DNA from: a virus | Strand: one strand, 5' to 3' | Length of the DNA: 10,034 nt | Virus genome (UHGV): UHGV-0306824 | Part shown: positions 1 through 10,034 of the stretch, piece after piece | Numbering within the stretch: position 1 is the first letter of the stretch | Layout: each line of letters begins with the position of its first letter | Position numbers and translations under genes: made by a program | The notes under the pieces: model-generated | Databases searched by the model: none | Told to the model about the DNA's origin: nothing | Seen by the model: the letters and a program-made list of their open reading frames with translations, nothing else

Positions 1-183
1 GCGCGTACAAGCCGCTATATCACTGACACGACAAAAGAGCGTTATCACCAGTGCCAGAACGTGAATTGCAGCGCCACGTTCATCACTTATGAGTCGGTAC
101 AGAGATACATCGTGAAGCCTGGAGAAGTCCACGCCGTGAGGCCGCACCCGTTGCCGTCAGGGCAGCAAATTATGTGGATGTAA
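1..183 (+). CDS. ogr: Ogr-type zinc-finger late-gene transcription activator, C-terminal 60 codons (5' end lies outside the window)
   Basis: Frame 1 reads ARTSRYITDTTKERYHQCQNVNCSATFITYESVQRYIVKPGEVHAVRPHPLPSGQQIMWM then TAA at 181-183. This matches my recollection of the C-terminal part of the 72-aa P2 Ogr, including the second Cys pair (CQNVNC). The overlapping 71-aa minus-strand ORF (87..302) has no comparable signature. Confidence 0.85.
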   Translation, partial: ARTSRYITDTTKERYHQCQNVNCSATFITYESVQRYIVKPGEVHAVRPHPLPSGQQIMWM

Positions 184-192
184 TTACAAACA

Positions 193-222
193 GGAAGCCC
201 CTCAGTCGAGGGGCTTTTTTGT
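193..222. terminator. Intrinsic terminator hairpin between convergent ogr (+) and D (-)
   Basis: AAGCCCCTC (195-203), loop AGTC, GAGGGGCTT (208-216), then a T-run 217-220. It lies 12 nt after the ogr stop and about 30 nt beyond the D stop (253-255). On the minus strand the hairpin is followed by the weaker tract CCTGTTTGT. Confidence 0.55.
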
Positions 223-252
223 CTTATAAAACAAACAGATAAAATAAAAACA

Positions 253-1416
253 TCACTCATCATCTTCTGTTTCGTACTCCACATCAGAAAGCCTGACCTC
301 AAGCTCTAAGGACGTCGTGAAGCCGCTATTATTCAGAAAATGTGTCACCTTAGTGATTGTCCAGTCCTGCTCGTCTATGACGCGCTTAAAGCCTGACACT
401 CTGACCGGTGTTTCCGTGTAAATATCAGCACGACCAGTGGCAAGGCTGATGGAGAACTCCGCAACGCCCCGTTGCAGTTTATCCCACTTCGCCTGAGCGG
501 CGCGCATGGCCTGCGCTTTCGTGGCATATACCGTGGTCAGGGCAAAAACGTTGTCAGCTTCACCGGCCATGTATTCACCTTCGCGCGCTTCCGGTACTTT
601 TGGCGCTTTCTTCTGCGTGACTGGTTTCGCTTTCGGGTGCTCCAGTGCGCGCAGGTGTTTCTCTTTCTTTTTGCGTTTCAGTTTTACCTTCTGCTTTTGC
701 GGCTTCGGGTCTTTGGTGTGTAACCACTTTGCCGTTACGCCGGTATAGGCTCCACGGTCAGCAATCGCAAAATGATGGCGGTCGCCGTCGCTGCGGGTTA
801 TGGTGACCTGCGGGATTTTTTTACCGCTGGCCGTCACCCCCTGCCCCGCTTTGAGAAACAACAGTTTTCCCATTTTTACCGACACCTCACCGCCGTTGCG
901 TTCTGCAAGACGGGTCAGGAATTTCGCATCAGACTCCTGCGACTGGTCGATGTGCGGGATTTTAATTCCGGCCAGTGACGGAGCGACACTGGCTTCCAGC
1001 CTGTTACGGGAGGCTATCGCCTCAACAATCGCACCGAGCGTGGTGTCATGCCAGGAGCCTTCACGGCGGGAATTGAGCGTCCCGCGGAAATCTGCACTCC
1101 GGGCGCGGATGGTGACCACATCCGGCGCGCCCCGGTGTTCAACCTCATCAACGGTGAATTTCCCTTTGCATACCAGGGCAAAACCTTTCCAGCCGATATA
1201 CACCGTCAGGACAGCGCCACGAACCGGCAACCCGACCTGCCCGTCGGCATCGTTCAGTTCAATATCAAGCTGGTCAGCCTCAAAGCCCCGGTTATCCGTC
1301 AGGGTCATGCTCATCAGACGGTCGCTGATATTGCCGGTAATATCCCTGCTGTCGAGCATCAGCATGTAATCCGGCGTCAGCGTACTACCTGCATCAAATG
1401 TCAGCGCGTCCAGCAT
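253..1416 (-). CDS. D: P2 gpD-family tail protein (late control gene D)
   Basis: 387-aa ORF, last gene of the FI-FII-E-T-U-D block and the same length I recall for P2 gpD. Its ATG (1414-1416) overlaps the U stop by one nucleotide (TAATG), indicating translational coupling. It contains a Lys-rich linker at about aa 235-275. Confidence 0.88.
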   Translation of the reverse strand: MLDALTFDAGSTLTPDYMLMLDSRDITGNISDRLMSMTLTDNRGFEADQLDIELNDADGQVGLPVRGAVLTVYIGWKGFALVCKGKFTVDEVEHRGAPDVVTIRARSADFRGTLNSRREGSWHDTTLGAIVEAIASRNRLEASVAPSLAGIKIPHIDQSQESDAKFLTRLAERNGGEVSVKMGKLLFLKAGQGVTASGKKIPQVTITRSDGDRHHFAIADRGAYTGVTAKWLHTKDPKPQKQKVKLKRKKKEKHLRALEHPKAKPVTQKKAPKVPEAREGEYMAGEADNVFALTTVYATKAQAMRAAQAKWDKLQRGVAEFSISLATGRADIYTETPVRVSGFKRVIDEQDWTITKVTHFLNNSGFTTSLELEVRLSDVEYETEDDE

Positions 1417-1895
1417 TATCCCGCCCCCGTCATACCCGTGAATCTGGTCGCCATACTGCCAGCCTTACCGATGAGCGATTCCGCCTGTTTACCGATATCG
1501 CCATAAAGCGCGGCCAGTGATTCATCCACGCGGGTGAGCGACAACGTAAAATCAATTTTCCGGGGTGTGCCGTCTGCAAAGAAAATACTCCCTGTTTCAC
1601 TCACCCTGCTGATGACATACATGCCGTAAATCATGCCGGTGCCATCCAGCAACGGCCACGCCCGGCCTTCCTCTGCCATCAGCCTGAGCGTGGTCATCGT
1701 CAGCTTCCCGCCGGTCAGTTCGGGATAAAGCACGCCGGCAAGCGTCATGTTTTCCTCACCCACACCGAGAAACTGAAAGGCATCCCGTTTACCGATACGG
1801 GGATTTGACGGCCAGCGATAATCTGATTCGCGCTGCATGGTCTGGTGTGGCAGCGTCTGGCGCATAAAAACAAACATACCTAACGCGAGCATCAT
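1416..1895 (-). CDS. U: P2 gpU-family tail protein
   Basis: 159-aa ORF between T and D in the canonical P2 order; the length matches gpU as I recall it. Its stop overlaps the D start. Confidence 0.88.
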   Translation of the reverse strand: MMLALGMFVFMRQTLPHQTMQRESDYRWPSNPRIGKRDAFQFLGVGEENMTLAGVLYPELTGGKLTMTTLRLMAEEGRAWPLLDGTGMIYGMYVISRVSETGSIFFADGTPRKIDFTLSLTRVDESLAALYGDIGKQAESLIGKAGSMATRFTGMTGAG

Positions 1896-1909
1896 TTTTC
1901 GTCACCTCC

Positions 1910-4357
1910 TTAACCGTCATGCATCATGCTGGCACGGGCGCGCGCACGTTTATCCCGCTCGTATTTTTCGAGCGCATCCTGTAACTGGCGGTCGAGCTGT
2001 GTCCCCGGCGCAGTACCACCCGTCAGGCTGATGTGATATTCGTTTTTACTCTGGTCTACATAAGAGCGGCCAGCCGGTGCCGTGACCGGCTGATAAGCCT
2101 GATAACCTGCATAAGAGCTGGTCGCCGGAATATAACCACCGGTGCCATACGTGGCGGCATGAGTCCTTGCGGCGGTCTGGTCAAGTGTGTCTGACTCTTT
2201 GTTGATAACACCGAGTTTTTCCAGTACCCAGTCAATACCGCTGCGCAGTTTGTTGAACGCATTAAGCGGCAGCCTCAGCGCGTCAGCCAGTGCCTGCCCG
2301 AACATGACCCCCGTGTCACGGCAACTGTTCAGGGTGTCCTGAGTGGCTTTGACCGGGACAATCAGGTTTTTAAACCACTGCCACGCGGCCTGTAACTTTT
2401 CACCCAGCCAGTCAAACACCGGTTTCAGTGGCGTGAACAGCTCCCCCACCGGCGCAAATGCCGCTTTCAGCCCTTCAACCACACCGCCAAAGAATGCGCT
2501 GACAGGCTCCCAGTATTTACGGATAAGCAACGCCCCGGCGACAATGGCGGCCACCACAGCCACAACCGGCCAGCTAATCGCCCCGATGGCCGTCATAACG
2601 GCACTACCAACCGTCGTGAAGATTGCCCCCATTGCGCCTGCTGCCGCGATGATGGCATTGATGCCAGTGATAACCGGCCAGGCTACAAGACCAATTGCAC
2701 CGATGATGCCAATAAGCGCCAGCGCGCCACCGGCAATGATGCCAATGGTTGACGCCAGTGATTTGTTTTTCTGGATCCAGCCGTCGAGTTTTAACACATA
2801 CTTTGTGGCCGTCTGTGTGAGCTTACGCAGTGCGCCTTCCTGCTGGTCAAACAGGTCTGTCCCCACCGCCTCATAAGCGGACTGAAACTCCTTAAAGTCA
2901 CCGCCGAGGTTGTCCTGCATGATATTTACCAGCTCGGCGGTCTTCCCGTCTGAGGCTTTAAACTCAGCGGTCAGTTTGTCCAGCTTTCCGGTTGAGGCGG
3001 CAGTCATCAGCACGGCGGCGGCTGAGCTGGCCTCCTCCCCGAAAATGGTTTTCATGTATTCAGCCTGCTGGGCAGTACCGAGCCGGTTTTTCTCAAAACT
3101 GGCCTGCATTTCTTTCAGAATGGTAAATACTGGTCGGGTATTCCCCTTACTGTCTGAGGTTTTCACGCCAAGCTCTTTGAGTGCATCCCATGCTTTTCCC
3201 GTCGGTGCCTGCAGGCGACTTAACACGGCACGGCTTCCCGTCCCCGCCATTGAGCCTGTGATTTTTGCATCATGCAGCGCCCCGACCATTGCGGCGGTTT
3301 CTTCAATGCTGACACCGGCATTTTTTGCCACTGGTGCGGCATAGGTCAGCGCATCGCTCATGCCGTCAAAATCAGCGGCGGTTTTGTTCATCGTCATGGA
3401 GAGAACATCCCCGATATGAGCGACCTTATCGTTTGAAAGCTGAAAGGCGGATTTCATCCCCATCAGCAGGGCGGCGTTTTCTTCCATCGTGCGGCGGTTC
3501 GCCAGTGCCATATTCAGCGTGACCGGCGTTGCCGCCTGAATGGCATCAACATCCCCACCGGCTTTCGCAATGATAATCTGTGCACCGGCTGCATCATCTG
3601 CCGAGGCGGCGGTGTTGTCGCCGAGCTGGCGCGCCTGCTTGCGGAGCGCGGTCATTTCGGCGGAGTCTTTTGCCACTCCGAGCACGGCCTGCAATTCTGA
3701 GTTTTTCTGCGCAAACTCATAACCGGGCATCAGCAACTTAACTCCGGCCATCGTTCCCGCCGCCGCAATCCCCACACCGGCAGCGCCCACTGAGGCCATA
3801 TTTCCGGCCAGTTCCTTGCCTGCCTGATAACGCTGTTTTACTGCGTTAAGTTTTGCCTGTTGCGCACTGACACGAGCCAGCGCGTCACGCTGACGGTTAA
3901 GCTGTGCGGTGGTTTCACTGATACGGTTTTTCAGTCCCTGCTCATCATGTGCAAGATTGCGGGTATTAATTCCCACAGCGGCCAGTTCCCGCTGCTGGCG
4001 TTTAATGGAATCTGTCAGGCGGTTATATTTCGCCTGTAAGTCCTCCGCCGCACGCTTTGCGGATTCCAGCACTTTCGCCTGAGCACGGGTCGGACGTTCG
4101 GTATTTTTAAACTGTGTGGCAAGGGCTTCGGCCTCCTGCCGTGCCTTTTCAAGTGCATGACCAGTCACGGCGAGCTGTGCACTGGTCTTGCGGAATCCCT
4201 CAATACGGGATGCGTGACCGTTCAGCTCGCGCAGTGATTTTTGTGTTTCCCGGATATCCCCCGACAGCGACCTGCTCGCTGTACGGATGGATTTAAACGG
4301 GCGGGATGCCTGGTCAACAGCCCTGAGCAATACCTGTAATTTTACATTGTTACTCAT
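1910..4357 (-). CDS. T: Tail tape measure protein (P2 gpT-like)
   Basis: 815-aa ORF. The N-terminal half is coiled-coil-like and rich in A/Q/R/K/E; a long Gly/Ala/Ile-rich hydrophobic segment sits mid-protein (IGIIAGGALALIGIIGAIGLVAWPVITG...), as is typical of tape measure proteins. It lies directly downstream of E/E', and its ATG (4355-4357) overlaps the E' stop. Confidence 0.9.
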   Translation of the reverse strand: MSNNVKLQVLLRAVDQASRPFKSIRTASRSLSGDIRETQKSLRELNGHASRIEGFRKTSAQLAVTGHALEKARQEAEALATQFKNTERPTRAQAKVLESAKRAAEDLQAKYNRLTDSIKRQQRELAAVGINTRNLAHDEQGLKNRISETTAQLNRQRDALARVSAQQAKLNAVKQRYQAGKELAGNMASVGAAGVGIAAAGTMAGVKLLMPGYEFAQKNSELQAVLGVAKDSAEMTALRKQARQLGDNTAASADDAAGAQIIIAKAGGDVDAIQAATPVTLNMALANRRTMEENAALLMGMKSAFQLSNDKVAHIGDVLSMTMNKTAADFDGMSDALTYAAPVAKNAGVSIEETAAMVGALHDAKITGSMAGTGSRAVLSRLQAPTGKAWDALKELGVKTSDSKGNTRPVFTILKEMQASFEKNRLGTAQQAEYMKTIFGEEASSAAAVLMTAASTGKLDKLTAEFKASDGKTAELVNIMQDNLGGDFKEFQSAYEAVGTDLFDQQEGALRKLTQTATKYVLKLDGWIQKNKSLASTIGIIAGGALALIGIIGAIGLVAWPVITGINAIIAAAGAMGAIFTTVGSAVMTAIGAISWPVVAVVAAIVAGALLIRKYWEPVSAFFGGVVEGLKAAFAPVGELFTPLKPVFDWLGEKLQAAWQWFKNLIVPVKATQDTLNSCRDTGVMFGQALADALRLPLNAFNKLRSGIDWVLEKLGVINKESDTLDQTAARTHAATYGTGGYIPATSSYAGYQAYQPVTAPAGRSYVDQSKNEYHISLTGGTAPGTQLDRQLQDALEKYERDKRARARASMMHDG

Positions 4358-4777
4358 TCGTGTTTCCGCTTCGCCGGAGTGCCTTTTCGCGCCATGTGAT
4401 GAGTTCGGTCAGGCTCATGGGATACAGTTCTGATGGCGGCCAGTGAAATATCACTGCCACATCCGCCATCAGGTCATCGACCGAGAGATTTTTCGGAAAC
4501 GTTACTGCACCGAGTTCGGCGACAAAAAACCGACCACCTTACCGGCCAGCGCCACAAGGTCAGGCAGTTCCAGCGCGGCGACCTCCTGCTCGGTCAGCAT
4601 CGGTGCCGTCATGCGCGGCAGTACCTTAATCAGTGCATCGACTTCGGAGTTTGCAACCGCAGCCAGACTGACACCGCGCAGCGTCCCCGCACTGGGTTTC
4701 ATCAGCGTGACCTGTTCGATAACCTGCTCACCACGCTTGACCGGATTGTCCAGGGTAATCACATTTTCTTTGTTCAT
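4350..4777 (-). CDS. Tail assembly chaperone E+E' made by -1 programmed ribosomal frameshift (predicted 142 aa)
   Basis: After the minus-strand heptamer T TTT TTG, the -1 frame stays open for 57 codons (VAELGAVTFPKNLSVDDLMADVAVIFHWPPSELYPMSLTELITWREKALRRSGNTNE) and ends at TAA 4350-4352, which overlaps the T start codon. The arrangement parallels lambda G/GT and P2 E/E+E'. Confidence 0.7.
4502..4777 (-). CDS. E: Tail assembly chaperone E (P2 gpE-like), zero-frame product
   Basis: 91-aa ORF between FII and T, ending ...KVVGFLSPNSVQ*. It contains the slippery heptamer seven codons before its stop. Confidence 0.85.
   Translation of the reverse strand: MNKENVITLDNPVKRGEQVIEQVTLMKPSAGTLRGVSLAAVANSEVDALIKVLPRMTAPMLTEQEVAALELPDLVALAGKVVGFLSPNSVQ
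4523..4529 (-). other. -1 frameshift slippery heptamer T TTT TTG (plus strand reads caaaaaa)
   Basis: Read directly: the zero-frame codons are GGT TTT TTG (G-F-L of ...VVGFL). This is a classical X XXY YYZ site, placed where tail-chaperone frameshifts occur. Confidence 0.7.
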
Positions 4778-4805
4778 GGTTTTCTCACTTCTGAATCAGG
4801 GTTAA

Positions 4806-4826
4806 CCGGTCAGCCAGGCTGACCGG
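4806..4826 (-). other. Intercistronic stem-loop between FII stop and E start
   Basis: Perfect 10-bp inverted repeat CCGGTCAGCC a GGCTGACCGG, 8 nt past the FII stop (4834-4836) and about 50 nt before the E ATG. No U-tract follows on the minus strand, so it is not a canonical intrinsic terminator. Confidence 0.4.
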
Positions 4827-4833
4827 ATGAAAA

Positions 4834-5352
4834 TTACAGGCCGATATTTCGGCGGTGTTGCTCCAGCCGGTCGACGCCGTTCACCTTCTCAATCATGTTG
4901 ATGGTGTCGATTTCGACCAGCTCCTTACCGTCCATCGTCAGCCGGAAATAGGTGCAGACCACGGAGATTTTCGACTCGGTGTCTTCTCCCTGTTTACCCT
5001 CGCCGGTGTCGATTTCTTTCTGACGTCCACGCATGACCACTTCGACGGCCACCGTTTCGCCGGTATCGTCGCGCTGGTAAGAGCCTGCAAAACGAATCGG
5101 CACGGCATCCACACCGGTTGAGGCGTAAAGCTCCCAGATAACCGAATCCGGGAAGCCCCCGAGCGACCACTCCATTGACAGCGCATCGTCATCAAGGCCG
5201 AGGTCTACCGGTGCGCTGCCGTTCATCCCCGCACCGCGATAGTTTTCGAGCTTACGGGTCAGTTTTGGCAGCGTGACGGACTTTGCAACGCCCTGATAGC
5301 TGTAGCCGTTCAGAAAGACGTTCATTAACTTGAGTTTGCGCGGCATTGCCAT
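4834..5352 (-). CDS. FII: Major tail tube protein (P2 gpFII-like)
   Basis: 172-aa ORF immediately downstream of the sheath gene; the 12-nt spacer contains GGAG. Length matches P2 FII as I recall it. Confidence 0.9.
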   Translation of the reverse strand: MAMPRKLKLMNVFLNGYSYQGVAKSVTLPKLTRKLENYRGAGMNGSAPVDLGLDDDALSMEWSLGGFPDSVIWELYASTGVDAVPIRFAGSYQRDDTGETVAVEVVMRGRQKEIDTGEGKQGEDTESKISVVCTYFRLTMDGKELVEIDTINMIEKVNGVDRLEQHRRNIGL

Positions 5353-5364
5353 CGGTCAGGCTCC

Positions 5365-6555
5365 TTAATTGCTGTTAACCGAGGTGACCAGATTTGCCAG
5401 GTATTTATCGGTAATACGCTGGCGCAGGGTCAGGTTTTCGAGAGGAGGCACCGGGGTATAGTCGTAGTCGATATACAGTTTTCCGGCCTTGAGGGTTTCC
5501 GCATCGTTGGATTCTTCGCTGAACCAGCAGGTCGCATCCACGATATAGCCGTTTGTTTTCAGCTCACGGAATTTGGCATTGATGCCGTCAACGATGTCGC
5601 GAATCAGCGTTGCGGTGATGGGCTTGTCCACCGCCCACATGTGCGCCTCAGCCATCGTGTCGGCCAGCACCTGCGCGGTGCGGGTGTAGTTTTCAAAGAG
5701 GAACAGCGGGTCATCAGAGCAGGTACGGTTACCCCAGAAGCGGAAACCGTCGCGGCGAATCAGCGTAGTGACGCCTGACTCATTAAGCAGGTCAGCATCG
5801 GTGCCGGACTCCTGCAAATCCCAGAATACAGAGGCGCTGATGCCGGTAACACCGTTCACCCCGACATTGGACAGCGTTTTATGCCAGCCCTGCTCCTGGT
5901 CGATTTTGGCACGCAGCCCCAGTGCACGGGCGGTGGCATACGCGGTGGCGGTGGTACTGGTGACCGTATCCCATGCGAGGAAATCCGGCCAGATGACCAT
6001 CAGCTCACGCTGGCTGAAATTCTGGCGGTAAGCTTTCACCTCGGAAATGGTTTTACAGCCCCATGCGCTGATATACCCGAAAGCGCGCAGCTTCTGACAG
6101 ACTGATGCCAGTGCAACAGCCACCTCTTTGGTGTCCAGTCCCGGCACGCCGAGAATACGCGGTTTAACACCGGTTACCGACTCCGCCGCCAGCAGGGCTT
6201 TCAGTCCGGTGTACTGACCGTTTTCGTCGGTGGTGCCGATGATATTGGAAACGGTCTGCGCGAGTTTCGTTTCTTCGTCGTCGCCGGTGCCGTCTTCCAC
6301 GCGCACAACAACGGTGACCGGTTTTGACTGGTCAGCGATGGCCTGTAACGACGCCGCCAGCGTGCCTTTTTTACCGGCCTTTGCAATTGCGCTCTGCACA
6401 TTAGTAATCAGCACAGGTTTATTGAGGGGGAAGGTTTCCGCATCCGCATCGCTGGCCGTGCAGACCATGCCGACAATGGCAGTGGATACGGTGGAAATGA
6501 CGCGGGTGCCGTCGTTAATCTCCAGCACCTGCACGCCGTGATGATAGTCACTCAT
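5365..6555 (-). CDS. FI: Contractile tail sheath protein (P2 gpFI-like)
   Basis: 396-aa ORF, first gene of the block, with GGAG about 8 nt upstream of its ATG. Length matches P2 FI as I recall it. Confidence 0.9.
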   Translation of the reverse strand: MSDYHHGVQVLEINDGTRVISTVSTAIVGMVCTASDADAETFPLNKPVLITNVQSAIAKAGKKGTLAASLQAIADQSKPVTVVVRVEDGTGDDEETKLAQTVSNIIGTTDENGQYTGLKALLAAESVTGVKPRILGVPGLDTKEVAVALASVCQKLRAFGYISAWGCKTISEVKAYRQNFSQRELMVIWPDFLAWDTVTSTTATAYATARALGLRAKIDQEQGWHKTLSNVGVNGVTGISASVFWDLQESGTDADLLNESGVTTLIRRDGFRFWGNRTCSDDPLFLFENYTRTAQVLADTMAEAHMWAVDKPITATLIRDIVDGINAKFRELKTNGYIVDATCWFSEESNDAETLKAGKLYIDYDYTPVPPLENLTLRQRITDKYLANLVTSVNSN

Positions 6556-6663
6556 CCGTTTAACTCCGTGGTTAATGGGTGAGTGGTATTTTCAGTTGTG
6601 CCGGAGATGTCAGGCTATTTGTCCCGGTTGGCTAATCGACAGCACAACCACCGGTAAAGAAAA
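6556..6663 (-). promoter_or_regulatory. Putative late promoter and RBS region for the FI operon (expected to be Ogr-dependent)
   Basis: Only the position is supported: about 100 nt between the upstream terminator hairpin and the FI start. I searched for a perfect TGT-N12-ACA activator-site dyad and found none. Confidence 0.3.
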
Positions 6664-6682
6664 GGCGGGCAATTTGCCCGCC
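6650..6682 (-). terminator. Intrinsic terminator (minus-strand orientation) upstream of the FI promoter region
   Basis: GGCGGGCAA t TTGCCCGCC palindrome at 6664-6682. On the minus strand it is followed by TTTTCTTTA (reverse complement of 6650-6663). On the + strand there is no good T-tract. Confidence 0.5.
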
Positions 6683-6881
6683 TGTCCTGATTTGTACTCA
6701 CTCATTTTCCGACTGACAATTTACATAGCCCAAACGCTATCAAATCTGACAGTCTGCTTTGGGTAAACTGATAATGGGCAGAGCTTTGTATGGCTAACTT
6801 CAGCATGATACCTTACAGTCAAGCTGACAAAAGGCGGAATGATTATTCGTTGATACACATCCTCCTGTAAGGAAACAAAGC

Positions 6882-7652
6882 ATGTATAAAGAACTTATAG
6901 AACAGAGACTGAATGAGGCAAAAGCCGCCAGAGCTGCGCTGAGCAAGATTAATGGTGTAATTGTCGAAAAAACACACAACCCTGACCGCGGACTGTATCT
7001 CGTTAATTATGCCAATTTACTTATGAACAGGCAGATAGACATCTTCGATGATGCGCTTCTCCTCCTCGAAAACGAACGATACCAAAGCGCTTGTATTGTT
7101 AGCCGAGGAATGATTGAAACTCATGCCTTCTCACGACTCTTAAACAAGAAAGTAGAGAAAATTTTGACTACCCAAAATGGACACGCAAGTGTAGATAACG
7201 CTATCGAAGTTATATTGAACTTTACGAATAGTTCTCGATTTAAAAAGTCAGAGCAAGAAAAGATTCAGAAAGAAGTATTTGACCCGAACGACTACATGTT
7301 TACTGAGGAGGCTAAATATCGTTTTGAAAACCTACTTGCTGTCAGTATGCATGTGATGACTGCTTTACGCGAACTCTATAAAGATGAGATGAAGCAGACT
7401 AATCAGATGGAAAGTGATTTTGAACTGACTTATGACATACTTAGCGAATATGTTCATCCTTCACAAACGAGCATCTACCACTACTACACACCTGAAACCC
7501 ACTTAGTTCCTACTTCGGTTGGTAATATTCATACTTATGTGCATGCTCAGCTACAATGTGTGAGAGCGCTACTTTTCATATTAGAAGCAAAGAGTCAACA
7601 TTATTGGTCTACACAGTTAGCAAATGAGATGACCAAACGAGCTAAAGAGTAA
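6882..7652 (+). CDS. Hypothetical protein, 256 aa; cargo gene at the G-FI moron position (P2 Z/fun-type site)
   Basis: Uninterrupted ORF with AAGGA 8 nt before its ATG. It is visibly more AT-rich than the flanking tail genes, opposite in orientation to the late operon, and predicted mostly helical. No motif I can assign, apart from an R-x5-H stretch (SRGMIETH). Confidence 0.75.
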   Translation: MYKELIEQRLNEAKAARAALSKINGVIVEKTHNPDRGLYLVNYANLLMNRQIDIFDDALLLLENERYQSACIVSRGMIETHAFSRLLNKKVEKILTTQNGHASVDNAIEVILNFTNSSRFKKSEQEKIQKEVFDPNDYMFTEEAKYRFENLLAVSMHVMTALRELYKDEMKQTNQMESDFELTYDILSEYVHPSQTSIYHYYTPETHLVPTSVGNIHTYVHAQLQCVRALLFILEAKSQHYWSTQLANEMTKRAKE

Positions 7653-7767
7653 GGCCTAAGCCCTGCAATGTGTTTATTTGAAAAATATTTCAATTTTTTC
7701 TTTGTATGCTGTAAATGACCTGAGTCCCTCTGACCAGAGAGCCTTGATGTTATCAATGTCCGCTCCT

Positions 7768-7900
7768 GGCACAGAGCGGACTGTCAGATTAGGGGTTACT
7801 CTGTGTTATAGATATGTGAGCTCACACCAGAGCTTATACAGCTTATTGTGGCATTTCCGGCCATTCAGGATTTGCAGGATCCACACGACTGACCAGAACG
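7768..7900. repeat. R1 copy a: 133 bp comprising the last 19 codons of a minus-strand tfa plus 75 bp of its 3' flank
   Basis: About 92% identical by eye (roughly 10 mismatches) to 8456-8588 in the same orientation. Confidence 0.8.
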
Positions 7901-7997
7901 CTGTAGCGTTCCCATGATTCCAGTCGGCTACGCTCCTCATCTGTTGCCATGTTCAGTCTGACCGCGCGCTCCAGCGGCAAAATCACGGATTCGGCAT
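7843..7997 (-). pseudogene. Tail fibre assembly protein (P2 gpG / Tfa family), 3' remnant only
   Basis: Minus strand reads [50 protein letters not shown], a Tfa-family C-terminus. The frame runs only 57 codons back to an in-frame TGA (rc of 8017-8019) with no start. Homology to the + strand tfa copy stops abruptly at about 7997. Confidence 0.7.
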
Positions 7998-7998
7998 T

Positions 7999-8106
7999 AT
8001 TGTTCAGGATACCGGCTCAAACTCTGCCGATAGCATTGGTGGCATATATTACAGACCGGTGCAGAAATACATTAACGGGACATGGTATAACGTAGCGCAG
8101 GTATAA
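7999..8106 (+). pseudogene. Possible 3' fragment of a tail-fibre (H/Stf-like) gene, directly upstream of the + strand tfa
   Basis: Frame reads ...[36 protein letters not shown] with its stop 3 nt before the tfa ATG (TAA ttt ATG). That is the usual fibre-chaperone spacing, but the assignment rests on context only. Confidence 0.35.
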
Positions 8107-8250
8107 TTTATGCAGCATTTAAAAAATATTACGGCGGGTAATCCAAAAACGGTTGAACAATATCAATTGACAAAGAATTTTGATGTTGTCTGGTTTTTTT
8201 CAGAAGATGGTAAGAACTGGTACGAAGAACAAAAGTATTTTGCTGATGAC

Positions 8251-8367
8251 ACGATAAAAATAGCGTACGACAAAGATAATATCATCCACTATGTGGAAAA
8301 GGATGTGACAGCTATCAGACCGGATGGATTAAGTGTTGTTGAAGTGGCGGATATTACTGCTAACCGA
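8251..8367 (+). repeat. tfa-internal 117-bp direct repeat, copy 1
   Basis: 115 of 117 identical to 8586-8702; the mismatches are A/G at two positions (gacaaAgat vs gacaaGgat; catccActat vs catccGctat). Confidence 0.85.
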
Positions 8368-8455
8368 GCTGGAGCTGGTTGTGTTTAATGAAAAATTACA
8401 ATTTTAATACGTCCGCTGTACACCCTTAGCTGCCGTTAGCTTAACGTCCGCAACA
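8368..8455 (+). repeat. R2 copy 1: 88-bp element at the breakpoint inside tfa
   Basis: GCTGGAGCTGGTTGTGTTTAATGAAAAATTACAATTTTAATACGTCCGCTGTACACCCTTAGCTGCCGTTAGCTTAACGTCCGCAACA, identical to 9130-9217. Confidence 0.85.
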
Positions 8456-8588
8456 GGCACAGAGCGGACTGTCAGATTAGGCTTTACTCTGTACCATAGA
8501 TATGTAAGCTCACACCAGAGTTCATACAACTTATTGCGGCATTTCCGGCCATTCAGGATTTGCAGGATCCACACGACTGACCAGAACG
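8456..8588. repeat. R1 copy b: inverted tfa 3' end (last 18 codons, ..[18 protein letters not shown]) plus 3' flank, lying inside the + strand tfa
   Basis: About 92% identical to 7768-7900. It encodes on the minus strand exactly the C-terminal residues that the + strand tfa lacks. Confidence 0.8.
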
Positions 8589-8702
8589 ATAAAAATAGCG
8601 TACGACAAGGATAATATCATCCGCTATGTGGAAAAGGATGTGACAGCTATCAGACCGGATGGATTAAGTGTTGTTGAAGTGGCGGATATTACTGCTAACC
8701 GA
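8586..8702 (+). repeat. tfa-internal 117-bp direct repeat, copy 2
   Basis: See copy 1; it shares ACG (8586-8588) with the end of R1b. Confidence 0.85.
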
Positions 8703-9129
8703 CGGGCGGACATTTCAGGGGGCTGGATGTTTAAGGACGGAAAAGTGATTAAACGCATTTATACGGCAGAGGAATTGCAGCAGCAGGCAGAAAACCGGAA
8801 AGCCAGACTTCTTGCAGATGCTGAATCCGTGATTTTGCCGCTGGAGCGCGCGGTCAGACTGAACATGGCAACAGAGGAGGAGCGCACACGGCTGGAGGCT
8901 TGGGAACGCTACAGCGTTCTGGTCAGTCGTGTGAATTAATAGTCTTTATTAATCATAATATTTAAATAATTAGGCTGCTTTTTTAATTGAACTATAAAGA
9001 ATAAGCAACCCACTCAATAAGATACACTTTATTTATTCTGGTGCAATATTAAAAACGCATAATAAGTGTCATTTTCATTGCTCGTGAATGCCATTACTCT
9101 TAAATCGTGATCCGGTTCAAAATTTAGAG

Positions 9130-9217
9130 GCTGGAGCTGGTTGTGTTTAATGAAAAATTACAATTTTAATACGTCCGCTGTACACCCTTAGCTGCCGTTA
9201 GCTTAACGTCCGCAACA
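9130..9217 (+). repeat. R2 copy 2: 88-bp element abutting the 5' end of the DarT-like frame
   Basis: Identical to 8368-8455. Its last 11 nt supply the in-frame codons R-P-Q just before the DarT-like sequence; an in-frame TAA sits at 9204-9206. Confidence 0.85.
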
Positions 9218-9218
9218 T

Positions 9219-9545
9219 GTTTATCATTTTACATACATTGATAATCTTGAGGGAATTATAAAAAATGGATTACTTAGTACAAATTTAAAATCAAATAGAG
9301 GCATTATTCATAAAGATATAGCAAATAATGAAATACAACACCGTCGTAGTGAAATGAGGGTCACTTGTGGTCCAGGTGGAGTGGTCCATGATTATGTGCC
9401 TTTTTACTTCACTAAAAGATCTCCCATGTTACTTAATGTTATTAAGAAAAAAAACGTAGATCAAGAAGGAATTATATATCTTGCGATACCAATAGAGGCG
9501 ATAGAAGATAAATCAGTAGTTTTTTCAAATTCTTACCACATTTAA
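9219..9545 (+). pseudogene. DarT-like DNA ADP-ribosyltransferase toxin (DUF4433-like), N-terminal part; no start codon and truncated at a rearrangement junction
   Basis: Frame reads VYHFTYIDNLEGIIKNGLLSTNLKSNRGIIHKDIANNEIQHRRSEMRVTCGPGGVVHDYVPFYFTKRSPMLLNVIKKKNVDQEGIIYLAIPIEAIEDKSVVFSNS then SYHI*. The motifs YHxT..NL, GGxxHDYVPFYF and SPML match what I recall of the DarT family. There is no ATG/GTG/TTG between the upstream TAA (9204) and the conserved N-terminus; the first ATG is at 9354. Confidence 0.55.
9418..9534 (+). repeat. R3 copy a: 117-bp perfect direct repeat inside the DarT-like frame
   Basis: Identical by eye to 9685-9801 (GATCTCCCATGTTACTTAATG...TTTTTTCAAATTCTT). Confidence 0.85.
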
Positions 9546-9605
9546 ATCATGAAAGTAATGATGATCAAATGATCTAGAATCACAACGAACATCAAAATTA
9601 TTAAA

Positions 9606-9685
9606 CCCATATTTTTTCAATAGCTGTGCAACATGCGTTTTCACGCAAAGATTCCAAACAACAATAAATGAAAAATTATTGAAGG
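9606..9685. repeat. Inverted copy (reverse complement) of 9955-10034, the DarT-like 3' coding segment
   Basis: Perfect 80-bp inverted repeat; I checked 9611-9660 base by base against 9980-10029. The pairing reaches the window edge, so the repeat may extend to 9535 on this side. Confidence 0.85.
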
Positions 9686-9801
9686 ATCTCCCATGTTACT
9701 TAATGTTATTAAGAAAAAAAACGTAGATCAAGAAGGAATTATATATCTTGCGATACCAATAGAGGCGATAGAAGATAAATCAGTAGTTTTTTCAAATTCT
9801 T
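9685..9801 (+). repeat. R3 copy b
   Basis: See R3 copy a. Confidence 0.85.
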
Positions 9802-10034
9802 CTGCAAATACTTTAACGCCACCAACATTTTACTCTAATGCTGATGATTTAAATAAGCTAAATTGGGATGCAATTGACAGTAGAGTGTGGATCCCAAAGA
9901 CCGAAGGAGTAAAACAGCAAAAAATGGCAGAGTTGCTTATTCATGATGAAATTCCCTTCAATAATTTTTCATTTATTGTTGTTTGGAATCTTTGCGTGAA
10001 AACGCATGTTGCACAGCTATTGAAAAAATATGGG
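9693..10034 (+). CDS. DarT-like toxin, C-terminal portion; frame open to the window end (3' partial, lacks the N-terminal region)
   Basis: From ATG 9693: MLLNVIKKKNVDQEGIIYLAIPIEAIEDKSVVFSNSSANTLTPPTFYSNADDLNKLNWDAIDSRVWIPKTEGVKQQKMAELLIHDEIPFNNFSFIVVWNLCVKTHVAQLLKKYG, 114 codons with no stop. The ..KMAELLIHD.. helix fits the Glu-containing catalytic motif of ADP-ribosyltransferases. It is absent from the ORF track only because it runs off the edge. Confidence 0.5.
   Translation, partial: MLLNVIKKKNVDQEGIIYLAIPIEAIEDKSVVFSNSSANTLTPPTFYSNADDLNKLNWDAIDSRVWIPKTEGVKQQKMAELLIHDEIPFNNFSFIVVWNLCVKTHVAQLLKKYG
9955..10034. repeat. Right arm of the inverted repeat (coding orientation of the DarT-like gene)
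   Basis: Reverse complement of 9606-9685. Confidence 0.85.

Follow-up and report, generated by a model that had tools for sequence, protein, structure and literature searches.

A DUF5677-family gene in the G-FI cargo slot of a P2-like prophage, a candidate single-gene anti-phage function

The gene and its surroundings in the window

The window (the whole stretch of DNA analysed, 10,034 nucleotides of the virus genome UHGV-0306824) contains a P2-type tail module on the minus strand, made up of genes D (253-1416), U, T (1910-4357), E, FII and FI, and, upstream of FI and on the opposite strand to the tail genes, a gene of the DUF5677 family (Table 1). The open reading frame begins with ATG at 6882, ends with TAA at 7650-7652 and encodes 256 amino acids. 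A preliminary description made from the DNA letters had presented it as an ORF of this length on the opposite strand, with its own ribosome-binding site and lower GC, all of which is borne out by the sequence. The GC content of the gene is 0.392 against 0.56 for D to FI, and its GC3 is 0.381 against 0.685 for FI. The AGGAAA before the start codon is also kept in the Providencia, Pantoea and Pseudescherichia copies. The product has 108 homologues at E <= 1e-3, an alignment of 27 sequences (38-82 % identity) has 31 invariant columns, and dN/dS is 0.29 against the copy in an E. coli island, 0.15 against the Providencia orthologue and 0.19 against the Pantoea orthologue; the ORF is therefore a genuine gene and no chance reading frame, and it is under purifying selection. 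The protein is soluble, with a mildly acidic pI of 6.1.

Table 1 Features of the G-FI slot and its flanks, in window coordinates
Feature	Position	Strand	Basis or remark
Tail sheath gene FI, one flank of the slot	5365..6555	-	
Terminator-like hairpin and T-run	6663..6683	- (late-gene strand)	P2 backbone, just upstream of the P_F region
19-bp inverted repeat AATCTGACAGTCYGCTYTG, left (FI-side) arm	6743..6761	+	0 matches expected by chance
Best sigma-70-like promoter match, CTGACA-18-GATAAT, 10/12	6746..6775	+	Consensus scan only, no proof of function
Cargo segment, 988 bp, 39 % GC	6762..7749	.	Replaces P2 nt 15366-17445 (V-operon terminator and fun(Z))
Shine-Dalgarno-like AGGAAA	6870..6875	+	6-11 nt 5' of the ATG, read from the sequence
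DUF5677-family gene, 256 aa	6882..7652, stop codon included	+	ORF list, Pfam, dN/dS, AlphaFold2 model
38-nt AT-rich element TTTATTTGAAAAATATTTCAATTTTTTCTTTGTATGCT, just 3' of the gene	7673..7710	+	Beside DUF5677 genes only
19-bp inverted repeat AATCTGACAGTCYGCTYTG, right (G-side) arm	7772..7790	-	Overlaps hairpin 7760-7783
3' end (~51 codons) of tail-fibre assembly gene G, other flank of the slot	7843..7997	-	Collinear with L003 to 7997

Positions 223-7997 of the window are collinear with P2-like prophages of E. coli, at 98 % overall and 99.8 % over 6556-7997. Positions 1-223 are a neighbouring piece, inverted, and 7992-10034 is composed of pieces of 150-380 nt with strand flips at every junction, which return repeatedly to the same ~1.7 kb (3' end of H, G and the 5' part of DarT) and include 100 % identical direct and inverted duplicates of 88 nt, 120 nt and 80 nt. 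Most of these pieces are 100 % identical to L002, a different P2-like prophage from E. coli 30EVA1, which has DarT and a macro-domain gene in its G-FI slot. The zig-zag of 7992-10034 and the inverted piece at 1-223 are most likely artefactual (assembly or chimera) rather than the mark of a rearranged prophage. Gene G is truncated in the window by the strand flip at 7992-7997; it is intact (528 nt) in L001 and L003-L006, and four complete E. coli genomes and several drafts have the identical DUF5677 gene with FI on one side and an intact G on the other. Because the strand-flipping region is read as an artefact, the DarT fragment and the "tfa remnant", which had been named as one of the two brackets of the gene, are foreign to the biology of the locus. 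The other bracket named, a terminator on the FI side, is present as the hairpin and T-run listed in Table 1, and its P2 counterpart directly precedes the annotated P_F activator site. DarT (DNA ADP-ribosyltransferase) fragments at 9218-10034 (ORF 9354-9545) are 100 % identical to the 30EVA1 cargo. These fragments suggest that the source sample contained two P2-like prophages with different cargos.

On the 5' side of the gene, the -35 hexamer of the best promoter match falls inside the left AATCTGACAGTCYGCTYTG arm. About 60 nt upstream of the ATG move with the gene between genera, as seen by BLAST with the Providencia and Pantoea copies, and a multiple alignment gives weaker similarity over a longer 5' leader; a comparison across the differing contexts gave no conserved upstream stretch of at least 100 nt. 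The P2-slot copy is without ~24 nt of the 5' leader (6820-6835) that are retained in the island, Providencia, Pantoea and Pseudescherichia copies.

On the 3' side, the 38-nt element was found in 12 of 145 sequences, with the gene present in all 12, and it is kept in the phage-plasmid copies, where protein identity is ~70 % and synonymous sites are saturated. A terminator-like hairpin is located at or before the element in most copies, so that the element may fall outside the mRNA. Neither Rfam nor a stable conserved hairpin explains the element, and no sigma-70 promoter was convincing in it by eye or found in it by consensus scan. The 3' region 7653-7842 folds better than shuffled sequence (z = -3.2), and much of 7750-7842 is P2 backbone that also lies beside the DarT and macro-domain cargo. 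An Rfam scan of the locus gave nothing meaningful, and Tandem Repeats Finder returned 0 arrays over 6500-8000. In the P2-slot copy a 3-nt deletion damages the terminator-like hairpin after the stop codon (7653-7680; compared with L017, L013 and L015).

The G-FI slot and its cargos

Homology to the P2 backbone ends at 6761 and restarts at 7750, and the cargo segment therefore replaces exactly the V-operon terminator and fun(Z) of P2; homology to the DarT-carrying prophage also ends at 6761 and restarts at 7758. The gene had been proposed to be either Z/fun itself or a replacement, and only the replacement holds. The first possibility, that it is P2 Z/fun or a diverged copy, is in keeping with the shared slot and the shared opposite strand, but it is refuted: BLASTP against Fun(Z) (NP_046777) gave E=10 for proteins of 256 and 528 aa, Fun(Z) has no DUF5677 match, and tblastn of the ORF against 50,697 GenBank phage records, P2 among them, gave no match. 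The two genes are alike in lying in the G-FI slot on the strand opposite the late genes and in being non-essential cargo of the lysogenic-conversion type, whereas Fun(Z), which blocks T5, has no sequence similarity to the DUF5677 protein, is twice the size and has other weak domain hints.

Both arms of the inverted repeat AATCTGACAGTCYGCTYTG also flank the DarT and macro-domain gene in L002 (6703-6721 / 9792-9810) and the DUF5677 gene in the non-P2 island L017 (5829-5847 / 6894-6912), and in P2 only the FI-side arm is present, with 2 mismatches. The repeat may mark where cassettes are exchanged, or it may be a regulatory site that they share. The hairpin at 7760-7783, GTCCGCTC/GAGCGGAC, lies downstream of G, and its counterpart beside the Providencia copy (L013) reads GTCTGC/GCAGAC, a two-sided C:G to T:A change. 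As the alignment of this hairpin is marginal (z = 4.1), it hints at most at a transfer of some P2 backbone along with the cassette.

A scan of IMG/VR for the AATCTGACAGTCYGCTYTG arm returned at least 120 P2-like stretches. Among the matches listed, 25 contain both arms; three of those enclose the DUF5677 gene, and together the 25 enclose low-GC cargos of at least 14 kinds, 0.7-5.9 kb long. Ten alternative cargo proteins were scanned against PADLOC and six had a match: Shedu SduA (L123, E 4e-234), an ATPase of the AriA family (PARIS type) whose locus includes a partner gene (L079), an FRG-type PDC-S15 protein (L032, E 2e-98), a zinc-ribbon protein resembling PDC-S64 and bearing an RNNLQH motif (L030), a protein that matched PDC-S33 weakly (L070) and a protease related to defence-associated proteases. 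The remaining four, of 385 aa (L031), 346 aa (L046), 447 aa (L068) and 231 aa (L080), had no PADLOC match. Since these cargos lie between the arms and 6/10 have a PADLOC match, the G-FI slot is a genuine defence-rich exchange site. The earlier statement that it is a variable cargo site holding anti-phage systems in relatives thus holds true, with Shedu, an AriA-family ATPase and DarT with its macro-domain partner all found there, and this defence content is the main guilt-by-association argument for the DUF5677 gene. The main hotspot of P2 is the old/tin locus, the tail-gene site being secondary (PMC9122126; bioRxiv 10.64898/2026.02.27.708500). Other cargos of the slot (DarT with the macro-domain gene, Shedu SduA, the AriA-family ATPase with its partner, PDC-S15 and PDC-S64) have the same boundaries, low GC and cassette-like exchange as the DUF5677 gene, but their proteins are unrelated to it. 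Shedu, DarTG and PARIS belong to the described anti-phage systems, and the PDC models to the candidate systems of PADLOC; DUF5677 belongs to neither group.

The DUF5677 family and its predicted structure

The protein, which was at first left without a family, matches Pfam DUF5677 (PF18928) with 42.0 bits against a gathering cut-off of 27.1 (E 1.3e-10), residues 43-202 aligning to profile positions 3-159 of 166. An NCBI cluster, "DUF5677 domain-containing protein [Escherichia coli]", present on 63 contigs, is 100 % identical to it, and this uncharacterised gene is already annotated in public genomes. DUF5677 has few members: among 1.84 billion representative proteins a profile search found 65 clusters at E <= 1e-3 and 16 at E <= 1e-30, and close relatives are found throughout the Gammaproteobacteria and as far as Agrobacterium. 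The gene is rare in E. coli, being present in 8 of 5,426 complete genomes, four times in the P2 slot (~99 % DNA identity) and four times in an IS3-flanked integrase island (90 %). The protein matched 0 families of the PADLOC-DB 2.0.0 defence HMMs at E up to 10, had no usable match in PHROGs, and had no match in the PDB by sequence with the single-protein, A1 and A2 profiles.

In every setting the gene is solitary and is cargo, and it is horizontally mobile. Besides the P2 G-FI slot of E. coli, it occupies the int-att end of a P2/186-like prophage in Klebsiella aerogenes, the ends of tailed prophages beside umuDC-like genes in Providencia and Pseudescherichia, an island adjoining smpB in Pantoea, and IS-flanked sites in Pseudoxanthomonas. 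In Klebsiella, Salmonella and E. coli it is carried by phage-plasmid-like elements of ~30 kb, beside Phd/VapC or RelB/ParE, and begins ~50 nt after vapC. It is also found in a Pseudomonas island with HsdR, SIR2_2 and DUF4276/OLD-like genes, and on a metagenomic contig beside CTD7 and Lamassu-like (LmuB_C) genes.

The AlphaFold2 model, built on the 27-sequence alignment, has a pLDDT of 88 and a pTM of 0.83, with lower confidence in an insert at ~111-160. It is all-helical, as had been predicted from the sequence, apart from a beta-hairpin (208-217) that precedes the long last helix. The fold of the model is putatively HEPN-like, and its top structural neighbour is a HEPN protein, with a structural signal only marginally above that of generic bundles; Foldseek with the model gave nothing in the PDB or BFVD. 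Residues R75, Y184, E189 and H192 are invariant in 38/38 relatives (16-57 % identity; 29 match PF18928), E79 is present in 36/38, L187 and P193 are at least 90 % conserved, and R50, D53 and D56 are common among DUF5677 relatives. By model and alignment, R75-x3-E79 is located on a core helix and E189-x2-H192 at a helix end. The close clade also retains NSSR(116-119)-x-K-x3-Q125 in the flexible insert. The stretch SRGMIETH, which had been offered as a weak hint of a HEPN-like RNase, is indeed present at residues 74-81, but its R-x5-H was rejected as a family motif: position 81 is V, A, I, Y or H over the family, and H81 is therefore no motif residue.

Similarity to AbiV was seen below threshold. 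TIGR04498 (AbiV_defense) matched residues 44-79 on profile positions 3-38 of 143 with 14.1 bits against a cut-off of 27 (E 0.046), and PF18728 (HEPN_AbiV) gave no match. Among the 38 relatives, eight had a weak TIGR04498 match and one a weak PF18728 match, and P0156, a relative of ~20 % identity, matched TIGR04498 over profile positions 3-50 in the same region (E 0.0053). The 8/38 were downgraded as independent evidence because TIGR04498 matched none of ten distant members; the matches probably come mostly from the close clade. P0156 had no relatives in the word-indexed database, a search with the A2 profile was saturated on close relatives and yielded no formal link between DUF5677 and AbiV or HEPN, and hhalign of A2 against the canonical RNNLQH protein of L030 gave E 0.39, which is too weak.

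HEPN proteins are marked by an Rx4-6H conserved at the junction of helices 3 and 4 together with an acidic residue in helix 2; no Rx4-6H is conserved in DUF5677, where R75-x3-E79 and the invariant E189-x2-H192 stand instead. HEPN families deviating from Rx4-6H include AbiV and AF0298, which typically are without the canonical His and use an alternative one (PMC3710099). AbiV of Lactococcus (HEPN_AbiV, PF18728 / TIGR04498) is an rRNA-cleaving abortive-infection RNase with an RNA antitoxin, and its activity on rRNA is metal-independent. Its motif 91-RNHKSKH-97 (R91/H97) contrasts with the variable H81 of DUF5677 and with R119-x5-Q125 of the insert, which is confined to the close clade; the DUF5677 protein is acidic and not lysine-rich and has 256 aa against 201 aa for AbiV, and no RNA resembling the abiV2 RNA of AbiV was found upstream of its gene. 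The AF0298-type HEPN protein (PDB 2hsb; HEPN-T, PMC3710099) is a fold-level match alone, at 15 % identity; it has ~125 aa and is classed with the toxin-antitoxin HEPN proteins (HEPN-T), whereas the DUF5677 protein has double that length, carries large inserts and lacks a partner gene. In type III toxin-antitoxin systems of the ToxIN type a tandem-repeat RNA antitoxin lies beside the toxin gene, and no such array was found at the DUF5677 locus. The most fitting description of the gene is that of a single-gene Abi candidate of HEPN/AbiV-like type without the canonical motif.

Proposed role and alternatives

The gene is a reasonable single-gene defence candidate, because it replaces fun(Z) at a place where related phages carry known anti-phage systems, and its product is probably a HEPN/AbiV-like RNase. 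The main reading, which we hold with a probability of about one half, is that it is an intact mobile single-gene cassette in place of fun(Z), encoding a silent-until-infection anti-phage RNase of the HEPN type that would be closest to AbiV and AF0298. Expression in the lysogen is presumed, since the gene is transcribed against the late tail operons. The product would be a stand-alone effector of the HEPN superfamily, silent until infection, and would then cleave RNA, by which a competing phage would be excluded or the infection aborted. The putative catalytic residues would form a non-canonical site, with R75/E79 on one core helix and Y184/E189/H192 ending another. The sub-threshold AbiV scores, the missing canonical motif and the structural signal only marginally above generic bundles count against this reading, as does the outcome for one Bacillota DUF5677 ORF, which conferred no protection when assayed (bioRxiv 10.1101/2025.10.07.681051). 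The preliminary description had also put the gene forward as an undescribed single-gene defence; the protein is not Z/fun, as that claim required, and has no PADLOC match; it is a catalogued and publicly annotated DUF.

The Bacillota result favours a moron outside defence, acting in counter-defence against a competing element, as a regulator or as a host-fitness factor. Such a role would also accord with the partition systems and cytolethal distending toxin among the genes of P2 cargo sites (PMC9122126) and with the 4/10 alternative cargo proteins that PADLOC did not match. It is nevertheless unlikely, given the HEPN-like fold predicted for the protein, a strand and promoter of its own like those of fun(Z), and the way the gene turns up, in elements unrelated to one another, beside genes of defence and of toxin-antitoxin systems. 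About as unlikely is a non-nuclease protein of anti-phage or exclusion function, whose helical bundle would bind and block a phage or host component as a decoy or non-catalytic sensor: polar residues that are invariant or nearly so down to 16 % identity (R75, E79, Y184, E189 and H192) better suit an active or ligand site, and the closest structural neighbour belongs to HEPN.

A refinement of the main reading would make the protein an AbiV-like type III toxin, with the 38-nt element or the 3' region 7653-7842 as its RNA antitoxin or regulator. AbiV requires an adjacent non-coding RNA (bioRxiv 10.1101/2024.05.05.592566), the element is confined to DUF5677 genes and conserved despite saturated synonymous sites, and the 3' region folds better than its shuffled counterparts. 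We regard this as improbable, however, since there are neither tandem repeats nor an Rfam match, the element in most copies coincides with or follows a terminator-like hairpin, and much of 7750-7842 is backbone shared with the DarT and macro-domain cargo; upstream, BLAST homology extends over ~60 nt in the Providencia and Pantoea copies, and the phage-plasmid gene starts close behind vapC. A wider proposal, in our view quite unlikely, is that DUF5677 proteins may be unrecognised stand-alone HEPN-derived effectors that have lost Rx4-6H, have a relocated set of R75/E79 and Y184/E189/H192 and are controlled by the 3' element, much as AbiV is by its RNA partner, while AATCTGACAGTCYGCTYTG would be the recombination substrate by which cassettes are swapped among P2-like phages and exported to islands and other prophages.

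If the gene protects against phages, a DUF already in the catalogues would gain a name as a single-gene defence, and a HEPN-like effector with a non-canonical active site would join the known repertoire. If it has no phenotype, it would be an ordinary uncharacterised prophage moron. The gene is a solid candidate, if a rather ordinary one, in a slot already known to be variable, and as it is small and solitary, with a native cassette of ~1.1 kb, it is easily tested. The 19-bp inverted-repeat boundaries are a sequence handle with which every alternative cargo of the P2 site can be collected; those sampled here include several proteins that belong to no known family.

One of the alternative cargos resembles the DUF5677 protein itself. 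At the two signature stretches of DUF5677, the 231-aa protein of L080 has RSYIEN where the DUF5677 protein has RGMIET, and YSSLCSHVH where it has YDILSEYVH, and hhalign of A2 against it gave a marginal E of 0.031 over 25 columns. Its ORF adjoins a 268-aa ORF with a Walker-A-like N-terminus (KGGVGKST), and from these sequence features the 231-aa protein may be a distant DUF5677 relative with an ATPase partner.

Follow-up and report, generated by a model that had tools for sequence, protein, structure and literature searches.

The window, that is, the whole 10,034-nt stretch of viral DNA that we analysed (UHGV-0306824), is colinear with canonical P2-like prophages over positions 223-7992 only, where it follows the order D-U-T-E-FII-FI, a DUF5677 cargo gene and the 3' end of G. 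Measured against the full order ogr-D-U-T-E-FII-FI, cargo slot, G, H, the ogr gene is flipped, G (Caudo_TAP) occurs in three fragments and H is represented by 35 codons. Sequence from two P2-like E. coli prophage lineages is present: type A, in which the order is FI-DUF5677-G-H, and type B, in which it is H-G-DarT-DarG-FI. On the segment map, window 223-7997 runs colinearly with L011 3342-11116, and the piece at 1-222 corresponds to L011 3254-3033 in reverse complement. The ORFs of the body are intact, and at least 80% of the 223-7992 body is covered in 1,536 genomes. An Rfam scan of the whole window gave no match. The features are as follows.

1-222, plus strand: flipped type A piece with the 3' part of ogr (codons ending at 183) and terminator; PF04606 Ogr_Delta; 3 mismatches in 222 nt
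223-7992, minus strand: type A P2-like body; 98-98.7% identity to L001, L004 and L011
253-1416, minus strand: D
1416-1895, minus strand: U
1910-4357, minus strand: T
4502-4777, minus strand: E
4834-5352, minus strand: FII
5365-6555, minus strand: FI
6882-7652, plus strand: DUF5677 cargo gene
7843-7992, minus strand: last 49-50 codons of tfa G_A, at the end of the type A body
7993-8367, plus strand: flipped type A piece with the last 35 codons and stop of H_A (7999-8106) and G_A codons 1-86 (8110-8367); 99.7% to L004
8368-8588, minus strand: flipped type B piece with G_B-DarT intergenic DNA (8368-8530) and the last 58 nt of G_B (8531-8588); 221/221 identical
8589-8933, plus strand: type B tfa G_B codons 49-163 (L002 8267-8611); PF02413, E=2e-27; 348/348
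8934-9217, minus strand: flipped type B intergenic DNA (L002 9009-8726)
9218-9534, plus strand: DarT codons ~11-115 (L002 9092-9408); PF14487, E=5e-29
9535-9685, minus strand: flipped DarT piece (L002 9712-9562)
9686-10034, plus strand: DarT codons ~78-193 (L002 9293-9641); PF14487, E=7e-20; runs off the window end

Tail-fibre and DarT pieces

The initial annotation described a scrambled tail-fibre locus at 7768-8939. Its tfa fragments are real and lie about where it placed them, but the zigzag of pieces is wider and reaches beyond the fibre genes, running on to 10034 through DarT and also taking in the flipped ogr at 1-222. The proposed Tfa homology was borne out by profile search, which found PF02413 at 7843-7995 (E=6e-15) and at 8589-8939 (E=2e-27). 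The partial minus-strand copy, given as 57 codons at 7843-7997, does encode the C-terminus (50 residues) of a Tfa of the P2 G type, although its length is 49-50 codons; likewise, the sharp join beside it exists, but the breakpoint is 7992/7993 and not 7997/7998. At position 7993 all 10 type A references have A, and the window carries the acceptor's G. The plus-strand end of 35 codons was correctly recognized as that of a fibre-like gene; it belongs to fibre gene H, for which G is the chaperone. The piece containing it is L004 11601-11232 reversed, and the piece that follows (8368-8588) is L002 8813-8593.

The tfa at 8110-8939, thought to be full-length and interrupted, starts at 8110, carries Tfa sequence at 8589-8939 and is indeed interrupted; full-length it is not. 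It comprises type A G codons 1-86, a 221-nt flipped insert and type B G codons 49-163, with codons 48-86 doubled and the final 12 codons absent, and its TAA (8937-8939) is a false stop supplied by flipped intergenic DNA. A third, inverted tfa 3' end had been placed inside it at 8456-8588. The last 58 nt of tfa are found there, but the remainder of that piece is flipped G-DarT intergenic DNA. The D/E, S/T and S/A differences noted between the C-terminal blocks correspond exactly to those that distinguish the alleles G_A and G_B, whose proteins are 95% identical; the two are alleles of one chaperone and not a U/U' pair.

The window has the DarT domain in three overlapping fragments only, and the start codon region is not among them (L002 9012-9091, 80 nt, is missing from the window); DarG does not lie within the window. 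The window therefore holds no intact DarT ORF with a macrodomain DarG, the composition of a DarTG toxin-antitoxin or defence system; the intact reference in L002 and L017 consists of a 444-aa DarT and a 371-aa macro protein. The chimeric ORFs at 8110-8388 and 9354-9545 are not on record.

Relatives of the window are orderly at this site. Ten contigs encode the identical DUF5677 protein, and in each of them FI-DUF5677-G(175 aa)-H is intact and colinear; the B-type records are all colinear for H-G-DarT-DarG-FI. The initial annotation had cautioned that the locus would be a misassembly if the true sequence had H-G intact and colinear, and G-H is intact and colinear in every relative examined. The one naturally decayed relative encountered, L021, has apparently lost genes while keeping colinearity, as judged from gene calls only. 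A DarT (x2) annotation in strain S1-SRB-02-B, considered as a similar rearrangement, is a colinear frameshift. Between G and FI lies the P2 cargo site, the fun(Z) defence hotspot, which DUF5677 and DarT-DarG occupy as alternatives; the H-G-fun(Z)-FI region of P2 is the second of the defence hotspots that P2-like phages carry (Vassallo et al. 2022, PMC9519451).

Geometry of the junctions

Eight junctions separate the pieces, each given here with the jump along the reference and the microhomology.

J0, 222/223: 309 nt; 1 nt
J1, 7992/7993: 485 nt; 1 nt (or 6)
J2, 8367/8368: ~433 nt; 0 nt
J3, ~8588: 326 nt; 3 nt
J4, ~8933: 398 nt; 2 nt
J5, 9217/9218: 366 nt; 0 nt
J6, 9534/9535: 304 nt; 1 nt
J7, ~9685: 269 nt; 1 nt

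The strand switches at all eight, an outcome with a probability of (1/2)^8 = 0.004 if direct and inverted joins are assumed to be equally likely, and the jumps span about 269-491 nt. Mean microhomology is 1.1-1.75 nt, depending on how J1 is scored, against a chance mean of 0.72 nt, and is ambiguous as evidence of polymerase template switching. No motif is common to the eight junctions, and matches to the hix/gix-like core AAACCNNGGTTT are at chance level (8 found, 5.4 expected). The joins cut ogr, G, H, DarT and intergenic DNA alike. J2 is also a change of lineage, from type A to type B, which requires either mixed templates or a mosaic source.

The pieces are 150-375 nt long and tile the canonical H-G-intergenic-DarT region. 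Because they overlap on the canonical map, they generate direct and inverted duplicates (117, 88, 117 and 80 nt, in addition to the missing 80 nt). Thus, the 88-nt block 8368-8455 recurs at 9130-9217, the piece 9686-10034 repeats 117 nt of 9418-9534, and 9955-10034 is matched by a perfect inverted repeat of 80 nt within 9535-9685. These internal duplicates are fully identical (88/88, 117/117 and 80/80), and over 1,671 nt no difference separates the type B pieces from the prophage of E. coli 30EVA1 (100% identity); there has therefore been no divergence since the joins formed. Three repeats are far beyond chance: an inverted repeat of 119 nt at 92% (7879-7997 and 8818-8936) and direct repeats of 146 nt at 90% (7755-7900 and 8443-8588) and 117 nt at 98% (8251-8367 and 8586-8702).

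Among 5,426 complete E. coli genomes, not one spans J0, J1, J2+J3 or J4-J7. Exact words of 38-43 nt were also scanned for four junctions, each against some collections: J1 had 0 matches in GTDB representatives, IMG/VR and JGI metagenomes, as had J3 in GTDB representatives, J5 in IMG/VR and J6 in JGI metagenomes.

Origin of the joins

The best reading of the locus is that it is neither a working nor a decayed genetic device. We infer, with a probability of roughly 0.7, that a normal P2-like prophage stretch of 7.8 kb is flanked on either side by a non-biological fold-back chimera. From 7992/7993 onwards, and once at 222/223, the sequence repeatedly halts, jumps ~270-490 nt on the canonical map and resumes on the opposite strand, the joins presumably having been made outside the cell. 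Candidate sources are strand-switching or fold-back chimeras arising in amplification or library preparation, and reads or mates mis-joined at weakly supported ends of the assembled sequence. The sample would have contained two P2-like prophages of nearly identical sequence. Beneath the joins, the real biology is ordinary.

Inverted amplification chimeras alternate in strand, are dominated by the inverted type and show a distance peak at 250-300 nt (PMC9984789). The window agrees in having opposite-strand neighbours at 8/8 junctions and distances of 269-491 nt, such chimeras mostly lying within 5 kb. The overlap of 5-8 nt that is typical of phi29 MDA chimeras was not found: the junctions show 0-3 nt (6 being possible at J1), and the fit to the classic MDA mechanism is therefore partial. 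An error in joining reads or mates fits the near-blunt joins better than classic MDA does. The pieces are error-free, so accurate reads or polishing would have been needed. One idea is that they are concatenated read pairs sorted by position, which fits the convergent geometry of 7/8 joins as well as their near-blunt ends. Other sources were rejected: de Bruijn-graph mis-joins and Unicycler-type path errors depend on k-mers of 20 nt or more in common, which the joins do not have; for missed-adapter SMRTbell or nanopore template-complement reads, the fold-backs lack common end points; and random ligation of fragments does not suit pieces that are local and alternate strictly in strand.

The identical tape-measure protein was found only in one 4.7-kb Logan contig (SRR11412778, L003), which matches window 1831-6581 with 2 mismatches (6346 and 6460), both within ~235 nt of its end at 6581, immediately before the cargo site. 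This breakpoint is as expected from two co-resident P2-like prophages that share a collapsed repeat, and hints at such a pair.

An annotator who trusted the sequence as it stands would record a new or decayed invertible fibre system and a tail operon without its fibre, and both calls would be wrong. Strict strand alternation, jumps of a few hundred nucleotides, identical overlapping duplicates, the cutting of unrelated genes and junctions confined to one record make up an artefact signature, knowledge of which averts false calls of structure and of gene decay.

That the zigzag arose in vivo is unlikely. A single replication-based event with many template switches (MMBIR/FoSTeS-like, or serial tandem-inversion duplications that deletions then remodelled) would, in one or two resident P2-like prophages, have scrambled the G-H/DarT hotspot together with ogr and left a dead fibre locus. 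Alternating orientation, local jumps, templated duplications and 0-3 nt of microhomology are expected here too; the identical duplicates fit a very recent event, and the intact body ORFs indicate otherwise high-quality sequence. Against this, eight switches fall within ~2.3 kb and none in the 7.8 kb between, and their clustering at two separate places (ogr and G/DarT) means that several independent rare events would be needed. To our knowledge, E. coli has no efficient pathway for homology-free end joining. J2 unites lineages A and B without any homology. Nor is any junction shared with the 5,426 complete genomes or the other scanned collections, and the gene-depleted L021 seems, from its gene calls, to have decayed without such scrambling. 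Events of the FoSTeS/MMBIR type typically comprise 1-3 switches and turn up where amplification is selected for; we know of no precedent for eight switches at two prophage sites with an inter-prophage join. It is tempting to speculate, though more doubtful still, that the zigzag is real DNA from a single catastrophic eight-switch replication event, a bacterial analogue of chromoanasynthesis, that hit co-resident P2-like prophages beside their defence hotspot. Stalled replication at the DarT locus may have provoked it, a proposal made because DarT ADP-ribosylates single-stranded DNA. If it did arise in the cell, the zigzag would rank among the few documented cases of multi-switch replicative rearrangement in prophages of bacteria.

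Homologous recombination between two inverted P2-like prophages in one chromosome, giving the head-to-head junction at ~7992, is very improbable. The initial annotation had raised recombination between two P2-like prophages and was right that two lineages contribute; the 119-nt inverted repeat of tfa 3' ends and the Logan contig breakpoint also speak for such a pair. Such an exchange would, however, yield colinear hybrid genes, not a tfa 3' end set against a flipped H 3' end. J1 connects non-homologous positions 485 nt apart, both of type A, with 1 nt of certain microhomology, and the other seven junctions and the duplications are left unexplained. Simple homologous recombination is excluded: the joins lie at non-homologous positions, share 0-3 nt and change strand every time.

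A decayed invertible tail-fibre cassette of the Gin/Cin/Pin/Min type, once switching two fibre/chaperone sets, one of the two origins that the initial annotation had proposed (on the model of Mu G, Pin or Min), is hardly credible, despite two tfa alleles in opposite orientation beside a fibre 3' end and genuine cassettes at exactly the same position in sister P2-like prophages with identical gpD (L016, L019, L020 and L024): the window has no invertase and no crossover site, and the tfa pieces stand head-to-head, not tail-to-tail. The L019 invertase gave a best tblastn E value of 1.3 against the window, no ORF in 7653-10034 exceeds 103 aa, and the slot adjoining FI that holds the invertase in cassette phages is held by DUF5677. 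The crossover site TTCTCSCAAACCWASGTWT, of which L016, L019 and L024 each have two inverted copies, does not occur in the window, even if up to 3 mismatches are allowed. Instead of a constant fibre 5' part with two alternative 3' end/chaperone sets, the window has one H 3' end of 35 codons, and G_A and G_B offer alleles of a single chaperone. Site-specific inversion conserves content, as the clean inversion between L019 and L024 (our positive control) illustrates, so overlapping duplications cannot result from it, and identical joins occur in DarT and ogr, which are unrelated to fibres.

Comparison with known systems

The window resembles the invertible fibre segments (Mu G, P1 C, e14 P and p15B Min, and those of the sister P2-like prophages) in the position of the locus between the fibre gene and FI and in having Tfa-family sequences in both orientations. 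It differs from the real cassettes, which carry a 197-aa serine invertase next to FI, two inverted crossover sites of ~26 bp and a constant fibre 5' part with two variable-end/chaperone sets arranged tail-to-tail. With FoSTeS/MMBIR and the tandem inversion duplications of Salmonella it shares local segments that are templated, alternate in orientation and meet with little or no homology.

The sequences from which the locus is built are exactly those of the P2 hotspot region; the likeness lies in the tail operon FI-FII-E-T-U-D-ogr with a G-type Tfa, and in the AT-rich alternative cargo, DUF5677 or DarT-DarG, between G and FI. In all relatives this region is colinear with intact genes, whereas G, H, DarT and ogr of the window are cut, flipped and partly duplicated. 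Compared with the inverted chimeras of amplification or library preparation, the window is unusual in that its junctions cluster at two ends of a long clean stretch and are not evenly spread, and in that one join bridges two prophage lineages. It nevertheless shares with them a strand switch at every junction, pieces that lie within a few hundred nucleotides of each other, artificial direct and inverted repeats, and several junctions in succession, which here were absent from each public collection searched for them.

The tail operon and its cargo slot

The ORFs of the window, and its comparison to complete genomes of E. coli, identify the tail operon of a P2-like (Peduovirus) prophage lying on the minus strand. 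At least 80% of window 223-7997 is carried colinearly by 1,536 of 5,426 complete E. coli genomes.

Genes of the tail operon and cargo slot
253-1416, minus: D
1416-1895, minus: U
1910-4357, minus: T
4502-4777, minus: E
4834-5352, minus: FII
5365-6555, minus: FI
6882-7652, plus (opposite to the tail genes): AT-rich DUF5677 gene (PF18928)

The DUF5677 gene, with a GC content of 0.38-0.42 against about 0.56 for the tail operon, occupies the fun(Z) cargo slot of P2, between the tail fibre assembly (tfa) gene G and FI; in P2-like phages this slot has been described as a second hotspot enriched in defence genes (PMC9519451). PADLOC run on the window gave no match for the gene, which we regard as candidate anti-phage cargo. 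In the contig collection the identical protein is recorded for 212 blocks; in the 10 contigs listed it occupies the same slot, all ten with an intact, colinear FI-DUF5677-G-H-I-J-W-V order (G of 175 aa, fibre protein H of 728-749 aa). We term this lineage type A.

In the type B lineage (H-G-DarT-DarG-FI), the cargo (9063-11509 in E. coli 30EVA1; 1930-4376 in L017, another DarTG-type record) consists of DarT (444 aa, with a weak HD-domain match at its C terminus), then a 371-aa macrodomain protein. Beyond the shared tfa 3' end, query 8834-9785 was matched by only three of the 5,426 genomes (30EVA1, LR-28 and S1-SRB-02-B), and all DarTG-type records examined are colinear. Judged on gene calls only, CP057580.1 (1-11500) looks like a DarTG-type P2-like prophage that has decayed naturally: its early genes lead directly into a shortened fibre gene, and none of the genes from sheath to tape measure is called. 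Its gene order remains colinear, unlike the zigzag of the window.

Among indexed contigs, the identical tape-measure protein is found in one only, a Logan contig (SRR11412778) corresponding to window 1831-6581 and ending just short of the cargo slot. Its two mismatches, at 6346 and 6460, lie within about 235 nt of its 6581 end. This suggests two co-resident P2-like prophages with a collapsed common repeat of about 4.7 kb.

A zigzag between two prophage lineages

The window was aligned to annotated prophages of type A (E. coli E47 plus ten further contigs, L004 and L011 among those of this type) and type B (30EVA1), giving nine pieces separated by junctions J0 to J7.

Pieces of the window, in order, with their sources
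1-222: L011 3254 to 3033 (ogr 3' part and terminator), flipped
223-7992: type A, colinear
7993-8367: type A H 3' end and G 5' half, flipped (99.7% to L004 11601-11232)
8368-8588: 30EVA1 8813 to 8593, flipped
8589-8933: 30EVA1 8267 to 8611, forward
8934-9217: 30EVA1 9009 to 8726, flipped
9218-9534: 30EVA1 9092 to 9408, forward
9535-9685: 30EVA1 9712 to 9562, flipped
9686-10034: 30EVA1 9293 to 9641, forward

The strand switches at all eight junctions, with jumps of 269-491 nt along the reference. The pieces tile 30EVA1 8005-9713 with overlaps of 117, 22, 88, 120 and 80 nt and a single 80-nt gap, in which the start of DarT is lost; it is these overlaps that produce the direct and inverted repeats of the window. 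Over 1,671 nt, the type B pieces, six in all, match 30EVA1 at 100% identity, and duplicates within the window are mutually identical (88/88, 117/117 and 80/80). Thus, an 88-nt G-DarT intergenic block, without a match in Rfam, stands twice in direct orientation (8368-8455 and 9130-9217, 100% identical) because two flipped pieces overlap. The zigzag also reaches beyond the fibre genes: DarT is split into three overlapping fragments (PF14487, PADLOC DarT) and, at the opposite window end, J0 is a junction of the same kind, leaving the ogr 3' part and terminator inverted relative to D.

The initial annotation described here a shattered locus of partial tfa copies. Profile search bears out the tfa pieces, with Caudo_TAP (PF02413) homology at 7843-7995 (minus, E=6e-15) and 8589-8939 (plus, E=2e-27), and the last 35 codons of a fibre gene do lie at 7999-8106 (plus) before a tfa start at 8110. 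The repeats likewise exist (inverted, 119 nt, 92%; direct, 146 nt, 90%; direct, 117 nt, 98%). The D/E, S/T and S/A differences are exactly D144E, S148T and S152A between the type A and type B alleles of G, whose proteins are 95% identical; the two mismatches in 117 nt between 8251-8367 and 8586-8702 are also allelic, one copy being of type A and the other of type B.

The anatomy requires revision, however. The minus-strand G fragment has 49-50 codons rather than 57, and the breakpoint falls at 7992/7993 rather than about 7997/7998: position 7993 is A in 10/10 type A references, whereas in the window it is G, as in the flipped acceptor sequence. The supposedly full-length, interrupted tfa consists of G codons 1-86, then 221 nt of inserted sequence, then G codons 49-163; this plus-strand gene lacks its last 12 codons and takes its stop codon from flipped intergenic DNA. 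Of the proposed third, inverted tfa 3' end, 58 nt (8531-8588) are indeed tfa and the remainder is flipped intergenic DNA.

Origin of the joins

Microhomology at J0 to J7 is 1, 1 (or 6), 0, 3, 2, 0, 1 and 1 nt against a chance mean of 0.72, the 6 nt at J1 requiring a G at 7993 in the allele of the source itself; the joins are near-blunt. No motif common to the eight was found, and hix/gix-like core matches are at chance level (8 observed, 5.4 expected). In dedicated queries, none of the 5,426 complete E. coli genomes spanned J0, J1, J2+J3 or J4-J7. Exact 38-43-mers for four junctions, each scanned against some large collections, gave no matches for J1 in GTDB representatives, IMG/VR or JGI metagenomes, for J3 in GTDB representatives, for J5 in IMG/VR or for J6 in JGI metagenomes. 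No record identical to either of two chimeric ORFs from the window was found.

A strand switch at every join, jumps of a few hundred nucleotides and identical overlapping duplicates, together with cuts in unrelated genes, a clustering of the junctions on either side of a long undisturbed stretch, a mixture of two near-identical prophages and junctions seen in no other record, argue that the joins were made outside the cell (probability about 0.7). The 'shattered locus' is most likely not a biological feature, and its component elements (P2 tail operon, G/H fibre pair, fun(Z)-slot cargo and DarTG) are already known and ordinary.

A genuine rearrangement with multiple template switches is unlikely; the locus would become notable only with read-level proof of the junctions, as a bacterial example of replicative rearrangement of unusual complexity. 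Far less probable is homologous recombination between two P2-like prophages, one of the origins first proposed, since J1 links non-homologous points 485 nt apart inside one lineage and the remaining junctions are all left unaccounted for.

The other proposal, a decayed invertible fibre cassette, could be set against a positive control. Identical-gpD look-up yielded sister P2-like prophages with a genuine cassette (L016, L019, L020 and L024, about 1400-4800 in each), ordered fibre, tfa (plus), tfa' (minus), alternative fibre end (minus), 197-aa resolvase (PF00239 and HTH_7) and FI. L019 and L024 represent opposite inversion states, with colinear flanks and an internal segment (2237-4144) cleanly inverted without duplication; two inverted copies of the crossover site TTCTCSCAAACCWASGTWT bound the segment in each of L016, L019 and L024. 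The window, by contrast, has no match to this site with up to 3 mismatches allowed, no invertase by tblastn (E>1), no ORF above 103 aa after 7652, and DUF5677 in the invertase's place next to FI. With every testable defining feature failing, the cassette reading retains next to no probability.

Joins made outside the cell may have arisen as inverted amplification chimeras, or from reads or mates mis-joined at weakly supported sequence ends. Among amplification chimeras the inverted type is dominant, with a distance peak at 250-300 nt and a typical junction overlap of 5-8 nt (PMC9984789). The window carries the same signature of orientation and distance; its near-blunt joins, however, agree less well with this mechanism, given that typical overlap, and better with mis-joined reads or mates.

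Follow-up and report, generated by a model that had tools for sequence, protein, structure and literature searches.

The window, here meaning the whole 10,034-nt stretch of viral DNA that was analyzed, is made up of P2-like prophage sequence. Most of it lies in a single collinear core, and on both sides of this core the same kind of sequence is present as short pieces that alternate in strand (Table 1). The left 6.5 kb is the minus-strand late tail operon, in which T encodes the tape measure, FII the tube and FI the sheath, an arrangement seen in many E. coli prophages. The core aligns without gaps, over 7,775 nt, to E. coli E47 (L002, 1664-9438) at 98.0% identity, and is 99.6% identical to a scaffold from a gut metagenome (L015). 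Relative to E. coli 30EVA1 (L001), sequence up to 7997 runs on the minus strand and descends to L001 position 9496. At a finer scale the core is a mosaic, in which 1-1323 is identical to 30EVA1, 1387-1560 is unlike both references, and 1601-7904 is nearly identical to scaffold L015. A Logan contig (L013) differs from the core at only 2 positions in 4,751 nt.

Between the sheath gene FI and tfa of these prophages is a variable cargo hotspot, which in the window holds the gene for a 256-aa DUF5677 protein, a candidate accessory or defence gene. The contig collection has 212 blocks that list an identical protein, and in all ten of the loci displayed the flanking phage genes are intact, with a 175-aa tfa and a tail-fibre gene in their normal orientation. 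Look-ups of the DUF5677, T and U proteins retrieved a set of close relatives (L003-L018), all of which are collinear or end at a repeat boundary. The 30EVA1 prophage (L001) represents a second P2-like type with other cargo in the same tfa-FI hotspot, consisting of a DarT-HD fusion of 444 aa (Pfam DarT and HD) followed by a 371-aa macro-domain protein (L001 10063-12509). This DarTG cargo sequence was found in three of 5,426 complete E. coli genomes, all of them with tfa intact and normally oriented. In the 30EVA1 reference the capsid, sheath and tube genes (L001 1-94, 12994-14713) are annotated as frameshifted pseudogenes, and these could reflect real decay or homopolymer errors in the assembly. 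The ~140 nt downstream of tfa, which occur twice in the window (8443-8588 is a 90% copy of 7755-7900), are about 90% conserved between prophages with different cargo and include a GTCCGC...GCGGAC hairpin; this stretch is probably the left boundary of the cargo hotspot or a tfa terminator.

Table 1. Features of the window in order of position, with the strand and the reference match of each piece.
Feature	Position	Strand	Content and match
Segment 0	1-223	+	Reverse-complemented ogr region; 100% to 30EVA1 (L019 2757-2535, minus); followed by junction J223
Collinear core	223-7997	-	D, U, T, E/E', FII and FI (minus) of a P2-like prophage; Pfam-annotated
DUF5677 cargo ORF	6882-7652	+	256 aa; within the core
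tfa, last 155 nt	7843-7997	-	End of the core
Segment 2	7998-8367	+	Last 109 nt of H (7998-8106) and tfa codons 1-86 (8110-8367); DUF5677-type allele
Direct repeat, copy 1	8251-8367	+	End of segment 2; E47/L003-type bases, A at 8274 and 8288
Segment 3 (R2 and R1b)	8368-8588	-	tfa 3' end (8531-8588) and spacer (8368-8530); 100% to L001 9813-9593
Direct repeat, copy 2	8586-8702	+	Start of segment 4; 30EVA1-type bases, G at 8609 and 8623
Segment 4	8586-8933	+	tfa codons 48-163, 30EVA1-type; 100% to L001 9264-9611; Pfam Caudo_TAP, E=1e-27
Segment 5	8932-9217	-	Reverse-complemented tfa-DarT spacer; 100% to L001 10011-9726; last 88 nt (9130-9217) are the second R2
Segment 6	9218-9534	+	DarT CDS from reference position 10092; 100% to L001 10092-10408; Pfam DarT
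Segment 7	9534-9685	-	Reverse-complemented internal DarT; 100% to L001 10713-10562
Segment 8	9685-10034	+	DarT, restarting ~117 nt back; L001 10289/10292-10641, 99.7%; runs off the end of the window

The pieces outside the core are faithful copies of prophage sequence in a scrambled order. Segments 0 and 3-8 are each 100% identical to intact prophages, the single apparent mismatch of segment 8 (at 9684) falling within a junction overlap, and the strands alternate from one segment to the next. Internal segments are 151-370 nt long. At the left end, ogr has the opposite orientation to that seen in all relatives; 223-1479 then follows the plus strand of L019 from position 2845, and the ogr-D spacer has lost 87 bp. 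At the right end of the core, J7997 joins reference positions that lie 492 bp apart on opposite strands. Segment 2 corresponds to a relative with DUF5677 cargo (window 7989-8367 against L003 11611-11232, minus; 99.5%), and its equivalent in L001 is 9001-9380. Further to the right, segments 3 and 5 overlap at reference positions 9726-9813, which is the 88-bp R2 repeat (8368-8455, with a 100% copy in segment 5). An Rfam scan of 6500-10034 returned a single sub-threshold chance match, and R2 is not a known RNA element. Segment 6 lacks the DarT start codon (reference position 10063), and segment 7 and 9955-10034 are perfect inverted repeats of each other over at least 80 nt. DarT also contains a direct repeat of ~117-120 bp (9415/9418-9534 and 9682/9685-9801), the copies of which flank the inverted piece of segment 7. 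The genes at the joins are badly damaged: of H only the last 109 nt are left, tfa and DarT are both split, DarT also has no start codon, and ogr is inverted with an 87-bp deletion before D.

The plus-strand tfa gene carries the 117-nt direct repeat noted in the preliminary description (115/117 identical, 98%, at a spacing of 335), and a repeat of this length and similarity is far beyond chance. It is the overlap of two plus-strand pieces, both of which include reference positions 9264-9380. Its only mismatches pair 8274 with 8609 and 8288 with 8623. The second of these is a His/Arg difference (His in copy 1, Arg in copy 2) and the other is silent (Lys), and both are known differences between the tfa alleles of the two prophage types. 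Copy 1 is of the DUF5677 type (99.5% to L003) and copy 2 of the 30EVA1/DarTG type (100%), which bears out the earlier proposal that two alleles had contributed. The DNA between the copies had been described as two elements, R2 and R1b. That content is present, but as one uninterrupted 221-bp stretch, the exact reverse complement of the last 58 nt of tfa and the 163 nt downstream of it in 30EVA1. The 335-bp block is not an inserted element: what lies between the repeats is nearby P2-like prophage sequence in reverse complement. Its flanks had been judged far too long for a transposon target-site duplication, and this point holds. The block has neither terminal repeats nor an ORF matching any family. 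Removal of 8368-8702 does yield the predicted 164-aa ORF, but not a clean Tfa. The native protein has 175 aa and its last 12 residues are lost, the ORF ending in ...SRVN and a stop codon because a further strand-flip join at 8933 removes the last 12 native codons from segment 4. The tfa 3' end is also present in inverted form, as a 119-nt inverted repeat (7879-7997 and 8818-8936).

Eight strand-flip joins were located, at 223, 7997, 8367/8368, 8588, 8933, 9217/9218, 9534 and 9685, and every one of them connects opposite strands. In the intact reference the two sides of each join lie, in the same order, 310, 492, 433, 329, 400, 366, 305 and 273 bp apart (mean 364, SD 74, CV 0.20). Their distribution has a peak and does not decay; if eight distances were drawn from an exponential with the same mean, all of them would fall within 273-492 bp with a probability of about 4e-6. 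Microhomology at the junctions amounts to 1, 1, 0, 3, 2, 0, 1 and 1 nt (sum 9), with none at 8367/8368 and 3 nt at 8586-8588; the second value rises to 6 nt if one base is counted as allelic. When inverted joins in this sequence were simulated as a null, the summed microhomology gave p=0.16, so that the joins are essentially blunt, with microhomology at the level of chance; the generous reading gives p=0.011. No inverted repeats were already present at the breakpoints in the intact reference, and no sequence is common to the eight junctions. The shortest segment, at 151-152 nt, is close to the length of a 151-nt Illumina read, at most a hint of read-length quantisation.

The scrambled arrangement was sought in a range of other data sets. 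None of the 5,426 complete E. coli genomes covers at least 80% of 7650-9300 or of 8900-10034 (BLAST); the best matches to the scrambled region are the three DarTG-type genomes, and they match it as collinear, same-strand pieces only. Among 50,697 GenBank phage records, BLAST retrieved collinear relatives and no example of the scrambled structure. Exact junction patterns, covering four of the eight junctions with each searched in one to three collections, gave no match in GTDB representatives (two junctions), IMG/VR (two) or JGI metagenomes (two). The products of five junction-spanning ORFs were likewise absent (0/5) from a set of ~15 billion proteins, which does contain the window's D, U and FI proteins. 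The searched collections do not include the window's own source, which weakens the argument from uniqueness. An uninterrupted tfa allele, which the preliminary description had advised looking for, is carried by all the relatives that were examined, and none of the searches turned up a second case of the interrupted form. Metagenome contigs stop near the scrambled parts: scaffold L015 ends at window position 7904, and contig L013 covers 1831-6581. At these places the sequences of two co-occurring P2-like prophages converge to near-identity, and assemblies break.

While the segment map and its junctions are direct observations, their cause has to be deduced from geometry and uniqueness, and on those grounds the zigzag is probably a technical chimera that arose during sequencing or assembly. 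The 117-bp repeat is real in the sequence, but as a feature of the tfa gene it is most probably not biological and, if the chimera reading is correct, neither tfa nor DarT is interrupted in the organism. The window from 7997 to its right end, together with 1-223, consists of 150-370-bp pieces of P2-like prophage (the H 3' end, tfa, the spacer, DarT and ogr) joined on alternating strands, and each switch is a jump of a few hundred bp when measured in the intact reference. Wherever a forward piece restarts upstream of the point at which the previous forward piece stopped, a direct repeat is produced, which accounts for the 117 bp in tfa and the ~117-120 bp in DarT; an overlap between two reverse pieces gives the 88-bp R2 repeat in the same way. 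The underlying cause could be read mates joined without reverse-complementing, or inverted chimeric molecules formed during library preparation or amplification, and such joins might enter a contig where two related prophages leave the assembly ambiguous. An origin at the ends of library fragments is suggested by the combination of opposite-strand joins, peaked distances and essentially blunt junctions. The preliminary description had raised an assembly problem as a caveat, and an assembly problem is indeed the most likely outcome, though as a chimera rather than a collapse of repeats.

Several features of the window favour a technical chimera. The joins occur at both ends of an otherwise perfectly collinear core of 7.8 kb, and they involve two prophage types that carry different cargo (DUF5677 or DarTG) in the same hotspot. 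Strand alternation is strict, and the identity of segments 0 and 3-8 to intact relatives is complete. The structure is absent from every other data set searched, and the relatives are all intact. On the other side, chaining seven or eight such joins in one contig would need very low true coverage or an unusual pipeline, and graph assemblers normally prune edges of this kind. Unsplit SRA spots concatenate read mates, and this kind of concatenation appears to fit the window better than classic multiple displacement amplification (MDA), a weaker candidate because MDA junctions usually show at least 2 bp of complementarity, which is seen here at only two or three of the eight junctions. In published MDA data, 85% of chimeras are inverted with an intervening deletion, nearby segments are favoured, and 93.5% of the proximal inverted chimeras have at least 2 bp of complementarity (PMC1855051). 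Inverted chimeric concatemers are known to disturb assemblies (PMC12225698). Fragmentation enzymes are reported to generate library molecules from nearby opposite-strand DNA, and foldback and ligation artefacts to occur in long reads (PMC7531576, PMC12870357, PMC13141652).

The main alternative is a real, one-off rearrangement, in which serial inter-strand template switching (microhomology- or break-induced, of the DUP-INV-DUP type) took place in a cell with two P2-like prophages, scrambled the tfa-DarT hotspot and left behind a dead prophage remnant. We regard this as unlikely. In its favour, all the inserted pieces have been copied, inverted, from templates in nearby sequence, and the complete identity of the pieces to intact relatives would make the event very recent. 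Two alleles are involved, and many E. coli hold several P2-like prophages (a genome may have them at as many as 6-8 places). At least 269 bp separate the inverted repeats that result, a separation that is tolerable in E. coli. Weighing against it is the need for eight switches, some at both ends of the 7.8-kb core and some between the alleles of different prophages. Neither the narrow 273-492-bp spacing nor chance-level microhomology is expected of fork-based switching; all the affected genes are destroyed, so that selection offers no reason for retention; and the structure occurs in no other genome or contig searched. We know of no bacterial precedent for so dense a zigzag. In a stronger form of the proposal, the zigzag would record a burst of serial inter-strand switches in vivo that was confined to the P2-like defence hotspot and copied from two co-resident prophages, much as chromoanasynthesis might look in a bacterium, and this we consider quite improbable. 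Stalling of replication at the locus of DarT, an ADP-ribosyltransferase acting on ssDNA, could conceivably have provoked such a burst.

The explanation offered originally, in which two tfa paralogues underwent one unequal or illegitimate recombination and foreign DNA was trapped between the 117-bp copies, has very little probability left. It does accommodate the finding that the copies bear the diagnostic bases of two alleles (His/Arg at 8288/8623), but the products of unequal crossing-over are tandem duplications or hybrid genes, and such an exchange would not leave downstream sequence in reverse complement between the repeats. The intervening piece in the window is the reverse complement of sequence that lies 213-433 bp further downstream. 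The same combination of a duplication and an inverted piece recurs in DarT (9415-9801), and there are more strand flips at 223, 7997, 8933 and 9217; a recombination event confined to tfa leaves the seven other flips and the identical structure in DarT unexplained.

Programmed inversion of tail-fibre genes (by a Gin/Cin/Pin/Min system or a shufflon), caught in a scrambled state, is more improbable again. The 3' ends of tail-fibre and tfa genes are classical substrates of invertase systems, and the window does have the 119-nt inverted repeat of tfa 3' ends. Against this, the window contains no invertase ORF, and the ORFs to the right of FI are DUF5677 and fragments of tfa and DarT. The crossover-core motif, AAACCNNGGTTT, is at chance level, with 8 matches against 5.4 expected, none of them at a junction. 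The flips extend to DarT and ogr, inversion cannot create duplications, and the junctions share no sequence; moreover, the three DarTG-type genomes all have a single orientation. When the window was unscrambled by hand, by inverting it between the 119-nt tfa repeats, tfa became collinear with the left arm again but the duplications remained. A diversity-generating retroelement, with the 117-bp copies as template and variable repeats, can practically be dismissed: at the two differing positions copy 1 has A and copy 2 has G, but only 2 of 42 adenines differ, both being ordinary allele differences among intact relatives (the two-allele origin of the mismatches removes this reading), the window has no reverse transcriptase, and the repeat lies in the middle of a chaperone gene, not at the 3' end of a receptor-binding gene. 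Transposon insertion was rejected on the grounds that the block 8368-8585 is a reverse-complement prophage copy with no terminal repeats and a 117-bp flank, where a transposon would be expected to leave a duplication of 2-14 bp, and a retron on the grounds that its defining genes are absent and allele differences explain the mismatches.

If the zigzag is an artefact, the window is no evidence that tfa paralogues have recombined, that the DarT toxin is interrupted, or that there is an invertible tail-fibre cassette. The signature itself, which is easy to spot, could then serve to filter similar windows: strictly alternating strands, breakpoints ~270-490 bp apart, blunt joins, and pieces that are 100% identical to intact relatives. 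If it is real, replicative template switches are clustered in the window at a density unusual for a bacterial genome, and they would merit study as a route by which prophages decay.

The whole window derives from the architecture of the intact P2-like hotspot, which lies between tfa (G) and FI and carries either DarT-HD with a macro-domain protein, or DUF5677. Identity to 30EVA1, E47 and metagenome scaffolds is 98-100%, but order and strand are scrambled in the window, whereas the relatives are all collinear. Concatenated read mates and library chimeras (enzymatic 'dual-stranded' molecules, FFPE strand-split reads and long-read foldbacks) resemble it in joining nearby opposite strands at the scale of a fragment, with little or no microhomology and without reproducibility between samples. 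They differ in that a single read usually has one such junction, while the window has eight chained in 10 kb. Chimeras produced by MDA also share inverted joins, an intervening deletion and proximity, and can chain into inverted concatemers in long reads, but their junctions mostly show complementarity of at least 2 bp and their distances fall off from zero, in contrast to the chance-level complementarity and the peak at ~360 bp seen here. Replicative template switches, of the quasipalindrome kind or with DUP-INV-DUP products of the FoSTeS/MMBIR type, are similar in that they leave a templated, inverted insertion between duplicated copies of the recipient sequence. The known bacterial cases are single events that span tens of bp and have clear microhomology, whereas the window would require eight events, each spanning hundreds of bp, with two alleles and blunt junctions.

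Follow-up and report, generated by a model that had tools for sequence, protein, structure and literature searches.

An 88-nt repeat at the breaks in tfa and darT of a P2-like prophage sequence, probably a by-product of overlapping re-copying

Why should one 88-nt sequence stand at two separate breakpoints of a P2-like prophage, once inside a broken tfa gene and once against a darT gene that has lost its start? The two copies of this sequence, R2, could be a recombination site, a small mobile repeat or a trace of how the locus was put together. We addressed the question in the window (the whole 10,034-nt stretch analyzed here) by following R2 into natural genomes and by mapping the sequence around both copies onto an intact locus.

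An 88-nt repeat and its natural setting

A repeat search of the window returned R2 (repeat family D4) as 88 nt, 100% identical between copies, with a spacing of 762 nt, in agreement with the initial annotation, which had placed two identical copies about 760 bp apart. Our own calculation puts the chance expectation of a perfect 88-nt repeat within 10 kb at about 1e-45. Copy 1 directly follows codon 86 of a tfa-like ORF at 8110-8388 (8110 + 258 = 8368), as had been described. Copy 2 was said to abut the DarT-like gene where its start codon should be, and this holds in part: the copy does end at 9217 with DarT-homologous sequence starting at 9218, and the translation of 9219-9533 matches positions 1-107 of the Pfam DarT profile, but the junction is not at the start-codon position, the first 29 nt of the gene being absent by comparison with an intact darT (L003 CDS 4417-5751). 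The in-frame codons ahead of the DarT N terminus, CCG CAA CAT after a TAA at 9204-9206, do come from R2, and both the AT-rich first half and the internal direct repeat reported for R2 are present, with ACGTCCGC found twice inside it. Six more long repeats (D1, D2, D3, I1, I2 and I3), returned by the same search, crowd positions 7755-10034, suggesting that R2 is one symptom of something larger.

The initial annotation had proposed a copy-number search with the 88-mer. It gave a uniform answer: each natural genome with R2 has it once, and its context is always the spacer between tfa and darT. As a refutation, the initial annotation had named an element that is single-copy elsewhere and owes its duplication in the window to misassembly; the first part of this holds. 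Twelve natural loci carry one copy each, 11 of them exact and one, on a Klebsiella plasmid, at 97.7% identity. Among complete E. coli genomes, 3 of 5426 have the 88-mer, once each; other exact single copies in the same context come from two IMG/VR contigs, one JGI metagenome contig and five further prophages. The 88-mer occurs in 0 of 185,579 species-representative (GTDB) genomes and in none of the GenBank phages.

At every locus, R2 lies in a spacer of about 410 bp between tfa (P2 gene G, tail-fiber assembly) and darT, on the strand opposite darT and about 250 nt (250-337) upstream of the darT start. The gene order at the three E. coli loci is tfa, the spacer with R2, darT, a macro-domain gene (darG) and the tail sheath gene, and the darTG toxin-antitoxin cassette occupies the G/FI (Z/fun) hot spot, where P2-like prophages carry cargo. 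This site, next to fun, has been documented as a locus for defense genes in P2-like phages (PMC9519451). Promoter-like hexamers are present outside R2 (L003 5959-5916) at a frequency no higher than in shuffled sequence, and a terminator search of the R2 spacer region found none.

The 97.7% copy lies on the K. pneumoniae IncF plasmid p4-KP21300, 248 nt upstream of darT and with no phage around, and because it keeps the same distance from darT, we assign R2 to the darTG cassette. In coordinates of the DarTG-type locus L003, which serve as the reference throughout, p4-KP21300 and the prophage have 3011-6102 in common, while DUF5677-type P2-like prophages share the reference only up to 3022 and again from 6076. 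From these limits of homology, the first 75 nt of R2 (reference 6001-6088) belong to the distal end of the darTG cassette, and the last 13 nt enter GTCCGC-N12-GCGGAC, a conserved hairpin at the boundary of the phage backbone. R2 is a member of nothing but the darTG upstream spacer. That spacer has one R2 copy in nature, whereas the window has two, one of them fused head-on to a 5'-truncated darT.

Positions 1014-4102 of p4-KP21300 (L029) hold the whole darTG cassette, including the 410-bp upstream spacer, at 96% identity, and the homology stops exactly after GTCCGC-N12-GCGGAC, which is also the cargo/backbone boundary in P2-like prophages. The window has this hairpin at 7758-7781 and 8446-8469. 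It may be a point of cargo exchange.

Excerpts of one locus on alternating strands

When the window was aligned by BLAST to natural loci, positions 7755-10034 resolved into eight excerpts (152-376 nt) of a single locus of about 1.7 kb, with the strand strictly alternating from one excerpt to the next (Table 1). The template spans the end of H, tfa and the spacer, and runs into darT. Excerpt B is 99.7% identical to the DUF5677-type locus L005 (11607->11232) and 96.8% identical to the DarTG type; because it is closer to the former, we conclude that two phage genotypes served as templates, one for A and B and the other for C to H.

Table 1. Features of the window, excerpts of the reference locus L003 and the repeats that their overlaps produce. 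Excerpt strands are relative to the reference.
Feature	Window position	Strand	Reference interval	Length (nt)	Description
Flipped left piece	1-223	+			3' part of ogr plus terminator; L002 1501->1279 joined to L002 1589
Normal P2-like prophage core	223-7992	-			Genes D, U, T (tape measure), E, FII (tube), FI (sheath), then cargo gene, then 3' end of tfa
DUF5677 cargo gene	6882-7652	+			256 aa, Pfam E = 1.3e-10; in the G/FI hot spot
Excerpt A	7755-7992	+	6076->6318		DUF5677-type genotype; last part of the normal core
Excerpt B	7993-8367	-	6809->6434		End of tail-fiber gene H and tfa codons 1-86, flipped; DUF5677-type genotype
Excerpt C	8368-8588	+	6001->6221		Spacer end, hairpin 8446-8469, antisense 3' end of tfa; 100%
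Excerpt D	8589-8933	-	6550->6200		C-terminal two thirds of tfa, sense; 100% up to the junction
Excerpt E	8934-9217	+	5803->6088		tfa-darT spacer, antisense to darT; 100%
Excerpt F	9218-9534	-	5722->5406		darT, sense, from codon 10 (last base) to about codon 115; Pfam DarT 1-107; 100%
Excerpt G	9535-9685	+	5101->5252		darT, antisense; 100%
Excerpt H	9686-10034	-	5525->5173		darT, sense; Pfam DarT profile 68-186; 100%; cut by window end
R2 copy 1	8368-8455	+		88	Opening 88 nt of excerpt C; bounded on the left by the B/C breakpoint
R2 copy 2	9130-9217	+		88	Closing 88 nt of excerpt E; bounded on the right by the E/F breakpoint
Repeat D1 (AC)				146	Intersection of reference intervals A and C
Repeat I1 (AD)				119	Intersection of reference intervals A and D
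Repeat D3 (BD)				117	Intersection of reference intervals B and D
Repeat I3 (CD)				22	Intersection of reference intervals C and D
Repeat D4, R2 (CE)			6001-6088	88	Intersection of reference intervals C and E
Repeat D2 (FH)				120	Intersection of reference intervals F and H
Repeat I2 (GH)				80	Intersection of reference intervals G and H

The pairwise intersections of the eight reference intervals reproduce, to the base, all seven long repeats of this region. Since R2 is the overlap of C (6001-6221) and E (5803-6088), its two ends are two unrelated breakpoints. The right edge of copy 1 is not a breakpoint, because colinearity with the reference runs on to 8588, and neither is the left edge of copy 2, because colinearity there begins at 8932. 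The stretch of about 1.7 kb comprising the end of H, tfa, the spacer and part of darT is written out in eight excerpts on alternating strands, in a zigzag; excerpts C and E both take in reference 6001-6088 and so leave R2 in two places, with its left end given by the start of C and its right end by the stop of E. R2 is therefore very probably a by-product of overlapping re-copying rather than a genetic element, and an "element at breakpoints" is not a real feature of the locus. One of the initial suggestions, a leader copied along with rearrangements, came close to this: R2 belongs to the spacer ahead of darT, and the rearrangement copied it twice.

Over reference 5101-6809, the sole stretch absent from the window is 5723-5802, which comprises the first 29 nt of darT and the 51 nt directly upstream. 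It is missing between E and F (9217|9218), and the ribosome-binding site of darT would fall in those 51 nt. Its absence may be a coincidence, about 5% of the template being uncovered, or a trace of selection against toxin expression.

Two other readings of R2 had been put forward, and both fare poorly against this map. As a recombination site, R2 would be the crossover point of an invertase or integrase that made the rearrangements or marks cargo boundaries. Its 3' end does overlap the conserved cargo/backbone hairpin, right after which the plasmid cassette ends, and related P2-like prophages (L020, L023, L024 and L028) have a resolvase-type invertase and inverted tfa genes at the same hot spot. 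The breakpoints, however, are one-sided and on opposite sides of the two copies, only 5' of copy 1 and only 3' of copy 2, and the other six junctions are without R2. Copies in direct orientation would give a deletion, not an inversion, and duplication of sequence is not an outcome of site-specific recombination. The excerpt map contradicts the idea. A search for a motif shared among the junctions found none, a search for hixL, gixL or cix-like sites gave no match within 8 mismatches, and no invertase or resolvase gene is annotated in the colinear prophages over the core region. We regard a crossover site as very unlikely. The other reading, a small dispersed repeat (MITE, REP or ERIC-like) inserted twice, is more improbable still. 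All it can point to is a pair of identical copies 762 nt apart. R2 is single-copy per genome in nature and rare overall, and in the window both copies run on colinearly into the same reference locus past the 88 nt. The ends of R2, GCTGGAGC... and ...CCGCAACA, are not complementary and so form no terminal inverted repeats; the flanks differ, with no target-site duplications; folding is no better than that of shuffled sequence (z = +1.24 and +1.57); and an Rfam search with R2 gave no match. We also considered the scar of a Datsenko-Wanner cassette, because GGCTGGAGCTG resembles the P1 priming site, and rejected it, since FRT is missing and natural genomes contain these bases as well.

The core, the left end and the uniqueness of the arrangement

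Between the scrambled right end and a short piece at the left, the window is an ordinary prophage. The core (223-7992) is colinear with, and 98-98.7% identical to, many ordinary prophages. Its cargo gene encodes a DUF5677 protein that we regard as a candidate defense gene because of its hot-spot position; an identical protein is found in 212 assembly-index blocks, always between the sheath gene and tfa.

At the left junction, the flipped piece, which carries the 3' part of ogr, abuts the stretch upstream of gene D in inverted orientation; the microhomology here is 1 nt, and the join leaves out 87 nt of natural sequence. The ogr terminator, a CCCCTC-agtc-GAGGGG hairpin followed by a T-run, lies at 198-223. 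We examined this junction as a prophage attachment site and discarded the idea, as it lies about 47 nt inside the prophage end. Positions 1-723 of the window are 100% identical to L002 (E. coli LR-28, AP027512, 1-12088). This DarTG-type P2 prophage at yegQ is heavily degraded: large parts of it are deleted, and its portal remnant is inverted; darT, darG and tfa are intact.

Within the core, positions 223-5200 form an exact patchwork of kilobase blocks in which the DarTG type (L019, L021, L022, L026 and L027) alternates with the DUF5677-type L005, and the same patchwork is present in a single Logan contig from SRR11412778. The pattern resembles the outcome of ordinary recombination among P2-like phages. 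That the core is a bubble-popping chimera, made from two co-resident phages, we consider unlikely, as the blocks are kilobase-sized and hold dozens of consecutive sites from one parent.

The arrangement at the right end has no counterpart in the collections searched. In the 5426 complete E. coli genomes, no single place accounts for more than 63-79% of the rearranged stretches, and the three DarTG genomes match them at two positions, on opposite strands within a 1.4-kb locus. Neither IMG/VR nor JGI metagenomes nor GTDB representatives contain a 34-mer that spans E/F, and three ORFs that depend on the junctions (92, 63 and 103 aa) were not found among 15 billion proteins or in a gene-position index. 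An exact match to the tape-measure protein came from a single Logan contig only (run SRR11412778); over window 1831-6581 this contig has 2 mismatches (99.96% identity), and it stops short of the scrambled ends.

Origin of the zigzag

The junctions share a geometry. All eight switch strand, and seven of the eight combine a jump of 273-491 nt ahead in the direction of travel with a reversal; the E/F junction instead jumps 366 nt backwards. Seven of them fall within 2.3 kb and one lies at the left window end. Their microhomologies are 1, 1, 0, 3, 2, 0, 1 and 1 nt, and by our own calculation random joins are expected to have 0 nt in about 56% of cases, 1 nt in 28% and at least 2 nt in 16%. Microhomology of 0-3 nt is thus at chance level.

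Three known systems produce sequence of a related kind. In chimeras from multiple displacement amplification (MDA), at least 2 nt of complementarity is found at 93.5% of proximal inverted junctions, and chimeras occur about once per 10-22 kb (PMC1855051, Lasken & Stockwell 2007). As in MDA inverted chimeras, every junction in the window is a strand switch, the pieces are proximal (<10 kb, with jumps of 273-491 nt) and there are intervening "deletions"; in contrast to them, the density of junctions is about 100 times higher, only 2 of the 8 junctions have at least 2 nt of complementarity, and two template genotypes are involved. Rearrangements by template switching during replication include the tandem inversion duplications of Salmonella and complex rearrangements of the FoSTeS/MMBIR type, usually with microhomology or quasi-palindromes at the junctions and with two to three segments. 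The window resembles these in its alternating direct and inverted overlapping local copies and in duplicated stretches that end at breakpoints, but it has eight to nine segments and near-blunt joins. Invertible tail-fiber segments (Gin/Cin/Pin-type, in Mu, P1, e14 and some P2-like prophages) likewise have tfa in both orientations beside the tail-fiber region, whereas the window is without an invertase gene or crossover sites, its darT is scrambled, and its segments are duplicated, not flipped. The zigzag, then, works like known strand-switch chimeras, whether MDA or template-switch, and has only some of their defining features.

A true tail-fiber switch does exist among relatives of the window. 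In L020, L023, L024 and L028 (about 2200-4800 of each), which have an identical gpD protein, a resolvase-family invertase is found at the hot spot together with two opposed tfa genes and tail-fiber tips. This is a natural invertible host-range switch, absent from the window.

As to how the zigzag arose, we infer that it is most likely a chimera formed in vitro or in silico rather than in the cell, and we hold this with some, not strong, confidence. Strands could have been switched during amplification or library construction, or pieces mis-joined in assembly, gap filling or contig-end extension. This origin is favored because both window ends are flipped while the 7.8 kb between them is normal, because two phage genotypes (A and B against C to H) are bluntly joined, and because the microhomology is about that of random joins. 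The jumps of 273-491 nt and excerpts of 152-376 nt, which are on the scale of short-read library fragments, argue in the same direction, as does a resulting locus that is useless to the phage and has no other record. Several features speak against an artifact. The sequence is clean, with no indels and 100% identity, and it is contiguous through exact repeats of 80-120 nt, a result that takes either reads in consistent agreement or one long accurate read; rare chimeric short reads that arose independently would not link up into eight junctions; the MDA chimera profile fits only in part; and the absent segment, the darT start with 51 nt upstream, is a pattern explicable by selection in a living cell. 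Among the artifact routes we considered simple concatenation of read pairs: its geometry fits seven of the eight junctions, but we rejected it because every excerpt would need to be shared between two pairs as a mate and because some are longer than 300 nt.

The alternative is a genuine rearrangement in vivo of a decaying prophage, in which R2 would still be a by-product. Serial, nearly homology-independent strand switches or illegitimate recombination would have scrambled tfa-darT and inactivated the DarT toxin, with another P2-like prophage or remnant, of the DarTG type and resident in that cell, as template. All junctions being clean and contiguous agrees with such an event, and the only missing segment covers the start of darT and its 51 upstream nt in a gene that is also broken at about codon 115. 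Several P2-like prophages are common in E. coli genomes (median of 2 matching places per genome), the DarTG-type prophage of strain LR-28 is itself heavily deleted and rearranged, and darT is naturally split in strain S1-SRB-02-B and in L019. Against it stand the absence of the arrangement from 5426 complete genomes and from every other collection searched, the use of two genotypes as templates, the separate flipped piece 7.8 kb away at the other window end, and the 0-1 nt of microhomology at six of the eight junctions. Such short microhomology is unusual for template switching in E. coli. We consider an in vivo origin possible but doubtful on balance. Its most specific form, a real chromoanasynthesis-like event with eight or more nearly homology-independent strand switches between two co-resident P2-like elements, exact loss of the DarT translation start and a broken gene, is improbable, and replication stalling induced by DarT on ADP-ribosylated single-stranded DNA may have promoted such an event. 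To an origin other than artifact or genuine rearrangement we assign only a slight chance.

The natural splitting of darT is visible in the annotations: the gene is given as two CDSs of about 89 aa and 340-349 aa in S1-SRB-02-B (L001 4418-5751) and in CP181796 (L019 1931-3264), so that in some DarTG prophages, intact in other respects, the toxin gene has a natural interruption.

One model of overlapping excerpts covers R2, the other repeats, the "break" in tfa and the "start-less" DarT, and these should accordingly not be counted as separate observations. The main value of the result is one of caution: an annotation should not turn such features into elements, sites or gene fusions. Should the organism itself carry the rearrangement, this would count as a rare case, in bacteria, of a toxin gene scrambled by multi-step strand switching.

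Follow-up and report, generated by a model that had tools for sequence, protein, structure and literature searches.

A tfa breakpoint in a P2-like prophage sequence is one of eight strand-flipping joints and probably part of a chimeric artefact

Near the right end of virus genome UHGV-0306824, a tfa gene appears to break off into AT-rich DNA, with its missing end lying inverted upstream. Analyzing the whole 10,034-nt stretch, hereafter called the window, we found that this switch, at 8933/8934, is one of eight non-homologous, strand-flipping joints around a colinear 7.8-kb block of a P2-like prophage. The switch is not supported as the boundary of an inserted island; taken as biology, such a boundary within tfa is not a real feature. 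The geometry of the joints and the comparison with intact relatives suggest that the scramble is probably an amplification, library or assembly chimera and not an island edge. The real loci are most likely intact: a tfa with its full C-terminus, followed by 88 nt of conserved flank and then by cargo.

Results

The window carries the tail-gene block of a P2-like prophage

The ORF listing and a comparison with annotated E. coli genomes identify a P2-like prophage, represented in the window by its late (tail) gene module on the minus strand. The genes D (253–1416), U (1416–1895), T (tape measure, 1910–4357), E (4502–4777), FII (tube, 4834–5352) and FI (sheath, 5365–6555) all lie on that strand. 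To the right of FI stands a plus-strand gene of lower GC content (6882–7652), whose product matches Pfam DUF5677 (E = 1.3e-10). Beyond it, back on the minus strand, homology identifies the 3′ end of a tfa gene (7843–7992, with an ORF fragment at 7843–7986), which keeps the full C-terminus and is cut at one of the joints (J1, below).

We denote as A type the DUF5677-type P2-like prophage, represented by reference loci L001 and L003–L012, and as B type the DarTG-type P2-like prophage, represented by reference locus L002; the tfa 3′ end just mentioned is of the A type. The same DUF5677 protein occurs in the order FI (minus), DUF5677 (plus), tfa (minus, 175 aa), H (minus) in 212 blocks of a public assembly index, and blastn aligned window 223–7997 to L003 3343–11116 (plus strand) as a colinear block at 98.7% identity. 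The exact 815-aa tape-measure protein was found in one public contig only, a 4,751-nt contig of the Logan assembly of SRR11412778, which differs from window 1831–6581 by 2 mismatches and stops short of the scrambled parts; a literature search found no paper naming this run. Because the exact protein is on record in that one contig only, the prophage variant of the window is rare in databases.

All joints connect nearby sites on opposite strands

Alignment by blastn against L001–L003, and against L004 for positions 1–223, divided 7992–10034 into seven pieces on alternating strands; 1–223 is flipped too, which gives eight joints (J0–J7) and leaves no base unaccounted for. The leftmost piece (P0, 1–223, plus strand) holds the 3′ part of ogr (Ogr_Delta) with its terminator, equals L004 3254–3032 and is inverted relative to D. 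In all reference loci that extend to ogr, this gene points the same way as D (20 or more reference loci, and the IMG/VR relatives that reach ogr). J0, at 223, connects L004 3032 with 3342 (a jump of 310 nt, with a 1-nt overlap, C) and leads into the A-type backbone (P1, 223–7992, minus strand, 98.7% identical to L003), which runs from D to the tfa 3′ end.

Over its last 2 kb, the window zig-zags forward and backward along H–tfa–darT, with A-type alleles first and DarTG-type sequence last. At J1 (7992; overlap C, 1 nt; L003 11111/11607, jump 496 nt), the sequence turns into P2 (7992–8367, plus strand; L003 11607–11232, 99.7%), which contains the 3′ end of H (stop codon at 8104–8106) and tfa nt 1–258 (8110–8367). 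J2 (8367/8368; no overlap; L002 6380/6813, jump 433 nt) flips it into P3 (8368–8588, minus strand; L002 6813→6593, 100%), an inverted B-type tfa 3′ end (8531–8588) with 163 nt of flank. J3 (8586–8588; overlap ACG, 3 nt; L002 6593/6264, jump 329 nt) flips it back into P4 (8586–8933, plus strand; L002 6264–6611), which is B-type tfa nt 142–489; the blastn match itself was 8586–8936 to 6264–6614 at 99.7%, and the reading frame closes as RVN* at 8937–8939.

The tfa switch is J4 (8932–8933; overlap TG, 2 nt; L002 6611/7011, jump 400 nt). It leads into P5 (8932–9217, minus strand; L002 7011→6726, 100%), the inverted tfa–darT spacer of the DarTG cargo. From there, J5 (9217/9218; no overlap; L002 6726/7092, jump 366 nt) opens P6 (9218–9534, plus strand; L002 7092–7408, 100%), which is darT nt 30–346, and J6 (9534; overlap T, 1 nt; L002 7408/7713, jump 305 nt) opens P7 (9534–9685, minus strand; L002 7713→7562, 100%), which is darT nt 500–651, inverted. 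After J7 (9685; overlap G, 1 nt; L002 7562/7292, jump 270 nt), the last piece, P8 (9685–10034, plus strand; L002 7292–7641; blastn match 9682–10034 to 7289–7641, 99.7%), covers darT nt 230–579 and runs off the window.

Opposite strands are thus paired at 8/8 joints, the paired sites being 270–496 nt apart (mean 364, SD 71), without filler bases; the overlaps of 0–3 nt are about the chance level for blunt joins. Pieces P3–P8 are 99.7–100% identical to L002. Three joints fall within darT, and J0, at ogr, lies 8.7 kb from the tfa breakpoint.

The tfa switch does not mark an inserted island

The first-pass annotation had seen an AT-rich island whose boundary fell inside the tfa 3′ end; the island and the inversion of the displaced gene end had appeared to be products of one event or breakpoint. 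Its description of the gene was accurate: the plus-strand ORF at 8628–8939, a Caudo_TAP protein (Pfam E = 2.7e-26), ends in YSVLVSRVN* instead of the long C-terminus, which is present in the minus-strand fragment at 7843–7986 and in the intact reference tfa with which we compared it. A switch into AT-rich sequence after the tfa match had likewise been described correctly, with GC dropping to about 0.31 beyond 8933; the end of the match had been set one base off, at 8932. The plus-strand tfa is identical to the reference tfa through 8933 exactly, and the string GTTCTGGTCAGTCGTGTG, previously assigned to 8915–8932, occupies 8916–8933. The lost tfa codons do lie inverted upstream (8531–8588, minus strand). 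They had been reported with 75 bp of flank, at 8456–8588; the inverted piece is larger, 8368–8588, and includes 163 nt of downstream flank (L002 6813→6593, 100% identity throughout). At 119 nt (92%) and 22 nt (95%), the inverted repeats are far above chance expectation.

The inverted copy had also been said to begin at the same boundary at which the plus-strand tfa ends, and here the comparison with L002 disagrees: the inverted piece stops at L002 6593 and the plus-strand tfa at L002 6611, so the breakpoints differ, overlap by ~20 nt and are not reciprocal. Microhomology, which the annotation had proposed to look for at the two breakpoints, is present but minimal (TG at 8932–8933 and ACG at 8586–8588). 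The AT-rich sequence at 8934–9217 turned out to be the ordinary tfa–darT spacer in reverse (L002 7011→6726).

A P2-like prophage (H, tfa, darT, darG, FI) whose tfa–darT stretch is 100% identical to the window pieces is present in three complete E. coli genomes. All three are 100% identical over L002 6560–7100, which begins in the 3′ end of tfa and reaches into darT, and their tfa is intact, at 175 aa; the tfa truncation is therefore specific to this window. An intact tfa with the long C-terminus at this position, which the first-pass annotation had named as refuting its claim, is thus present in the three reference genomes.

Insertion of an AT-rich island into the tfa 3′ end, by the same event that inverted the displaced end, would account for the truncation of tfa exactly at the start of the AT-rich sequence and for the location of the missing end, inverted, 345 nt upstream. 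We consider this highly improbable, given that the AT-rich DNA is a reversed native spacer, that the two breakpoints are not a reciprocal pair, that relatives with identical cargo sequence keep a complete tfa, with the cargo 88 nt after its stop, and that the window has six more such joints at other places, three of them in darT and one at ogr. What stands of the single-event proposal is that 8933/8934 is a breakpoint and that the inverted tfa end belongs to the same scramble; the two represent two of eight joints.

The cargo slot starts downstream of tfa

The fun-locus defence hotspot of P2-like phages has been described by Vassallo et al. 2022 (PMC9519451). In the window, this cargo slot, between FI and tfa, spans 6762–7754 and holds the plus-strand DUF5677 gene (6882–7652). 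Its edges are at 6761/6762 and 7754/7755, the latter being 88 nt beyond the tfa stop. Homology between the A and B types ends at window 7755 (L002 6738) on the tfa side and at window 6761 on the other side, not at 8933. Consistent with these edges, >900 complete genomes match the probe L002 6560–7100 only to about nt 180, about 89 nt past the tfa stop, and many IMG/VR relatives likewise lose homology at 6761. Since tfa is full length and the shared backbone continues past its stop, the cargo slot starts downstream of tfa, not within it. The proposed placement of an island boundary inside the tfa 3′ end is not supported by the intact relatives, in which cargo begins only downstream of a full-length tfa.

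The slot is flanked by a perfect 12-nt inverted repeat, AATCTGACAGTC / GACTGTCAGATT, at 6743–6754 and 7779–7790 (19 nt at 89%). The repeat lies just within the conserved flanks on both sides of the slot and is also found at L002 6703 and 9799 and in L014, L016, L017, L020, L021, L022 and L033. It is kept with DUF5677, DarTG or other cargo and is absent with the invertase module of L015, L018, L019 and L023. The pair could be terminators, or a landmark for cassette exchange. As for the cargo itself, the 256-aa DUF5677 slot protein has no PADLOC match, and an identical protein is present in 212 public assembly blocks; it is an uncharacterised, fairly common hotspot cargo and may be a defence candidate. 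In L021, the slot (1445–4524) contains a 476-aa protein, an integrase-family gene and a 269-aa protein.

Four loci with an identical gpD (L015, L018, L019 and L023) hold in the slot (about 2200–4800 in each) a Resolvase-family (PF00239) invertase and opposed tfa/fibre-tip genes; the slot content of these loci is a true invertible tail-fibre module. Programmed tail-fibre switching by invertases occurs in Mu, P1, e14 and some P2-like prophages. A Gin/Cin/Pin-type invertase acting in the window would fit the presence of tfa and H fragments on both strands, and the module with opposed tfa genes occupies the same slot in the four loci. As an account of the window, such switching is nevertheless scarcely credible. 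A scan of seven ORFs (that of ogr and those starting at 6882 or beyond) gave no Resolvase match, and the larger ORFs between 253 and 6555 correspond to genes that are annotated as tail genes in L001. The window shows no enrichment of the AAACCNNGGTTT-type core (8 matches versus 5.4 expected, none of them at a joint), the joints have no crossover sequence in common, sharing 0–3 nt, and they lie inside tfa, inside darT and at ogr. Furthermore, three segments (88, 120 and 80 nt) occur twice, which conservative site-specific inversion cannot bring about.

Duplicated segments and the change of prophage type

The 88-nt direct repeat at 8368–8455 and 9130–9217 (88/88 identical) is L002 6726–6813, contained in both P3 and P5. 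P8 contains a direct copy of some of P6 and an inverted copy of some of P7. The inverted copy is identical at 80/80 nt, and the 120-nt direct repeat (9415–9534 and 9682–9801) has one difference, at 9417, outside the shared L002 7292–7408. The duplicated copies show no divergence since their formation. Conservative recombination is ruled out because these duplications are beyond its reach. A single simple inversion was rejected, as it would give reciprocal joint pairs and no duplicated segments, unlike what is seen. Also rejected was homologous recombination between two prophages in inverted orientation: the genes would have stayed colinear, and the joints, where 0–3 nt only are shared, would need to be homologous. 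With conservative mechanisms out, what is left is copy-choice or the joining of nearby opposite strands, in the cell, in the tube or in the computer.

The window has A-type alleles to 8288, a stretch that is identical in A and B at 8289–8367 (79 nt) and B-type alleles from 8368. As the 79 nt are common to both types, the change from A to B can have passed through shared sequence; the geometry of J2 is the same as that of the joints within B-type sequence. From the H 3′ end to darT, every base is present at least once save for 120 nt of tfa and 80 nt at the start of darT, which are in neither type's pieces.

Several other candidates were considered and set aside. The copies of the tfa segment differ at two positions only, with A at 8274 and 8288 and G at 8609 and 8623. 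This has the look of adenine mutagenesis by a diversity-generating retroelement; the differences are A-type versus B-type alleles, and no reverse transcriptase is present. Proximity-ligation (Hi-C) joints at GATC/AATT would place such sites at the breakpoints, and J4 and J7 do abut sites, but these occur in 7/16 breakpoint windows against a background of 24%, at inconsistent positions. An IS or transposon insertion was rejected in view of the absence of a transposase, terminal repeats or a target duplication. The string GGCTGGAGCTG (9129–9139), considered as a priming site of a laboratory cassette, is native DarTG-prophage sequence (L002 6726–6813).

darT is present as fragments

In L002, a full-length tfa (6123–6650) is followed by darT (7063–8397; PADLOC DarT) and by the macro-domain gene darG (8394–9509; PADLOC DarG, E = 6e-58). 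The pieces at window 9218–10034 match DarT (Pfam PF14487 and PADLOC DarT) as three overlapping fragments on alternating strands, which cover profile positions 47–107 and 68–186 of 201 and include no complete ORF. The start region of darT (L002 7012–7091) is missing from the window, which ends inside darT and lacks darG. As written in the window, darT is, judging by its sequence, not a functional system.

The DarT protein of L002 has 444 aa, with the DarT domain limited to residues 5–200. Its C-terminal half shows weak HD and Cas3-HD-like matches (Pfam HD, weak; PADLOC Cas3, E = 1e-3), which suggests a putative DarT–HD fusion.

Joint sequences are absent from reference collections

For each of the eight joints, we compared a 95-nt probe with the joint at its centre with 5,426 complete E. 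coli genomes. No joint was crossed in any of these genomes; 3 to 1,631 records matched one half of a probe or the other. The backbone sides matched hundreds to 1,600 genomes, and the darT sides matched three DarTG-type genomes. None of the 5,426 genomes covered at least 80% of window 6500–10034, and none of the best-scoring complete genomes listed had the DUF5677 cargo and this darT cargo together. The exact joint strings had no match in IMG/VR, among the GTDB representatives or in the JGI metagenomes, and an exact search of a 153-billion-gene index found none of the chimeric ORFs. A SNP-bearing 32-mer of the window had no match in GTDB and was present in 12 IMG/VR contigs, in all of which the gene order is normal. 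Absence from reference collections is no proof of absence in nature.

Discussion

We favour a chimeric artefact because there are eight joints, located on either side of a 7.8-kb block that is otherwise intact, the duplicated copies are undiverged, the prophage type changes via a shared stretch and nothing alike exists in thousands of genomes. The joints would have been made outside the cell, as strand-displacement (MDA-type) chimeras, as library molecules combining opposite strands or as read pairs that were left unsplit or not reverse-complemented. Where two P2-like prophages occurred together and had sequence in common, the true path would have been ambiguous, and the assembler would then have followed chimeric ones. 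A forward read directly joined to its mate would give exactly such converging joints, and reads of 150 nt would imply inserts of 420–646 nt. Fragmentation enzymes, too, yield molecules that link nearby opposite-strand DNA. Against an artefact, eight chained joints in 2.3 kb are unusually dense for any single known artefact, and de Bruijn assemblers normally prune single-read chimeric paths.

The published properties of MDA chimeras allow a closer comparison. More than 85% of them are inverted joins within one molecule (PMC1855051), with about 70% as the other published figure (PMC1855051, PMC4595205), the chimeric distance peaks at 250–300 nt, and multi-level chimeras occur (PMC4595205). In the window, 8/8 joints are inverted, with jumps of 270–496 nt, which matches this geometry. 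The published junction overlap is 2–21 nt in 70% of cases, with a peak at 6 nt (PMC1855051, PMC4595205); in the window, an overlap of at least 2 nt is found at 2/8 joints (TG and ACG), and two joints have none. MDA in particular fits imperfectly because the microhomology of 0–3 nt is shorter than published. Such very short overlaps are a better fit to read-pair joining or blunt joining than to MDA priming.

The same joints could have arisen in vivo, in a burst of template switching (fork stalling, MMBIR or remodelled tandem-inversion duplications) in a cell with two P2-like prophages, which would have left a dead tail-fibre/darT region. Strand switches less than 500 nt apart, with 0–3 nt of overlap and no filler, are also the signature of template switching within a fork, replicative mechanisms would be expected to leave segments duplicated and inverted, and the sequence is otherwise of high quality, with 99.7–100% identity to the references. 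A genuine rearrangement would, however, require eight switches within 2.3 kb, split between two sites separated by 7.8 kb, and duplicate copies of zero divergence, and neither the 5,426 complete E. coli genomes nor three large collections yielded a second case. It also needs both prophage types in one cell, and no best-scoring complete genome listed matched both cargoes. There is no apparent selective rationale, and inverted repeats of 80–120 nt with short spacers would be unstable in vivo. We therefore regard an in vivo origin as unlikely in its own right, and it is less likely than an artefact.

A narrower form of this idea is improbable: that the scramble is real and records a single replication catastrophe in a two-prophage lysogen, with at least eight template switches between nascent and template strands, centred on darT and inactivating the toxin gene. 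DarT ADP-ribosylates single-stranded DNA and stalls forks. If this account were true, the darT-centred scramble would be a bacterial, kilobase-scale analogue of chromoanasynthesis. More generally, if the joints are real, they form an unusually dense template-switch cluster that deserves a closer look.

If the scramble is the artefact that we favour, the main value of this analysis lies in caution: a plausible story of an island breakpoint within a gene was a local view of what is probably a scrambled contig end. Any annotation built on the window would be wrong, among them a truncated tfa, an "RVN*" variant, a split darT and the repeats termed R1 and R1b in the first-pass annotation. The P2-like backbone, the fun-locus cargo slot, DUF5677 and DarTG are already known, and the exchangeable tfa–FI cargo of P2-like prophages, with DUF5677 in one type and DarTG in the other, is ordinary and described.

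Among known systems, tandem inversion duplications of enterobacteria resemble the window in their direct–inverted–direct copies, their junctions at very short inverted homologies and their later remodelling by deletion. Such duplications and template-switch rearrangements were reportedly characterized in Salmonella by Kugelberg and Roth. They are single, kilobase-scale events under amplification selection, whereas the window has eight joints, pieces of 150–380 nt and no evident selection. The invertible segments of the Gin/Cin/Pin type likewise bring pieces of tail fibre and tfa coding sequence side by side on both strands; unlike them, the window has no invertase and no crossover sites, and it has duplications.

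The second defence hotspot of P2-like phages (the Z/fun locus, between the tfa gene G and the sheath gene FI) corresponds to the position of the window's DUF5677 gene between FI and tfa, and its content in the references varies from darT–darG (L002) to an invertase module or other cargo; the breakpoint at 8933 is, by contrast, not a boundary of this slot. The window also shares with DarTG systems fragments of the DarT family, but where the reference has darT followed by the macro-domain gene darG, the window has darT fragments only, with no start region, and ends within darT, short of the place where darG would follow. Finally, the inverted chimeras of MDA (Lasken & Stockwell 2007; Tu et al. 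2015) match the window in that all eight joints are inverted, with intramolecular geometry and a span of a few hundred nt; they differ in their typical overlaps of 5–8 or 2–21 nt, compared with 0–3 nt here, and the window chains eight joints.

What the first reader, a model, noticed from the sequence alone, without database searches (positions are those of the whole stretch)
9130..10034. DarT-like DNA ADP-ribosyltransferase toxin frame in an AT-rich island next to the prophage tail-fibre genes
The frame carries YHFTYIDNL, GPGGVVHDYVPFYF, RSPMLLN and a C-terminal ..QQKMAELLIHDEIPF.. helix. To my recollection these are the signature blocks of DarT (DUF4433), the toxin of the DarTG toxin-antitoxin system, which ADP-ribosylates thymidine in ssDNA and has been shown to give anti-phage defence. 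The gene sits in visibly AT-rich DNA, unlike the flanking phage genes, so it looks like horizontally acquired cargo. The DarG macrodomain antitoxin would normally follow darT and would lie beyond 10034. Such a frame riding on a prophage tail-fibre locus is worth following up, all the more because it appears broken.
Basis: partly seen in the sequence, partly recalled or inferred. Interest (0 to 1): 0.75.

Follow-up and report, generated by a model that had tools for sequence, protein, structure and literature searches.

The report
Broken DarT toxin gene in scrambled DNA
The frame is a real DarT DNA ADP-ribosyltransferase toxin gene of a kind already annotated in P2-like prophages of E. coli, but here it is a dead fragment inside a 2-kb stretch whose pieces are joined in alternating orientation, which is more likely a sequencing or assembly artefact than new biology.

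Summary
Joining 9219-9534 to 9802-10034 gives a 183-aa protein that hits Pfam DarT (PF14487) at E=1.9e-46, and the DNA is AT-rich (GC 0.29-0.33, against about 0.55 in the tail genes). The pieces are 100% identical to a 444-aa DarT annotated in several E. coli genomes. There it sits between the tail-fibre assembly gene and tail sheath gene FI of a P2-like prophage. A macrodomain DarG-like gene follows it, so the system is DarTG2-type. The full protein also carries a C-terminal HD domain, which would lie beyond the window.

The window copy is dead. It lacks the start codon, the first 10 codons and the 51 nt upstream. Its upstream region is inverted. A 147-nt inverted piece of its own downstream sequence, flanked by a 120-nt duplication, puts a stop after codon 115.

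This break is one of eight strand-switch junctions (223, 7997, 8367, 8588, 8936, 9217, 9534, 9685). None of the 5426 complete E. coli genomes spans the junctions. One tested junction 30-mer is absent from three large collections. The pieces tile the native sequence and show excess microhomology.

The family is known. The scramble is probably an artefact, but a real template-switch rearrangement is not excluded.

The parts
9218..9534 (+). darT fragment 1: last base of codon 10, codons 11-115 and the first base of codon 116 of a 444-aa DarT. It holds YHFTYIDNL, HDYVPFYF and RSPML. It runs into a junction-made stop (SNSYHI*, stop at 9543-9545).
   Evidence: 100% identical to E. coli LR-28 L001 10515-10831 and 30EVA1 L003 12578->12262; translation; Pfam DarT.
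9534..9685 (-). Insert that breaks the frame: an antisense copy of darT codons about 167-217.
   Evidence: 100% identical to L001 11136->10985 in reverse; inverted repeat I2 (9606-9685 / 9955-10034), 100% complementary.
9685..10034 (+). darT fragment 2: codons about 77-193, cut by the window end. Positions 9685-9801 duplicate codons 77-115. The fragment holds the MAELLIH glutamate.
   Evidence: 100% identical to L003 12378->12029; direct repeat D2; alignment to Thermus DarT.
8932..9217 (-). Native tfa-darT intergenic region, which would hold the darT promoter, present in reverse orientation. The next 80 nt of the native sequence (51 nt of 5' leader plus codons 1-10) are missing.
   Evidence: 100% identical to L001 10434->10149 in reverse. 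L001 10435-10514 is absent from the window, and the darT ATG is at L001 10486.
8586..8936 (+). Tail-fibre assembly gene (tfa) of the DarTG-type prophage, codons about 48-163, ending in a junction-made stop (ORF 8628-8939).
   Evidence: 99.7-100% identical to L001 9687-10034 and to L004/L006; Pfam Caudo_TAP 2.7e-26.
8368..8588 (-). Antisense copy of the tfa 3' end (last about 19 codons) plus 163 nt of the native downstream spacer. Its first 88 nt recur exactly at 9130-9217.
   Evidence: 100% identical to L001 10236->10016 in reverse; direct repeat D4.
7989..8367 (+). End of tail-fibre gene H plus tfa codons 1-86, from a different allele (ORF 8110-8388 ends in junction-made residues).
   Evidence: 98.1% identical to E47 L002 13989->13614, 96.6% to the DarTG-type prophages, and at best 98.9% anywhere in the collection.
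7755..7997 (-). C-terminal 51 codons of tfa plus its downstream spacer, in the natural context next to the DUF5677 gene. The natural collinear prophage sequence ends at 7997.
   Evidence: Window 6500-7997 is 99.9% identical to E. coli E47, where tfa continues intact.
6882..7652 (+). DUF5677 gene, which is this prophage's own cargo at the variable locus between FI and tfa.
   Evidence: Pfam DUF5677 1.3e-10; same position in E47; no PADLOC or NCBIfam hit.
253..6555 (-). Intact P2-like tail genes D, U, T (tape measure), E, FII (tube) and FI (sheath).
   Evidence: ORFs; collinear with E47 and 30EVA1 at about 98%; annotations.
1..223 (+). Piece of ogrK and its flank in the wrong orientation relative to gene D. 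The 88 nt that naturally lie between them are missing. The junction is at 223.
   Evidence: 100% identical to L003 3257->3035 in reverse, while 223-6761 matches L003 3345-9878 forward. No genome out of 5426 spans this junction.

Best explanation
The region 9218-10034 holds two overlapping fragments of a darT gene. The gene belongs to the DarTG2 class, meaning a DarT toxin paired with a macrodomain DarG antitoxin, and to a long subfamily whose 444-aa toxin carries a C-terminal HD domain. Its natural home is the variable cargo locus of P2-like prophages between the tail-fibre assembly gene and tail sheath gene FI.

In intact relatives the inferred mechanism is that of characterised DarTG2 systems. 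DarT uses NAD+ to ADP-ribosylate thymidine in single-stranded DNA and so blocks replication. DarG's macrodomain removes the adduct and holds the toxin in check until phage infection.

The copy written in this window cannot work. It has no start codon, no ribosome-binding site and no correctly oriented upstream region. It also stops after codon 115, before the catalytic glutamate.

The damage is part of a patchwork. From 7997 to the window end, pieces of 150-380 nt of otherwise native sequence follow each other on alternating strands. A further junction lies at 223. I judge this patchwork more likely to have arisen outside the cell, through polymerase template switching during amplification or mis-oriented, unmerged fragments in assembly, than to be an inherited genome structure.

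Shown: the family identity, the dead state of the gene, the junction map, and the absence of these junctions elsewhere. Inferred: the enzymatic mechanism, and the artefactual origin of the patchwork.
For: Identity: Pfam DarT at 1.9e-46 on the joined window protein. On the intact relative, NCBIfam toxin_DarT is above its cut-off and PADLOC DarT scores 7.8e-53. Thermus DarT 7OMV matches at 3.4e-25, with the query E159 aligned to the position that is Ala in the crystallised chain. H13 is nearly invariant, and R52, R53, H67, D68 and E159 are invariant, across 20 homologues.

Context: the order tfa-darT-macro-FI is found in LR-28, 30EVA1 and four further genomes. The partner matches DarG macrodomains. 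The class definition comes from PMC11543638. The P2 'fun' hotspot is described in PMC9519451.

Dead state: the junction map against intact loci and the translations.

Patchwork:
- There are eight junctions and all are strand switches. The jumps are 270-495 nt.
- The pieces from 8368 on are 99.7-100% identical to the native sequence.
- No junction is spanned by any of 5426 complete E. coli genomes or by phage or plasmid records.
- The 30-mer across junction 9534 is absent from the GTDB representative genomes, IMG/VR and the JGI metagenomes.
- The junction-made ORFs are not on record among 153 billion gene positions.
- The pieces tile the native 1450 nt, leaving only 80 nt uncovered against 454 expected for random placement (P about 0.001).
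- The patchwork joins two different tfa alleles. This is easier to explain by mis-layout of reads from two related prophages than by one in-cell event.
Against: I could not find the source record or its reads, so the artefact reading is an inference. Junction microhomology (1, 6, 0, 3, 5, 0, 1, 1; sum 17 against 5.7 expected, P about 0.001) argues for a physical template-switch or annealing process. It fits a real in-cell replication accident as well as an in-vitro one. The sequence inside the pieces is error-free, and 7.8 kb between the junctions is a perfectly ordinary prophage. Natural inactivation of this toxin does occur: darT is split into 89-aa and 349-aa ORFs in L004 and into two annotated pieces in strain S1-SRB-02-B.
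Confidence: 0.6

Rival explanations
1. The patchwork is a real, inherited structure. A single replication-based complex rearrangement, with serial microhomology-mediated template switches between the two strands at a stalled or broken fork, scrambled the tfa-darT segment of a prophage and killed the toxin. This would resemble MMBIR/FoSTeS events or remodelled tandem inverted duplications.
For: All eight junctions switch strand. The jumps are short and uniform (270-495 nt) and stay within the locus. Microhomology is enriched (P about 0.001). The pieces walk progressively along the template. A toxin gene is a plausible survivor only when inactivated, and other genomes carry point-inactivated copies.
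Against: No other genome or contig shares any junction. The event would have to use templates from two different tfa alleles, one E47-like and one 30EVA1-like. It would also need a separate junction 7.8 kb away at 223. Seven switches within 2 kb is far denser than the bacterial template-switch events I know of (from memory).
Confidence: 0.28
2. The segment is a programmed multi-inversion system driven by a site-specific recombinase, of the shufflon or Gin/Cin/Min type. Such systems occur at tail-fibre loci, and the darT break would be one of its states.
For: Some P2-like prophages do carry a serine invertase with inverted tfa genes at this same locus (L005, L008, L009). The window has tfa fragments on both strands.
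Against: Inversion cannot create the duplications seen here (117, 88, 120, 80 and 22 nt) or the deletions (80 and 88 nt). The junctions share no common site sequence, and the overlaps vary from 0 to 6 nt. No recombinase gene is in the window. The junctions fall inside darT and ogrK, which are not tail-fibre modules.
Confidence: 0.02
3. The gene is functional as written, for example expressed from the internal ATG at 9354 or restored by recoding.
For: An ORF of 63 aa starts at 9354.
Against: That ORF lacks the N-terminal YHFT block and ends before E159. The downstream fragment is in another frame full of stops. There is no start, no leader and no correctly oriented upstream region.
Confidence: 0.01

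Closest known systems
DarTG2 toxin-antitoxin / anti-phage system (DarT2 plus macrodomain DarG; Thermus, M. tuberculosis, E. coli)
   Same: The DarT domain has conserved NAD-binding and catalytic positions. In intact relatives a macrodomain gene follows, overlapping by 4 nt, and it matches DarG macrodomains. NCBI already annotates the intact protein (WP_049143771.1) as DarT.
   Different: The intact toxin is 444 aa and has a conserved C-terminal HD domain, whereas the solved DarTs are 210-242 aa. The partner matches DarG models only over its N-terminal half and scores below the NCBIfam DarG cut-off, 228.6 against 250. The window copy is a non-coding wreck.
Cargo at the P2-like prophage variable locus between tail-fibre genes and FI (the 'fun' (Z) locus)
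   Same: In LR-28, 30EVA1 and four other genomes, darT-darG occupy exactly this slot. Other prophages hold a DUF5677 gene, an invertase module or other genes there. The hotspot is described in PMC9519451.
   Different: In the window the slot next to FI is filled by DUF5677. The darT pieces lie beyond the tfa fragments, inverted relative to FI.
Template-switch chimeras: inverted chimeras of multiple displacement amplification, and in-cell MMBIR or tandem inverted duplications (compared from memory, not tested against data)
   Same: The joins are strand-inverting, the donor segments are local, and the junctions show short microhomology.
   Different: The density is much higher, at seven switches in 2 kb. 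The pieces tile the native sequence almost completely. Two alleles are involved.

Membership tests
DarT (PF14487 / NF048013) ssDNA ADP-ribosyltransferase | Sequence match to the curated family model above its cut-off | tested here: met
   The joined window protein scores 158.8 bits against a Pfam cut-off of 22.5. The intact relative scores 158.2 bits against an NCBIfam equivalog cut-off of 150. PADLOC DarT scores 7.8e-53.
DarT (PF14487 / NF048013) ssDNA ADP-ribosyltransferase | Conserved NAD-binding and catalytic positions (His of YHFT, the HDYVPFYF / RSPML blocks, the catalytic Glu of MAELL) | tested here: met
   All are present in the window fragments. They align to Thermus DarT 7OMV. E159, H67, D68, R52 and R53 are invariant and H13 is nearly invariant in 20 homologues. 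That the Glu is the catalytic residue rests on my memory of the Thermus DarT work.
DarT (PF14487 / NF048013) ssDNA ADP-ribosyltransferase | An intact, expressible open reading frame | tested here: not met
   The start codon, codons 1-10 and 51 nt of leader are missing and the upstream region is inverted. A stop follows codon 115, and the second fragment is out of frame.
DarT (PF14487 / NF048013) ssDNA ADP-ribosyltransferase | NAD+-dependent ADP-ribosylation of thymidine in ssDNA | not testable with these tools
   This is a biochemical property. It is inferred from homology only.
DarTG2 two-gene system | An adjacent macrodomain antitoxin gene (DarG) downstream of darT | not testable with these tools
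   It would lie beyond base 10034. The feature is met in every intact relative examined, with the macro domain at Pfam 1.8e-15 and PADLOC DarG at 6.4e-58. Because of the patchwork, what follows in the source cannot be predicted.
DarTG2 two-gene system | The partner is a full DarG (macrodomain plus the C-terminal DarT-binding domain) | tested here: inconclusive
   In the relative, only residues 1-164 (PADLOC) or 2-208 (NCBIfam) match, and the NCBIfam score of 228.6 is below the cut-off of 250.
Cargo of the P2-like variable locus between tfa and FI | Located between the tail-fibre assembly gene and FI, on the prophage late-gene strand | tested here: not met
   The feature is met in intact relatives. 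In the window, DUF5677 fills the slot, and darT lies beyond the tfa fragments on the opposite strand to FI.
Site-specific multi-inversion system (shufflon / Gin-Cin-Min) | Conservative inversion at a shared crossover site, with no gain or loss of sequence, and a recombinase nearby | tested here: not met
   Duplications and deletions occur at the junctions. There is no shared site, and the overlaps vary from 0 to 6 nt. No recombinase ORF is in the window.

The most novel reading that the evidence does not exclude
The alternating-strand patchwork is a genuine inherited product of one replication accident in a living E. coli. Seven or more serial microhomology-mediated template switches within 2 kb of a prophage cargo locus would have destroyed a DNA-damaging toxin gene. 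That would be a bacterial counterpart of the complex template-switch rearrangements known from human genomes, caught with all donor sequences still 100% identical to the native locus. Independently of this, the intact relatives define a widespread DarT-HD fusion toxin. I found no published study of it in a limited library search.
Probability: 0.25. Interest if true: 0.6.

Novelty: already known. Interest (0 to 1): 0.22.

Why it matters
The DarT call adds nothing new, because NCBI already annotates the intact gene as DarT in several E. coli genomes and the P2 cargo locus is a described defence hotspot. Two things are worth keeping.

First, the window is a warning. A 'broken toxin' that looks like an evolutionary story is one of eight strand-switch junctions that no other record shares. 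Any conclusion about pseudogenisation, selection against the toxin, or loss of DarG from this sequence would be unsafe until reads are checked.

Second, the intact relatives show that this lineage of DarT is a 445-aa fusion to an HD phosphohydrolase domain whose metal-binding residues are conserved. It is present in more than 100 protein clusters across Vibrio, Serratia, Pseudomonas, Enterobacter and Klebsiella. I found no paper that describes it, and the role of the HD domain in a DNA ADP-ribosylating toxin is an open and testable question.

Tried and rejected
**Search for the source record.**
- I ran BLAST of three window segments spanning the junctions against 5426 complete E. coli genomes, and of the right-hand part (7600/7900-10034) against phages and plasmids.
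- I ran exact searches for the 30-mer across junction 9534 in the GTDB representative genomes, IMG/VR and the JGI metagenomes.
- I ran exact look-ups of the two junction-made ORFs. Nothing was found.
- The exact tape-measure protein exists on only one 4751-bp Logan contig, with no sample on record.
- Window-specific 32-mers away from the junctions found 18 contigs. None is the source; the best is 97.8% identical. I therefore could not test whether the source exists in an unscrambled form.

**Explanations rejected.**
- IS or transposon insertion as the cause of the break: the insert is the gene's own downstream sequence, inverted.
- Frameshift or recoding: rejected.
- Diversity-generating retroelement, prompted by the 146-nt repeat at 90% (7755-7900 / 8443-8588): the two copies are simply two tfa alleles, and there is no reverse transcriptase.
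- Invertase or shufflon: rejected because of the duplications, the deletions and the lack of a common site.
- Purely random in-silico scrambling: disfavoured by the microhomology excess and the tiling.
- AT-richness as the trigger: the AT-rich DUF5677 segment (6600-7800) has no junction.

**Literature.** A search for DarT together with 'HD domain' found nothing relevant. The LeRoux 2022 DarTG paper is not held in the library.

Full report
**1. The observation**

Translating 9219-9545 gives VYHFTYIDNLEGIIKNGLL...GPGGVVHDYVPFYFTKRSPMLLNVIKKKNVDQEGIIYLAIPIEAIEDKSVVFSNSYHI*. The frame resumes at 9802 with SANTLTPP...QQKMAELLIHDEIPF...KKYG. The joined 183-aa protein hits Pfam DarT (PF14487) at E=1.9e-46, 158.8 bits against a cut-off of 22.5. 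GC is 0.29-0.33 here and 0.53-0.60 in the tail genes.

The break consists of a 120-nt direct repeat (9415-9534 / 9682-9801) around a 147-nt insert. That insert is the reverse complement of sequence lying further downstream in the same gene.

**2. What the gene is**

The window pieces are 100% identical to a gene annotated as darT in E. coli LR-28, 30EVA1 and S1-SRB-02-B. The same gene is in four further genomes found through the shared gpD protein.

The intact protein (WP_049143771.1) is 444 aa. Its DarT domain spans residues 12-203 and an HD domain spans residues 288-391. It passes the NCBIfam toxin_DarT equivalog cut-off, and PADLOC DarT scores 7.8e-53. The closest solved structures are Thermus DarT 7OMV (3.4e-25) and M. 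tuberculosis DarT 7YK3.

The next gene overlaps darT by 4 nt and encodes a 371-aa macrodomain protein. It matches PADLOC DarG (6.4e-58, N-terminal half only) and the DarG macrodomains 5M3I/5M31 at about 1e-31. A macrodomain partner defines the DarTG2 class, which modifies thymidine; DarTG1 uses a NADAR partner and modifies guanine (PMC11543638).

**3. Where it normally sits**

In 30EVA1 an otherwise complete P2-like prophage at yegQ/yegR reads ogrK-D-U-T-E-FII-FI-darG-darT-tfa-H, all on one strand. This is the variable locus between the tail-fibre genes and FI that holds fun in P2 itself. It has been noted as a second defence hotspot of P2-like phages (PMC9519451). Other prophages carry a DUF5677 gene, an invertase with inverted tfa genes, or other cargo there.

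**4. The state of the window copy**

Against the intact loci the window is a patchwork. In 30EVA1 (L003) coordinates:

| Window | L003 | Direction | Identity |
|---|---|---|---|
| 1-223 | 3257->3035 | reverse | 100% (ogrK) |
| 223-6761 | 3345-9878 | forward | 98.4% |
| 7989-8367 | 13669->13290 | reverse | 96.6% |
| 8368-8588 | 12857-13077 | forward | 100% |
| 8586-8936 | 13406->13056 | reverse | 99.7% |
| 8932-9217 | 12659-12944 | forward | 100% |
| 9218-9534 | 12578->12262 | reverse | 100% |
| 9534-9685 | 11957-12108 | forward | 100% |
| 9685-10034 | 12378->12029 | reverse | 100% |

Window 223-7997 is collinear with E. coli E47, and 6500-7997 is 99.9% identical to it, including the DUF5677 gene.

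For darT this has three consequences:
- The native upstream region is present but inverted.
- The 80 nt holding the leader and codons 1-10 are lost.
- Codons 77-115 are duplicated around an antisense copy of codons 167-217, which creates a stop after codon 115.

The longest remaining ORF is 63 aa. It lacks both the N-terminal histidine block and the glutamate E159. The tail-fibre assembly gene is wrecked in the same manner.

**5. The nature of the patchwork**

- All eight junctions switch strand. The jumps are 270-495 nt and the pieces are 150-380 nt.
- Junction overlaps are 1, 6, 0, 3, 5, 0, 1 and 1 nt. The sum of 17 compares with 5.7 expected for random inverted joins in this DNA (P about 0.001).
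- The six pieces from the DarTG-type sequence tile 1450 nt of native sequence and leave only 80 nt uncovered, against 454 nt expected for random placement (P about 0.001).
- The pieces come from two alleles. Piece 7989-8367 is 98.1% identical to E47 and at best 98.9% to anything in the collection. The pieces from 8368 on are 99.7-100% identical to the DarTG-type prophage.
- The left 7.8 kb is itself a natural-looking mosaic. It is identical to 30EVA1 over 223-1400 and 2000-3700, and nearly identical to E47 from about 6000 to 7997.

**6. Is it found anywhere else?**

It is not. No complete E. coli genome (5426), phage record or plasmid record spans any junction. The 30-mer across junction 9534 is absent from the GTDB representatives, IMG/VR and the JGI metagenomes. 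The junction-made ORFs are not on record. Every natural locus examined is collinear. The exact tape-measure protein is on record on only one short Logan contig. That contig ends near points where prophage variants diverge, which hints that the sample holds two related P2-like prophages. This last point is my inference.

**7. Interpretation**

The DarT identity and the dead state of this copy are shown directly. The origin of the patchwork is inferred.

- A random in-silico scramble is unlikely, given the microhomology and the tiling.
- A site-specific inversion system is excluded by the duplications, the deletions and the lack of a common site.
- Two readings remain:
  - (a) strand-switching outside the cell, through amplification chimeras or mis-oriented, unmerged fragments laid out by an assembler confronted with two related prophages;
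  - (b) a genuine replication-based complex rearrangement in the cell.

I favour (a), at about 0.6 against 0.28, for four reasons: no other record shares any junction; two alleles are mixed; there is a further junction 7.8 kb away at the other end of the window; and the pieces form a near-complete tiling. The reads would settle it.

**8. Comparison with what is known, and novelty**

The gene belongs to a known family in a known kind of place, and NCBI already annotates the intact version, so I rate it 'already known'. The system works like DarTG2.

Membership of the DarT family is met on sequence and on conserved residues. It fails on 'intact ORF'. It cannot be tested for the adjacent antitoxin or for enzymatic activity.

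One lead goes beyond the window. The long DarT-HD architecture is widespread: 819 homologues, with more than 100 clusters of about 445 aa carrying PF14487 plus PF01966. The HD residues H290, H322-D323, H343, D378/D382 and D413 are invariant in a 20-sequence alignment. I found no paper on this architecture, though the library searched is limited.

Noticed in passing
L001 10486-11820 (intact relative of the window gene; the part beyond window base 10034): The full-length DarT of this lineage is a 444-aa fusion of DarT (residues 12-203) with a C-terminal HD phosphohydrolase domain (288-391). More than 100 protein clusters of about 445 aa share the architecture in Vibrio, Serratia, Pseudomonas, Enterobacter, Klebsiella and others. 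The HD metal-binding residues are invariant in 20 homologues. I found no paper describing it.
   Followed up: partly
L001 11817-12932: The macrodomain partner (371 aa) matches DarG models only over its N-terminal half and falls below the NCBIfam DarG cut-off (228.6 against 250). Its C-terminal half may therefore be a different toxin-binding module, suited to the DarT-HD toxin.
   Followed up: no
window 6882-7652 (+): A 256-aa DUF5677 protein is encoded in AT-rich DNA (GC 0.37-0.43), on the strand opposite to the tail genes, in the P2 cargo slot between FI and tfa. The same arrangement occurs in E. coli E47 and three other genomes. It has no PADLOC or NCBIfam hit, so it is a candidate uncharacterised defence or cargo gene.
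   Followed up: partly
window 1-223: A piece of ogrK and its flank is present in the wrong orientation relative to gene D, and the 88 nt that naturally lie between them are missing. This is the same kind of strand-switch junction as in the darT region, but 7.8 kb away at the other end of the window.
   Followed up: yes
window 7755-8939: The tail-fibre assembly gene appears as three fragments from two alleles: 7843-7986 on the minus strand, and 8110-8388 and 8628-8939 on the plus strand. There are 117-nt and 88-nt exact or near-exact duplications.
   Followed up: yes
L004 1931-3264 (GCA_050175565.1) and E. coli S1-SRB-02-B (H3): In otherwise collinear prophages, darT is split into two ORFs (89 aa plus 349 aa in L004; two annotated DarT pieces in S1-SRB-02-B). 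Simple natural inactivation of this toxin does therefore occur.
   Followed up: no
L005, L008, L009 (about 2700-4800 in each): Other P2-like prophages with the identical gpD carry a serine invertase (Resolvase plus HTH_7) with convergent tfa genes and an inverted fibre tip in the same slot next to FI. This is an invertible tail-fibre module of the Mu/P1 kind.
   Followed up: no
window 223-7997: The collinear prophage part is a mosaic. It is identical to 30EVA1 over about 223-1400 and 2000-3700, nearly identical to E47 from about 6000, and different from both in between. Its exact tape-measure protein is on record on only one 4751-bp Logan contig.
   Followed up: partly

What the first reader, a model, noticed from the sequence alone, without database searches (positions are those of the whole stretch)
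9418..10034. Duplication plus fold-back inversion splits the DarT-like gene
The layout is A-B | X' | B-C-D. B (117 bp) is a perfect direct repeat at 9418-9534 and 9685-9801. The 80 bp just before the second B (9606-9685) is the exact reverse complement of the DarT 3' coding segment D (9955-10034). The pairing reaches the window edge, so 9535-9605 is probably the reverse complement of 10035-10105; read that way it stays open in the DarT frame (..FNNFDVRCDSRSFDHHYFHDLNVV). The junction at 9534/9535 turns ..VFSNS into ..SYHI*. Deleting 9535-9801 (267 bp) restores one continuous frame. This duplication-inversion-duplication layout is what a replication template switch leaves behind and would inactivate a lethal toxin. 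Because every repeat is 100% identical, a short-read misassembly is an equally live explanation.
Basis: seen in the sequence. Interest (0 to 1): 0.6.

Follow-up and report, generated by a model that had tools for sequence, protein, structure and literature searches.

The report
Chimeric zig-zag contig, not darT rearrangement
The repeat-plus-inversion that splits the DarT toxin gene is really in the sequence, but it is only the last of eight back-and-forth flips that stitch together pieces of two different P2-like prophages, so it is most likely an assembly or library artefact and not a biological event.

Summary
There is a 117-nt perfect direct repeat and an 80-nt perfect inverted repeat. The premature stop is there, and removing 9535-9801 restores exactly the intact darT of three complete E. 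coli genomes.

The event is not local to darT. Against intact reference prophages the window is a strict forward/reverse zig-zag with eight fold-back junctions, at 223, 7992, 8367/8, 8586-8, 8932-3, 9217/8, 9534 and 9685. These also cut ogr, the tail-fibre genes H and G, and the darT upstream region, so the darT start codon is missing. They link two different P2-like prophages. One carries a DUF5677 cargo and the other carries darT-darG. Both cargos are rare, and no complete E. coli genome has both.

All junctions are seamless with 0-3 nt of microhomology, which is the random expectation. All paired breakpoints lie 270-495 nt apart, and no segment is shorter than about 150 nt. That is the geometry of paired-end reads joined without flipping the mate. 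It does not fit polymerase template switching. None of the eight junctions occurs in 5,426 complete E. coli genomes, and the two that were scanned for (J0 and J6) are absent from three large contig collections.

Verdict: most likely an artefact (about 0.8). A real complex rearrangement remains possible (about 0.1).

The parts
1..223 (+). seg0: 3' part of ogr plus its terminator (= L003 18836-19058). It is inverted relative to the neighbouring D gene. The window start lies 2 nt from a common draft-contig break inside ogr.
   Evidence: the same 60-aa partial OgrK occurs on 30 contigs at contig ends
223..7992 (-). seg1: colinear P2-like prophage B'. Genes: D 253-1416, U 1416-1895, tape measure 1910-4357, E 4502-4777, tube 4834-5352, sheath 5365-6555, all on the minus strand. 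DUF5677 cargo gene 6882-7652 on the plus strand. 3' part of tail-fibre-assembly G 7758-7992 on the minus strand. Junction J0 at 223 and J1 at 7992.
   Evidence: Logan contig L012 matches 1831-6581 with 2 mismatches
7993..8367 (+). F1: 3' end of tail-fibre H and 5' part of G, B-type (L004 11611->11232, equivalent to L003 8424-8803). Junction J2 at 8367/8368 with 0 nt overlap.
8368..8588 (-). R1: reverse complement of L003 9016-9236 (end of G and the downstream spacer of the darT prophage A), 100% identical. Junction J3 at 8586-8588 with 3 nt overlap.
8586..8933 (+). F2: L003 8687-9034 (internal part of G, A-type), 100% identical. Junction J4 at 8932-8933 with 2 nt overlap.
8932..9217 (-). R2: reverse complement of L003 9149-9434 (spacer upstream of darT), 100% identical. 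Junction J5 at 9217/9218 with 0 nt overlap. L003 9435-9514, which holds the darT Shine-Dalgarno site and ATG, is absent.
9218..9534 (+). F3: darT nt 30-346 (L003 9515-9831). It contains the first copy of block B (9418-9534). Junction J6 at 9534 with 1 nt overlap creates ..SYHI*.
   Evidence: (PF14487 DarT, E 5e-29)
9534..9685 (-). At 150-152 nt it is the shortest segment. Junction J7 at 9685 with 1 nt overlap.
9685..10034 (+). F4: darT nt 230-579 (L003 9715-10064). It contains the second copy of block B (9685-9801) and the right arm of the 80-nt inverted repeat (9955-10034). It runs off the window.
   Evidence: (PF14487, E 7e-20)

Best explanation
The split darT is not a rearrangement that happened in a cell. 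The right-hand 2 kb of the window, and its first 223 nt, form a chain of short pieces (150-380 nt) copied from intact templates and joined alternately in forward and reverse orientation. The pieces tile an ordinary P2-like prophage that carries an intact darT-darG cargo between the tail-fibre-assembly gene G and the tail-sheath gene FI. The chain hangs on both ends of a normal 7.8-kb stretch of a second P2-like prophage, which carries a DUF5677 cargo at the same hotspot.

Every join is seamless, has no more microhomology than chance, and links two points 270-495 nt apart on opposite strands. This is what results when the two mates of paired-end fragments (insert = 270-495 nt + read length) are joined or linked without reverse-complementing one mate, and the result is then assembled over a thinly covered region. 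Raw concatenated spots or mis-specified pair orientation would both do this.

Shown here: the zig-zag map, the junction properties, the two-prophage origin, and the absence of the junctions elsewhere. Inferred: the exact step that created the joins. I put about 0.55 on an informatic read-pair cause and about 0.25 on wet-lab chimeras, which gives about 0.8 for an artefact of any kind. On this reading the underlying genome has an ordinary, intact darT.
For: (1) blastn against three intact reference prophages and eight DUF5677-type prophages maps the window as F,R,F,R... with eight fold-back junctions. Seven of the nine segments are 100% identical to a reference across the junction-flanking stretch.
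(2) Overlap at the junctions is 1,1,0,3,2,0,1,1 nt with no inserted bases. Simulated random fold-back joins in the same sequence give a mean of 0.72 nt and 17% with >=2 nt.
(3) Breakpoint separations are 310, 495, 433, 329, 400, 366, 305 and 270 nt. None is shorter. The shortest segment is 150-152 nt.
(4) The pieces tile L003 8424-10136 almost completely, with small overlaps and one 80-nt gap. Several pieces bring in sequence not present earlier in the path, so each piece was copied from an intact template.
(5) The junctions are not specific to darT. They also cut ogr, H, G and two spacers.
(6) Two prophage types are joined. The darT cargo occurs in 3 and the DUF5677 cargo in 8 of 5,426 complete E. 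coli genomes, and none has both.
(7) No junction-spanning match to any of the eight 60-mers was found in 5,426 complete E. coli genomes. The J6 and J0 30-mers are absent from the GTDB representatives, the JGI metagenomes and IMG/VR. The junction ORFs are absent from a 15-billion-protein index.
(8) The window starts within 2 nt of a position where many short-read E. coli contigs break inside ogr. This fits a contig end.
Against: The source reads, the coverage and the assembler are unknown, so the artefact step is inferred and not shown. An ordinary de Bruijn contig could not pass twice through the 117-nt and 88-nt repeats unless k exceeded them or reads were threaded through the graph. The model therefore needs a repeat-resolving or overlap-type assembler and low coverage of the darT prophage. 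The two direct duplications being the same length (117 nt) is unexplained. The 150-152-nt segment sits exactly at a typical read length, which requires two reads with almost the same ends. Real prophage remnants can also be heavily rearranged, as in L001.
Confidence: 0.8

Rival explanations
1. Wet-lab chimeras. Strand-displacement amplification (phi29 MDA or similar) produced inverted, nearby template-switch products before sequencing, and an over-amplified chimeric molecule was then assembled. This is a sub-case of 'artefact', and its probability is included in the 0.8 above.
For: MDA chimeras are 85% inverted joins of nearby sequence, formed within one branched molecule (PMC1855051). That matches the strict inversion and the proximity seen here. 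Every piece is an exact copy of an intact template.
Against: In MDA, 93.5% of proximal inverted junctions show >=2 bp of complementarity (PMC1855051). Here only 2 of 8 do, which is the random expectation; the binomial probability is about 2e-6. From that paper's counts (495 chimeras in 108,944 reads), assuming roughly 100-nt 454 reads, I estimate about one chimera per 20 kb, against seven in 2 kb here. Chimera numbers fall off with distance in MDA, whereas no jump here is shorter than 270 nt.
Confidence: 0.22
2. A real in-vivo complex rearrangement. Serial replication template switching (of the FoSTeS/MMBIR or tandem-inversion-duplication kind) occurred in a strain carrying both prophages. It left a decayed, scrambled prophage region in which darT is destroyed.
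For: Each unit has the DUP-INV-DUP layout that template switching leaves. All copies are exact, so the event would be recent. Decayed P2 remnants that keep darTG do exist (L001). darT is also found inactivated by a frameshift in two other genomes, so loss of this toxin does occur.
Against: Eight junctions with chance-level microhomology and no insertions. The junctions lie in genes unrelated to the toxin. The model requires two rare prophages in one cell, and 0 of 5,426 complete genomes have both. It also requires a switch between them. No junction was found in any other genome or contig collection. Breakage-fusion-bridge-type cycles are excluded, because later pieces contain sequence absent from the earlier path. 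All jumps are 270-495 nt, with none shorter, and replication-based switching does not predict that.
Confidence: 0.1
3. One reading: a single duplication-inversion-duplication event selected because it inactivates the lethal DarT toxin.
For: The junction at 9534/9535 does introduce a stop codon, and removing 267 nt restores the gene.
Against: The darT start codon and ribosome-binding site are separately missing. An identical 117-nt-duplication unit sits in the tail-fibre-assembly gene. Six further junctions lie outside darT. The antitoxin gene darG lies beyond the window, so nothing here shows that the toxin was ever unopposed.
Confidence: 0.03

Closest known systems
DarT-DarG (DarTG) toxin-antitoxin / anti-phage system carried as cargo in the P2-like prophage hotspot between tail-fibre-assembly G and tail-sheath FI
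   Same: The fragments at 9218-9534 and 9685-10034 match Pfam DarT PF14487 (E 5e-29 and 7e-20). They are 100% identical to the 444-aa DarT of NZ_CP138423 and NZ_AP027512. In those genomes darT is followed by a macro-domain DarG (PADLOC DarT 8e-53, DarG 6e-58).
   Different: In the window the gene lacks its start, is interrupted by an inverted copy of its own downstream segment, and carries a 117-nt duplication. darG is outside the window. The reference DarT carries an extra C-terminal HD domain.
Mis-oriented paired-end joins (mates concatenated or linked without reverse-complementing)
   Same: Strict alternation of strand. Breakpoint pairs are one insert-size-minus-read-length apart (270-495 nt). 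The joins are seamless with chance-level microhomology. No segment is shorter than about 150 nt. The pieces tile an intact reference.
   Different: No reads are available to confirm it. This resemblance rests on geometry and on my own knowledge of how such files behave. It has not been shown on the source data.
Multiple-displacement-amplification chimeras (Lasken & Stockwell 2007, PMC1855051)
   Same: Inverted joins between nearby sequences, with each arm an exact copy.
   Different: The junction complementarity typical of MDA is missing. Junction density is far higher than reported for MDA. No short-range jumps occur.
DUP-TRP/INV-DUP and bacterial tandem inversion duplications formed by replication template switching
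   Same: The layout is a direct duplication flanking an inverted segment.
   Different: Those events are single, with microhomology or short inverted repeats at the joins, and usually with kilobase-scale arms. Here there are eight chained joins with 0-3 nt of overlap and 150-380-nt pieces. This comparison rests on general knowledge of those mechanisms.

Membership tests
DarT (ssDNA thymidine ADP-ribosyltransferase toxin) | Sequence match to the DarT domain | tested here: met
   PF14487 E 5.4e-29 (9219-9545) and 7.2e-20 (9684-10034). The intact reference scores 5.8e-47, and PADLOC DarT 7.8e-53.
DarT (ssDNA thymidine ADP-ribosyltransferase toxin) | Complete open reading frame with a start codon | tested here: not met
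   The start codon and Shine-Dalgarno region (L003 9435-9514) are absent. There is a stop at 9543-9545 after junction J6.
DarT (ssDNA thymidine ADP-ribosyltransferase toxin) | Adjacent macro-domain antitoxin DarG | not testable with these tools
   darG lies beyond the window end. It is present directly downstream in L001-L003 and in L015, L016, L019 and L021.
Replication template-switch rearrangement (FoSTeS/MMBIR, DUP-INV-DUP) | Inverted segment flanked by a direct duplication | tested here: met
   B (117 nt) x2 with X' (152 nt) in between. A second unit lies at 8251-8702.
Replication template-switch rearrangement (FoSTeS/MMBIR, DUP-INV-DUP) | Microhomology at the joins above chance | tested here: not met
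   Observed 1,1,0,3,2,0,1,1 nt. The random expectation is a mean of 0.72 nt, with 17% at >=2 nt.
MDA (phi29) chimera | >=2 bp complementarity at proximal inverted junctions (93.5% of cases) | tested here: not met
   2 of 8 junctions.
Paired-end mis-orientation artefact | Every join inverted, seamless, and with breakpoints an insert-scale distance apart | tested here: met
   8 of 8 joins are inverted, with 0 inserted bases and separations of 270-495 nt.
Paired-end mis-orientation artefact | Junctions coincide with mate boundaries in the raw reads | not testable with these tools
   The source sample was not found in any searchable collection.
Repeat-collapse short-read misassembly | k-mer-length identical sequence shared by the two sides of each false join | tested here: not met
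   The sides share only 0-3 nt.
Invertible tail-fibre segment (Gin/Cin/Min-type) or shufflon | Serine invertase gene and conserved crossover sites; inversion without duplication | tested here: not met
   No ORF corresponding to the resolvase gene that relatives L014, L017, L018 and L022 carry at this hotspot. The segments are duplicated, and the junctions share no motif.

The most novel reading that the evidence does not exclude
The zig-zag is a real DNA molecule: a burst of serial strand-switching events, like chromoanasynthesis, in an E. coli lysogen carrying two P2-like prophages. It scrambled about 2 kb around the defence-cargo hotspot and destroyed a DarT toxin gene, using an end-joining-like mechanism that needs no microhomology.
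Probability: 0.08. Interest if true: 0.6.

Novelty: not a real feature. Interest (0 to 1): 0.1.

Why it matters
If the structure were real, it would be a rare bacterial example of clustered, homology-independent fold-back rearrangement at a prophage defence hotspot, and a new route to toxin loss. As an artefact, its value is practical. It shows a recognisable signature: strict strand alternation, insert-scale jumps, seamless joins, and tiling of an intact reference. This signature can be used to flag chimeric contig ends before 'disrupted toxin' or 'pseudogene' calls are made from them. The underlying biology, a DarT-HD/DarG cargo in the P2 G-FI hotspot, is already represented by intact copies in public genomes.

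Tried and rejected
1. Repeat-collapse de Bruijn misassembly. Rejected, because the joins share only 0-3 nt.
2. Breakage-fusion-bridge or hairpin-capping cycles. Rejected, because R1 and R2 contain reference sequence that is absent from the preceding path, and the sequence after each join is not the complement of the sequence just before it.
3. Invertase or shufflon switching of tail-fibre genes. Rejected, because there is no invertase, the segments are duplicated and not merely flipped, and the junctions share no motif.
4. Diversity-generating retroelement. The two A/G differences in the 117-nt repeat at 8251/8586 prompted this idea. Rejected, because both sites are simply allelic differences between the two prophage types.
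5. Proximity ligation or restriction-site joins. Only J7 lies next to a GATC, and 8 of 8 inverted joins is not expected from random ligation.
6. Collapsed consensus of two prophages as the source of the A/B mosaic in 223-6761. Rejected, because an independent Logan contig (SRR11412778_9616) has the same mosaic with 2 differences.
7. Finding the source contig. Exact junction 30-mers in GTDB genomes, JGI metagenomes and IMG/VR gave nothing. The junction ORFs and alternative starts are not in the protein index. The plasmid and phage collections hold only normal relatives.
8. My first reading as 'no genome has the junctions' was invalid, because that tool never joins opposite-strand pieces into one place. 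I replaced it with the 60-mer junction query.

Full report
**1. Checking the observation**

The repeat finder reports a direct repeat 9415-9534 / 9682-9801 and an inverted repeat 9606-9685 / 9955-10034 (80 nt, 100% complementary). Exact-match extension places the perfect part of the direct repeat at 9418-9534 = 9685-9801, which is 117 nt. Translation gives ..VFSNSYHI* across 9534/9535 and ..VFSNSSANTL.. in the second copy. Both fragments are DarT (PF14487, E 5e-29 and 7e-20).

Three complete E. coli genomes carry the intact locus: NZ_AP027512, NZ_CP138423 and NZ_CP145618 (loci L001-L003). It lies in a P2-like prophage in the order tail fibre H, tail-fibre assembly G, darT (444 aa, DarT + HD), a macro-domain darG, then tail sheath FI.

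Window 9218-9534 + 9802-10034 equals L003 9515-10064 exactly. X' is a 152-nt inverted copy of darT nt 500-651.

**2. What surrounds it**

I aligned the whole window to these references and to eight prophages of a second type, which I found through the 256-aa ORF at 6882-7652. The duplication-inversion-duplication turns out to be the last unit of a chain. In reference coordinates (L003 unless stated) the window reads as follows.

| Window | Reference | Direction | Content |
|---|---|---|---|
| 1-223 | 18836→19058 | forward | ogr 3' part and terminator |
| 223-7992 | 18748→8919 equivalent | reverse | D, U, T, E, FII, FI, a DUF5677 cargo gene and the 3' part of G; colinear with the second prophage type (L004 3343-11111) |
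| 7993-8367 | 8424→8803 | forward | B-type H/G |
| 8368-8588 | 9236→9016 | reverse | |
| 8586-8933 | 8687→9034 | forward | |
| 8932-9217 | 9434→9149 | reverse | |
| 9218-9534 | 9515→9831 | forward | |
| 9534-9685 | 10136→9985 | reverse | |
| 9685-10034 | 9715→10064 | forward | |

That makes eight fold-back junctions (J0-J7) in strict forward/reverse alternation.

Two more repeat families are by-products of the same chain. They are 117 nt at 8251-8367/8586-8702 and 88 nt at 8368-8455/9130-9217.

The 80 nt that hold the darT ribosome-binding site and ATG (L003 9435-9514) are absent from the window. Deleting 267 nt would therefore not give a functional gene.

**3. Two prophages are joined**

Window 223-8367 belongs to a P2-like prophage with a DUF5677 cargo in the G-FI hotspot. 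Window 8368-10034 is 100% identical to the darT-darG prophage. Both a B-type and an A-type copy of the G 3' region are present, so two prophage genomes contributed.

The cargos are rare. Among 5,426 complete E. coli genomes, 3 have the darT cargo, 8 have the DUF5677 cargo, and none has both.

The last B-specific base is at 8288, which is 79 nt before J2, and the next 79 nt are identical in both types. A graph path could therefore pass from one prophage to the other at that point.

The coarse A/B mosaic of 223-6761 is natural. An independent Logan contig (SRR11412778_9616) shares it with two differences.

**4. Properties of the joins**

- **Seamless.** The exact-match runs of neighbouring segments abut or overlap by 1,1,0,3,2,0,1,1 nt. 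There are no inserted bases.
- **Chance-level overlap.** Simulating 200,000 random fold-back joins in the same reference stretch gives a mean overlap of 0.72 nt, with 17% at >=2 nt. The observed values are at chance level.
- **Narrow range of jumps.** The two breakpoints of each join lie 310, 495, 433, 329, 400, 366, 305 and 270 nt apart. None is closer.
- **Segment lengths.** Segments between joins are 150-152, 218-221, 284-286, 316-317, 343-348 and 375-376 nt, plus the 7.8-kb stretch.
- **Tiling.** Together the pieces cover L003 8424-10136 almost completely, with small overlaps.
- **No motif.** No sequence motif is shared by the junctions.

**5. Mechanism**

Template switching by a polymerase, whether in the cell or in a phi29 amplification, normally lands on a few complementary bases. 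In MDA, 93.5% of proximal inverted chimeras show >=2 bp, and their number falls with distance (PMC1855051). Here only 2 of 8 do, and there are no short jumps.

Breakage-fusion-bridge or hairpin cycles cannot explain the structure, because later pieces bring in reference sequence that the earlier path lacks.

A repeat-collapse misassembly needs k-mer-length identity at the joins, and that is absent.

One model does fit every feature: paired-end geometry. A forward read and its raw, unflipped mate, placed end to end, give an inverted, seamless join. Its breakpoints are insert length minus read length apart. With 150-nt reads, the eight joins would correspond to inserts of about 420-645 nt. No segment between joins can then be shorter than one read, and the shortest here is 150-152 nt. 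Chains of such pairs over a thinly covered locus would tile the true sequence in alternating orientation.

The window also starts within 2 nt of a position where many short-read E. coli contigs end inside ogr. This fits the zig-zags hanging on the two ends of a normally assembled 7.8-kb contig core.

The exact pipeline step is inferred. It could be concatenated spots or a wrong pair-orientation setting. I could not recover the source reads.

**6. Searches for the junctions elsewhere**

- A query of eight junction-spanning 60-mers found only half-matches in 5,426 complete E. coli genomes.
- Exact 30-mers for J6 and J0 are absent from the GTDB representative genomes, the JGI metagenome contigs and IMG/VR.
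- ORFs that cross the junctions are not in the 15-billion-protein index.
- All relatives retrieved show the normal D-ogr order and a colinear G-cargo-FI region.

**7. Comparison with known systems**

The gene is an ordinary member of the DarT family, in the known P2 cargo position, with DarG next to it in intact copies. DarTG is an established toxin-antitoxin and anti-phage system (for example PMC11825919, listed, and my own knowledge).

The rearrangement has the form of a DUP-INV-DUP event. It fails the microhomology test and the single-event expectation. It resembles MDA chimeras in orientation and proximity, but not in junction complementarity or density.

**8. Verdict**

The interpretation as a toxin-inactivating template switch is not supported. 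The structure is most likely not a real feature of any genome: about 0.8 for an artefact of some kind, with read-pair mis-joining favoured. A real, recent complex rearrangement cannot be excluded without the reads (about 0.1). Interest is low unless read-level data show that the joins are real.

Noticed in passing
window 6882-7652 (+): A 256-aa DUF5677 protein (PF18928, E 1.3e-10) is the only cargo in the G-FI hotspot of the second P2-like prophage. It has no PADLOC match. It occurs in 8 of 5,426 complete E. coli genomes and in 212 index blocks. It is a candidate uncharacterised prophage-hotspot (possibly defence) gene.
   Followed up: partly
L002 9486-10819 and L013 1931-3264 (darT nt 252-259); same run at window 9449-9456 and 9716-9723: Two otherwise identical darT copies (NZ_CP145618 and CP181796) have A7 instead of A8, which frameshifts the toxin into two ORFs. 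This is either natural homopolymer inactivation of the toxin or a long-read homopolymer error.
   Followed up: partly
L003 9486-10820 (beyond the window end): This DarT is 444 aa: a DarT domain plus a C-terminal HD-domain match (PF01966, E 1.6e-6). The partner is a 371-aa macro-domain protein. As far as I know, an HD fusion is not part of the textbook DarT.
   Followed up: no
L001 (NZ_AP027512 1800554-1819617): Strain LR-28 carries a heavily deleted P2 remnant with partial portal, replication and tail genes. It still keeps intact G, darT and darG. This suggests the cargo is retained while the phage decays.
   Followed up: no
window 223-6761: The tail-gene block is a coarse mosaic of tracts matching the darT-type prophage (245-1230, 1994-3926) and the DUF5677-type prophage (1527-1830, 3934-5121, 6031-6737). 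The only other contig with the identical tape-measure protein is Logan SRR11412778_9616, which breaks at 1831 and 6581.
   Followed up: yes
window 1-183: The window begins 2 nt inside a position where at least 30 public E. coli draft contigs end, each with the same 60-aa partial OgrK. The window start is therefore probably a contig end at a repeat shared by several P2-like prophages.
   Followed up: partly
NZ_CP124697.1 2440-2989 (Klebsiella pneumoniae plasmid, 62 kb): A mobilizable Klebsiella plasmid carries a darT 96.7% identical to this prophage cargo gene. The same toxin gene therefore moves between prophage and plasmid contexts.
   Followed up: no
L014, L017, L018, L022 (about 2850-4800 in each locus): Other P2-like prophages with the identical D protein have an invertible tail-fibre cassette in the same hotspot: opposed Caudo_TAP genes plus a resolvase-type invertase. 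This is a real inversion system at the place where the window shows artefactual flips.
   Followed up: no
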